Assembly (NCBI GenBank): GCA_002189035.1
Contig: NEEC01000016.1
Span: 1,550,001-1,614,000, forward strand
Origin: Utricularia gibba
Taxonomy: Eukaryota; Plantae; Magnoliophyta
Direction of reading: 5' to 3'
Length of the DNA: 64,000 bases
Numbering within the stretch: position 1 is the stretch's first letter; each line of letters starts with the position of its first letter. The notes under the pieces were generated by a model. It searched no databases and was not told the DNA's origin. It was given only the letters and a program-made list of their open reading frames with translations. Positions 1-64,000 of the stretch are shown one piece after another. The translations under genes were made by a program, and so were the position numbers.

Positions 1-790
1 TGTGTTCTTGATGTCATTTCTAGACTTTCATTCCATCGAAATCCAAAACGTACGGAGATTACCTAAAACCCAATATGGATTCCATGGTGGAGTATTGGGT
101 GTACACGCAGCACTGAAATACCGAATTCATTCATGTTCTTTGGAATGGCAATTATTGAGAGGCGGCCATACTTTTCAAATAGGGTCCATGAGTATTGAGA
201 TTTCTGACGAGTGTGTGGTCCTAATTATCTCAGCAGCCTCTGTCGTGTTTACACTATGTAAGAACAAGCAAAAAGGGGGGATGAATCTCTTGAAATGTGT
301 TCTTGATGTCATTTCTAGACTTTCATTCCATCGAAATCCAAAACGTACGGAGATTACCTAAAACCCAATATGGATTCCATGGTGGAGTATTGGGTGTACA
401 CGCAGCACTGAAATACCGAATTCATTCATGTTCTTTGGAATGGCAATTATTGAGAGGCGGCCATACTTTTCAAATAGGGTCCATGAGTATTGAGATTTCT
501 GACGAGTGTGTGGTCCTAATTATCTCAGCAGCCTCTGTCGTGTTTACACTATGTAAGAACAAGCAAAAAGGGGGGATGAATCTCTTGAAATGTGTTCTTG
601 ATGTCATTTCTAGACTTTCATTCCATCGAAATCCAAAACGTACGGAGATTACCTAAAACCCAATATGGATTCCATGGTGGAGTATTGGGTGTATACGCAG
701 CACTGAAATACCGAATTCATTCATGTTCTTTGGAATGGCAATTATTGAGAGGCGGTCATACTTTTCAAATAGGGTCCATGTGTATTGAGA
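1..790. repeat. Tandem repeat, 295-bp unit, about 2.7 copies (may extend left of the window)
   Basis: The unit tgtgttcttgatgtcatttc... restarts at 1, 296 and 591. Copies 1 and 2 give identical ORF translations. Copy 3 has a few substitutions and stops near 790. Confidence 0.95.
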
Positions 791-946
791 TAACAATATC
801 TGGATTTTAATGTTATATTATTTATTTTTTAGTGGAGTGATGGGATGGCACCTACCCATTTGCGCTCTTGATTATTGATTTCAAGTTTTTGTTCTATAAA
901 TAGCGAAGAGGCATTCGTGAGTGAGTGTGAGCTCCGCGATCTGAGA

Positions 947-1400
947 ATGGCTTCTGCCAGATTACTTCTCTTTGTCGGGCTCTTCTTGCTCATCGCTCTC
1001 CTCGCTTCCTCTGAGGTTGCTGCTGTAAGAAATTTGGCAGAGGCCTCCAACGCCAACACCCTCGATGCATGTAATGAAACAAAAAGAGCTTCTATTTGGT
1101 GTATGAACTCATTATCCTACTGCTACTGACTCATATATTGGTTTGGTGGGCTTTTTTCTTTTTCACTCAGCCAAACCTGGTGACGAGGTACACAGCCGTG
1201 GCGCAGTAGAGAGGACTGAGAAGTTTGGGTTTTATAGGAGGCCAATTCGTGGTGGAGGCGGCGGAGGAGGTGGTGGTGGGGTGGAGGCGGTGGTGGAGGT
1301 GGAGGTGGAGGCGTGGTGGAGGTGGAGGTGGTGGCGGTGGTGGTGGAGGAGGGGTGGCCGCCACCCTCACCTTGAATCTGGGGAGGAGTCCAAGAATTGA
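947..1400 (+). CDS. Secreted glycine-rich protein (GRP family, PF07172-type signal peptide), copy 1, 2 exons
   Basis: Exons 947-1070 and 1171-1400, joined by a phase-1 GT-AG intron. Signal MASARLLLFVGLFLLIALLASSEVAAVRNLAE has the GRP hallmark SSEVAAR.LAE. TATA at about 894. GGN-repeat tract 1251-1358; C-terminus ESGEESKN. Three 1-nt gaps in the G tract (1278-81, 1313, 1351-54) shift and then restore the frame; corrected, the tract is about 37 consecutive Gly. Confidence 0.85.
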
Positions 1401-1599
1401 CGAGGCTTCCAAGCCACCTTATGTTTCTAATCTCTGTCCGAATAAAGACACAAGTGTGCATGATTCTGTATTGAGCCCATTGCTTCCCTTCTTTGTGCTG
1501 TCGGTGTGATGCTGCTGTATCTTCAATCCACACTAAATAAAATTCCAATCTGAATTACATGACATATGTATTTAAAAATAATAATTCAAATATATTATT

Positions 1600-2830
1600 A
1601 AATATAATATTGTATTAAATACCTTCTAAATATCTAAATATTTTTGTTATCAAATATTGATAATTTTCAAAAATAAAAAAAAAACTTATTTTTTTTCAAA
1701 TTATCTAGTAATGTAATTTCTTTCTTAGTAGATAAAATTTTTTTAATTATTTTTTGAAATTAGTTGTATAAAATTTAAGAATAGACACCCAATCAATTTT
1801 TCTCTTTTTGTTTGCTCTTCAAACATGTGAAAAAAAAATACATATTTTGGAAATTTGGAAGAGTGTTCGAGCGGGTGAACGCCAACCAAGCGATGGAGCC
1901 CGCTACACAGTCCAGTCGAATAATTGAAATCTTGTTTATCACAATTTTTTTAAAAAAAAATATTTTTTAATAAAAAGATCGTATGCAGGTTTTAAAAATT
2001 TGGATACGTGATTAGTCCCAGGAGCTAGCGATATCATGAAATTATCCTGAATTAATAAATAATTATCGTGGTTTAGAAACTAGAATAATAAAATGATTAA
2101 ATAAGATTTATTTTTAAAAAATTATCTTCACGCCAACCAATTTTGAAGACAGCTGTGACGTGGGTGTGATTTGCTCGAATTTCCTATCTATAAATGGACG
2201 AGAAGCATTCCCGAATGAGAGCAAGCTCAAACCATTCTCAAACATGGCTTCTTCTTCTTCTTCCAGAGTGCTTGTTTTCTTCTTGGTAGTGGCTTTCCTC
2301 ATTTCCTCTTAGGTTTCTGCTGCTAGGCAGCTGGCGGAGGGCACCACCTCCAACTCGCTCGGTTTATGTAATCCAGGCTTCCCCATAATACTCACAAAAT
2401 GTTTTCTGCAACCCTTCGTCTTATAATTTAAAACATAACTGGAATGCGGACTGGAAGCATTCTTTTTTTTGGTTGCTGATCGTTGTTTTGTTATTTACCT
2501 CAGCCGAGCTGGGAGAATGGATGAAGGCGGGCGTAGTGGAGGGATCTGATATCTATCTGTGCAACTGCAAAGTCGCCCAGTGCCGTTGTCCACCCCGCCC
2601 ACCGGTAGCGGCGGCCGCGGGTGAGCCCAGGAACTGATGAATGAAGAAGCTGCGTTTCTCAGTGTTGTTCTCCCTTTCAAGGAATAAAGCACGCAGTGCG
2701 AGTGTGTGTATTTGGGGGTGGTCTACAATGCTGTGTGTAGCGCCAGCCGCCAGGGCTATGTATGTATCTACATGCATTGTGTTTTTAATGTGATTCTCTG
2801 CTTGCCTGGTTATTACCTACGTTTACAACT
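1600..2830 (+). repeat. Local segmental duplication, partner of about 5800-7030 (promoter, GRP-type gene and 3' flank)
   Basis: Co-linear shared blocks in both copies, e.g. aatagacacccaatcaattt, gccaaccaagcgatgg, gtgattagtccca and aaagcacgcagtgcgagtgtgtgtatt. Confidence 0.85.
2244..2637 (+). pseudogene. GRP-type secreted Cys-rich peptide gene, copy 2, with a premature stop at codon 23
   Basis: Exons 2244-2367 and 2504-2637, with the same 124-nt exon 1 and phase-1 intron as copies 1 and 3. TAG at 2310-2312 where copy 3 has GAG. Exon 2 is open: SELGEWMKAGVVEGSDIYLCNCKVAQCRCPPRPPVAAAAGEPRN. Confidence 0.8.
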
Positions 2831-3031
2831 TGGATACATAACCCCGGCAGTTTTTGTAATGCTTCAGGTAGTTCACATGTTTATTAAAAATATATTTTTT
2901 ATCTATTATTATACAAAATATAAACTATTTTTAATAAAAATTAGCGTATGAATATAATATAAGAATAAAATTTGAAATAACTTCAATTTAAATTAATGAA
3001 TACGTAATGCAATACATAGACTAAACATAAT

Positions 3032-4620
3032 TGATGGGATACAAATCGGGTATAATCAAATGACTTCTGAAAAGATACCAAGAGATGTTCTGAGAAGATC
3101 GTGTCAATCGACTGAATGATGCAAATAAGAGGTACAGTCTGAAAAGCGACTGAATTATGGCATAGCATACGGCTGGTATCTAAAAAGTGAGATCGTATAG
3201 CAGGTGTAGAAAGCAACCGATATTAGCATAGATCTAGATTCGACCAGAGGGGGGCTCTTGGATAAAAAGAAGAAACCAACAAAAAAAAAAAAGAGGGAGA
3301 GGACTCTAGTGCTTGTATCCTCTTCTTGGTCATCTCTATCCAATGGAAATATTTTCCGACGAGTTCCGATAGCTCTGTGGTTTTTCCGTCTTCCGGCGAT
3401 TTTCACGTAAAAATCTTCGCTTACTCTTATTTCAACCAAACCAACCGTGAAAAACACAACTAAGTGTGATATTCCCGATTGCACTTATCACCCTAAAATC
3501 GGCCTTCCAACGAACTTCGAATTTACCCCAACATTTTGACGCCCACCGTGGGGCAGATCCACAACCCACTCAAGAAATCCACGAGAGTCAATCACTAAGT
3601 GTTGATGATGGCGGAAAATAGCATAGCCACCAACCCGATCCATGACGGAAGCGCTAGCGCACAAGACCTTGGCCCTATGATCACCAGCAGGGAAGAGCTA
3701 AAGGCCCTTCTAAGAAAATCCCCACCGATTTCAGGAAACCTTCAGGCCTCAACTCCAATGCCCAAGAGGGGACACCCAAAACTGCACCACGAGTGGAGAA
3801 GTGGCCCACAGTTCCGGAATACCCCTCAGACACAGAGATTGAGTCCGAAACTGAAGAGGAGATACTACGAAGGAAACGGCGTAACCAAGTCATATATGAG
3901 CCAAAAACTGATAGGGAAAACATGACTGGCGAAATCTTGGAAAAAAGGGAAGAAGAGCTGAAGAGAGAGTTAGACCAGATTCGCGAGAGGAGAAGACTTA
4001 TCGACAAACGGATGTCGTCAGGGAAAAGAGAGGGTAGGGGCTTCAGGGATGTTTTCGATCAGAACGTATCCACTGGGAAACGAGACGTTCTGGCCAATAT
4101 TGCTCTAGCTTTGAAGAATGGAGTTGAGGGAGCAGCTGGGACTACATCGCTGCACTTTGACCCCTTCTCAGACAATTTAGTCGAGAAAGAACCCGAGAGA
4201 GGATTTAGAGTCCCGAACGGATTACCCATGTATGACGGAAAAGGGGACCCCATATCACACGTAATCAACTTCGATATGAGGATGTTCATGGTTCGACATT
4301 TAGAAGCCATGAAGTGTAAGCTGTTTGCTTGCTCGCTCCAAAAGGGAGCAAAGACTTGGTTTAAACAGTTAGAACACGGCAGTGTGGCATCCTATCAAGA
4401 GTTAGTGCTGCTGTTCACTACCCGATACACTGTCAATATCAAAGCTCCACCTTCAAAGGCAGCACTATACTCTATTCGGTATGACCACCGAAAAGAGAGT
4501 TTGAGAAGATTCGTCGACTGATTTAACTGCCAAGCGCATGACGTCCAGCTGGATTTAAAGGAGAGGGTGGAGATAATGAAGCGGGCCTAGCCATACGAAA
4601 TGAACCTTTGATGGTATCAG
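3032..4620 (+). mobile_element. Truncated Ty3/gypsy element, Tat/Retand-like: LTR, PBS and gag
   Basis: The LTR-like segment ends ...accccaaCA at 3533 and is followed by TGACGCCCACCGTGGGGC, a near match to the plant tRNA-Lys PBS. ORF 3793-4521 has retrotransposon-gag motifs (YDGKGDPISH, KCKLFACSL, AKTWF). The 5' LTR start is approximate. Confidence 0.8.
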
Positions 4621-4699
4621 GAATATGCAGAAGCACCAAGGTAAGAAGAATTCTTATTGATCAAGGATCTTCCTGCAACAGAACTGGCCCGACCTTATT

Positions 4700-5177
4700 T
4701 CAGAGAGTCTCACCAAGTTTTGGGTTAGGGCCAAACTAAAACCTGATTACATAAAAATATGATTAACGTGGTCCTACCCCAATTATTCATAAGGTCGTGT
4801 TGGCCCTAATCGGCCCACGAACTTACCATATAATAAATAATTTTTTTAAAAAAATAAGTAAACATTAATATACATTTTAATATTATTTAAATAATCTATA
4901 GAAAAAAAATTTAAAATTATTATATAAATTATTAATTCATATTATCTATTCTTAAATTAAAATAATATATATAAAATGAATTTAAATTATTCAAAATATA
5001 TAATAATTATAATTATTATATATAAAAATTCTATTTTTTAATTGGACCTAAGGCCTTACGGGTTCAAGCCAAAAAACTCGACAATCTTTTGGGTCATCAA
5101 TGTATAGACCCAAGCCTAATGTTTTTTAGGGTCAGGCTAGGTAGGCCCACAGGTTTGGGCTTTAACTTTCATCCCTA
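4700..5177. mobile_element. Non-autonomous hAT-like element or MITE remnant
   Basis: Right end catcccta (reverse complement TAGGGATG, a hAT-type TIR). GGGCC/GGCCC-rich subterminal blocks flank an AT-rich core. The left TIR was not found. Confidence 0.4.
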
Positions 5178-6461
5178 GCCACAAGTGATAATTTGGACAA
5201 ATCAAATGGATTGAATGGAATCGTAAATCATTAGATGCCAAATAAGTGAATGTTTGAGGAGAAAATCATTTTGCATTATATGCATTACTTGTAACCCTTT
5301 CTCTTTGGCTTCTTAATGAAACCATTTTTCTGGTGCGCTTTTGTAGTTTATGGTTTTTCCATTCTGATGCTTCTCATAAAAAACATTGGCATCTTTCATC
5401 GTTTTATGCGTTAATCGAAAACAAAATCTTAACCGTTAAAATGTGTATATGATTTGGGCTCATACCCAGAAATCGGATTGACTTAAAAAACCGATTTCAA
5501 TGCACAAGAAACTTCAGATGTTATTTTTGAAATTTTTTCAAATATATTTTTTATGATTGTTTAAAAAAAATAATTATAAATACTCTATGACAGTTTATGA
5601 TATGTGAGTTTAAGTCAAGTTTAATGAAGATTAATAAAATTATCTTTTATTATCAATTATTATAAATTATGTATTCTAGACATACCTTCGAAACATAATA
5701 TTATTATTAATATATATCTCAAAGAAAATTTCAATTTTAATTGTATTATACTTGCTTATATAAAAATAAATAGGTTAAATATATTAATAATTATAATAAA
5801 ATATAATTACCCTCGAAATATCTAAATATTTTTATTAATTATTACTGATTTATTTTTAAAAAATGTATAATAAAAAAACACTTTTTTCTAAATATCTAGT
5901 AATGTAATCCTTTTTATTAGATGTACTTTTAAAAAAATTTCAAATTAATTGTATAAAATTTCTGAATAGACACCCAATCAATTTTTTTTCTTTTCTTTTT
6001 CTTTTGCTATTTAAACATGTGAAAAAAAATGCGTATTTTGGAAATTTAGAAAAGTCTCCCGGAGGGCTGAGAGGCTGAATGCCAACCAAGCGATGGGGCC
6101 CGCTACACAGTCGTCGAATAATTGAACTCACGTTTACCACAATGCTTTTTTTTTATTAAAAAATATTTTTAATAAAAAAGAATCGCAATGCAGCTTTTAA
6201 AAATTTTGATACGTGATTAGTCCCAGCCCCCAGGAGATAGCGATATCATGAAATTATCCTGAATTAATAAATAATTATAGTGGTTTAGAAATTAGAGTTT
6301 TAAAATGATTAAATAATATTTATTTTTTAAAATTTATCTTCACGCCCACCAATTTTGAAGACAGCTGTGAGTGTGACGTGGGTGCGGTTTGCTCGAATTT
6401 CCTTTCTATAAATAGACGAGAAGCATTCCCCATTGAGGGCAAGCTTAAACCATTCTCAAGC

Positions 6462-6838
6462 ATGGCTTCTTCTTCTTCTTCCAGAGTGCTTGTTTTGTTC
6501 CTGGTAGTGGCTTTCCTCATTTCCTCTGAGGTTTCTGCTGCTAGGCAACTGGCGGAGGGCACCACCTCCAACTCGCTCGATGCATGTAATCCAGGCTTCC
6601 CCATACTCGCACAATGTTTTCTGCCACCATTCGGCTTATAATTTAAAACAGAACTGGAATGTTTGCTTTGTTTTGGTTACTGATCTGTGTTTTGTTATTT
6701 ACCTCAGCCACGCTGGGAGAATGGGTCAAGCAGGGCATAGAGGCATCTGATACTTATCTGTGCAACTGCAGAGTCCCCTCCTGCCATTGTCGTCCCCGCC
6801 CACCGGTAACGGCGGCCGAGGGTGAGCCCAAGAACTGA
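6462..6838 (+). CDS. GRP-type secreted Cys-rich peptide precursor, copy 3, intact, 84 aa
   Basis: Exons 6462-6585 and 6708-6838; donor GTAATC, branch CTGAT at about 6680, acceptor ttacctcAG; TATA at about 6407. Protein: MASSSSSRVLVLFLVVAFLISSEVSAARQLAEGTTSNSLDASTLGEWVKQGIEASDTYLCNCRVPSCHCRPRPPVTAAEGEPKN. Confidence 0.85.
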
Positions 6839-6969
6839 TGAATGAAGAAGCTGCTTTTCTGATTGTTGTTCTTCTCCCTTTCAAGAAATAAAGCACGCAG
6901 TGCGAGTGTGTGTATTGGGGGGTGGCCTACACTACTGTGTGTAGCGCCAGCTGCCCGGGCTATGTATCT

Positions 6970-8725
6970 ACGTGCATTACGTACATTGTGTTGTTAATGT
7001 AATTCTGGGCTTACCTGGTTATTACACAATTCCGTGCGGTTTTAGTTGTTTTCACTACACGATGACCAGAACTGTCGGAATATTATCGGGCGGCTGTTCT
7101 CGGCGTAACGTGGTGGGGTCCTAACTAAAACAAAAAAAAGTGGTGCCCGTCCTCGTGTCGGCTGAATAATCAACGTCTCTGTCACCTAGTGGATGAGAAG
7201 AAGAAGAAGAAGCGATAAGGAGCATGGGCGTGTGTGGACGTCCTTATTTTCCTGTTTTTTTTTTACGTAAATAATTCCAGTTATATTATTGAGAAACATT
7301 ATTAAAAAACTTTACTACTAAATACGGCTATACTCTTAAAAACTTGAAAATTTAGAATCAATTTTAATTTTTAAAAAGATGCAAAATCTCAACATTTATT
7401 TCCAAATAGAGTCACAATTTGTGCATAAATTTAATAAAAATAATTTCGAAAAAGATGGGATAAGCCATAGGTTCGATGATGAATCAACGGCCCATTGGGC
7501 ATAATTACAAGATAAATGCTGGAAAAATTGGACTATCCACTTGGGCTTCTTGATATTCATTTATGGATTTATGGTTTCATCTTTTGACTCAAGATGTGAG
7601 TATAAGTTCGATTCAACATATTATGGGTTGAACTTATCAAGTCAACATAAAAAATTATAATTCAATAAATACAGATCGATCGATTGATATACTACACATA
7701 TTCTGGATTACGAGTTGCGTAGGATTATTGCACATTTTATATATACTAACACAAAATAAACTTAATTTATAATTACTGACTCAATTGATTGGGATTACCA
7801 ACTCATTTGAAAAAAAACGCATACTTTTTTGTTGTTGAGCAAAATATATTATGAATCCATCTCATTCGCATTTTTTTAAGATTACAAGTAACAAATTCGA
7901 TCAGTGACATGTCAATTTGACACATATCTGAGTTGATCTAGAAGTGGATATTTCATTATGTATGTTGTTGCAAGCATGTAAACTCCTTTGAATGTATTGC
8001 ATGTTGTTTTCTTAATAAATTTTAATTTAGAAAAATATAAAACATAAATAAGCATAGTACGAGTGTCGATCTCAAAGAATTGATTTTTGTGAAAAGTGTT
8101 TTGTACTAAATATTTACAAATTATCACGAGTTTATAAAAGTGGGGATTTGAAATATAAAAATAAAAGATGTACGTGCATTGTACTGTTAATGTGATTCTG
8201 GGCTTGCCTGGTTATTACACAGTCCCGTTCCGTTTTGGTTGTTTTCACTACACGATGACCAGAACTGTCGGAATACTATGGGGCGGCTATTCTCGGCGTA
8301 ACGTGGTGGGGTCCTAACAGAAAAAAAAAATGGTGGCCGTCTTTGTGGCGGCTGAATAATCAACGTCTCTGTCACCAAGTGGATGAGAAGAATAAGCGAT
8401 GAGGAGCATAGGCGTGTGTGGACGTACTTATTTTCCTTTATAACAAAAATAATTACTAAATACGGTTACACTTCAAAAAAACTTTGAAAAATTATAATTA
8501 ATTTTTATTTTTAAAAAGGTGCAAAATCCCAAAATTTCCTTCCAAATAGAGTCATAATTTGTTTTTAAATTTAATAAAAATAATTTCAAAAAAGATGGGA
8601 TACTTAATAGGCTCCATGATGACGAATCAACAGGCCATTGGACTTAATTACAAGATAAATGCTGGAAAAATTGGATTATCCACTTGGGCTTGTTGATGCT
8701 CATTTATGGGTTCATGGTATCATCT
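6970..8725 (+). repeat. Direct duplication of the GRP 3' flank (about 6970-7580 and about 8170-8725)
   Basis: Near-identical blocks in both copies, e.g. cactacacgatgaccagaactgtcggaat, ggctgaataatcaacgtctctgtcacc and caagataaatgctggaaaa. Confidence 0.9.
7995..8130 (-). mobile_element. 3' end fragment of an Athila-like LTR
   Basis: Its reverse complement aligns by eye with 43330-43464 (acaaaacacttttc...gagatcga.act.gtactatgct...acatgcaa), up to the LTR terminus. Confidence 0.7.
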
Positions 8726-10890
8726 TCATACATAACACATGTACACAAGTGTCATGCGATGGGTTACGGGTCAAACTCAACTAAATTAGCATAAAAATCG
8801 AAATCAAGATTTGCAAACCAAACCGTAACCGAAACCATGGTTACTATTTGTAAGTACTTTCCAAGTACCAATATAAATCATTATGATTGTTTAGAGATGA
8901 AATTTTTATTAAATATTAAATATTTAAATATTTAATTTTTATTTTTAAAAAGTATTTATTTCAACTATATTTCTAATAATTGATTTTTATTTTAAATCCT
9001 TAATATTTCTGAAAAATATTTTTTTATTATTAATATAAAATGATTAATAATAATTTTATATTAATATCGTCTGTAAAATAATAAATTTGATGGTAGTTTA
9101 ATATAATAATATGAAATAAATATTATAAATATCTATTTTCTAATTTACATGATTTTTTTTATTTTTCATCTTATGATATTTTTAAAAATCATGATTTAAT
9201 TATAAAAAATGAAAAACAACACCTACGCAATAAATAATTTAGTATAAATTCAATATAATAATACGAAATAAGTCAATTTCACAAAAAAAGTAATAAATAT
9301 TGTTATCATCCATTTTCTAATTTGTATGATTGTTTTTTATGTTTAATTTTATAATATTTAAAAAACATAATTTAGTTATTAAAAATTGGAATTAATATCT
9401 ACGCATTAGAGTATTTTGTAGGACGTATAAAAAAAATAAATACAAAATAATTTTTTAATAATAACACCTATTAAATAAGTAATTTGATAGAAACCAGCCA
9501 TAATAATATAAAATATTTCTATTTTATTGAAAAAAAAATATTGTCATTATACTTTTTGTAATTTCTATGGTTGCTTTTACGTTTAATTTTATAATTTTCG
9601 TAAAAAAATGTCAATTAGCTGTTCTAAAATTAAGCAACATCTGCGAAATAATTAGATTGTCACGATTTAAATATAATACTACAAAATAAGTTAACTGTTT
9701 TGAAAAAAAAAACAACATTGTTACTGATTATTCTCATTTTCTACCTCTACCTTTTCCTTTATCTTTGCATGTGCCCGCACTTGTTAAAGGCATGTCTCTT
9801 TGTTGATCCATTGCTATAACATCATTTTCATTCAATTAAGCTTGCAATTTGTGAAGTTGTAATTTTTCCACTAACATCTGTATTTTTTCCTTCAACTTCA
9901 TTATTTCCAACTGAAAGTTGATAGATTTTTGTCGTCCAGCAATCAATTCATCACCTTTGATGTTCAATTCAACCTTGTATACAGATTGCTATACTATCAA
10001 ATCATTCATTATGATGTTGTTCTTCTGAATCTGAAACTTGAGATCTTTTATCTACAAAAGAAAAAAAACTAAATTAGAAAATATAAAAAAAACAAGTATC
10101 ACATGTATTAGCAAAATAAATTTCATTTTTATTACCTCATTTTCCATTCGTTGAATTTGTTTATATTGGTTTAAATGAGTACTTTGTCATGTTGTTGTGC
10201 AATCGAAAGCTCCTCATTAATACACACTTCAGCCTTCTCATAAATAGACACTTCAGCCTTCTCATAAATAGGCACTTCATTCTTATTATCTCCATTTTGT
10301 TGTTCAGAATTATCCTACACAAAAAAATTTTATATTGCAAACCTTATTTATTTCAAGAAAAAAATAAAAGAATTAAATAATATTCATAGTTTATTTACTT
10401 GTTGTTCATTACTATCGATGTTTACCAGAATTGGTTGTTTATAAACAGCAAGATGATGACAATTTCACCTTGATGTTGGTGCAGACCGCCACTCAACGAC
10501 ACCATGAATGTTTTGAAGTGCTGTCATAATGTTAAATAAATAAGTAAAATAAGATATTGAAAAATTAATGTAAATTAAAAAGACTTACTTCGAATTTGAG
10601 CAGATTTCGAGATGATGTCTTCAGTTGTATATTTTTTTGATTGCAAAAAACTTTTTAATGCATGTCTAGTTTCTTTATTTACATTGATTTTTTCAATACG
10701 AGAATTTATAACGTTATCCTCAGGATATGTCAATGGAGAATGCTTTGAGATTGCAAAAGATCTAGGTGGTATAATCCATAGTTCTAGGTAGGTTTTGATA
10801 AAATCTAATATTTGGTAATCCTTAAAAATACCAAGTTACAATAGGAGCTTTTTTTAGAAGAGATAGTGCAAAAAAATTTGACAAGGAAGA

Positions 10891-11154
10891 TTATACATAT
10901 TCTTCTTCACACAAGTGTAAGAATGCTAAGATAATACTATAGAAAGATGGTGCTAAAAACCTAATAGACAATCTAAAATAGGTGAGCACATTAAGAGCAA
11001 AGGGATGAATGGGTACCCTAAAACCAGCATCAAATGTTTTACGAGACACAAGCCAAGCATTGGGATGTTCATGAGGGTCAAGAGGTGTGTTTTGCGTAGC
11101 AAGAATTGTCAACCAATCAGTTAGGATGAAATATTTAACACAAAATCTATTCAT
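10891..11154 (-). mobile_element. Fragment of a putative gypsy-type transposon protein (PF04195-like)
   Basis: TFDAGFRVPIHPFALNVLTYFRLSIRFLAPSFYSIILAFLHLC resembles the FDAGLRFPLHPF...LAPNSW...FLHLC motif. Confidence 0.55.
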
Positions 11155-12549
11155 TCCCTAATCAACAAAGGATACAAAATAAGAATAGAAATCTGAAAAT
11201 AAAGAAATGGAAAACAGTTAAACAAACATGATATTAACGATGAAAAACGTAGCTAAACCCAACTAAATACATAATTATATGAAAAGACAACTTTTCATAA
11301 TTAAACCCAACTTAATATAAAATGCATACTGCATCAACAAATGCATAGATACCAACTTATATGCAAGTTGCAATAACAAGATTACCAGATTTTAAGCCAA
11401 CGAATTCTGGCCTTTCAAGAGCGCAACGACACTGATAAGAAGAGCCTTTATATGCAACAAAAGATGATGTAAACTAGTTAGGATTGCACACTTATATAAT
11501 AGATACCAACTTTTAAAGAAAATCATATTGCATAGATTCATTCACATCCATACATAATCTATATCAATTATTTAAAATAATTAAAAAAAATTGCTTCACC
11601 TACAAAATACTCATTGTTTGATGTGTCGCCCCAAATTTCAAATTTTAAGTATTTTAAAAATGACAAACGAAATAAGTTATGGATGTATTTCAACGACACC
11701 TACGCATTACATGTGTTTTGAATGTACCTTCTCAAAATCTAACCATTCTTACATTATTTTAAAAAATGGCAAGAATTTATTATACATTTATTTATTCTAA
11801 ACCCTTGATTAAACTATAAATTAAAAATTTTAGTAGTTTTTGTTCATAGTAATGAAGTTTATCATCACCCAGATTGCAGCGTGTTAAATAATCAAAATTC
11901 ATAAAACCCACGTTTTTTTGTAAACATATATTCAATATTTTTTTTATAAAACATCATAATATTTGACATTTACGTAAAGAAAAAGATACATTCGTATATC
12001 ACGTAAGTTTGAATGATTATTTATAAACTTTAATGTCAATATATTGCTTTTTAATAATATATTTGTAATTTAAAATTTTTGAACCAGTTTTTATAAATAA
12101 AAATTTGTTACAAAAATATTTTTTTATCTAATGAATGTCAATTTGAATTTTAAATCATTTAATAAACAATACACATACGTAAGTATATTTGAGAGTGTTT
12201 CCATAAATTGTTTTGGCCGCCTCTACAAAACGCAATGTTACATATGTCCCGTCGAAAATTTCACATTTGCAACATATTAAAAAGGTGGGAATCTTTCAAA
12301 TATTTCATTTACCCTAAACCCTAAAACCTTAAAAACCCTAAACCACGAAGTCGAAATTTATGTTTTTTAATATGAATGGTTCTTAATGATAACGTTGGAT
12401 CATTCTATCAGATATTCAAAGAAAAAGAAAAAATTCTATCAGATATTCCATAAAATGTTGTGACATTTTCAATGATTTTAGCAATAGAAAAACCATTATG
12501 TGGTGACGTCAATTCTTGAAAAACTAAAATTCGTTTTTTCATACACCAA

Positions 12550-12910
12550 GAATTATCTACCCAAGAACAATATAACTCTCATTGTTACAACATTTCCAAC
12601 CATCACAAGTTAAACAAAAATTACAATGCAGAGGTTTAAAAGTAGAAATTAAAAAGTCATGCATGTTTTTAAAATCCTCAAGTGCCATATGATATGCGAT
12701 TTTCCTAAAAAAAATTTTGTATCCCGGTTGAGCTTGTTTCACGATTCGGAATTGTGAACAGTACGGTTCACACACGGGTCAGAACCGTCAATTTCACGGT
12801 TCCAATTATGTCGAACTGAACCGGAACCGCACAGACATCCATCCCTTGAAATCGAACCGGAATCGATGGTTTCAGTTCGAACCGTGGTTCCGAGACCGAA
12901 CCCACCTCTA
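12550..12910 (-). mobile_element. hAT element end with a transposase fragment (element may extend left to about 8750)
   Basis: The terminal cccacctcta at 12901-12910 is TAGAGGTGGG on the minus strand. Dense AACCG/CGGTT subterminal repeats at 12720-12900. FCLTCDGWKCCNNESYIV matches the hAT segment at about 48700 (FGLTCDGWHDINDENYLV). Confidence 0.65.
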
Positions 12911-14169
12911 ATTGTAATTCATTCAATAAAAAAAAACAATTTTTAATGAATTATATTTCAGAACCAATACGTCTCGCTGAGTACACTTATATCCGTGTAC
13001 TATAAATGTATCTCATATCCATTTTTTACTGTTATAAGTAACAAATCCAATGATCCAAGTTGGCCCGTATCCGTACCTTGGTTCCATTGGATCGAGTTTG
13101 ATGGTGTGGTCATGGAAGTCATGAGACTTCTCATTCGCCTTCAACCAACTGCTTTTGTTGCTGTCTTGTGTAACAGTTACACATTTTGTAGATATTTCAC
13201 TTTGTACACTGTTGAAAGCATGTAAACTTCTTTGAATGTTTGGAAACTCAGAAGCCAGTAGCATGTTCCTTCCAATGAACACAAGGGAGTTATGGAATCA
13301 TATACTACAAGCACCAAGAAACATGAACTTGAACTGCTTGTTCATGGCTGTAAGTTGCACCTCCTTCTTGTCGAGTAATGCCGTCAATCCCACATTCTCT
13401 TCGATCGCTTCTGCATCTTCTCATTCTCGGACTGTGTATTTTTGGCCACCAATTTGAGATATAGAAAGATACTCTATGATCAAGCTTCAGAATATTCGGT
13501 AGCCAGAGCAACTGAACAATAAAATATTTGAAGAATCCATATAACATCTTGCCCCGATCTCCCGAATAATGTATAAATCAAAGAAAATACACTTTTCGTC
13601 CTAGTTGACAATAAAGATGTCATCTTGATCACCCAAATTTCAACAGACACATGCAAGAATGATGGAAAAATGCTCAAGAATTCTAAAACTCATCCAAAAG
13701 AACAATAACGTCGCAGTCAACCAATGCACAAACAATGTATGGGTAACACATATCAAAAAACAGTGTAATTGCAACTAACCCTTCGAAGTTCTTCTCGATC
13801 TTCTGAAAGTGCTTCTTCGACTGTTTCAGGGTTTCCCTTATTCTGATGACACGATTGACGCGGTTGAGCTCCTTGTTCTCAGAAGCCCTTCCTAACGAGC
13901 ACTTTCCTCGACTAAACTCTGAACCGTGTGCCTCATCTCGCTCAACATACTGTTGGTCGCAATCGTGATCTACTGCATATCCTCTAGATTCAGAGACATG
14001 GATCCCCTTTGCCCTTCGTCCCTTCCCCGGTCAAAACTCCAACCCACCGCTATGTGCGGTAAATATTAGGATCAGTTACAAATCTCTTCCATTTGCACGC
14101 TTACTTTCAAAACCTGTTATACATAGTCCGCCCAGAAGCCCACTTGGCCCCTCACCATAATGTCTCCCG

Positions 14170-17100
14170 TGAAGATATGTTGTGCAGTTGTTTGGAGCAA
14201 CGTTGGTGCTTGAGCTTCGGAAGTAGATTTAAGAAAAAAACAGTTTGCAACAAGTAAGACTTGGGAGTATTTAAACTACTTCCTATGAAGGAGTCGACCG
14301 TTGCGGTAAATAGTGGGCTTCATATGATGATTTGGATCTTTGGGCTTTTCTAGGTTGATGTTGGGCCGCATTCTCTAGTCGACCCAGGGTTCACTCTCCT
14401 CCAGAATCGCAGATAGACGCTGGTGAGCTGAGTTCTTCGCGACGGAGTGCTGATGCAGCACAATCTAACACTCCCCCTTGCTGCGAAGCTCTGTGTTTTC
14501 AGTGGGGCATTCCTTCATACCTATCTAGTCTCTTAGGTCAGCAAATCGCTTGGGCGCTAGGAATTTCGTAAGTAGGTCAGCAGCCTGTTCTTCAATCCAA
14601 ATATACTTGAACGCGATTTCTCCATTCGATACAAACTCTCTAAGAGCATGATAACGAACTCTGATATGTTTGGTCCTCCCGAATTGCGTTGGATTTTCGC
14701 CTAGGGCAATTGCTGACTTATTATCTATCCAAAGTGTGGTAGCACCGTGGGTTGGTAGGTCAAGATCTTCCAGAATTTTCCTGAGCCATATGGCATGTTT
14801 TGCAGCTTCCACTCCAGCAATGTATTCCGCTTCAATGGACAATAGCACAGTGATGTCTTGCTTCCGGGATGCCCAGCTGAAGACTCCCGATCCGAATGTG
14901 AAGAGGTAATCGCTTGTAGTCCTTGAATCCTCAAAACTACCTGCATAGTCGGAGTTAGTAAATTCAGATAAATTCATACCTGTGCCCTTTTTGAATGCTA
15001 GACCATAGGCTATCGTTGAGTTCAGGTATTTGATGATCTGCTTGGCCGTGTCCATATGATGTTTGTGAGGATTCCGCAAGTATCGGGAGAGGTAGCTGAC
15101 ATAAAAACAAATGTCAGGTCTGGTAGCAGATAGGTACATAAGCGAACCGATCAAGCTACTGAAGATTTTATCATTTGCAGAAGCTTCTTCGTCGACTTGG
15201 TCAGACTTCATGGCAGGTACACTAACAGGTTTCGCATTACTCATGTTGTATTTTTTTATGAGATCAGTAGTATATTTGCATTGGCTTAGGTAGATACAAT
15301 CAGGAGTGTGCTTGATCTCTAGCCCCAAGAAGTAACTCATTGTTTGTAGATCGCTCATCTCAAATGTAGTCATGAGTTGCTGTTTTTTCTTGAATCAGCA
15401 GATAGTGGGCATTTCCAGTAAAAAGAAGGTCGTCGACATAGAGAGACACAATGAGGTACTTCGTTGCCTTCTTCAACGTATAGAGTGTGATGTCATTTTT
15501 GCTCCTCTGAAAGCCCCTTGAGTGAAAATGAGAGTCGATTTTGGTATACCAGGCCCGTGGTGCTTCCTTTAAACCGTATAGGGCCTTATGGAGTAGCAGG
15601 ACTTTGTTTTCTGCTCCTTGTTTGACAAATCCGGGAGGCTGTTGAACATATACTTCCTCTTGTAGGGCCCCATTCAAGAAGGCGCTCTTGACATCCAGGT
15701 GAAAAATGTCCCAATGATTACAAGCAGCCAATGCTATCAGTAATTTGATGGTATCAAGATGTGCAACAGGGGCAAAGGTCTCACTGAAATCAATCCTAGG
15801 TATTTGAGAATACCCCTGAGCTACTAGACGAGCTTTCAGCTTGTTCATGGTCCCATTTGCATTTAGCTGTGTGTGGAATATCCATTTCACACCTATTATT
15901 CGACTATTGGGAGGCTTGAATACTAATTCCCATGTGCCATTCTTTTCAATGGAATGTATTTCAGATTCCATGATGGCTTTCCAACCCGGATCCTGGTGGG
16001 CAGAACTCCAGTCAAGAGGTTCCTAAGCAACTAAGCAGCGATCATATATCTGGCTGATGTATCAGTAACCTTGCGCAGGTGCTTCCCCATCTTCAATATA
16101 GGAATCAGTGTCGACTGGTTGCTGGTTAGTGGTGTAGCTGCTGGAGACGTTGAGCTGGTGACGGGAGTAGGAGAATTATCCCTTAAATCATCATCTGTAT
16201 CAGGAAAAGGCTCTTTAAACAGGTCATTCCATGTATAGGAAGCAGGTATATTTTCTGGAGACCAATCCAGCATTTTTGTTCATCTACTAAGACAGATTAT
16301 GATTTTTTGTGTCTCCAAATGCAGTACTCGATATGCCTTAGAGACATCGCTATACCCTAAGAAAATCCCAGTATTTGCCCATTTAACCAGTTTTCCATGG
16401 CGTTTTTCTGGAGGCACATAAATGTAATAGAGACTTCCAAAAACGTGCAGATGTTTCACTTGAGGAGGTGTCCCATACCAAGCTTCATATGGTGTTTTGT
16501 TAGGTAAAGAGGAGGTAGCACACCAGTTCAGAATATAGATTGAGGTATTTGCTGCTTCGCCCCAAAAATAGCTGGGTAAGCTTTTTTGAAACAGGAGACA
16601 CCGGCTCATGTTCATGATGGTCTTGTTCTTACGTTCTGAGGTTCCATTCTGCTGCGGAGTGTACGGGGTAGTTAACTCATGCTTGATCCCTTGAGACTCA
16701 CATAGGGTAATCAGCTCGGTGGGTGAGTATTCTCTACCGTTATCAGTTCTGAGTTTAACAATCCGTTCTTTGGTTTCATTTTCAATTGCAGATTTGAAGA
16801 GCTGGAAATAGTGAAGGACTTGAGATCGATTCTTCCAGAGGAAGATCCGGGAAAATTTGGTAAAATCATCAATGAACAGTAGGAAGTACCGGTTGCCACT
16901 TGGAGTTGCACAGTTCATGGGGCCACACACATCAGAGTGCACAAGTTCCAATTTTTGAGAGCTTTTCCAGGTTCGGGATTCGAACGGAAATTTGCTCATC
17001 TTTCCTTGCTGACATATGGAGCATACAGCTGTGTCATGTTTCAGTTCTGAGATCCCATCAACCAGCTTGTGCCGCTGCATGTGAAGGTTTGTTGACATAT

Positions 17101-18874
17101 GTGCCCAAACCGTTGATGCCAAGTTTCTGTCGTTAGGCTGCTTAGACATATGGCATTCCTGTCACTGGGAGAAAAATTGATAGGATATATTCTGTGATGT
17201 CACTCTGCCTTAAAGAGTACTTTTCCTATTGAGTCTTTAGCCGTGATGGAAGTACTGTCGTGTGTATAGTTAATATTTTGATCCTGCAATTGGCCATAAC
17301 TGATAAGATTGTGATGTGCTCTTGGCACATAGTACACGTCTCTAATGATTTTTCCAGATATGGAGATATTGCCGATTCCAGCAGGGATGAGTTTTTCTTG
17401 TCCAGCAGCTTGCAGAATTCTTATTTCTGATAGAGATTCAGGGTTTGAAAGCAGGTAATATCATAAGTCAGGTGGTTGCTGCAGCCACTGTCTAGGTACC
17501 ATTGCTTGTCTTTTGTGCATGATTCTTCATTTGCAGATAGACTGGCGTGAGTTTCAGTAATAGCAAGAACCATATCGCTCATATTCTGGGAGATTTCGGA
17601 GATACCAGCTACTACTAATAACTCTTTTGCCTTTCTTTTTTTCAAGACAGACCCCCTCAATATGTCCTGTGGCAGAGCAATGGGTACACTTGTTTGAAGG
17701 ATTCCAGAAGCAGTCTTTGTTGAGGTGATTTTTTCCTTTACAGAATTGGCAAGGTGGGTGAGGTCCTCTTTTCTCCGTTTTCGTCCCTTGATTTTGGCTT
17801 GATCTATAGTTCATGTATGCAGCTTGGAGGATTTTTTCTTGGGGCTTCTCTTGTTCTTCTAGCATATTGATCCTTTGTTCTTCACCCTATAGAGTGTTCA
17901 GTAATTCAGATGGTGTCAAATTTGTGAGACTCCTTGTAGCAATAAGAGCACTCACTACCGGGCTGAACTTGGAGGGCATACTTGTGCATATTTTGTTAAT
18001 AACTCTCTCGTCATCGACTGTTCCTCCTAGTAGCTTGATTTTGATAATAGGCTTGTTGAGTTTGTCTGCAAATGACTGAATAGAGTCTGAGTTTGATATT
18101 TTCACCAAGTCAAATTCCCTCCAAAGGTTTAGTCTTTCTGATTGTCTGGAATTTTCGGTTCCTGAAAATTCCACTTCTAGTATTTTCCAAGCTTCCCTTG
18201 CTGTTTCGCAGTTTACAATCATCAAAAACATTTCATCTGTAAGTGAGCCATGAATTGCAACCAGCACCTGCGAGTTAGCCATTGTCTCTTCTTTGGTGAG
18301 TTCTCTTGTTTTTCCTTCTTTGTCTGTGGGTGGATCTTTGGTTACTATGACCCATAAACCAAGAGCTTGCATGTAGCATTTCATTTTAGCTGCCCAAATA
18401 AGATAGTTCTTTCCATCGAACGGGGGTGGTTGTAGCGGTATGAAATTGTTTGTTTTGTTGCTCATGTTGTTCCTGCGTTGTTAGTGAGATAAAGATGAAT
18501 GTAAGGATGTGTGTCGTCGTGTGGTGTGCTATACCTGATTTATTGTTCGAAATTGGGCTCTGATACCATGAAGATATGCTGTGCAGTTGTTTGAAGCAAC
18601 GTTGGTGCTTGAGCTTCGGAAGTAGATTTAAAAAAAAACAGTTTGCAACAAGTAAGACTTGGGAGTATTTAAACTACTTCTTATGAAGGAGTCGACCATT
18701 GCGGTAGATAGTGGGCTTCATATGATGATTTGGATCTTTGGGCTTTTCTAGGTTGATGTCGGGCCGCATTCTCTAGTCGACCCAGGGTTCGGTCTTCTCC
18801 AGAATCGCAGCATCACATAGATGCTGGTGAGCTGAGTTCTTCGCGACGGAGTGGTGATGCAGCACAATCTAACA
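14170..18874 (-). mobile_element. Full-length Ty1/Copia LTR retrotransposon, frameshifted gag-pol
   Basis: LTRs at 14170-14470 and 18569-18874 (TG...CA, about 96% identical by eye). TSD TCCCG at 14165-69 and 18875-79. PBS TGGTATCAGAGC at 18557-68 and PPT next to 14471. Domains in Copia order: gag (FDGKNYLIW), Zn knuckles, protease (WYLDSGCSNH), integrase (HSDVCGP, TDNGREY, PQQNGTSERKN), RT (YVDDLL) and RNase H (TKHIRVRYH). Confidence 0.97.
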
Positions 18875-18879
18875 TCCCG

Positions 18880-20085
18880 TACCCGCACCAACTTGGTCAA
18901 TTCTCTGAGTCCCATGACCCCATTTCCTTTCAAGATGGATATTTATGTGCTCCAGAGTTTTGACTTTCATCATGTGAATTATCCAAAGTTTCTGTTTGTT
19001 TTGCTATGTAACCACTGAAACATAGTGCAGACATGGGAATTGGGATCCCTTTTGGTGAACGAAAATTGTGAAAAAGGTGTCGTCTTTGGTCTTCACTGCA
19101 GAAAAAATGAAGAGGGGGGAGATTGATTGAAGATTTGGGTCCACTTCCCAAAGAGGATCGGTGGCCCTTAGCTATCATCCTAATGTTTCCTCCCTGAGAA
19201 ACTTCACTTCTGTTCGGCCTTTGATTGCACTGTTCTTCAACGATTTTGCTCTGATCATTAAACAATTTGGCAAATGGAGGAGTCAAGGTACAGTTCAGAG
19301 AAAATTCCTATTGAGATTGCATGCCTTGTGGAGTTAATCATGTGTGTTTTGCTTTTGCGTATCATATCAAATCCCCAACATTTTCTGATATGGAGTAACC
19401 TACGCTGGAAGAAACTAGGGAGGTGTTGGGTTTTAAAAATGGTACCTGTTGACAATGAAGACTAAAAAGTTCCAGATTCACACATGGAGATGCAGGGAAG
19501 TAATGTTTTGTGGCAGCTGAGATTTTCTCCATATGGATTGGTAGTCTCTTTCTGGGTATTAAAAAGTTGCAGAAAGGCAATGAAATTGATACAAACACAG
19601 AGAGGACCAAATCTTCAAAGATTTCGGAAAAGAGGGAGATGATTGCAATCTCCTTACAAGAGGAGGTGTGCAATAAATATATGCAGAGAAAGAGGGAGAT
19701 CTGTGTAGAAGCTGTGCGTGTTCGAGGAAGGAAACTCGCACACAACGTAAAAGCATCCCCATTAACATATGTGGAGTCCATGCATCTGCTCTGTTTGAAG
19801 AACATTCTCGAGAATGAAGGACATGGCTGGCCGGCCCCCCTTTAATGCTCACTATTGCAACATCATTTGCCTTATGTAGATTACGATGAAATTCGTTGGT
19901 TTCTCCGCAGTTTTGTGAAGCCATCATATCAGCCACCAGCAAGATGGGGTGCGTAGAAATGGATAGTAGTGACAATGCATTTATTTTCTGGAGGTGTGTG
20001 CACTGTGTTGATGCTTCTGAGCCTCGCGGCAATGAACCAGACGCGTCCACCGCCGGAGCTTGGCCTTTCCGGCGAGGCAAGACAT
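18880..20085 (-). pseudogene. Unidentified degenerate gene-like sequence interrupted by the Copia element
   Basis: TATA-like cataaatagg at about 20230 on the minus strand. ATG at 20085 opens a basic, transit-peptide-like start (MSCLAGKAKLRRWTRLVHCRE). Composition is coding-like, but there are many stops and frame changes. The family was not recognised. Confidence 0.3.
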
Positions 20086-21224
20086 GGATATCAACATTGG
20101 AAGACGCATGTAAATTACTTGGGACGAATTATTTCCTGGCCGGCCGGAGCTATGCCCTTAGGAGGATGGGCGCCTTTAGTTTAGTTCCCTTGGAAGACCG
20201 CCTTTTCGAAAAGGAGCGACGCCTGCGTCCCTATTTATGCGTAATTTATTGATTCGGAATAGGTGTTTTTTTTAAAAAAAAATTCAATTTAATTTTTTAT
20301 TAAATGTATTTTATAATACTTGATTTGTAAAATACTCACGTAATTTTTTCAATCATGTTAATGAAATTTTTTCTGTCATAGTTAACTGTGTGTTTAAATT
20401 TTTTCATATATTTAAATTATATATAATTTTAATTATAATATGTTAAATAAAAATCAATCAAATATTAAATAAATATTTTATAGATAATATAAGTCAATGA
20501 GATTATTTATGATTTCTCAAAGAGGTGATGTGGCTAAATAGAAAAATTCTATTAATCTTATATTAGTTATTGTTCCCATAAGATTATAATGTAAAATTGT
20601 AAATGTTAAGTATTAGAAATGAATAATAGCGTATAAGCCAATCATGAATCTTAATATTTGATAACAAAGTGAAACTTGAGCTTGTGCCATAGTGAAGGTA
20701 AATTCAACGAACAAGTTGAATGTCTAAGAAGGAGATAACGTAAATTTAAAAATCTAATGACGGAATAGTTTTAATTTGATTTTATAATAATTTTATTTAA
20801 ATGAATATTTGATAATAATTATAAATTAAATCAATATTTTAATGTATAGTTAATTTTAAACTTATTCTATACATTTATTGAAAATAAAAAGAAATAATAT
20901 ATTTTATTTTAAATTTTAATATATAAAAATTCATTTATCAAATATATTAAAAATATTTTATTTAATTATATAATTAGAATTCAGATGAATTATTGTTATT
21001 ATTATTATTATTTTAGTGAGGAGGAGGGAATAGGGATGTTGGGGTTGTCAACGTCAGCAGTCTTTCTCTCCCAGATATCTCTGTGATCGCCGAATCCCGA
21101 CTCCCATGTGCCCCACGCCTCTCCTTCCTCCTGTTCCTTCCTTCTTCTTTATATATTGAGCACCCCCGTTTTCCGAATCGCAACTACTGTTGTTTTAATT
21201 GGTATTCTAGCCAGCTTACAACGC

Positions 21225-22053
21225 ATGGCGGCGCCTAATGACGACGGCGGTAGCGGCGGCGGCGGATCAGTAGCCGGCCGTCAGACGAGCACAAGGTGGA
21301 CGCCAACGGCGGAGCAGATTCGGATTCTCAAGGATCTTTATTACAACAATGGCGTACGGTCCCCGACGGCAGAGCAGATTCAGAGGATCTCCGCGAAGCT
21401 GCGGCACTACGGTAAGATCGAAGGCAAAAACGTCTTCTACTGGTTTCAGAACCATAAGGCTCGTGAGCGCCAGAAGAAGCGCTTCACTTCCGTCCCCCCT
21501 CCGCCTCTCCCTCCCCCGCCGCACTCTTTCTCCGATCATCTCGCCACCGCCGCCAAGCTCAACGCACCCTTTTCGTCTTCAGGTTTACACACATTTCTTT
21601 TTTTTTTTCACCTCCTCCGTGTTCTTACGTTTTCTCCCTGTAGGTGGATTCGGAGGTCCCTTAGCCATGGAGATGAAGTTCAAAGTAAGCTGAAGAACAA
21701 CGCATTATCAAAATAACAAATCTTCATCTTTTTCTTCTCATAGTGCATGCTTCTCTCGACAGGAGTTCTGCGTCACTCCGGGAGGCGTTTGTACTCCCCA
21801 GAGCTTGGCATGGAACCCCTTCTCCTCCTCCTCCGCGTGCTTCCCTCCGCCGGCAAGGGAGATCGAAACACTGCCGCTGTTCCCGATCCAGGATGAAATG
21901 GCGTGGAAGTTGGTCCCTGAGGGCGGCGCGTCGAGTGTCCCCGGCGAGGGCGCGTCACTGGAGCTCAGCCTGAGCTCCTCCTCCGCCTCCTGGTACCATG
22001 ATGAAGCATGTCGTCTTCCAAATCCGGCCTTGAAACCCCATGCCCACAGTTGA
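21225..22053 (+). CDS. WUS: WUSCHEL homeobox transcription factor, about 229 aa
   Basis: Exons 21225-21582, 21644-21684 and 21763-22053. Homeodomain [61 protein letters not shown] has the WUS-specific extra Y. Also AMEMKF, WUS-box TLPLFP and EAR-like SLELSL. Confidence 0.96.
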
Positions 22054-24831
22054 TGCGAAGCTAACGTTACTTGTATGTTTTGGTCATGAGTATTATGAAT
22101 ATAAGATATGATACTAAGGGTTGTGGGTTGGCGAGGGGAGGAAATGATTGGAATGTTGAAAAATAGAGTGAAGTGGTGATGGGAGGCCCAAAAAGCTGAA
22201 TGATTGATTCATCAACACACTTGTTGCATGTCACTTCCCTTCACCTTTTCCAATACCCCTAAAATCCTCATTTCAACCCCAAAATATTTTCCAAATTTCT
22301 ACTATTTAACAAAATTCTACATTTAATTATTATTATTTAATTAACATTAGAAGTTTAATATAAGTAATGGGTCCTCATTGTTTGACGTACTACTAATATT
22401 TAGTTTCTAAAATTTAATGTATCAAATAAATTTAGTTATTGATTGATTTAAAATATTTAAAAAATAAGTATATATAGTTTTTATTATTCTGGGAAATCGG
22501 CGATGATGGTTGATTTTGATAATGAGGATCAATTTTGTCATAATAAAAAAAATAATTGTACATAATTTTTTAAATAATGAAGATGAATATTAATTTTTTA
22601 TGAACTAATCATCAACCATGCCATTTGAGAAGACACCCAAATTTGCAATTTTCAAACTTTAATAAAGTGAAGTAAACCAAATATTGAATACCCAAACAAA
22701 AATGCAAGCATGGGAACCCCTCAATAATTGAGGATTTTTATATAGTTTTAAAACTAAAAATAAAAGTGAGTTTCGAAATACACCATCATTAATTATTTTA
22801 TTGTGTTATCCTCTGCCGTAAGGTTTGGGGATGATGCAGTTGAGGAACTGAATTGTCTCCTCTGGCGAAAGTTGAGGAAAGCGTTGCAGTTACAGAAGTC
22901 ATGTGGCGTATTCCGATGGGACTGAGACAGACAAATTCATTTTCCCATTCACATTCCTGTCTCCGCTTCCGCACAAAAAGCAGGGAGATGGAGAGAAGAC
23001 AATCGAATGCAACACGGTGGAGAGATGGGCGGTTGTTTGTTTGTGTGTGGGGGGGTTCCAGGACCAGGAAATGGTGTGGGGATTCAATCGGACTGTAAAG
23101 CATGTCGACTTTACATCCTGTTCTGGGCAGCAGGGGGGATTCCGAATTCAAAACGCACACCAAAACGTCAAGATCGCAGAGATTCTGTGTACCTTTTGCG
23201 GTTCATATCTTTGAAACTTTAGCAATCTTGAGGTACACGCACGCCCCATCTTGAGTTTTTGGAACCAGAGCACGATGATGATGATGATGATGAGTGAGTG
23301 AGTCGCAGCAAAGGAAATGATGTCATGGGGTGACAACAAACAGACATGTAACAGCTACTCTTCACCTGCACCCAATCGCAATCTTGTCATCAACCAGCTT
23401 CTGTAAGTGCAGATGGGCTGCGCAGACAGCAAATGCGAGGGTATATAGAGAATGCTCAGCTTCAGTTGCAGTATCTCCAGTATACGAATACCGAAGCCTT
23501 CGACTGTACGCATCATCTACAGGAGATGCCGGTTTCATTCTGCTGCTTCAAGGCAATCATCCCTTTTCATGGGAATGCCAGCAACTCTGACCGCCCGCCA
23601 TTGCAGCACTGAAAGACGATTCACTGAGCCTTTTCCACATGGAAGCTCCAACGACAGCAAGTAACGGGAGGACATCCTGCATAATATATCAACGGACCAG
23701 TCAGTATCTTTATTGAGCATTGGCAATTGAATCATTTTATTATTTCCATATAATTGTAGGTAAAATAGGTATAACTGTTATTTTACCATCAAGTAGATCA
23801 AAATTAATGAACGTATTAAACTTAGATAGTAATTCTATTTAATCGAATAAATAATTAGTGATATAAACTATACGATGCATCCGACCATTCTCGCTCAACG
23901 CGCAGTACGCCACCATGGTGTCACTCGACATCCCAACATATATGAAGCTTTTGATAAAAAATTGTTTAATAATAAGTTGTTTATAAGTTATTTTTATTGA
24001 TTATAAATTGTTTATAATTTATATAATTATTTTATTTAATTCTATAATTGATTTTAAAATAATAAATTTAAGTTAATTTTATAAATATGAAAAAACGTAC
24101 ATATTTGTTTTTTTCAAATTAATTGAATTATCGTAATTATCAAAATATTCATATTTATTATACCAATTTAAAATCAAAAAATTACTTACCTTTATGTTTT
24201 TACTTAGTTTTCAACATTCTCTCCTCATCCTATTATCACCTTTTATTCAAAAGCTATTTTTGTGTAATTTCATTCACTTGTGTTATTTAGACATTGAAAT
24301 TCAGTATTTAACTTGTAAATCTTATGATTTTATAGTTCTTATGATTTTAGTGATTATTTTGATAGTGATTTAAAAAAACTTTGTTTTTTAATATTATTTA
24401 ATAATAAGAGGTAAAATAGTATTTAACAGAAAAATAAATTAATATATTTAAATTCTAATAACTTAATTTTTAAATTTTTAATAAATATATCAGATCAAAC
24501 ACTATGTACTCATAATTGATTTATGAATTTATTAACTTAAAAAAATCAATAATAGTAAAAATCATACAAAACACCCAAAATGAAAACTGCCAATAGCTAT
24601 TATTACCTAATGCTGAGATGTTTGTAAGAGGAAAAAAAATTAAGCGTGCGTCCTCTCCCAGCGTAAGCTTCAAGTTTGGAGACACCTGGAATCCAGAAGG
24701 AAATCTGAGAAGCAGGCAGGAGGCTCAAACTTTTCAACTTGAAACCTGCATTCCAGAAGAAAAGAAACAGAACCACCATCTCATTATATGTGCTGAGTTT
24801 AGTGCGAAAAATGGTCTGTTTCAAGATTGAC

Positions 24832-25715
24832 TGCTGCGGATGTATGCTCCAAAATGAACCTCATGGACACTCATTTAACAGAATTCACCCGGGTATAAGT
24901 ATGTCGTTTCGATGGTGATAAAGCATGCAGAGAAGCTAAGGTAACGAACATGGAATGGCTACGAGGAACCCCTCTACTTGGCAGTCCACACGCAAGGAGT
25001 CGGTCGGCTTCGAACACGGCGTGCAACTCTTGTCAAAGGATTACCGGACTCTTGGGCGAACCCCGAGAGTGCTCGTGGGAGAGACCCACTCGAGCTACGG
25101 GACTCTGTGCGATCGAACAAGCATGCGTACCCAAGGGATGGTGAGTGACGTGCTGAATCCTGGGAGGAGAGTGGTCACGAGCCCAAGTGCCCAAGTGTTA
25201 GGTGAGATATGGCTGGTATGCATTGGCCCAATAGAATGTTGGAGAAGGGCCCAAAGGTACAAGAAGGGTAAGAGGATTGACCTTTCATATACTAGGTCCA
25301 TAAGATGAAGGGTTGGAAGTGGAAAGGGTTCAGAACCTCAACGGTTGGGAGGTAGTATACAAGGGCTTGGCATGGTGGTGGGTTGGACATTGGAAATCAG
25401 AGAAGGAGCGCCACCATGCCGAGATACGGAAGGAGAAGGTCACGGTTTGGCAGAAGGGGAAGGAGCCACATGAAGGTAAGAGGAAGCATGAGCCGGAACG
25501 TACGAATAAGGGCTGAAGGGCCATAAGATGATGAGCTCGAAAGGGCGGGGTCGGACCCTTCGCTGAGGTATCTCCGACGTCAACCCAACGTGAGTTTGGA
25601 GGTAGATATCATCATGAGCTCCAAAGGGAGCGGGGTTGGGACGAATCACCGTGGCTTGTATCCCTCCCGACGGTAACGTGATGTGCCATCATGGGATACA
25701 CACCCGTTGTGACCA
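24832..25715. mobile_element. Possible solo LTR of a gypsy element
   Basis: GC-balanced non-coding island starting TGCTGCGGATGTATG, with an imperfect inverted counterpart near 25700 (ggatacacacccg). No TSD was found. Confidence 0.3.
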
Positions 25716-26585
25716 ATGAGTTTTTACGATATATGTGTTTATGCTATTACGATGATATGTACCATGCTTATGGTAAGCCTTGGAATTCAGGAGTTCCCTG
25801 ATCTGATATGAAAAACATTCCCTCAGGGCTGAAGAAGATTCCGAAGTGGAATCACTGGTGAATGGCTTGACGTTAAATGGAATCACCCGAGGCTTTTTCT
25901 ACCTTCTCCGGTGAACCTCATGCGTAGCTCAAGCAGGAAAGTAGCACCCGCCACATGGGTTTAACCCCGCAAATCGTTCAAAACAAGCGCGAGTTGTGGA
26001 AACAGCAGTTCTTCGTCTTACCAAACATCGATCCCCGTCTTTTAGGTTACCGATTGGGGGAGGCCTCTCGGGGTTGAAAAATTAGCCATTTTGTGGCGTT
26101 TGGGGGTACGAACAAAAACACGCCCCCTGAGACAAGATTCGATCATCCCAATGGAACTGCAGATAGTAGCGATTTGCGAAGAAGCCCAGTTCCAAGGTGC
26201 AGATAGATCGATTTCTAAGAGGCAACACTCTGCTAGCCGCAGATCGCCGGAATTTCTTCAATTCACCACCTCAATCTAATATAGCCCCTGGCGGATCTCC
26301 GCCAGAGAGGATGGGCGACTGCTGATTCCAAACTTCCGAGGGAGGAATGCGAGGCAAGAAGTAAAGAACCAGACTGCGGTTTATATGATTTTGTAGGGGG
26401 AGAGACTTGAGGCAGACACAAAGGAGGCAGATTTGAAACTGATCGTAAATGACAGTTTTTGGGTGTCAATTTCCAAAAAGTTTAGGGTTTGAACAAAGGC
26501 ACAAAAACTTCCTATCCTTCAAAGTAGAGGTGTCAACAGGAAGACACCATGAACAAGGAACTTCAACCACATCAAGCCAAAGTAA

Positions 26586-27746
26586 TCAAATCAACGCAGA
26601 ACTGATTTTTCCCATTAAACTGGGTGGAGAAGCGGCTGCTGGGGTTTCAATCTCATTCTTCGCTTCTTCCTCTCCTTCAATCTCATCATCACTATTGTAG
26701 ACGAACCGGATGTGCTTGCCCGTGAACTTAGGCCAATCACGGACACTCATTTTAGTCATTCCTTTGCAGAGTTCATTCATCAGTTCTTCATCTCCCTCCT
26801 CTTCTTCTTCATCTTCATGTTCAAGGTAATCGTCACTCTCTAGCCACTCGTCTCCTTGGTCTTCCTCATCTTCATCCATCATGCTACTGGCATTTGCCTG
26901 TATAGACCAAATGGATGAGCTATCATCTTCAATGGATAGGTTTTCTCCACTGCTCATTTTGCCTCCTTGGTATGAAGAGCCTCCTGAAGAATTTGATTTC
27001 TCTGAGAAATCCAACAGCAAAGACCTTGTGATCACATTATCACCCTCCAACCCTTCCTTGTTATCCTTAGTCATCATCTTTATCACAAAAAAAATGAGTA
27101 TCAAAATCACAAACTGTTAATCAAAAAATGACAAAAAACTAGAGCTGATTTAGAACCAACCTGGGGTATCAGAATCCTTTCTGTTACAGGTGTAATGGAA
27201 GGTAAATGGTCACCCTCACCAGAGAAGTCCGCTACTTGGGGCGTGTTAGCCGGAGTCGGAGCCACCAATGTAATAGGTACTGGAGAATCGATGCTGAGTC
27301 CATAAACCTTGAAGAGTGGCCTATTTTCAATCGCAATCTTAGAAGGCTCTCCCTCTTCCTCAACCTTCTGCAGAAGACTCTTCACTTGACCACGCAACAG
27401 GGCTTCACCAGATCCAGGCGCCGATTGAATGGTTGCCTTCTTCTTGTAAGCAAACGACGATGGAGTCGCCTGATTTCCCATCGCCAATCCAATAATCGGC
27501 GAATCGTTCGTTATATCAATCAGCGCAGATCGATCTTGCCGCTGCACCGACTTCGCTTTCTCCTTTCCATATTCATCAAGTTTTCCTACAAGAATAATCA
27601 GAAACAGAAAAAAAAAAAGAGTGATCGTAACCGGAACAGAGGAAACGACCCATACCCGTCGCCGGGAAAGGCAAACTACCGTTGTTGGCGGCAGAAGAAA
27701 GGGCATGCGATCTTGTTACTCTTCTAATGGACGACGGAGTTTCCAT
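26586..27746 (-). CDS. Uncharacterised acidic plant protein, At5g66230/At3g51230-like
   Basis: Exons 27746-27656, 27585-27161 and about 27113-26586. Remembered family motifs: METPSSIRRVTRS, ALIDITNDSPIIGLA, PGSGEALLRGQVKSLLQKVEEE, TRSLLLDFSEKS, KFTGKHIRFVYNSDDE. The third acceptor and the extreme C-terminus are uncertain. Confidence 0.85.
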
Positions 27747-27856
27747 GTTCCCGATCTGGCCGGAGCGTTAAGAATCCGTAAGATTTGAGATGAGAAAGTA
27801 GAAGACTCTAACAAAGGAGACGCTGGTAACATATATAGCAAAGCTACAACGTTTTT

Positions 27857-27903
27857 GACCGTTAGGCGCGTGGCAGTGACGCCTCCAGAAAGTAGCCGTT
27901 GTG
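27857..27903 (-). promoter_or_regulatory. Two MSA (MYB3R, G2/M) elements upstream of the At5g66230-like gene
   Basis: On the minus strand, CCTAACGGTC (27857-66) and CACAACGGCT (27894-903) lie within about 160 bp of the ATG. Confidence 0.6.
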
Positions 27904-28398
27904 ATTTAAATCTTATGGGCTTGGGCTTAACATACAGTGATTGCGACGTATAAACAATTTATTTTTTTTACAAGAATGAAAATAAAGATATTAATACAAT
28001 AAATCGAACGAAATTTAGGATATTTAAATTCTATTTTGTATATGTTTTTTTGGAAGAATACTTCAGAATAATTCTATTTTAAAAAATTAAAAATTTTAAA
28101 AATCAAAAGTTATAGAATTTTAAATTATGTTTTATTAAAACAGTTTTCGATCTTCTACCAGGGCGTTAGGGTAAAATTTTGCGACGATGAAGTTGCACTC
28201 ATTAACGATTTCGAGGTGAAGGTTACTGGGTATGGAATTCAACTGCTTTATGGGTTTGGAGGACTCCGTGTGTTTTGTGGGTGAATTTTTTTACCATTGA
28301 GAATGATTGTTTTTGTAGAGATATCGAAGATTGGATGCGGAAGTAGGTTTATTGAGGCACTAGCTGCATCTGATTCAACAGGGGAATGAAGATAGCAT

Positions 28399-28880
28399 GG
28401 CCCAGGGGAAGAAGTTTCAGGTGTCTGTGGATCAGGAACCAACTAGATTAGTGGTAAGATTGATGTTTGGATGATTAGGACTTGTGAGAGGAAGAATTGA
28501 ATCCTGGACCTTCTCCAGGGGCATTTGGCATCGGCGAGCCCTTTTGAAGGCGCCTGATAACAACAAGATGAAAATGGCAGGAGAGGTTGGCAGAGGCGAA
28601 TGAGGCTTTGCCTCGGGTTAAGCCGGCCATGGCTGACGGTCCAAGAGTCAGCGATTCCCGTCTTGAAGCCAACGAAAGAGCCCAGCAAATGCTTCATGAT
28701 CTTCAATCTGAGAAGATGAATTGCGGCGGCGATCATGCGGAGCAGAGACGGGTTCTCGGGTCATCTGCTCTCTGGAAATTTCAAAGCCATTAGAGGAAGA
28801 GGCCATTGGAGGTGAGAACGCAAATGCAACTCGCAAATGGACACCCTGAAAATGCTAAGAATGCAGCAGCAAACTTGTAA
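28399..28880 (+). pseudogene. Degenerate single-exon gene remnant, weakly resembling the post-MADS region of type-I MADS proteins
   Basis: Segments GRIESW...LLKAPDNNKMKM and QERLAEANEAL...EANERAQQMLHDLQSEK lie in different frames with stops. No MADS box is recognisable. Confidence 0.25.
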
Positions 28881-29516
28881 CTCAATCATCAACTCACTCA
28901 GCGTCGATGCACCTTCGTTTTACGTCTCAAAAAGCTTCTCCTTTGCAGAGAGTCTCAAGAGAACAAGGTCAGGCAATGAAAAACGCGCAACATAATCTAT
29001 GTAACCAGAGTTGAACTAACAAACAGTTCCTTTGTCTTCGTTGTTTTCTCATTATTGTATCTCGTGCGATGGAGTGAATTGACTCCTTCCCTTTTCACTT
29101 TGGTGCTCTAAAGTTGGATTTTTTTCAGTTATATTTCTATTGCTGGATGAGAAATTCCCCCCCAAAAAAAAGTTCAGTTGGATTTAGCGAGAATTGCGAG
29201 TGGAGAAAGAGAGAGCCGAACGGTTCAATTCAATGGCAGCATTTTCTTGCCAAAAAAAAACTACCCAATTTAATAACCAACACACACAAAATTGAGCCCC
29301 CCAATAGCGGCTTGTTTTCTTTCTTACGGTTTTTCTCTTGTCTCGACATCGCCCAGTACATTTTCCGATCTGGGGTTTCTTGTTCGTTGATCATTCGGCA
29401 TATGGTAGGTGTAGGGGGTGAAAAGATTGTTTCTTTTTATGCTTCTGATTGCTGAAATTTCCATCCTTTTCAATATTGATTCTTACAAAGATTTCTGTGT
29501 ACCTGGTTAGGTATGA

Positions 29517-30747
<1,231 letters not shown>

Positions 30748-31909
30748 ATTCACCGAGTTCTTTGTTACGTGCGTTGGGAAGAACAAGACCAGCAGAAGCG
30801 GCAAGTTAGAACAGTTGTCGTGTTCTCAAATTCTAATATATTTCCATAATTTTTAATTGATTTTAGTTCCAAATTTTATTATTAAATATCAATCATCTAT
30901 GTTTTCAAAAAATATAAATTTAGAATTGTTTATTATTAATAACAAGATGTAGAAGTAAGATTTTCATTTTATTTGAAACAGTTCTTGAAAATTTAAATAA
31001 AAATCACAAATTTAGATTTCGTATATATGATTAATTTTATTTGAATATATGATTTAGGATATGTTGAATTTAGTTAATTTTAAAATTTGAAATTATGTGG
31101 ATGTAATTAATTTTAAAATTGTGTATTATAACAATATATTAGAAATTTTGATTAATATATTAGAAATTATTTTAGAATTTAAATAATAGTCTAAATATAT
31201 ATTTAAAACATAGAAAAATGAATAATATATTTTTTTAAAGAACTTTAAATAAATTGTGAAATTAATTTCAATAATTATTAATACCAAATGAACCTCATAA
31301 TTTCTTGAAAAGAATTTTTGAGAGGATATTCTTACAAAACATAAGTTAGGGTTATGCAACATAATAGGATTTCTGGATTTTTGAGTTTTTTAAAACATAA
31401 ATTACTTGTATGAATATTAAAATGTTTGAAACATAAATTTACTTTATCAAAAGCACTGATTTAATGCGTCACCCGTAATTCACGGTTTATGCCAACATAG
31501 GATTCGCTCCTGTGTGGGGACACGCACGTCCGTACGGTACACCCGCGGCGCTTTCACTCGCAATCAATACAGCGCTGGAAATGGCGGCAATTTGATGCCC
31601 CTCATCGTTATTCAAATTACACTTTTTTCCCCAAAAGCAAAACCCTAGCCCGCCCTCGTTTTTTTCCCTCTCGTTTCTCGACTACTCGCCTTCCAACGAC
31701 GATTTCCTGCGCCGCCACTGAGTTCTCCCGTCCATTGCTGGTACGTTCGTGTTTCGCTGCTGATCAATCGCGTTTTTTGGTTGTCGGTTTGGCCTGGTTT
31801 TTTTTTGGTCACCGGAAATTTTGCTCTTTTTTTCCCATGAAATTGTTGGCGTTGTTGCAGAACCGCTTGATGATAAGTTCGAAGTGATACAAGGGGTTGG
31901 GAGTGGTGG

Positions 31910-33132
31910 ATGGGGAAGGTATCGCCAAATGAGATGCAATTAAAAGGTGGGAGACAGAAGCCATGGTCGAAAAATCGCAAGAGTAGTAAGTACTTGAAGC
32001 CCGGTGCTCTTGCCCAGATTCGAAATAGCAAGGCTGCTAGTAAAGCTTGCACGGATCTTGGGAAGAAACGAGTTGCTATTGCAAACGCCAAAAGGATCTT
32101 AGCAAGTGATGCTGATGATGCGGCTCATCGCAATATAAGCCCTGGATATTTATCGCCTGTGAGGTCCCAGTTGGATACCTTGTATGGGGCTTTAGGTAGT
32201 ATTAGTCAGAACCAGTTACCAAGTACACCATCGACACCCTGTGACAAAGTTTGTGATTCCGAATCACGCCTTGAATCTCTTCCGGATGACTTGCTGGTAC
32301 ATTGTTCTCACCCTTTTCTATCTGATCATTCAGTTTGAATTTTCCAATTTAAGCACTTGAGATTTGCATGTTCGCGTATATTTGATGACCCTCTTTGAGT
32401 CCAATTGAGAATGTAGCACTTCCACCAGTGTGTCGTTTCACAGTTCATACAGCACTTCACAATGATAACTGGGAATTTCCACCACCAATCATGGGTCTGT
32501 TTTCTGATGTAAAGGTGAAAATACTTTGCCATCTCCACCACGATCAGCTCAAAGCAGTGTTTCATGTCTCACGGAAGATTAGAAACGCAGTGAGTTGTTC
32601 CAGTACCATTTTGTTCCTGATTACTTGTCTTTCTGCCCGTAGAAGAAACTGATTGCACACCTTTTTATCCATCTGCTTTAGGTGATTATTGCAAGACAGT
32701 TCTACTTCAATTATACCACTCCAGACAGAACAAGGCAGGAGATGCTGAACACAAGAACTCCACTTCCAACTGATCATTGGCCTTTCATGAGGTTAGCCTT
32801 GACATTTTGAATTCTACGTGACATCCAGTGAAGACCCTTTTGTTTTACAAACTGAACGTATGCATTGCAGCATGCGAAGTGGTAAAGGGATTTGGATTCG
32901 AAGCCCCCACACACCTAAGGCACCCAAGCACGGACAACGCCCCCCATCTCGTTTGAAAATCACAGAGATGAGGCAAATCGCAGCCGTTCTTTTCCAAGAT
33001 TCCTCTTTCTCATCCAAGTGCTTGGTGCCATCAGTACTTGGAAAACCCATGTGTAAGTCGTTGGCTTCCCACAGAGTGTTGCTCTACGAAGATGAACTGT
33101 GCCAAGCAGTCGCTCAGAACAAACTCCGTTGA
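31910..33132 (+). CDS. FBS4: F-box protein, FBS4/At4g35930-like
   Basis: Exons 31910-32296, 32515-32589, 32682-32791 and 32871-33132. Motifs MGKVSP, KYLKPGALAQIR, F-box SRLESLPDDLLVKILCHLHHDQLKAVFHVS, YFNYTTPDR, PHTPKAPKHG and C-terminal YEDELCQAVAQNKLR. Confidence 0.9.
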
Positions 33133-33626
33133 CCTTGCCCTGCTTCCTCAAGTCCACGCCATGCTCGCCCCGCCGTGGTACCCCTAAAGGCCGGTATATG
33201 TACAGCCCATGCATCTCATGTCTCCACTTTTTTTTGATTCTCAGTGCCTCCCGTGTTTCAACTCTCTACTTCACCGCCTTGGTGAAGGTGCGTCTGCGAC
33301 TGCCCTCTGCTCGCTCATTTTTGTAACATATTGAGGTGTTTATTAGTATTCCTCTGTTTTCAAACGTATTCTGGCGAATCCAACGGTCACCCCTGGGCTT
33401 GTCGGATTTAGAACAAAAATGTAATAACCTAAGACTTGGTGCAAGGCGTTTGGGCAGGGAGCTGCTTTTCTTGAAGGAAAACGTTCTACTTGATGGTTAC
33501 AGGGAGTGAAAAGACGGACATGCCCTTCATCCGGGAGCGGGTCCCACCTTCCCCGCAACTCTAGGACTACTAGACGACAAGGATAGATAATAATAGACTA
33601 GCCAATACATTCACAGTGAGCCAGGA

Positions 33627-34532
33627 TCAAAACGGTGCCGTTAGCGTTCTCTGGAGACGCCTCTCCTTGGTGCTTTGGTGGTGGTGGTAGTCGTGGTCGT
33701 GGCCGTTCTGGGCAGCTGCCGCTCTCAATAGCTGCGTGTCACGTTCAGAGAGTGAAAAAAGACGGGAGGGAAAAAAGGCGACATTGTAATGGACTTTTAG
33801 ATTTCCAGATTCAGCATACAAGTTGTATGCATTCTATTCATTGGACTACCCTTTTAGTTCTTTCCCCACTCGAATCCTAGGCCCTGTTATGGAATAGCAG
33901 GCACAAACAAAGACACCCGGTTTCCTTGTATTAACAGTGGTAGATCCAAACCTGTTGCTGCTGTTCCTTGAGGCGGGCGTTCTCCGCAACAAGTTGTGCG
34001 ACCTCCATTTCCAGCTCGTTGGTGTAGGCCTGAACAAAACAGAGAGAAAGAAAACAAAAAAAAAAAAGACAGGGGATTGTGTTCAATATTTTACGGAGTA
34101 AAGTTTGGTGTTGAGTAAGAAGGAATGGGGGTGTTTTTGTTTCGGTGCCTGTTTTCTAGCTCTGGATCGGGCGGCGGACTCGCGGTTCTTGATCATGCGT
34201 TTTTGCCTCCGGTCACCGGGGCCGGGCTCGAGATCCACGAACCTCTTCCTGCCGGCAGCGTTGGCGTGCTCGAGTGCTTCGAGAGCGATGTTGAGTGATA
34301 TGGACTGGGGGCGAAGGGAGTTGAGTGCGAGGGCGGTTGGAGTTGGGGGAGGAAGCGCTGCAGAGACGGGAGCCGCGTCGTTGGAGAAGAAGTCCTGCAG
34401 GATGACACCTCCGACGGCGTGCCGCTGGAGATCGGGCTGCAGAGTGAGGTCCCTCCAAAGATCCTCCATTGCCGGAGATGATGAAGACTGGGTGGAGTTA
34501 GATTTGAAGACAGAGGAGGAAGATGGCCACAT
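33627..34532 (-). CDS. FD: FD-like group-A bZIP transcription factor, about 188 aa
   Basis: Exons 34532-34149, 34029-33952 and 33731-33627; the first intron uses a GC donor (CAG/GCACCG). Motifs MEDLWRDLTL, ILQDFF, bZIP DRRQKRMIKNRESAARSRARKQAYTNELEMEV and C-terminal SAP motif LQRTLTAPF. Confidence 0.93.
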
Positions 34533-36244
34533 TTGGAGCAGCAGAGGAACACGTTGGGGGCCAATTGGGGGACCTCGCAGCCAAACCCACAAAAATACAC
34601 GAAAAACAACAAGATTTTTATACTGAGTTCTGTTCTGTTCAGTTCTGTCCCCCAGCCTTTTTCACTAAACGTGGCCACCATGGCATGGCATTCGCACACT
34701 CGCACTACCTTCGAGTCCCAGATTCATTTCCATGTTCATCTAGACAAGGGATGAATGAGAGGGGTGGGTGTGTGTGGAGTGGGGGAGGGGAGCAGTGTCA
34801 CGCATAATCTTTTCAGTACATTTTAGTCGGATTCTGCAGCAGAGAGGTTTGGCAGAATTGAATTGAATGGGAGTGGTGGGGCTTTGTTGTCATTGTCTTG
34901 TCGCAGCAGCTGCCTCGCCTGTAACATAATTACAAGAAGCCACATATCCCACATCGAAAACTCCCAAATTCTGTACTTGCTCCTGACGCATTATCCATCT
35001 ATACACACGCTTACCTCCCTCTATACATACATACATACAGTGCATTTCCCCGCATTTGGATTCATTGCTTCGAATCTCATTTGGAGTGAATTTGCCCAAA
35101 CTTCATTTGGAGAACGAAAAAATGACCTTCATATCATATCCTCCTTACAAGTGTTTAGGGCGAATGCCATCTACTCATGTTGTGGAAGTGGAACAATTAT
35201 TTTTCCCTAAAATAAAGAAATGTATTACCGAATACTATATATCATCGAAATAAGAAGGGTGTTTAGAATCCACAATATTTTAAATATACAAAGAAATAAG
35301 AAGAAGAATATCATGATCTATTTTTTCGAGAGAGAAACCAATCTCTTAGATAGAAGCGAACAAAGTGTATCAAGTTATTGTAACTACTATAAACCTTTGC
35401 TCATCTTCCTATGGCCACTTTCTATTTTTTGTTTTTTTAAATTATCAGCTCTGTTTATCTATTTATTAATTTATAAGTTATTTCCTAAAATAGAGCAGCA
35501 TATCATCTAATGCAATATATATGGTTGGAGTAGATGCAAAAAGAAAAAGTGTGTCAAATAATGCATCTTCTTAATACATGAAGAATTAATAAGTAGAATA
35601 CTAGGATCCATTTTTAAGATAGAAATGAAATTCCTAGAGTTCTTCTGACTTTCTTCTATGAGCCTTCATTAGGATTTATTATTTATTTATACTTTTTTGA
35701 AATAATTTTGTTTAATTTTTAAAAATTTAAATTTTTAATCATTCTATATTAAAATTGCAAATCTAAATTATATGATTAAGTTAAAAAATTATTAAATTTA
35801 TTACATCTATATTTTAGTTATTGAATAAAATATTAATTTTTACATACTTCAAAAATATATTTATATTCTAATATTTAATATGTTAAAATTTATAATATAT
35901 ATAATTTATTTTATTAAAATTTATAATATAATTTATTACTATAATTTTGAATTAATTTTGAATTAATTTTATTCACAAAATATGAAAACTGCTTTTATTA
36001 TAATTTTTAAAATATATAACAGGTATATAATTCAATTTTCCTTGTTTTTTTTTCCTCTATTTATCAGTTTCATAGTTATTTAAATTGTTTGAGTAAGAAT
36101 GTCAACAATGGCACTCATCTCACATGCAATCCAATGAATTTTTTTTAAAAAAATGCACCTTAAAAACAATGTTTTAGCACTAATTTGAGATCGGGCAGCT
36201 GCATCAGCTACTGTCAAGGAAGAAGAGGTTAGTAGTTGGTAGGG

Positions 36245-38061
36245 TTAAATGCTGCTCTGTGCATCGCATGCTTGGCCTCTTTTCTGTGCATGAAACCGGG
36301 CCGGTTCGCATCTCGCGGCGTATCCGAATTTTAGTGTGTTGTATTTCCTATGTACTCCTGTAAGTTTACCCGTTTCTGCATTCCCATGAAATTCGACCAT
36401 CTCCCTTGAACACTCTCTGCGAAACGGGAAGAGAGTCGTTACGAAGTTAAAGCTTGAATCTTGCACTGCGGTTGAGTTGAATTATACTCACTGTAACTCA
36501 TCTTCTGAGTAGCCTGTGTGCCATTCACATGTCTTGCTCCAGTGCCCAACTCCGTATAACGTTAGCTGTGCTGTGTAGACAGCTGCAGCAGCGAGGAATG
36601 ATGGGGGGTGCTTCAGCATGTCATACTCCACTAGACAGAGCTCAACCAGGAAGAAAGCCAGTTGCTCAAGCTGCACATAAAGGTGTGCTCTTTATATGTG
36701 GGTAGTTACAGTTTCCCAAGTAAAACAGCAAAACAGTATTCGAACCTTTCGGTCAGATTGAGCAGCCTTGAGGAATCGTCTCATGAAAACGTACGGAGTT
36801 GGAACAGACATGTTGAATTGAAGAGTGTTCAGCATCTGTTTCTCCTGCGGAAGGAAGAAGCAGCGCACAGGTTTAATCTGCAAATTCAAAGTTGCAGTTC
36901 AAATCTTCTCATTTCCTACCATTTCAAGGACTTCCTTTCTCGTATATGCTTTGTCCGAAATGAAGATCAGATCAGCTACTACAGGGACGGAAACTTCCTC
37001 GTACTTGCAGGCTAAGAGCATAGCCACAAGGCCAACGAGCTGCAGCTTCTTTCTAGCAACCGATTGGTTAGCTAAAAACCGATCAATCAGATTTACAGTT
37101 AGAAACAATGTCTCTTCGCGAAGTTCAAACTTATGGTGAACCTCTACGAGCCAGTCGATGAGAATGGCTCGCATTTTCTCATTGATGTCGAACTGGTTTA
37201 CCATATACACAGAAGAAACGCAGCTGGAGCTCTGCAACAAGCAACAACCGGCTGGTAACTCAGTGCGCTGCACTTTGTTTGTCTTCAACTGAGATGCATC
37301 AGAGCAAGTATGATGGAGTCGGCATTGTTGTACTGTACCTCAATTTTCTTGTAGTATGTGTATAGGTCTTCTATGTAGTCTACAACGGCAAGTGGATCCT
37401 TGCAGTCACCGCCATCAATGTCCACGATTGTCTCTTCAAATATGTCTTCCATTTCTACCTCCTGCACAGATGTCATTTTGCAAGATCATTGCTTGTTCGA
37501 AGATAGGGGATGAATTTGAAAAGGGGTGCTTACTGTTTGGTCCGATCCCGTTGTTAGAACCTCGGATCGCTCCAAAGACATGGGCTCAGCATCAGTTAGG
37601 GGAGTATCCTCCCACACTGTGAACACATTGGCACCAGTCTTTGCCTTCTTTGCTTCCTGCTCAGCTCAGAGTTAACATTTTCTATGTACTTCATTTACAA
37701 ATCAATAGAAGCTACGCACCTCAGGGTACTTTTTGGATGAAACTCCCACTTGTGCATCGCACTTCCTGAAGACAATTAAGAAACATACATGAAACTAGAA
37801 TCCAATGAACCAACACAAACAGGCAAAGTAACTCCCATTTTCCCAGAAGAGACTACAAACAGGAGACGGAAATTCATATCCAATGAACAATTTTGAAGTC
37901 AAAGTGTTAGAATTATACGCTGCAATTCCTCTCTTGTTGACAAAACCACAGAAACGAGGATCAGCAGATTCTCCAAGCTTACGGTTAATAACGCTCAGAG
38001 GTCTTCTCTTTGGCCAAATCTCCCCGCCGAACTTCCTCCCCACCATTACCCCCTCTGCCAT
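36245..38061 (-). CDS. CYCB2: B2-type mitotic cyclin
   Basis: D-box-like RRPLSVIN; [31 protein letters not shown]; cyclin box [34 protein letters not shown]; LLACKYEE; [12 protein letters not shown]; [16 protein letters not shown]. Multi-exon with GT-AG introns. Confidence 0.96.
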
Positions 38062-38370
38062 TATTCGAAACCAATATTCAAGAGAAGGAATCAAAATAAA
38101 GAAAACAAAAGCTACTAACCAGTGGGTTGTCTAATCGAAGCATTATTCTTATTCTCATCAGAAGCAACAATTTCTTCTGCTTTTCTCGACATTTCTGAAG
38201 TGGGTTTTGAGAATAAGGAAGAAACTTTCGATGGAACAAGAAAAATTCAAACATAAAAGACGAGACTTTGAGGAAGAGGGGAGCGGCCAGTGGGGACGAG
38301 CAAGAGCCTCTCTCCCTCTGCTGTCTGTCCGCCACTCTCATCCACTTCATATAACTCCATTGTTTTGAAA

Positions 38371-38969
38371 AGTAACGGCTAGTGAATCCCCTCCATTGGA
38401 TCGCCTAAACTCCAAAACAAGGCAAGTCCCGGGACTACTCGGACACAACGGTAACCTTGGTTTCCCGGAGACCCCCACGTGGGAAAGAGACGTTTTTTTT
38501 TTTTCCAAATGAAGGCTACCCTCCCTCCATTATCCCCTGAATACAAACTCAAATGGAATGGATGGATACTCGCCCATCCCTGTCTTGCAGTACGGTATCG
38601 GGATATGAAATTTTAATTTGATTTGTTGAAAAAAAAAACCTTGATAGAAATTATTGTATTAAAAAATATTAATATAATATATTTGACATAAAATTTTGTA
38701 ATTGAATTTACATAAAAATCTATCAAAATGTTCGTGAATGAGTAAGTTTTTAATATAAATTTCATTGTTATTCTTGACATTTTATTTACTATTTTTTGTC
38801 TAATAAAACATTTGGAGTGAAATTGATAGTTGAAGAAAAAATATCTTAGGAATATTAAAAATAATATTTTATTTAATTAAAATTCATTTATATATGAGTT
38901 TATGTTTTAGTTTTAATGTGTTTCATTTAATATAAATCAATATTTCATATATTATGACGTCTAACGGCA
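38371..38969. promoter_or_regulatory. MSA (AACGG-core) elements upstream of CYCB2
   Basis: AGTAACGGCT at 38371-80, CACAACGGTA at 38444-53 and TCTAACGGCA at 38960-69. B-type cyclin promoters are established MYB3R targets. Confidence 0.6.
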
Positions 38970-39499
38970 TCGCAGGGACCACAAAATTCAAAATGAGTCT
39001 CCAATGCATTCATTTATGGTTCCTTATCCCCAAGTGTGACATGGTTCGGCATGTGGGCCCACTATAATAATTTAAATTATATATTATATTCGTCCACATA
39101 ACGAAAAGATCCCATGTGTCGAACCTCGGTGGTATGTAGTTTCATGTCCCCCACAAATGCCAACACAAGAATATAGTTTTTAATTAAATAATTATAAGTT
39201 GCCATTGATAACTCGAAAAGGGGAAAATCATAAGATATATTAAAATGTATAAACTATAAATTATTAATGATAGTTATTTTACATATTAATGAGCATTTCG
39301 AAAGTTTTTGCAATCTGTTTCTATTTCTCAAAAAGTTGAAATATAAATAATTTACTGAAGTAGGAAGGGAAATGTAGTGTTTGGAAAAACGCCTAAGGTA
39401 GATCTAGAAATATTTTAGAAATAAGTAGAGTTTTGTGCAAAAATATTTTTGACATTTTTGAATTCTTTGGAGCTCTACATTGCTATTTTCTTCTTATTT

Positions 39500-39760
39500 T
39501 GTGTGATCTATGTTATGATTACTATCTTAAAGGAACTACGGGGTTTGAAGAGAAAGACATGAAATAATTTGAAAAATGATGTACAATAATACTTCAAGAA
39601 CACTTGAGTTGTACTTTGAATTTTATAAAAGAACAATTAAAAAATTTATAGATAATATTGAATGAAAAATCTATGATCTATCATCACCAATCAGTGGTCT
39701 TAGTTATACATCTAAATTCGAAGAAAAATCGATAAATCATAATGACCAACTAGGAGTCAA
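39500..39760 (+). mobile_element. Possible PIF/Harbinger Myb/SANT-like ORF remnant
   Basis: Degenerate CDLCYDYYLKG...LNFIKEQLKN, resembling the FCDLC...QLKNK pattern of that ORF. Confidence 0.3.
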
Positions 39761-40939
39761 AATTGTAGATGGCAAACCCCAAAAAAATCTACAACTCGTG
39801 ATGGCCAATAATGGATCATGAGTGAAGAACTTATTTAACCAAAATCTATCTAATGAATGGTAATATATTTCAACATTGGTTTCTTTTTTCAGCATCATGC
39901 CTTCTTTGTATTGTATTGGTTGATTTCTACTTTATAATAAAAAAAAATAGTCAATATTTTATGAGAATAAAAAATTCCAGAAATAATCTCTTGATTAAAA
40001 ATTGAACATTTAGGTAACTGTTGTATGCTGTTTTTTTTAACAAATTTTAAATAAAAAAATGTACAATAGAATTAAGTGTAATATGAATATCAATCACAAG
40101 AAGCTGAACTTTTACAAAAGCTGAAGTTTTAAAACCTATTATATATTGTCACAGATTTTGTAAAACAGATAAAAGATGCTAAAATTGAAAATAAAATTTA
40201 GGTAATAGATCTTCATTAAGGAAATCAGTTCTTAGAAAATGAATCTTTCTTATTTCTCTCTTATTATTTGAGTTTTTACTAATTTCTTTCATATACCAGT
40301 TATATGAATAAAGAATTATCTAGAATTTCTTCACTTTCATACAAATAAATACGAGATTTGTCTCATTTGATTTCCTCTTGTATATTAAAAAGAATAAGAG
40401 TAAATAGCTTATGATTGCTCCCAAGATTGAAATTTGCGCATATGCGCAATTGTTGTGAATGTTCAATGCCTGAGAATGAGGTCACTACCTATTTATTAAC
40501 CAAATATCTTGATAAGAAGCAATTCATCATCTCTCTCAAATTAGAAAAAAAAAGGAGAAGTTTTTCTTCTTTTTGCTTTTTATCAAAATTCACGAAAAAT
40601 ACCTAATTACCTATTGAGAACTAAAAGAGTAGGGGGACTCAATTAATAGACTTTGAGTTTGTACATAAAAAAATGACACTCATAGATAGATATAGAAGCA
40701 TAGACATTCAATACATTAAAACATTAAGGTAATCACAATAAGCTCTAAGATAACAGATAGTGCTTAAATTAGACTTAGAAATAAAAACACGTGCCACATT
40801 AAAAGCATTAAAAAACATGCAAAAATTTTTGCCCCTATGGCAAAAAGAAAGTAAATCTTTGGAAATGAGATTACCTAAAAAATTATCAAACACAAAAGTG
40901 ATTAGAATTCAAAGACTATTTTTGGATAAACAAGAAAAC

Positions 40940-42173
40940 TTATCTTAAAAAGAGTGACATCGTTTATGAGAATATTCAAACAAGAGAACTATTACATGGG
41001 AAATAAAGAATGAAACGACTGTAGTGGGCAAAGGGCGATCATTCCAGTGTATCTGAAATGTGGCTGCCAACATGAGTGAGATTGCCGCTATGGAGTTTGC
41101 TTCAATTGTGAATAAAAGGGTCATATCGCATGGAATTACACTACCAAGGAAGTTAAGATAGCTCCACCCCCAACGGCCTATGGTACGGGACGAATTTATC
41201 ATCCTGATTGGGCCTGGAGCAAAGTAGGACTAGAAGTTGATTATAGGTACGATCCAACTCCTTAGAACTAATGTCATGGTTTTATTTGATTGTGGTGCCA
41301 CCCATTTGTTTGTATCAGGGGAATGCGAGGTGGGGTCGGCTGCATGAGGAGGAGTTGAGTTTCAAATAAGGATCTTAAGAGGGGAAATCCTTTGTAGTCG
41401 GCGACTGGCTTTAATATCAACTGTGACGGCCCTACCTAAACCCTAAGTTGGATTCTACCCTTGATCACCTTATACAGTCAAGGGATTGAGGTATCACCCA
41501 ACAACCACGACCTTTCAAAAAAATAAAAAAAATAAAAAGATATCCCCTTTAATCAAAAGTAAAGTAACAACAATCCGAGCAACTATGACAAGCAACAGAA
41601 AAGGTTCATATAGTCTATTAACATCAATTGTAACCCAAAACCAAGTGAGCCATTACCCAAAATATCCGACCGCCTACCCAGCTCTTTCCTCTAGCTGATT
41701 GCTAGCACCAGCTTGTTACTCGCCACTAATCGCTAGGTTGCATGTGCTGCCATGAAGGCTCCGACCTGCAGAGAAAGTTAAGGTGTTAGTCTCTACAGCT
41801 TTTACCCATTACAACACACACCCACACGAGCCCAGCACCACCCTGTGCTCACATGTCCTTAGACACTTCAGGCTAGCCTTCATAACCCATATGCCCAAGT
41901 TAAACTCCATGATCCCCTTGTGCTCGTGCCCACCCAGCACCCTACTCCTTCCTTCAGCACCTAGGCTAACGACTTCATCCCACATGACCCGATGACGTCC
42001 TTGTGTACCAAATTCCACGATAACCTCCCAGTCCAGAGCACCTGCTCCGCTATCGTGCACCCACTCAACTAGCACGCCCAACGTCATTCCCATGACCCTG
42101 CACGACATATAACCTCTGCGCTTGAGGCTCAGACCGTAGCACCCAACGTTGATCTCCTAGAGACTATGGCTAT
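40940..42173. mobile_element. Chromovirus (Tekay-like) gypsy remnants: protease fragment and LTR-like segment
   Basis: VMVLFDCGATHLFVS at about 41272-41320 is a retropepsin DSGATH variant. TGTGACGGCCC at about 41421 is a Tekay-type LTR terminus. Confidence 0.55.
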
Positions 42174-45100
42174 TGTTGATTTATGCACACTATGGGTTAA
42201 GTGTCATTTTTTAATTTATTATTAGGTATTATTATGTGTTAATCTAGTGTTAAGTCTTCCAATTAGGAATTATATTGATAAGTAATTTATTTTCCTAGAA
42301 AAATCCTATTTTCCTATTTTGTATATATTTTATTTGTCTTTTTCATGCATTTTGATCGAGATATGTGAGGAGGCAGTCGTGGAGTGTTGCAAGAGGATAG
42401 ACTCTGACTTTTCGTGCCTTGCACGTGACTCGGAAAAATTGTGGGCGGAAGACTGACACTGGTAAGGCCCCTGACTTACGGTATGTCAAAGTCTTCAGTA
42501 ATAATTGGGCGCTAACTTGCACACAAAGAAAAGCTGGTAGCACACGCAAGACAGAAGGAATGATGGAAGGGGACCAAAAGGAGTTAATGCATGTAGGAAG
42601 TGATATAAAATCAACTTGGAACACTTGCTTTCGGATCTTCTTTTTGCACTTATCTTTGTACTTAGAACTTTGAGGTTTTCCCCCCTCCAAGGAGGAAGAA
42701 TACTTAGCTCCCATTTTTGTTCTGTTTTCATGGCCCTTTGTGGCTAAAACTCTTTAGTTTCTGAGAGTAGATGAAGTTTCCTTCCAAGTCTTGAGCATTT
42801 CACTTGTTTCTTCGCTAAATTCAATCCGGATTTTGCATACTTCCACGTGTATTGTTGCAGTCTTTCTGTAACGACTCTTAGTCATGGTCTATGAGTAGCA
42901 GGCCACTCCTTGCGGGTCTTGATGAAGAGCAAGGTGAAGAGCACCAACTCCAACCCTACCGGTTTGAGGGAAGTAGCGAATTGTTTGTGGTAGAGGTAAC
43001 ACGACAATGGACGAGTAGTGACCTCGTACCCGCTACTGGTCATTGGCAACAGCTGAGCACATGCACACAATTCTCTTCTCTTCTTAATTGTCCAAGCGAG
43101 AATCACATGAGGCTATTTCCGTGCCTCCTTGTTAATCAGAGTGTAAGAGAAAGTAGGCTATTCCTTGATCCTATAACCAGCTATTCGGAAGGAATTAGTG
43201 AAAATTGAGGCAAGGATAGACAAAAGAAGGAGACGGAATCTCATTCTACAGAACTGTGTCCCGTAGTCAATGTCAATCACTTAGATTGTAACTTTTATTT
43301 CTACATTTCAAAAACCCCTTTTTACAAATCCGTGACAATTTATGAAAGTTTTCTACAAAACACTTTTCGCAAAACTCAACTCCCTGAGATCGATACTTGT
43401 ACTATGCTCTTTTGTGTTTTACATTTTACATATTTAAAATTTGTTGGGGAAATGACATGCAACAAATTTTGGCGCTGTTGCCGGGAGTTGTGTATTTTTG
43501 TATTTAGTGTTGTATATAGTTTTTCTTTTTCTTTTCTTTTTCTTTCTTTCCTCTTGCTTTTCTTTTGTTTCCATTTTGCTATTGTTTTTCTTTGTTTTTA
43601 TGCATTCAGCTCCACCCAAGGGTCACTGAAGCTTGAGATCGTATCGAGAAATCTTGTGCCCCTTAGATTCGGAGATTGAGTGCACATTTCTAGCGAAAAA
43701 GCGAGAATTAATTTCTATTTCATCTACTGACAAAGAAATGACTGCTTAACCACTACTAGAGTCCCCACAATGCACGAAGAACAGGAGCAACAGCATTTGC
43801 AATTTTTTCCAGTTCTGCCGATCACTAATCATGGCCTAACACTAAGGACCATCAAAGAAGAAATCACCACCAACCATGCTGACCAACCATTTTGTATCAT
43901 CTTTGATGCGGAACAGGACTTTGAGCTTTGCCCATATCTGTTCTAGACACTTTCTAAATTTGCTGGGAGAGAAAATGACGACTCAAATCGTCATCTTAGA
44001 GAGTTGCACACGTCTTGTGCATCCATGCACCTAAAAGGTGCTACGGAGAACCAAGTCAAGCTGCAGATCTTCCCTTTCAGTCTCACTAAGCGAGCCTTGG
44101 AATGGCTATGTGGACTACCACCATCCTCTATTGCAACCTGGGAGCAAATGGTTCAGATCGATATGCGCCACTAGGAAGAGCCTCCGCGGGAAGAAGAGCT
44201 TTAGCTACCATGCTACAAAGTGAAGGAGGGAATTTACAAAAATATTAGGACAAATTCAACCGGATATGTGACACATATTCACAGCATGGACTTACTTAAG
44301 GTCAAATTCTACAACATTTCTACGAAGGATTGACCCCCATGATCAGAGGACAAATAGATGCCACTTGTAATGGGTCATTACTAGAGAACCACCACAGCGC
44401 TAACGCCCGAAGATTGATAGAAAAAATGGCTGCCAACTCTTATTCTACTTCCAGTCAATATGACCACTCATATCGAGCACCTGAAGGAATTTCTCAGCCT
44501 ATAAAATCAATGCATGAAGTGGACAATTATGAAGTTTTAGCTCAACTTGCTGCTATGAGTGATACATTGAAGCTATGATACATGAGATGCCAATAGAAGA
44601 GGTAAATGCATTTTACCAGAACCAATGAGGAGCTTACAACTACGAAAACTATCAAATGCTGCGAAGATACCACCCTGGTTTCTGCTGGAGACAAGCAGTA
44701 CCTCCTGTTCAAGCCCCATCACTAGGGAACCCTTATGCTGTTCCTCAACAAACTCTCACTGCTCTGCCTCAGCCTTTGCAAATCACTGGAGTTGCAGATC
44801 AACATCTTGTTCCTTATCATCCGAATCATAATTTAGAGTCCATGGTGAAGTACCTTGTCGAAAGCACCACCAAAATGCATGCCGCCCAAAAGGATATCGA
44901 TGGATGAATCACTAGCATGCAAACTCAAATCACCTAGTTAGAGCAAGCCATGAACTGGTTGGAGATGCAAGGAGCACTGCCATCCCAGCCAGTGAAGAAC
45001 CTAGAGCACATCAACGCAATATCTTTAAGAAGTGGGAAGGATCTACCGGAACCTTACCCATGGTTCATGACTAAGGTGGACAGATCCGAAGAAAAGGAAT

Positions 45101-45590
45101 TAGAAGTCTTGGACGACGATGATGACGTGGATGAGGAGATTATTTTAGAGAATTCTGATGGTTCTCCAGTCGAGAACAATGTTGTACCGATGCCACCTGA
45201 AGAAGTGAAGGAGAAGGAGTTGCAAGAAGTTGATCATCCCAAGACTTTAGTCATTCAACCTCCTTTTCCTATGAGACTTTGAAGGAAGAGCAAGGACAAA
45301 CGTGGACTAAAGGCTTTCATGGAGGTGATGAAGAAGGTTAATGTGAATATCCCTTTGCTGGAAATGATTGATCAAATGCCAAAATTTGCAAAAATGTTAA
45401 AGGATTTGTGTGACCCCAAGAAGAAGATAAAAGTGGAAGAGGTAATTCCTTTGACTGAAAATATTTCAGCAATTATTCAAAGATGGCTTCCATGAAAGTG
45501 TAAGGATCTAGGTATTTTTCCATACCTGTTACTATTGGTGATACCAAAATTTCAGTTGACATGTGCGATTTATGAGTTCTATGTGCGATT
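42174..45590 (+). mobile_element. Truncated Athila-like gypsy element: 5' LTR, PBS and degenerate gag-protease
   Basis: LTR 42174-43464 (TGTTG...CAACA). PBS TGGCGCTGTTGCCGGGA at 43470 is tRNA-Asp type. Gag motifs KLQIFPFSL and IPLLEMIDQMPKFAKMLKDLC; KCKDLG.F..PCTIG; many stops. Confidence 0.85.
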
Positions 45591-47100
45591 CCAAAGCCTG
45601 TTGAGGTTTGCTTTGGGGCTAATGGACAACAAGCATCTCATGATGCTCAGATTTCGATAGGTGTTCCTATCTCAACTGAGGGAGTGGCTCATCTTTGTGG
45701 CTGTGGAAACCACTGAGGAGCTACTTCAGGTAGCTTGCTACTCAAGACTGAACTAGGGGTGATCGATGAAGAGAAAGGCAAGAAGTTTGATTTTGGAGAG
45801 CAAAAACCTGAGAGAAGTGCCATGGGTTCGATGGCAGGTCTCCGGACACCCTATGGAGAGTGTCGTTATGCCGGAACCCATTTTAGCTACAGTTAGATGG
45901 GACATATCACTTAGAATTGTTTGGGGAAGGAGACGAAGGCTATGTAGAACACGATAGAGTGAGTCATGGCAACCATTCAGATCACACAGAGGCAAAGAAG
46001 AATGAGAATGATATATAATAGGTATGCTCCTACTCTTAAAAACAAATATTGCAGTTTTTTTCGATTGCGGAGCCATGCATTCCTTCATCACGAGGGAATG
46101 CACATGACAAGCAAGACTTTAGGGTCATGAATTGGTTGAGTGTTTGAAGCTAAGACATCAAGAGGAAGAGTACTGTGTGGAAGGCATAAACACACTAAAG
46201 TGGTGATATGCCTAAGGGCTATGGGAGCCAAGGTGGATTGATAGAATTAGATATTTTTGGGATTGATGTTATCTTAAGATTGAATTGGCTATGATGGTAC
46301 CAAGCAGGGATTGGTTGTGCCGGATGGGTCATTGAGCTTGAGGATGCACAAAGAAGGAAATAGGAGTAAAACCATGAAAAGAGAGCCAATGGATGAAATA
46401 GTGGAATTTATACAAAAATTTCGAGATGTGTTTTTGATAACACTGTTTTTATGGTATTTTTATATGTGTTTTTAGTTGTAGGTTTAAATGTTATTTAGTG
46501 TGTTAAATTGTCTACTTTTGTCTATTTAGATTGTTAAAATGTATTTATTAGGAAAACATGCTCAATTGGCAACAATTGAGCTGAAAACTCTAACATTTTC
46601 CTCTAGTCCGTGTTTAAGTCTTAACAAGGTAAGAACTAGTACTGTAGCAGTGCATCTTCCACATTGACAAGTCAAAATGGACACAAAAGTTGTGCAAAAG
46701 TCACTTTTCTCTGAAAGCAGCCACTCTTCTGAAAAGATAAGATTTGGAACAGATATCTCTCTTCTAAAAGCTTGAGGAAAAGACGAAACTACCCTTACTT
46801 TTGAGCTGAAAAAGGAAAAAGTAAGAGAGAGATAGAGCGAACAGTGAGGGGGGAGAAGCGGAGCGAGAGCGAGGAGAATTGTGTTTCTCCGGCGACCTTC
46901 AGATCTACATTCTACACCAGCATTCCACTCAAGATTTTGATTTTCAGTAGATCTACATCTCACAGAAGTATCTTGATACTTTTATTTGCATTTTTCTGCA
47001 CTTTCGTTGTTGTTTAACTTACGCTATTACTTCCTTCATTTTCATGCTTTCTGTTACATTTCGATGCCTTGTTGTGAACGAGAAATCCCTTGTACACCTT
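45590..47100 (+). mobile_element. Tekay-like gag/protease fragment followed by an Athila-type LTR fragment
   Basis: LIELDIFGIDVILRLNWL (RVP_2-like) at about 46240-46290 and IQKFRDVF at about 46410-46432, followed immediately by TGATAAC..., an LTR-like start at 46435. Confidence 0.5.
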
Positions 47101-47339
47101 ATTTCAGCTTATGAACATGATCCTGTTTAAGCCTTTCGTGTTTGACTTTGGATTTCCATGCAGTGCAATGGCATGTTTGTAGTGTCTAGAGAACATTGAA
47201 ACCTCTTGATGTTGGAACACATTAATGACATCTTTGCGGTACCTTGAGGACATTGAAGCTTTGTGATGGCTAGGCACTACAATTGCAAGTTTGTGCATTG
47301 CCAAAAGAATTTCACATGAAATTATAAGTTTCCCCTTCT

Positions 47340-49824
47340 CCTTATTTCAAGCTTGGGTCTGATTGTGTCCAAACATGGACACATGTGGAGTTAAAAACTT
47401 GTACTTCAGTCAGTATATGAAAAAAATGATAAATGAATAAATAATATGGTAAAGTCACTCATTCTCATATATGGAACTCCCTTCACCACCGTCATCATCT
47501 TTACCATTTTGTATAAATGATATCAAGCTTGACCGTCTCAGAGTGAGAATCTTAACACTCAAGCTGAAGGCACTTTGTGATGCCACGGTAGAAGCTAGGG
47601 GTGCCAGCACATGTCTAGCCACCTATGCCAATATATGATACATTGCAACTTACAATTTCCACCAATTTAAGACGTCAAAGTTATCACTCTTAGCTTAAAA
47701 CTAGTGGGTTGTATTGGACAATACCACCTCGTTAGCCTTGATGGTCATGCTAGGAGATGTTGAAATCATGGAATAATAATCATATGCAAAAGAGAAGATC
47801 CATCTATGCAACTTCTCACTTCCAACCCGCATATTGGACGCTTCGCACTCATACAAGTCATACAAATATGTTAAAGCATCTAAAGAAGAGGTATACATTT
47901 TTTTTGCATCAAGTCGGATATTAGGAAGTTCAAGGGATGTGAAATAATCACAAATCAAATTTAAACCGGCGTGCAAACTGGTTGCTTTTACCCTAGGATC
48001 AAGCATGTTTGCTACAAGAAACAACATAGGTATAGTCTCAAAATATTTCATAAATGTAGTGGCTATGACAATCAAGGTAGACAACACAGCATGTATGGTA
48101 AGATAGTAAACACCACTAAATAACCTAGTGTATTTATGAAAAATAGAAAGCAAGTCAACCAATATGTCAAACTTAGCATGCACATCATCATCATCCACAA
48201 TATTAAGGTCTGTATACGTAGTTAAAAACAATGATACAACTTCTCTATAAGGAATAAAAAATTGAAGCATAAAAAACGTAGAACTCCATCGTGTTGGCAA
48301 ATCTATTCTTAAAGTTTGGAAAGGCGGACACTTTAACCACATAAACGCTTAAAAGACACCATTTTGTGCTAAACATCTTCACATGATAAACTATCCTATG
48401 CACACTAGACAAAGCAGCCTCAATATCATTTTCATTTAGTGCATCTTGTACATATAAATTCAAAATATGACATGACAAATGCATCTTGATCTAAAGAAAC
48501 ACCCACTTAAAACAGGATTTATAGATGATTTCAACATGGACATCGCACCAACATTATTGGAAACATTATTAAGATTTATATTAAAGACACGATGAATAAT
48601 TGAATACTCAATATATAAGTAACAAATTTAGCAATTTGTGACTCCATGTGTGGAGTCACTTTTGTATAAACCATTTGCAATCAATCTAATGAGCAATTAC
48701 AACTAAATAATTTTCATCATTAATATCATGCCAACCATCACAAGTTAAACCAAATTTGCATTTCATAGATTGAAAATCATAGATCAAATGTGATTTTTTT
48801 CTTCGAATTGTTTTGACGCAATTCCACCCGCTTTTCTCTTAGACATGGGAGCAAGTCTAGGTTGCAATCTAGATTAATAAAAATGTCGAAAAAACAGATT
48901 CTCTACTTCTAAAAAAGATTTTTCACTAGCAATCAATGCAATTACATAATCAACTTAGGTATCATCAAGATCAAATGAAAAGTTTGAAACATAGCCACGC
49001 AAAAAATTCAAAGTAGATTGTCCTAATGAAGTATATGTCTTGTCTATATGCTTACTTCTAATATTACGAATGAAATTAGAAGTTGAACCACTCTTACCAT
49101 AATCATACATGATGACATAGTACTTACAACATACTTTTTTAGCCTCTTTATCGTGGTTGAAATATTCATACCAATTGATGCATGAAGCATCTCGTTTTTT
49201 TGAGGTGAAAGAGATATCTTCCCTATCGCCCAAAACCTCAATATTACACTCAGGATGTTGCTCGTGTGAAGGTGTCACACTTTGATGTGATTCTTCCATA
49301 TTAGGTTACCTGAAACACAATTGGGAGAAACAAATCATTCCCAAACCTTACATAAATTACTATTAACCGCACATACGCATGCTTGTGTTTCTCTTTGGAT
49401 AGTCGCACACATACATTTTGGAAGGTCTCCAAACACCACAAAGCATGTGAGTTCTAGGGATTTAGCTTCAATTTTGGTCCAAAAGTCTTTGATAATGCAG
49501 AATTAATCTCCTAAATGCGCAATGAACAGCACACAAAAGTCACAAGAGGGAGGGGCACAAGCATTTGAAAAACATGTTATTAGCCCATGTATTTATATGA
49601 TGGTGAATTGGGACTTTATAACATTCATATACATTAAAGAGATTGAAACCCAACGGTTGAACATCCTAGCTCTTTTTGATAGACTACATTACAAGCCCAT
49701 ATTGGTTGACCTGCAGGGTCAACCCGTACTCGTGCACCTCCGACCCGTCCCGTACCCGTTTTGGATGGTTACAGGTAATGGGTTGGACCCATCACAGGTA
49801 AACCCATATCCGTGCCCAGCTCTA
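47340..49824 (-). mobile_element. hAT DNA transposon with degenerate transposase
   Basis: 5' TIR TAGAGCTGGGCAC at 49824 with ACCCG subterminal repeats. BED-like finger (WYEYF...KKVCCKY...STSNFIRNIRSKH), LTCDGW, CHILNLYVQDAL, DLPTRWSSTFFML, LDPRVK, and dimerisation domain VARHVLAPLASTVASQSAFS at about 47570-47630. Confidence 0.88.
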
Positions 49825-51129
49825 GCGGGGCATTGAACCAAAATCTCAATCGCCCTTTGTGAATCGAGTAACTCCCCCATCACCTGCATGGTCTTTTGCT
49901 TTCATGTGATAACATATGTTTTTCAATGTATTAGGACTACAAAATGAATAATATTATGTTATTAAACTAGTAGTTTATTAGATATTTCTTTATTTTCATG
50001 ATTAAGAACATTATTTAGATTTTTTAGTCCCAACGTTCATCCTAATTATTTTCTTTGAGCAATGCACCACATTTTGGGCAATGCAAATTCCAATGAGTTG
50101 AAAGTGTACAATGGAAGTAGACCAAATTCCAAGGAGACCAAAAAGTAGATTTTGGAAATAATGAAGAAATAAAAAGTGGATCTCCCCGTTGAAAAATACA
50201 CAACACAATTCTAAGGAGGGGGATTTAGTAGAAAATCATAGAAAAACCATGAAAAAGAAGAAGAAGATGAAGAACTCAGCTACATTTGAAGATATATTAC
50301 TTCTAGTCAGGGGTAATTTTAACTTTTTGCACGGAAGAACCAGGAAAATTGTTTATTTTCTATTGTTCAACTTTAAAACGTGGATGATGTTTATGTTATG
50401 ACATCCACAGAAAACAATAATCCAACATAAAAGTAATTCATTATTTATGTAAAATAGAAAAGAAAATAAAAACTTTCATTTTTTAAGTAACTTGAAAATA
50501 TAAAGAATAATGAATGTAATTCATTATATTTGGAGTGTGACATAAAAAGACCAAAAGGGATAAATTCAATCAATGAACATCTTCAAACAACCTTTAAAAA
50601 TTAAAGAAATGATTTGTGAATTGTTGAAACTATGACTATTCACTCAAAGCATTAGTGACGTTACAAAATAAGAAATGTTGTAGCATCGATCACATCTTCA
50701 CCTTCTTGAATGTTGATATTGTTGAAAATTGGACATTAAGAATGAGAAAACAATAAAAAACTCAAGCACGTAACATGCTATGCTAGTATTTCTCGATCTT
50801 CAAGGATTCAAGAGTCTTTTCAGGAACACTATTCAACTTAGAAATTAGTTATATATATATATGTCTAACTCTAATGAACTCAAAAAAAAAAAAAAAAAAT
50901 GTGGGCTTAGCCCGTATGCACATGTAAGAGGCTTTTGGGGTCGGTTAGTTTTGCACCCCTCCTCCTTCACATGTAACCTTTTGAGTTTTAGGGCCCTTCG
51001 AAAATCCAATTCGATTTAATAAATTAGAACCATGCGAGATTAACTCATTTTCAAGTTCATCAAAATTAATGTGTTAATATTTCATATAAATTAGTTGAAG
51101 AGAACTTCAACTAATAATGCGGGATACTC

Positions 51130-51500
51130 ATCTATTCTCCAATATCCAATATTTTCAATAGATACTCCCTATAAAGATGACGTTGAGTATGTTCATGCCC
51201 AATAGGTTGCATAAACAACAACACTTAATTCAGTCATAGAGATGCTTCTAACAAGCTCAAGTCCATAACTTGTTTTCAACAAATCACAAAGTTGGAAAAA
51301 AAAATGTATCCATCATCAACTCATCATAACATCTTGCTGGAGTTCCTTCAAGCATCTCTTTCAATTTTCACTGCCCCCATAAGTCTTCTAGTTGGACATG
51401 GCATTTTTGAGATTTCAATGAGTAATTACCAATGGAGGAGACAATTTTTCCTCGTATGTTGTAGTCTTTGTACGGTAGACTTGAAAGAATATCCATCATT
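51130..51500 (-). mobile_element. PIF/Harbinger transposase N-terminal remnant
   Basis: Minus-strand translation EMLEGTPARCYDELMMDTFFFQLCDLLKTSYGLELVRSIS matches the GHP.RCYD.FRM...F..LCD.L...YGL motif. Confidence 0.6.
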
Positions 51501-52439
51501 TTCAGATGACATTTTAAGAGGCTATGAATAAAATATAAAACAATTTATCATTAAGTACCCCATAAGAAAAATTCTAGTTTATGATATTACAAAAAGAAAA
51601 ACTCTAATTTTGTTATGGCTATAGAAACAATTTAATAGCTATAAAAACTCTAGTTTGTTTATTTCACTATTTGCTTAAAAAAAAATCATGTAAAAATTAA
51701 TTCACTCAATATCCACAATTCTACTATCATTTATTGATACCTTAAAATTTTACAATCAACCATAATCAACAATTCACAAGAAGTGCAGTATCCCAAGCGA
51801 TAAAAAACATTCGAGAAAATTGTATATAATGCTTTTTGCATATAATGCATAGGAAGAACAATTTCGTGTTGAGCTTGGCATCAAGTTGATACAGTCACAA
51901 TAGTAGAGATTACAAAGTATATTGAATTTCAAAGAGAATCCAAAGGGATCGAATTAGTCATCTTAATTTTTGACAAAGAGAACAAAATATTACTTATGAA
52001 AATAAATCTATTTGACTCTTGATTAAAAAGAAATAAATTGTCAACACCAGAGAAGCTTATGGATAGAAGAACTTTTTTGTCTTTTTACGATTGCAGTATT
52101 TGTATGGAATCTATCTTAGAAACATTAGAACAATCTCTTTTTAGATAACAGTGGTGTTATGAAAAATTTTTAGAAGCTATTTTTATTTTTCAAAAAATAA
52201 AAATAATTTTATTCTAGAACACTATCAATTGTAAATGTAATTATATCACAAGTAATTTTGAAATTATACTACAAAAATTATTTTTAGAGAAGTAAAGAAT
52301 TACCTACTTTTCCATCTTTAAAAAGTAATTTTGAAAAAATAGAAATACATTCTAAAAATTTTTCACAACGCTGCTTAAGAATATACTACAAGGCAATGTG
52401 CAAAATATTACTTTTTTGTGTGTAAGTGCCCCAAGTCTG

Positions 52440-52760
52440 CCAATGGAATTAGAGTTGTGTTAATGACAAATCCTGTATAAAATAGAACATGTTGCTAATG
52501 AAACAAATCTGAAGGTTTTGATGTTATTATCGTATTAGTATATTTGGAATATTAGGCGGAAAAAGTTTTTTGTGAATGAATATTCCCATAAAGATTCTAT
52601 TGAATACAAAATATATGAATAAAAAATGCACATACATTTAAATAAATAGTTGCTCAAATCATCCTTGACAATTCGACGAGCCTCAACCACCTAAACAATC
52701 TTTATTTTTCGTAATATTTAAGCATATTAATTTTATTTGTACATTTAATTTAAAAACCAT
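52440..52760 (+). repeat. Dispersed AT-rich repeat, diverged partner at about 62220-62570
   Basis: Co-linear shared words in both copies: tgttaatgacaaat, aatgaaacaaat, tatatttggaat, tgaatattc..ataaa and gtaatattt. Confidence 0.65.
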
Positions 52761-53454
52761 CATCTAAATATTACCATTAGAAAAAGTTTGAAAAAAAATA
52801 TCCCTTGATTTTGAATTCTTGTTTTATAAAAAGACAGCTATTAAGCAGAAGGTGTTCCAAACCTATGGAAATTGTTGTTGTTAAACCGGGTACGGAGCAG
52901 GAGTTGGAAACCTTGCTCTCAAATTACGACACATACTTCCAAATTTCTTTTAACCAAAAGCGAGAGCATCCCGTATTATAGTTTTGGACGAGCATTGATT
53001 ACACAGAGAGAGACTTCATTTGAAACATGAAACCACTACTGCGTTTTGGTATATTATATTAATGGGGCTGGCGGGAGATTCTCTCTTCAAATTTAATTTT
53101 TTTTCTATAACAAAAAACCATAAATATAACAAAAAAATTATAAAAAAACCGTCTCAAACTGATTGGGTTGGGTAGTACCCAGCCAATGCCTGACTGATAT
53201 CATGCTGAAGTTTAGTGGGCTATCTATGGTGTACATTTCACACCAACACTTTGGAGGTTTTTAATTTCATGTACAAAGTGTGTAGTTACTGCTAGTAACT
53301 TGCCCAACTCAAAGTTTGATTAAACTGGGGTTTGTTTGAAAATTTGCGGTTGGATTGATGCTCAGCTAGGACAACTCCTACCCGCACTCTCAGTATATAA
53401 TACGAGGTTCCTACACCCAGGTTTGTGCGTGTTGCCTCTGCTGTCGGGAGAGCA

Positions 53455-54112
53455 ATGGACTCCCCCAATTGGGAATCGGACGAGGGCTCCTCAGCGGCTC
53501 ATCCGAACCCCAGGCGCAAACCAGAACAAGAACAAGGAGAAAAGAAAGATTCTCCTCCCAGGGTTTCCCGTGGTCCGCCAGTTCCACACTCAGAACCCCA
53601 CGGGGTAGGCCTTCCGATGAATCTGCTTTCCAGTGGTTTAGGAGGCTTGAACCACCGCCGAATCCGATTACTGGTGAGTTGGATTTTTTAGGTACGCAGG
53701 GTTTGGTTGTGACTGTGCAGGGGGGAGTACACGCTGTGCCGATGGTAGGATCTCCCGGGGAGATGACCCGAAAGAAGATGCGCCACGGCCAAGGATCCAT
53801 GAAGCAGCCCAGACATGGATCCGGGAAGAAGTGCTATGTTTGTGGTAAAGAGTTCCATTCTGACAAGGCTTTGTTTGGCCACATGCGATCTCATCCCGGA
53901 AGAGGGTGGCGAGGGGTTTACCCTCCGCCGTCTTTTCAAGCTAGCCAAGAATTCGCTGACCTTCGGGATCTTCAACAAGCTGCTATCGCCGCCGTCGCAT
54001 CCCCCATGAGGATACCGCAACATCTTCTGTGCGAGACCGTGGGCAGAATGCGCCGGAGGGGCGCCCTGGCCTGCCGGATCTGAACCACTCGCCGCCATCG
54101 GAAGACAATTAG
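53455..54112 (+). CDS. Single C2H2 zinc-finger protein with C-terminal EAR motif, DAZ3/At4g35610-like, with two 1-nt gaps
   Basis: Finger CYVCGKEFHSDKALFGHMRSHPGRGWRGVYPPP. Adding one G at 53602-05 links ATG 53455 (MDSPNWESDE) to the finger frame. Adding one C at 54001-05 yields the C-terminus GLPDLNHSPPSEDN* (DLNxxP EAR). The exact site of the first gap is inferred. Confidence 0.8.
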
Positions 54113-55399
54113 ATTAATCCTGGAAACCATCCTATGTTTTTGCTTGTTTGTGGTTGTGTGTTTGAGGGATGTCCTGCCTTGTAGTGAAGGCATAGAGTGA
54201 GCCCTTAGAAAACTTTTGATGGATTAGGGTTTCATGATTAGGGCTCATGCCATCCCATGAATGTCTTGTCATATTTGTCGCCTTACTTATGCTACTTCCT
54301 CATCAATAAACATGTTGTGTCTTAATACGTTCTTGTGAGCATCAATCTACAACTACATGGAATCACTAGCTTACTATCAAGGAAACTATCAATCCTCCAA
54401 ATCTAGACTATATCAACATGTGCGTCGCGTTGCGATGTGTCGTGTTGCGATATGTCGCGTTGTGAAATCACAAGTCTCCCTATCATAATCTCACTAAATA
54501 CTTCTAGATATATATCAAGATCTCATCCAACATGAATGTGAATCACCACCCTTGTTTGCAAAGTCCCTCTTCCACATTCCACCTCACATTTATCGGTTTT
54601 ATTACACACATAATGGGATTGTTAGATTTCTAAATCACATTAGTGTCAAAAGGGATATCATTCCCGCCCCTTTTTGTAATCTTTGCAAAAAGACAAAGCG
54701 AGCATCTCAAGTCGTCTCTATCTTCAAACATCACAGCATTTGCTGATTCCTGTCCTCTTTGTCAAAGGATCGCATTGCTTTGCATTGCATTTGGTTGGAG
54801 ACAAAGCATATTAATGAAATAGGTTGCGATTAATGGTGGTCGTAGTTTCCAGCCCACAGAGAAAAGATGCTCGCGGTAAAAATAAAAATAAAAAAAAGCA
54901 AGAAAAGTTGGAGAGTAAAACCGTGAAGGAGATAACTAAAAGCAGGAGATAATTAGTGAGGAGATGTGTGTGTTAAAGGCACAGCTTTTCACCTGAGTCT
55001 CCGGCAGCGTTCTCGTTCTTTTGTGCGTTTCCGAGCACTAAAAGCAATGATTCTGTTCTATGGCGTTAAATGCACATAAGCGTTACAAGGGGAGGGAGTC
55101 CAAGTGGAGCATTCTCCACCCGGCTGGCTGCTCTTAAAGACTAGGGGCCAAGCAATGCCGGAATCTAAAATTATGAACACTTCGTCTTCATTCCAAACAC
55201 CTTTTATTTACAGAGAAAAGCACTCTAGAATGTGTTTCAAAGTGGTTCTTAAAAATATTAAGGTATGGAGGTTCAACTTCTTCTATTTTATTAGAATGAG
55301 TTCAATAACTCAAGATACTAAAGCTTGAAAGAAGGCAATTATACTTCTTGCAGTTATTAAGGAACTAATATCACATTTGATTGCTTTCCCTAATGTTAT

Positions 55400-55797
55400 T
55401 TAAAACGTGGACATGAGTCAACTCGAATATTCTTGGGGTTGACCCAATGTGGATCAGACCCGTTATCTGTAATTATAAAAAATAGGTATGTGACGGGTTC
55501 ACAATACACGGATACAAGTAGATTCAGCGGATTAGGAAGGGTGAGTCTAAACATAATCCAATAACAATAAAAAATGTATTTTTTATAAAATGAGTTTGAC
55601 ATTCCAATCAATTGGGCTTATAGCTTATGAATTAAATCCAATTCATGTTAGTATATATAAATTATGTAATGATTTAGGTTAACATGTGGCCTGAAATGTG
55701 TCTAACATGTTGACCCCTATCTATAAAATCATAATTTTTTATGCTGACTTGACAGATTCAACCCATAACCTATCGGTTTGACCCGTGCTTACCTCTA
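55400..55797. mobile_element. Non-autonomous hAT-like MITE
   Basis: Right end gcttacctcta (reverse complement TAGAGGTAAGC) with GACCC/ACCCG subterminal motifs. The left end is degenerate. Confidence 0.45.
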
Positions 55798-56485
55798 TTT
55801 CTTTAATTCCAATGTAATGCTAAGTTTTGATTTTTCATATCTCATCATATTTTTTAATAATTCCACTACTATTAATTTTTACATGACTAGGATTTTTGAA
55901 AAACTATACTTGATTTTTTGTTATGCTATCTAAAAAATATGAAATATTTTGATGTAGTTCATCATATGACTAATAAATGATTCCGTTTTTAAAGTTTGAA
56001 CATAATTTTGATAACTATTGCAATCTTGTGGTTCGCTGTACACATAGAGAATAACAAGCACGGATTGAAAATGACATTTTTCAAATATATTATTTTATAT
56101 AGCATATAAATTCCTAAAAGTAGATGGGCCCAACAATTTGGAATGATCCGATGGACAGAAGGGTAGGCCCATTTTGGCCCATTGGGATACTAAGTGGGCC
56201 CTTCCCCTAAATGGAAGACAAGAAGCCCAAAGACACAGGTCTGGGGTGGGGACCGCAATCGCATCCCGCCAATCACGGAATGATTGGCTCGGGGTCCACA
56301 ATCTGAAAGGGTTTTCGCATAAATTGAATAATAAAAATTTGTGAGATTAAAAAAAGAGTATAAATAAAAATATGAAGAAATAAATGGATGATGTTGGGGA
56401 GGAAAATATTCGCGTACCCGATCGTTGTCATTATTTCGCCGAATCCCTTGGAATTTCACTCGCTTTACTTTCTTCGCCGGGATCC

Positions 56486-57503
56486 ATGGAGTGGCAAAAG
56501 CAACCGCCGCCGCCGCCGCAGCAGCCGGAGGATCCGGGTGGCGGTGTGTTTGTGAAGGTCATGACCGACGAGCAGATGGAAGTTCTGCGCAAGCAGATTG
56601 CAGTTTACGCCGCCATTTGCGAGCAGCTCGTGGAGTTGCATAAATCCCTTACTTCTCACAACGATCTTGCAGGTACGGAATCCAGGATGTAAATTGAATT
56701 AGCTCCATTTTTTTTTTTTTTGTCGCTGAAGCGCAATCCCTGTCTGTGTTTCAATTGAAAACGCTGCTTATTTTTTGGATTAGGAATGAGGTTGGGAAAT
56801 ATGTATTGTGATACGTTGATTGCATCGGGGACGCACAAAATTACTGGTAGACAGCGGTGGACTCCCACAGCGATGCAACTTCAGATTCTGGAGCGCATGT
56901 TTGATCAGGGAATTGGAACCCCAAGCAAGCAGAAGATCAAGGAAATAACTGGTGAATTGTCACAGCATGGCCAGATTTCTGAAACCAATGTCTATAACTG
57001 GTTCCAGAATCGGCGAGCTCGGTCGAAAAGGAAGCAGCAGTCTACTCCTTCAAACAAGGAAGAATCAGAGGTGGATACTGAAGTTGAATCTCCCACTGAG
57101 AAGAAAGCTAAGCCTCCAGAGTTTCAAGCTCACCACGCGCTAACGTCATCTGCAGGCGATCTCTGCTTTCAGGATCATTCATTTCATTCCGTGGATACTC
57201 TCAATGGGAAGATAGACTCTATTATGTCTCCAGAAGGCAGCTCAAAGTTCGGTGACATTCTTGGGCAAATGCCCTTCTATGGGAGCACGCTGTCCGGTTC
57301 AAGTAACTGTTTCATCTTGACAAGTTGCTTTCTTTTCCTAAAACATAGCTTTATCTGCTTCAATTTTCATCTTTGTTCTCTTTTCTTCGTGTTCAACTCA
57401 CACTTTCTGTTTTAAAGGCGCAGGGATAGATCAGATAATGGGGAAGATGGAAGTTCAAGGAAATTATAATTATTTGCTACAAGATGGCTATAGCATGGAC
57501 TGA
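56486..57503 (+). CDS. WOX13: WOX13-clade homeobox transcription factor
   Basis: Exons 56486-56672, 56784-57302 and 57424-57503. WOX13 motif [30 protein letters not shown]. Homeodomain [34 protein letters not shown]...[19 protein letters not shown]-terminal GKMEV. Confidence 0.96.
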
Positions 57504-58341
57504 TAGCTTGCAGAATATATACATATCATATACAGACTGAAATGCTCCAAGTTGACCTTTGGACAAATGATATTGCTTTGATGCTTTTGGTTTCCTGTTT
57601 TCCTTGCTGTGTGGAGTAAAATCTATTGCAGGATAAAGAATGAACTTCGTGTATGTTAAAAGTTACTGCATTCACTGCGCGATGTATTGTTTTTCTGTAA
57701 TGGAAGCCATGGTGGGAGGTAAAAATGCAGAATATTTGTCTCTCCACTTTTGTGGCTTCCCATGATGACTAGAACTGCCTGATTGTCACGTGTGTAGTGC
57801 TTGAGCTCCTAAGACATCTGCGAGTTCTCTTGAGCATGTCTCTGTGTTATTTTCCTCTGTAATGTAACAGTAAAATAACAGACGTAAAAAACAAAAGACC
57901 TCCAGCACTTGATGGGCAAATTTGTAGGGGGCATTCCACGTGAATGCGGGGACACGGATACGGGGACACATCCGGATCCTTAGATTTTGAGTTAAAAGTG
58001 CCACTTAGTTGAACCATGGTTGCCAATGGTCGGTTTATGTTCAATTATTCATCTATTTCCCAGCATGTGGTGACGCGCACTTGCCGTGTCCTTGTTCTTA
58101 ATCATTTGAAAGAAGCTATCTTGAATTCAGTTTCTATTACAGGAGAAGAAGCACCTCAAAGTCACCAACTACAGTGCTACACCGCAAAGAGGAAAGAAAC
58201 CATACTGTGTTTCCCACTCTATGGCAAGAAAACAAAACAAAAAAAACTTCTTCATGTGATCTCTATATCCCTTTAGATCCATATCATCATCCAAAATAGA
58301 AAGAAACGAAAAATCAGATCCAATAGTATGCTAAAAACCAG

Positions 58342-60047
58342 CTATTGCTTGTGCATCTTGAGCTGAAGGCCGGCCACTCCAGCATTGAGCTTCTCAATCT
58401 TAGGCTCATGACTCACCCCATCCTCATGCTTCTGATCATCCACGTTAAGCCAAGGATGCTGAAGACACTGCCGGACGGAGGGCCGTTTCTCGGGTCGAAA
58501 TCGAGTATCGGTTGAAGGAACTCTGTGAACTCACGAGCATCGCTTTCAGAGAACTTGTACTTGTCAATGAGGAGCCGGCTCAGTGATCCATACTTGAGTC
58601 TTCTGATCCTCTTCAGGTCCCCATATCTGTCGAAGTAATCTTTGGCTCGAGCCCCAGATGTGGCTACCTTTAGATAACAAGTGATGGAACATCATTCACA
58701 ATATTGAAACTCAGTGATATTCAAAAATGATGCATACCTTGCGAGGAATCTTCCCAAGGAGCTCCATCATCAATGCAAGGTGATCCTGCAATTTTCGTTG
58801 GAGAATAAATGATATTGATCCATGTGATGTTTTGGGGACTGATGCAGTTTGTGAAACAGTCAAGAACCATGCAAAGTGAGTAAAAATTGAGGCTTGAAGT
58901 TGTGCATAGAGCAGAGGGATAAATGATCAGAAATGTACCTCATCCTCACTGAAACCTTGACCATTCTTGGGAACAAACATCATCTCACCGGTGGCAAGTT
59001 CGAATGCAGTACAAGCAAATGACCACATATCAGCAGGAAACGAATAGCCAGACTGAAGTATGACTTCTGGAGCTCGATACTGCCTTGTCTGAATCTCTTC
59101 AGCAATTGGCTTATCAGCCCAACACGCATTTCCAAAATCTACAACCTTACATCTCAAATCAATCCCATCCAAGGATCTAGCAGGCTTGGGAACAATGGTG
59201 GGAACTCCCATTGAAGCTCGTCTTTCTGATATCCGAGCAACCGCACTTCTTGCCTTCTGCTTCAGTTTTTTCTCAATGCTGTTCATGGTAGCCCCAACAT
59301 TGGGGTTCCCTTCAGGCCTCTCAAGGATAGGAGTCATTCCTGACCTAACTGGATCTTTCGAAGGGTTAATAGTAGAAAACAGCAGAATGTTCTCCGGCTT
59401 AAGGTCAGTGTGTAAGATTCCCAACTGACAATGCAAGTAATCCAGTGCAGTCAAAATGCATTTGCAGATCTCCCTTACTCTGTTCAGCTCAAGACCCTTG
59501 TATCTGTTATACTTGATCAGTTGAAGTAAACTATCACCAAGAAACTCAAGAACCATGCAGATGTGCTGCCCATTTGGTCCCGAATGCTTGAAGTGATCCA
59601 CTAAGCAGACAACATATTTGCTGTTGGAGGGATCCCCTTTAGCGATCGATGAAAGGATGTCGATTTCATGTAGTGCAGCTTGAGCAAACTGGGGAGCACT
59701 TTTTTGGATTTTCAAGGCAACATATTTCTGACACCAAAATCAAAAAGCTTCAGTCAACAGAGAGCAACAAAAATCGCAATCCTGAAGCTCCCACAGCACC
59801 CACAAACCAAAATGAACGCAAAACAGACAAAAAGAGACAAAGAATCGATTTTTCTTACAGATGTTCGAGTATCGTAAGCTAGCCAAACCGTGGAAAACTG
59901 TCCCCAGCCCAGTTTCTGCTGCGCGATGTATCTCCCAGAAGCGAATGAATCGCCGAACCTGACGGCATGGTACCCTCCTTTCCTATAGGAATCGATTCCT
60001 TCATCTTCGTCCTCCGATCCCGAAGACGAAGAGGGGCAACCAGACAT
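58342..60047 (-). CDS. SRPK: SR-protein kinase (SRPK, group I), with two 1-nt gaps in the last exon
   Basis: Exons 60047-59859, 59727-58939, 58785-58738 and about 58667-58342. Motifs YRKGGYHAVR, KLGWGQFSTVWLA, HTDLKPENIL, DFGNACW, EIQTRQYRAPEV and DHLALMMELLGK. Adding one base at 58492-94 restores DPEKRPSVRQCLQHPWL, and one at 58416-18 restores EKLNAGVAGLQLKMHKQ*. Confidence 0.93.
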
Positions 60048-62816
60048 GGCGATCAACACGACAGGCGATCAGGAATGATGAAAAATATCAGAAGGTCGAG
60101 ATTGGAAAACGCAGAAGGCGAAGGGAAGAAACCGATAAACTGATTCTTATTCAGTGAAATCAAATTGGGGTTTCCTATTTTTGATCAATCCAGAGATGTG
60201 GCCATCAAAACAGGACTCTCTCCACTTTTCCCTCCTCCCTTTTTTCATCCTGAAGCAAGGAATCCATTCATGCAAATGGTAAGGTAAGCTCCATCCCAGG
60301 GATCACATGAGATCGCATCCATCGCATTCACCAACTTTACTGTTTTTGTATTTTCATTAATATTTTCGAGTTACTTAAATTAAAATGCATTTATTATTGA
60401 TCAATATACAAAAAATAAGACTAATATCATTTTAGACTTAACTGTTTAAAAACTGTGACAAAATAGATCTCAATATTTTTAGCAATTAAATCATTTTATT
60501 AGATGTAAACAGATATTTTGGTATATTTTTAATAATAAAACAGATATAATTATTATATTTAAATTTTGGTTTTTTTATGTTAATTATCTTAAATTTATAA
60601 TTAATATTATTATATTTAAAACATTATTTTGATTAAAAAATTTAATCGATTCGTTATAATTGGAATTTTATCTAATATTTCACTAATACTGTTAATCATA
60701 ATTAGATGTAAACATGACTATGAGTCATTTTAATTATTTTATAAATTGACTTTTCCAATAAATACCATATCATTTTTATTATTTTAAATATTATGTTCTT
60801 TACACTTAGCATATGAGATTTTCACAACATTCTTCAACATCCGACCATGCTCAATAACATTAAAAAAGAATTGGAAGATAATGGATTAATTGAAATAGGC
60901 TTTGACAGAGAGGATCAAAATATTACTAATAAAAGTGAATGAGATAAGCTTATACATAGAGGTATTGTTTTGACTTCATATGATTATTGTACTTATGAGG
61001 AACTTATTGGTAAATTATTTTATTTTATTACAAAACATGATCTTTCATTATTTTTGAATGTTGTTTTTAATTACTTTACATTTCATTATTTTCAATTGAT
61101 TTTAGATATTTCATACTATTTTGATCTTTTTGAAAAGAAATTGTATTTTATGGATTCTTAAGATATTTTTAAATAAATTTAAGAATAAATCAAAACCCAA
61201 CAAATTATGAATTTGATAAGCCACGAATCTCAGCCCATGCTTTGGTCAAGGAATAAAGATTTGATTTAAGATTCATGGATAAAATAAATATTTTTAATAT
61301 ATTTAAATAAAATATTTTGATATAAAATTTTATCCAAACACATCAAATAATTTCAATAGGAATACTCAAGTTTCCTCTATTATAAATATCCCACCTTCTT
61401 AATTATTAAAGACATCTTTGGATCACTTTTTTTTATATTTTTTTTCTATTTTTGTATTTATTTTCATATTACAGTCAAACACATGTAGAGTCTTGCAGCT
61501 AAGGATTTGCAATTAAGTTTTGTTTGCGCAAGTCCTACATGTATAACTGATTTATTATGTTTCTCAACATTTAATTTGAGGTATGATTCTATTTTTTGTA
61601 ATATTTTCTTCACCAATGTGCTCTTTAGTACCATTAACTTTAAAAAAGTGTGAGAAAATCTAACAAACACTTAAGGAGAAGAGCTCAATCGTAGATCATT
61701 GATAAGATATATTTTGTATAATTTGTCTACGAGATGTGAAATGTAAGAATTAGATTTAAGTGTGGGAAGAATATGGGTCATCACATGAGATGAAATAGTT
61801 TTGGTGGTGTGATTGATTCTATAATTTTGTTAAACAAAGAATGGAACTATGATGATCGTCAAATAGTAATATTTTAAAGTAGCATCTCCAAAATTTATAC
61901 AAGCAAATCAGTTTTCAAGGTTTACACACACAGGTATAAATGAGTTTTAAGCAAATTGAATCCTAAATCCAAAACCATTATTTATATTGTTTTTAGAACC
62001 AAACTTTTGTTTTGTTTTTTGCCTTCTCGAGTCATTGTTTTGAAATAAAACTTCAATAACAATTTTCTTGTGAATATGATCTTATTTTATTATTTCAACG
62101 ATTTTTATGCACTTGTAAAATTACCATCACTTATCTTAAAAATATCATAGCATTCTCTTTTTGAGTATGAGTATATTAAAAAAATAGTATATAAAATTAT
62201 ATTTTTAGTTGAGAAGTACTCCAATTCAATCATTGAACATGTTAATGACAAATGCTATATAAAATATCAATGAAACAAATAGAATAAATTTGGAAGGTTA
62301 CAACATTCATATTGTGTTGATATATTTGGAATGTCAAATGAAAAAAAAAAATTTTATAGATGAATATTCTTATAAAATTTCTATAGAACTAATAAATAAA
62401 GTTTGTTTATAAATAGTTCACTGAATATAAAATAAATGAAGTACATATAAATGAATGATTATTTGAACTATTTTTTATAATTTCATGATACTCTCACAAT
62501 CAGTCGCTTTAATAGTATCTTACTTTTGTAATATTTTTATCATATTACTATTATTTGTATATATCGTTTAGACATTAATAAAATTTTAATTCTTACTCTT
62601 AAAAAAAAATCATCAGATTGCTTCTATTGTTCATCGTGTAACTTCATTATGGTCTTTTGTTATGTTTTTTCTTTTTTGAAGGTGATCAATAGATGGTTCA
62701 ACTCAGTTATCCTAAGCCTTGCAACAACTCTATAAACAAAACTTCAATGGATCAAAAAATGTTCATTATACATTTATTTTTGAGTTTTTTCTTCTCTTTG
62801 TTTGTATTCATTCTTC

Positions 62817-63454
62817 TTATTCAACATATAGATTCATGTCGTTGCTCCTTGGCTTTTGATTCTTGCTTTTCCTTTGTTTCTGCTTCTGTTTCTTCCTCAA
62901 GGGCCATTGCTTCTTGGATTCTGAAATAGTAGAAGCGGCTTTGATAGCAATAGGACAGTCGCCATTGCTACAAGATTCGTGATTCATGACCTTCAAATCC
63001 AACAGCTTCTCATCCCCCACCAACAAATCATCTTCCTCCAATGAAAGAAGATCTTTGCAAGTTTCATCACAATTAATCACCACCTCGACCACCATCTTCT
63101 CATCAACTTGGATCATACAAGGCATCTTCTCATATTTATCTTTGGTTTGAAAAAAGAAAAAGAAACTCAATTCATAAAACCACTTTATTATATATGCTTG
63201 TCTAAATTTTCAATACTGACCTTGATTTTCAACCCCTTTGTTGCCATTTCCAATTTTTTTAATGCTCCCACTACTTCTTGTCTTCCTCATGTGGCCCTTT
63301 TCTTCTCCTTTAAAACAAACCTTTTCCCTTGTCATATGGAAGAACACACATTACTCTTGATGGAGGAAGATATGGTGGGCTTCAGATAGTTGGGAGCCCA
63401 TCTTGCCATTGTCATCTTTTTATCAATAACATTGTTTCTTCTTCCAGAGGCCAT
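62817..63454 (-). pseudogene. Putative plant calmodulin-binding-protein-like gene, frameshifted as assembled
   Basis: ATG 63454 opens MASGRRNNVIDKKMTMARWAPNYLKPTISS (P.YL.PTISS motif). GT donor at about 63220, AG acceptor at about 63141, then an E/K-rich ORF. At least two indels are needed to join the frames. Confidence 0.35.
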
Positions 63455-64000
63455 GTAATGTAAGAAAAGGATAATGATGAAATGATGGAGGCAATATCAA
63501 GGGAAGAGAGACGGAGACAAAGAGAGAGAGGAGGCAAATCAGCAAATAACATGGATAGCCATTAACCATAATTAGTACTTTCTTAATCTAGGGGTATGTT
63601 CTAAACACCTTTTGGTTTCTCATTCTCATTTCTAATAAAATGAGGATGAGCAAATATGAGAATGAGTTTTTTTATAAAATGTAAAATATGTAATAATAAT
63701 ATTCTGTTAGTTAATGAGAATGTAAAATAAATATGCTGAAAAATGACTAAAATGCCCTACCATTAAATAAATATGTTATTTTCTTTATATTTCTTTAGAG
63801 TAAACTAATATCATTAAAGTTTAAATTATTTAAATAAATTATGTGAAAACACAATAAACATAAAAAAATTCATATAATATGTTGATTTATGCCTTTTAAT
63901 TCAATGTTGATCATGATATTCTCGCCACATAGTAGAATGAATGGTTTTCTTTAAATCATCTATCAAATTATTATTCATTTCAATATCATGTTGTTCTTCA

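What the first reader, a model, noticed from the sequence alone, without database searches (positions are those of the whole stretch)
2244..6838. GRP-scaffold genes recoded into secreted C-x-C-x4-C-x-C peptides (candidate undescribed hairpin defence or signalling peptides)
Seen: copies 2 and 3 keep the GRP exon 1, phase-1 intron and EPKN/EPRN tail of the neighbouring Gly-rich gene, but exon 2 has no Gly tract. Instead it encodes YLCNCRVPSCHCRPRPP or YLCNCKVAQCRCPPRPP. The ORF track misses this because splicing is required. Known: C-x-C-x4-C-x-C is the Cys spacing of the two-disulfide beta-hairpin in protegrin-1, and plant class-II GRPs normally end in a different, CC-containing Cys domain. Inference: an acidic pro-region, a cationic Cys core with PRPP and an acidic tail suggest a processed antimicrobial-like or metal-binding peptide that arose from a GRP scaffold. 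Function is not shown.
Basis: partly seen in the sequence, partly recalled or inferred. Interest (0 to 1): 0.8.

Follow-up and report, generated by a model that had tools for sequence, protein, structure and literature searches.

The report
Secreted four-cysteine peptide from GRP gene
A plant gene that keeps the secretion leader of a glycine-rich cell-wall protein family but carries a short four-cysteine peptide is real, spliced as predicted and expressed; its twin copy is broken and its function is untested.

Summary
Copy 3 (6462-6585 / 6708-6838, + strand) is a genuine two-exon gene. Transcript contigs from four RNA runs join 6585 to 6708 (GT..AG) with no mismatch. It encodes an 84-aa precursor: a GRP-type signal peptide and leader, then a 42-aa exon 2 with the core YLCNCRVPSCHCRPRPP (C-x-C-x4-C-x-C) and no Gly tract.

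Copy 2 (2244-2637) has the same build.

Kinship with the neighbouring Gly-rich gene (947-1400) rests on:
- exon 1 (79% over 81 nt);
- the core promoter and 5'UTR;
- an identical 124-nt exon 1 with a phase-1 intron;
- 10 of the last 12 nt before the stop.

The rest of exon 2 shows no detectable similarity.

No relative of exon 2 turned up in Pfam, PDB, 1.84 billion representative proteins (a database shown here to hold many plant proteins), metagenomes or papers.

The Cys spacing differs from the class II GRP Cys domain. It equals that of protegrin and also that of the CopY/Mac1 Cu/Zn site. The secreted product has net charge -1, which does not suit a cationic antimicrobial peptide unless it is processed. 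AlphaFold gives a low-confidence small beta-sheet.

Verdict: a lineage-restricted secreted Cys peptide derived from the GRP family, modestly interesting, function unknown.

The parts
6407..6414 (+). TATA box (TATAAATA) of copy 3, inside a 53-nt core-promoter/5'UTR block shared with copy 1
   Evidence: Sequence. Local alignment of 5' flanks of copy 1 and copy 3 scores 21 against 9.8 +/- 1.7 in shuffles.
6462..6585 (+). Copy 3 exon 1 coding part (124 nt): signal peptide (about residues 1-26, predicted cut after VSA) and leader ARQLAEGTTSNSLDA; ends in a phase-1 split codon
   Evidence: Translation. Hydrophobic core. Weak Pfam GRP PF07172 N-terminal match, 19.5 bits, E 0.0015. 79% identity over 81 nt to copy 1 exon 1. 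Covered by RNA contigs.
6586..6707 (+). Copy 3 intron, 122 nt, GT..AG, phase 1
   Evidence: Skipped in contigs of 4 RNA runs.
6708..6838 (+). Copy 3 exon 2 coding part, stop included: 42 residues with no Gly tract, ending in EPKN
   Evidence: Translation. RNA contigs match 100%. No Pfam, PDB or protein-database relative.
6755..6805 (+). Cys core YLCNCRVPSCHCRPRPP (residues 58-74; Cys60, 62, 67, 69)
   Evidence: All four Cys, the YL, the N, the V and PRPP are conserved in copy 2. This block has the highest pLDDT of the model, 78.
6839..7044 (+). Copy 3 3'UTR, as far as the RNA contigs reach
   Evidence: contigs end at 7008-7044.
2244..2367 (+). Copy 2 exon 1 (124 nt), 94% identical to copy 3 exon 1, with an in-frame TAG
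2310..2312 (+). Premature stop codon TAG (codon 23) in the signal peptide of copy 2; copy 3 has GAG here
2504..2637 (+). Copy 2 exon 2: open frame with core YLCNCKVAQCRCPPRPP (2554-2604), one extra codon relative to copy 3, ends in EPRN
   Evidence: 84% nucleotide identity to copy 3 exon 2, lower than the intron (89%) and the flank (89%).
947..1400 (+). Copy 1: neighbouring GRP-type gene (exon 1 947-1070, intron 100 nt, exon 2 1171-1400). Its Gly-codon tract (1249-1357) changes frame twice as assembled; the protein ends in ESKN
   Evidence: Pfam GRP N-terminal match, 19.4 bits; GGT/GGA tandem tract.
3793..4521 (+). Retrotransposon gag fragment between copies 2 and 3
   Evidence: Pfam Retrotrans_gag, 26.3 bits.
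8171..8437 (+). Orphan duplicate of the 3' end and downstream flank of copy 3 (matches 6978-7253, 88%). No coding part is attached; it is the remnant of a further duplication

Best explanation
Copy 3 is a lineage-restricted offshoot of the tandemly arrayed secreted glycine-rich protein (Pfam GRP, PF07172) genes. It keeps the family's promoter core, signal-peptide and leader exon, phase-1 intron position and last four codons. The Gly-repeat cargo of exon 2 has been replaced, or has diverged beyond recognition, into a 42-residue Cys-containing domain.

Shown: the mRNA is made and spliced at 6585/6708, and it is abundant in at least one sample.

Inferred:
- The leader directs the 84-aa precursor into the ER and is cut after about Ala26, giving a 58-aa apoplastic product.
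- In the oxidising secretory pathway the four Cys form two disulfides, most simply Cys60-Cys69 and Cys62-Cys67. These pin a hairpin around the RVPS turn, which packs against an upstream strand (GEWVKQ) to make a small beta-sheet.
- The product acts outside the cell, at the wall or membrane surface, as a defence or recognition protein. This is how the Cys-rich tails of class II GRPs act: LsGRP1 C-terminus is antimicrobial, Crip21 is a receptor ligand, and AtGRP3 binds WAK1.
- Because the product is slightly acidic, a binding or ligand role seems likelier than membrane lysis.

Copy 2 is a transcribed pseudogene of the same type, made by a local duplication now about 11% diverged at silent sites.
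For: - Splice junction and expression: (4 runs, 0 mismatches; depth 1458 in X1).
- Intact 84-codon frame with a good start context.
- GRP ancestry of the 5' part: exon 1 z = 18 against shuffles, 79% over 81 nt, promoter block score 21 against 9.8 +/- 1.7, equal 124-nt exon 1 and intron phase, Pfam GRP N-terminal match for both genes, and 10 of 12 nt before the stop.
- Signal peptide: a 12-residue hydrophobic core followed by a small-residue VSA motif.
- Cys core conserved between copies that differ at 14 of 42 aligned exon 2 residues (33%) and by a one-codon indel.
- AlphaFold models of both copies give the same topology: strands 4-8/15-19, or 4-11/14-20, plus a bridge at the residue between the last two Cys. 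That is the register that puts C1 opposite C4 and C2 opposite C3.
- Precedents for extracellular activity of GRP Cys-rich tails: PMC7411634, PMC7576778.
- A conserved leader with a divergent mature peptide is a known pattern in NCR peptides (PMC6056668).
Against: - No protein-level evidence exists; translation, secretion, disulfides and activity are all untested.
- No orthologue was found, so long-term purifying selection cannot be shown.
- Exon 2 dN/dS between the copies is 1.77 and not distinguishable from 1 (Fisher p 0.59). One of those copies is dead.
- The structure models are of low confidence (pLDDT 67, pTM 0.38; four of five models for copy 2 fall below 51). Their only alignment was the two paralogues.
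- The X1 contig with the very high depth carries 19 unmatched letters in place of the start codon region. It may be a low-complexity assembly join or may come from another locus.
Confidence: 0.55

Rival explanations
1. This is a young, effectively neutral by-product. A duplicated GRP gene lost its Gly tract. It is still transcribed from the inherited strong promoter, and the remaining open frame with four Cys has no selected function.
For: - The sister copy is already dead (TAG at 2310-2312).
- Exon 2 is the most diverged part of the duplicated unit, 84% against 89% for intron and flank.
- dN/dS is 1.77 and not different from 1.
- No relative appears in any database searched, although the protein database holds thousands of plant proteins.
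- A 43-codon open frame is not improbable by chance.
Against: - All four Cys and their flanking residues are kept between copies that differ at a third of exon 2 residues.
- The only indel in exon 2 is in frame.
- The mRNA reaches high depth in one run.
- Faster change in the mature part than at silent sites is also what diversifying selection on secreted defence peptides produces.
Confidence: 0.25
2. This is a secreted metal-binding peptide. The C-x-C-x4-C-x-C cluster, with a His between the last two Cys, binds Cu(I) or Zn(II) through thiolates as in CopY and Mac1. It buffers or delivers metal in the secretory pathway or the apoplast.
For: - The spacing is identical to the CopY C-terminal motif, and the residues are similar (CNC-IPGQ-CEC against CNC-RVPS-CHC). 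In CopY a 14-mer is sufficient for Cu(I) and Zn(II) binding (PMC12648655).
- CXCX4CXC is also reported for fungal copper sensors.
Against: - The known examples are cytosolic, where thiols stay reduced. This protein has a signal peptide and would fold in the oxidising ER.
- Plant metallothionein spacing differs (CxCxxxCxCxxCxC, PMC5430376), and metallothioneins lack signal peptides.
- There is no homology, only a 10-residue pattern.
Confidence: 0.1
3. This is the first reader's version: a precursor that is cut to release a cationic protegrin-like two-disulfide beta-hairpin antimicrobial peptide.
For: - The Cys spacing equals that of protegrin-1 (established knowledge, not tested with a tool here).
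- The core carries +3 and a His, flanked by acidic segments.
- The AlphaFold bridge register is compatible with a C1-C4 / C2-C3 ladder.
Against: - No dibasic or other recognisable processing site borders the core.
- The unprocessed product has net charge -1.
- A charge of +3 over 17 residues is weak for a membrane-active hairpin.
- The models make the upstream acidic segment part of the sheet.
- There is no cathelin-type or other antimicrobial-precursor domain.
Confidence: 0.1

Closest known systems
Class II plant glycine-rich proteins (AtGRP3, LsGRP1, Cuscuta CrGRP with its Crip21 epitope)
   Same: Both have a secreted precursor with the same type of signal peptide and leader (Pfam GRP N-terminus), a small gene in a tandem GRP array, and a Cys-containing C-terminal part that in known members carries the biological activity (antifungal LsGRP1 C-terminus, PMC7411634; receptor ligand Crip21, PMC7576778).
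   Different: There is no glycine-rich repeat at all. There are four Cys spaced 1, 4, 1, instead of six Cys with CC pairs (C-x4-CC-x8-C-x2-CC in Crip29). Exon 2 has no sequence similarity to any GRP found.
Protegrin-type two-disulfide beta-hairpin antimicrobial peptides (animal cathelicidins)
   Same: The C-x-C-x4-C-x-C spacing is the same, and a hairpin register with a C1-C4 / C2-C3 ladder is possible.
   Different: There is no cathelin precursor and no evidence of release. The charge is far lower. The source is a plant, so any likeness would be convergent.
CopY / Mac1 CxCx4CxC Cu(I)/Zn(II) binding motif
   Same: The Cys spacing is identical and the core composition is close (CNC...P...C-x-C).
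   Different: Those are cytosolic DNA-binding regulators. This protein is a secretory-pathway product with no DNA-binding domain.
Legume NCR and other fast-evolving secreted Cys-rich peptide families
   Same: They share a two-exon build, a relatively conserved signal-peptide exon with a rapidly diverging four-Cys mature exon, tandem duplication with pseudogenes and transposon neighbours, and high tissue-restricted expression (PMC6056668).
   Different: The Cys framework and the leader differ. The leader here is the general GRP one. No nodule link is shown.

Membership tests
Secreted GRP family (Pfam PF07172) / class II GRPs | N-terminal signal peptide and leader of the GRP type | tested here: met
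   Pfam GRP positions 4-29 match exon 1 (E 0.0015). DNA homology to the neighbouring Gly-rich gene's exon 1 and promoter. Caveat: this part of the model is largely a signal peptide (PMC2912341).
Secreted GRP family (Pfam PF07172) / class II GRPs | Glycine-rich repeat domain, [GG(X)3GG]n in class II (PMC5852109) | tested here: not met
   Exon 2 is 7% Gly (copy 3) and 9% Gly (copy 2) and has no repeat.
Secreted GRP family (Pfam PF07172) / class II GRPs | Score at or above the Pfam gathering threshold (30 bits) | tested here: not met
   Exon 1 scores 19.5 bits and exon 2 has no match. The spliced full-length protein was not scanned as one piece.
Class II GRPs | C-terminal six-Cys domain with CC pairs | tested here: not met
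   Crip29 from PMC7576778 has Cys gaps 4, 0, 8, 2, 0. Copies 2 and 3 have 1, 4, 1.
Protegrin-like beta-hairpin antimicrobial peptides | C-x-C-x4-C-x-C spacing | tested here: met
   One search gives the spacing here. The protegrin-1 spacing comes from established knowledge, not from a tool.
Protegrin-like beta-hairpin antimicrobial peptides | Cathelin-type precursor and release of a strongly cationic 16-18-mer | tested here: not met
   No Pfam domain in exon 2. No basic processing site. Core +3 and whole secreted product -1.
Protegrin-like beta-hairpin antimicrobial peptides | Two-disulfide antiparallel hairpin fold | tested here: inconclusive
   AlphaFold pLDDT is 67. A single bridge at the residue between Cys3 and Cys4 is compatible with the hairpin, but the main predicted hairpin involves the upstream strand. 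Foldseek found no match.
CopY/Mac1-type Cu/Zn thiolate motif | CxCxxxxCxC motif | tested here: met
   compared with the CopY peptide of PMC12648655.
CopY/Mac1-type Cu/Zn thiolate motif | Reducing (cytosolic) location and attached DNA-binding domain | tested here: not met
   A signal peptide is present and no other domain is found.
CopY/Mac1-type Cu/Zn thiolate motif | Metal binding | not testable with these tools
   Needs titration of the peptide with Cu(I) and Zn(II).
Plant metallothioneins | CxCxxxCxCxxCxC clusters and no signal peptide | tested here: not met
   The spacing differs (PMC5430376) and a signal peptide is present.

The most novel reading that the evidence does not exclude
Within a tandem GRP array the glycine-repeat cargo was replaced by a new 30-residue disulfide-pinned beta-sheet domain with a protegrin-like Cys ladder. 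This created a lineage-specific, highly expressed apoplastic defence or recognition peptide of a Cys framework not described in plants. It would be a traceable case of a new secreted peptide class born on an old leader exon.
Probability: 0.3. Interest if true: 0.6.

Novelty: new variant of a known kind. Interest (0 to 1): 0.42.

Why it matters
Plants hold many small secreted Cys-rich peptides that gene finders miss, and how new ones arise is poorly documented. Here the parent family (secreted GRPs), the retained parts (promoter, leader exon, intron phase, last codons) and the replaced part can all be pointed to. The product is expressed.

If the peptide proves to be folded and active, it would add a new Cys framework to plant defence and signalling peptides. 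It would also give a clean example of cargo swapping on a conserved secretion leader.

If it proves neutral, it shows how easily strong GRP promoters expose new open frames.

Tried and rejected
- Word-index protein search with exon 2 and with exon 1: nothing. A shared 5-mer requirement probably explains the exon 1 blank.
- Full HMMER scan of 1.84 billion representatives with exon 2: two hits. Both are repetitive unrelated proteins, a bacterial or phage-like repeat protein and a tandem-repeat ORF, and were rejected.
- Control with the WUSCHEL ORF: 2583 plant hits, so the database does cover plants. The transcript ORF known from the RNA runs is itself absent, so unannotated small genes can be missed.
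- ESM Atlas: best score 0.79, bacterial transposase-like clusters, rejected as noise.
- Pfam and PDB sequences: nothing for exon 2.
- Foldseek against AFDB clusters and PDB: nothing.
- JGI metagenome scan with the two-copy alignment (one search had failed on length): no confirmed hit.
- Exact look-up of the genomic 59-aa ORF: not on record.
- Paper search for the peptide strings: only chance hits.
- Tracing exon 2 to the Gly-rich exon by DNA or protein alignment, including other frames: no signal except the last 12 nt.
- Positive selection: dN/dS is above 1 but not significant.
- Not done: the spliced 84-aa protein was not submitted to tools, because it has no reference form.


Full report
**What is in the sequence**

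The window is plant nuclear DNA. It also holds a WUSCHEL-type homeobox gene, a second WOX-type homeobox ORF, a kinase ORF, Ty1-copia-like pol/integrase ORFs and a retrotransposon gag fragment.

At its left end lie three small two-exon genes on the + strand.

- **Copy 1** (947-1070 / 1171-1400) has a GRP-type leader and a GGT/GGA-rich tract (1249-1357). As assembled the tract slips through all three frames: ten Gly in frame, then a run of Val, Glu, Ala, Trp and Arg codons. The protein ends in ESKN.
- **Copy 2** (2244-2367 / 2504-2637) and **copy 3** (6462-6585 / 6708-6838) have no Gly tract in exon 2. They encode YLCNCKVAQCRCPPRPP and YLCNCRVPSCHCRPRPP, and end in EPRN and EPKN.
Codon 23 of copy 2 is TAG (2310-2312), inside the signal peptide, where copy 3 has GAG. 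No downstream start would restore a leader. As assembled, copy 2 is a pseudogene.

**Is the gene real?**

Yes, for copy 3. RNA runs hold about 55% of the sampled words of 6300-7100, which fits a transcript without promoter and intron.

Contigs of four runs were laid on 6200-7100. They come from four studies and four organism labels. Each contig joins 6585 to 6708 (GT..AG, 122 nt skipped) with no other difference, and they span about 6454 to 7008-7044. Word depth in run X1 is 1458, against 4-13 in the others, so expression is high in some sample.

One caveat: the X1 contig starts with 19 letters that do not match the window upstream of 6466. This lies at a (TCT)n run and may be an assembly join. 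The other three contigs include the ATG.

Copy 2 is also present in RNA runs, but only of organism A (word share up to 0.44).

**Relation to the GRP neighbour**

Copy 2 and copy 3 are one duplicated unit: 84% identity over 1.1 kb, with a gag fragment inserted between them.

The evidence that links copy 1 to copy 3:

| Feature | Result |
|---|---|
| Exon 1 | 79% over 81 nt; z = 18 against shuffles |
| Core promoter / 5'UTR block (53 nt, around the TATA box) | score 21 against 9.8 +/- 1.7 |
| Exon 1 length and intron phase | 124 nt and phase 1 in both |
| Last 12 nt before the stop | 10 of 12 identical; about 1e-4 at an anchored position |

The intron, the rest of exon 2 and the 3'UTR are not similar above shuffles.

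Exon 1 of both genes matches the N-terminal part of Pfam GRP (PF07172) at 19.4-19.5 bits, below the 30-bit cut-off. That part of the model is mostly signal peptide, and PMC2912341 warns that such matches can mislead. The DNA-level evidence is therefore the stronger argument.

In sum, both ends of the gene are GRP-derived. How the middle arose cannot be traced.

**Divergence between the two Cys copies**

| Region | Identity, copy 2 vs copy 3 |
|---|---|
| Exon 1 | 94% |
| Intron | 89% |
| 5' flank | 89% |
| 3'UTR | 86% |
| Exon 2 | 84% |

All 14 differing exon 2 codons change the amino acid, and there is one in-frame codon indel. By the Nei-Gojobori method, dN is 0.223 and dS is 0.126, a ratio of 1.77, but Fisher p is 0.59.

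The four Cys, YL, N, V and PRPP are invariant. This fits either diversifying selection on a secreted peptide or relaxed constraint. With one copy dead, the data cannot decide.

**Search for relatives**

Exon 2 has no match in any of these:

- Pfam;
- PDB sequences;
- the word-indexed 5.8-billion protein set;
- a full HMMER pass over 1.84 billion representatives, which gave two spurious repeat proteins;
- the ESM Atlas;
- JGI metagenomes;
- AFDB clusters or PDB by fold;
- papers, by peptide string.

As a control, the WUSCHEL ORF of the same window retrieved 2583 plant proteins. The database therefore covers plants, and the blank means there is no annotated relative. The 84-aa ORF seen in the RNA contigs is itself absent from that set. 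Unannotated small genes can be missed, so absence from other genomes is not shown.

**Comparison with known Cys patterns**

- **Class II GRPs.** They are defined by a signal peptide, [GG(X)3GG]n repeats and a C-terminal Cys-rich motif (PMC5852109). The Cuscuta class II peptide Crip29 printed in PMC7576778 has Cys gaps 4, 0, 8, 2, 0. Copies 2 and 3 have 1, 4, 1.
- **Protegrin-1.** It has the same 1, 4, 1 spacing. This comes from my own knowledge, not from a tool.
- **CopY.** Its Cu(I)/Zn(II) site has the same spacing, and its 14-mer ECNCIPGQCECKKQ is sufficient for metal binding (PMC12648655). Fungal copper sensors carry the pattern too.

Spacing alone therefore does not indicate a hairpin peptide.

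**Properties and fold**

- The leader has a 12-residue hydrophobic core and a VSA motif, so cleavage after about Ala26 is likely. This is an inference; SignalP was not available.
- The remaining 58 residues have net charge -1. The segment before the core is -3, the 17-residue core +3 with one His, and the tail -1.
- No basic processing site flanks the core.
- AlphaFold on exon 2, using the two-paralogue alignment, gives pLDDT 67 and pTM 0.38. Strands fall at residues 4-8 and 15-19, with a bridge at residue 26, the His between Cys3 and Cys4.
- With copy 2 as target the topology is the same: strands 4-11 and 14-20, bridge at 27. Four of the five models there fall below pLDDT 51.
- The bridge register would put C1 opposite C4 and C2 opposite C3.
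- The models make the upstream acidic segment a strand of the same small sheet, not a propeptide.

These models are weak hints only.

**Reading**

Most likely (0.55) this is a functional or recently functional secreted disulfide-stabilised small protein. It arose in the GRP array by replacement of the Gly cargo and acts extracellularly, like the Cys-rich tails of class II GRPs (PMC7411634, PMC7576778).

The rivals are:

- a neutral by-product of a decaying GRP duplicate (0.25);
- a secreted metal-binding peptide (0.1);
- a processed protegrin-like antimicrobial hairpin (0.1).

Earlier notes of this scan mention an eight-gene GRP-scaffold array that runs into this window from upstream. They also mention other GRP-type Cys peptides without Gly tracts in the same genome, and GRP copies out of frame probably through assembly errors. 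I did not test any of these; they are leads only. It holds at the codon level.

**Verdict**

The GRP ancestry is supported for the ends of the gene. The hairpin-defence function is not supported beyond a shared Cys spacing. This is a new variant within the well-known class of fast-evolving plant secreted Cys peptides and is of moderate interest.

Noticed in passing
window 1-791: A 295-bp unit is repeated 2.7 times at 99% identity, directly upstream of the copy 1 promoter. Each unit carries a 119-aa open frame.
   Followed up: partly
window 1249-1357: The Gly-codon tract of copy 1 shifts through all three reading frames and returns to the original frame before the ESKN tail. The cause is either decay or one-base assembly errors in a low-complexity tract.
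   Followed up: partly
window 8171-8437: An isolated 88% duplicate of the 3' end and downstream flank of copy 3 sits here with no coding part upstream. It is the remnant of a further duplication of the unit.
   Followed up: partly
window 3300-4700: A retrotransposon gag fragment (Pfam Retrotrans_gag) lies between copies 2 and 3. It is broken by stops downstream.
   Followed up: partly
window 14525-18465 (- strand): Long ORFs whose translations look like Ty1-copia gag, integrase and reverse transcriptase (read by eye; not scanned against Pfam). They are split into several ORFs, so the element is probably degenerate.
   Followed up: no
window 21108-21716 (+): First exon of a WUSCHEL orthologue: homeodomain, 82-94% identical to WUS of many eudicots, with most top-ranked hits from legumes. 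A second homeobox ORF lies at 56786-57415 and looks WOX13-like by eye; only its homeodomain was confirmed.
   Followed up: partly
run X1 contig, 5' end (before window 6466): The very deep X1 transcript contig begins with 19 letters (AACCCATCTTCTGCTTCCT) that do not match the window and contain no ATG. This is either a join at the (TCT)n run or a second locus or allele with a different 5' end.
   Followed up: no
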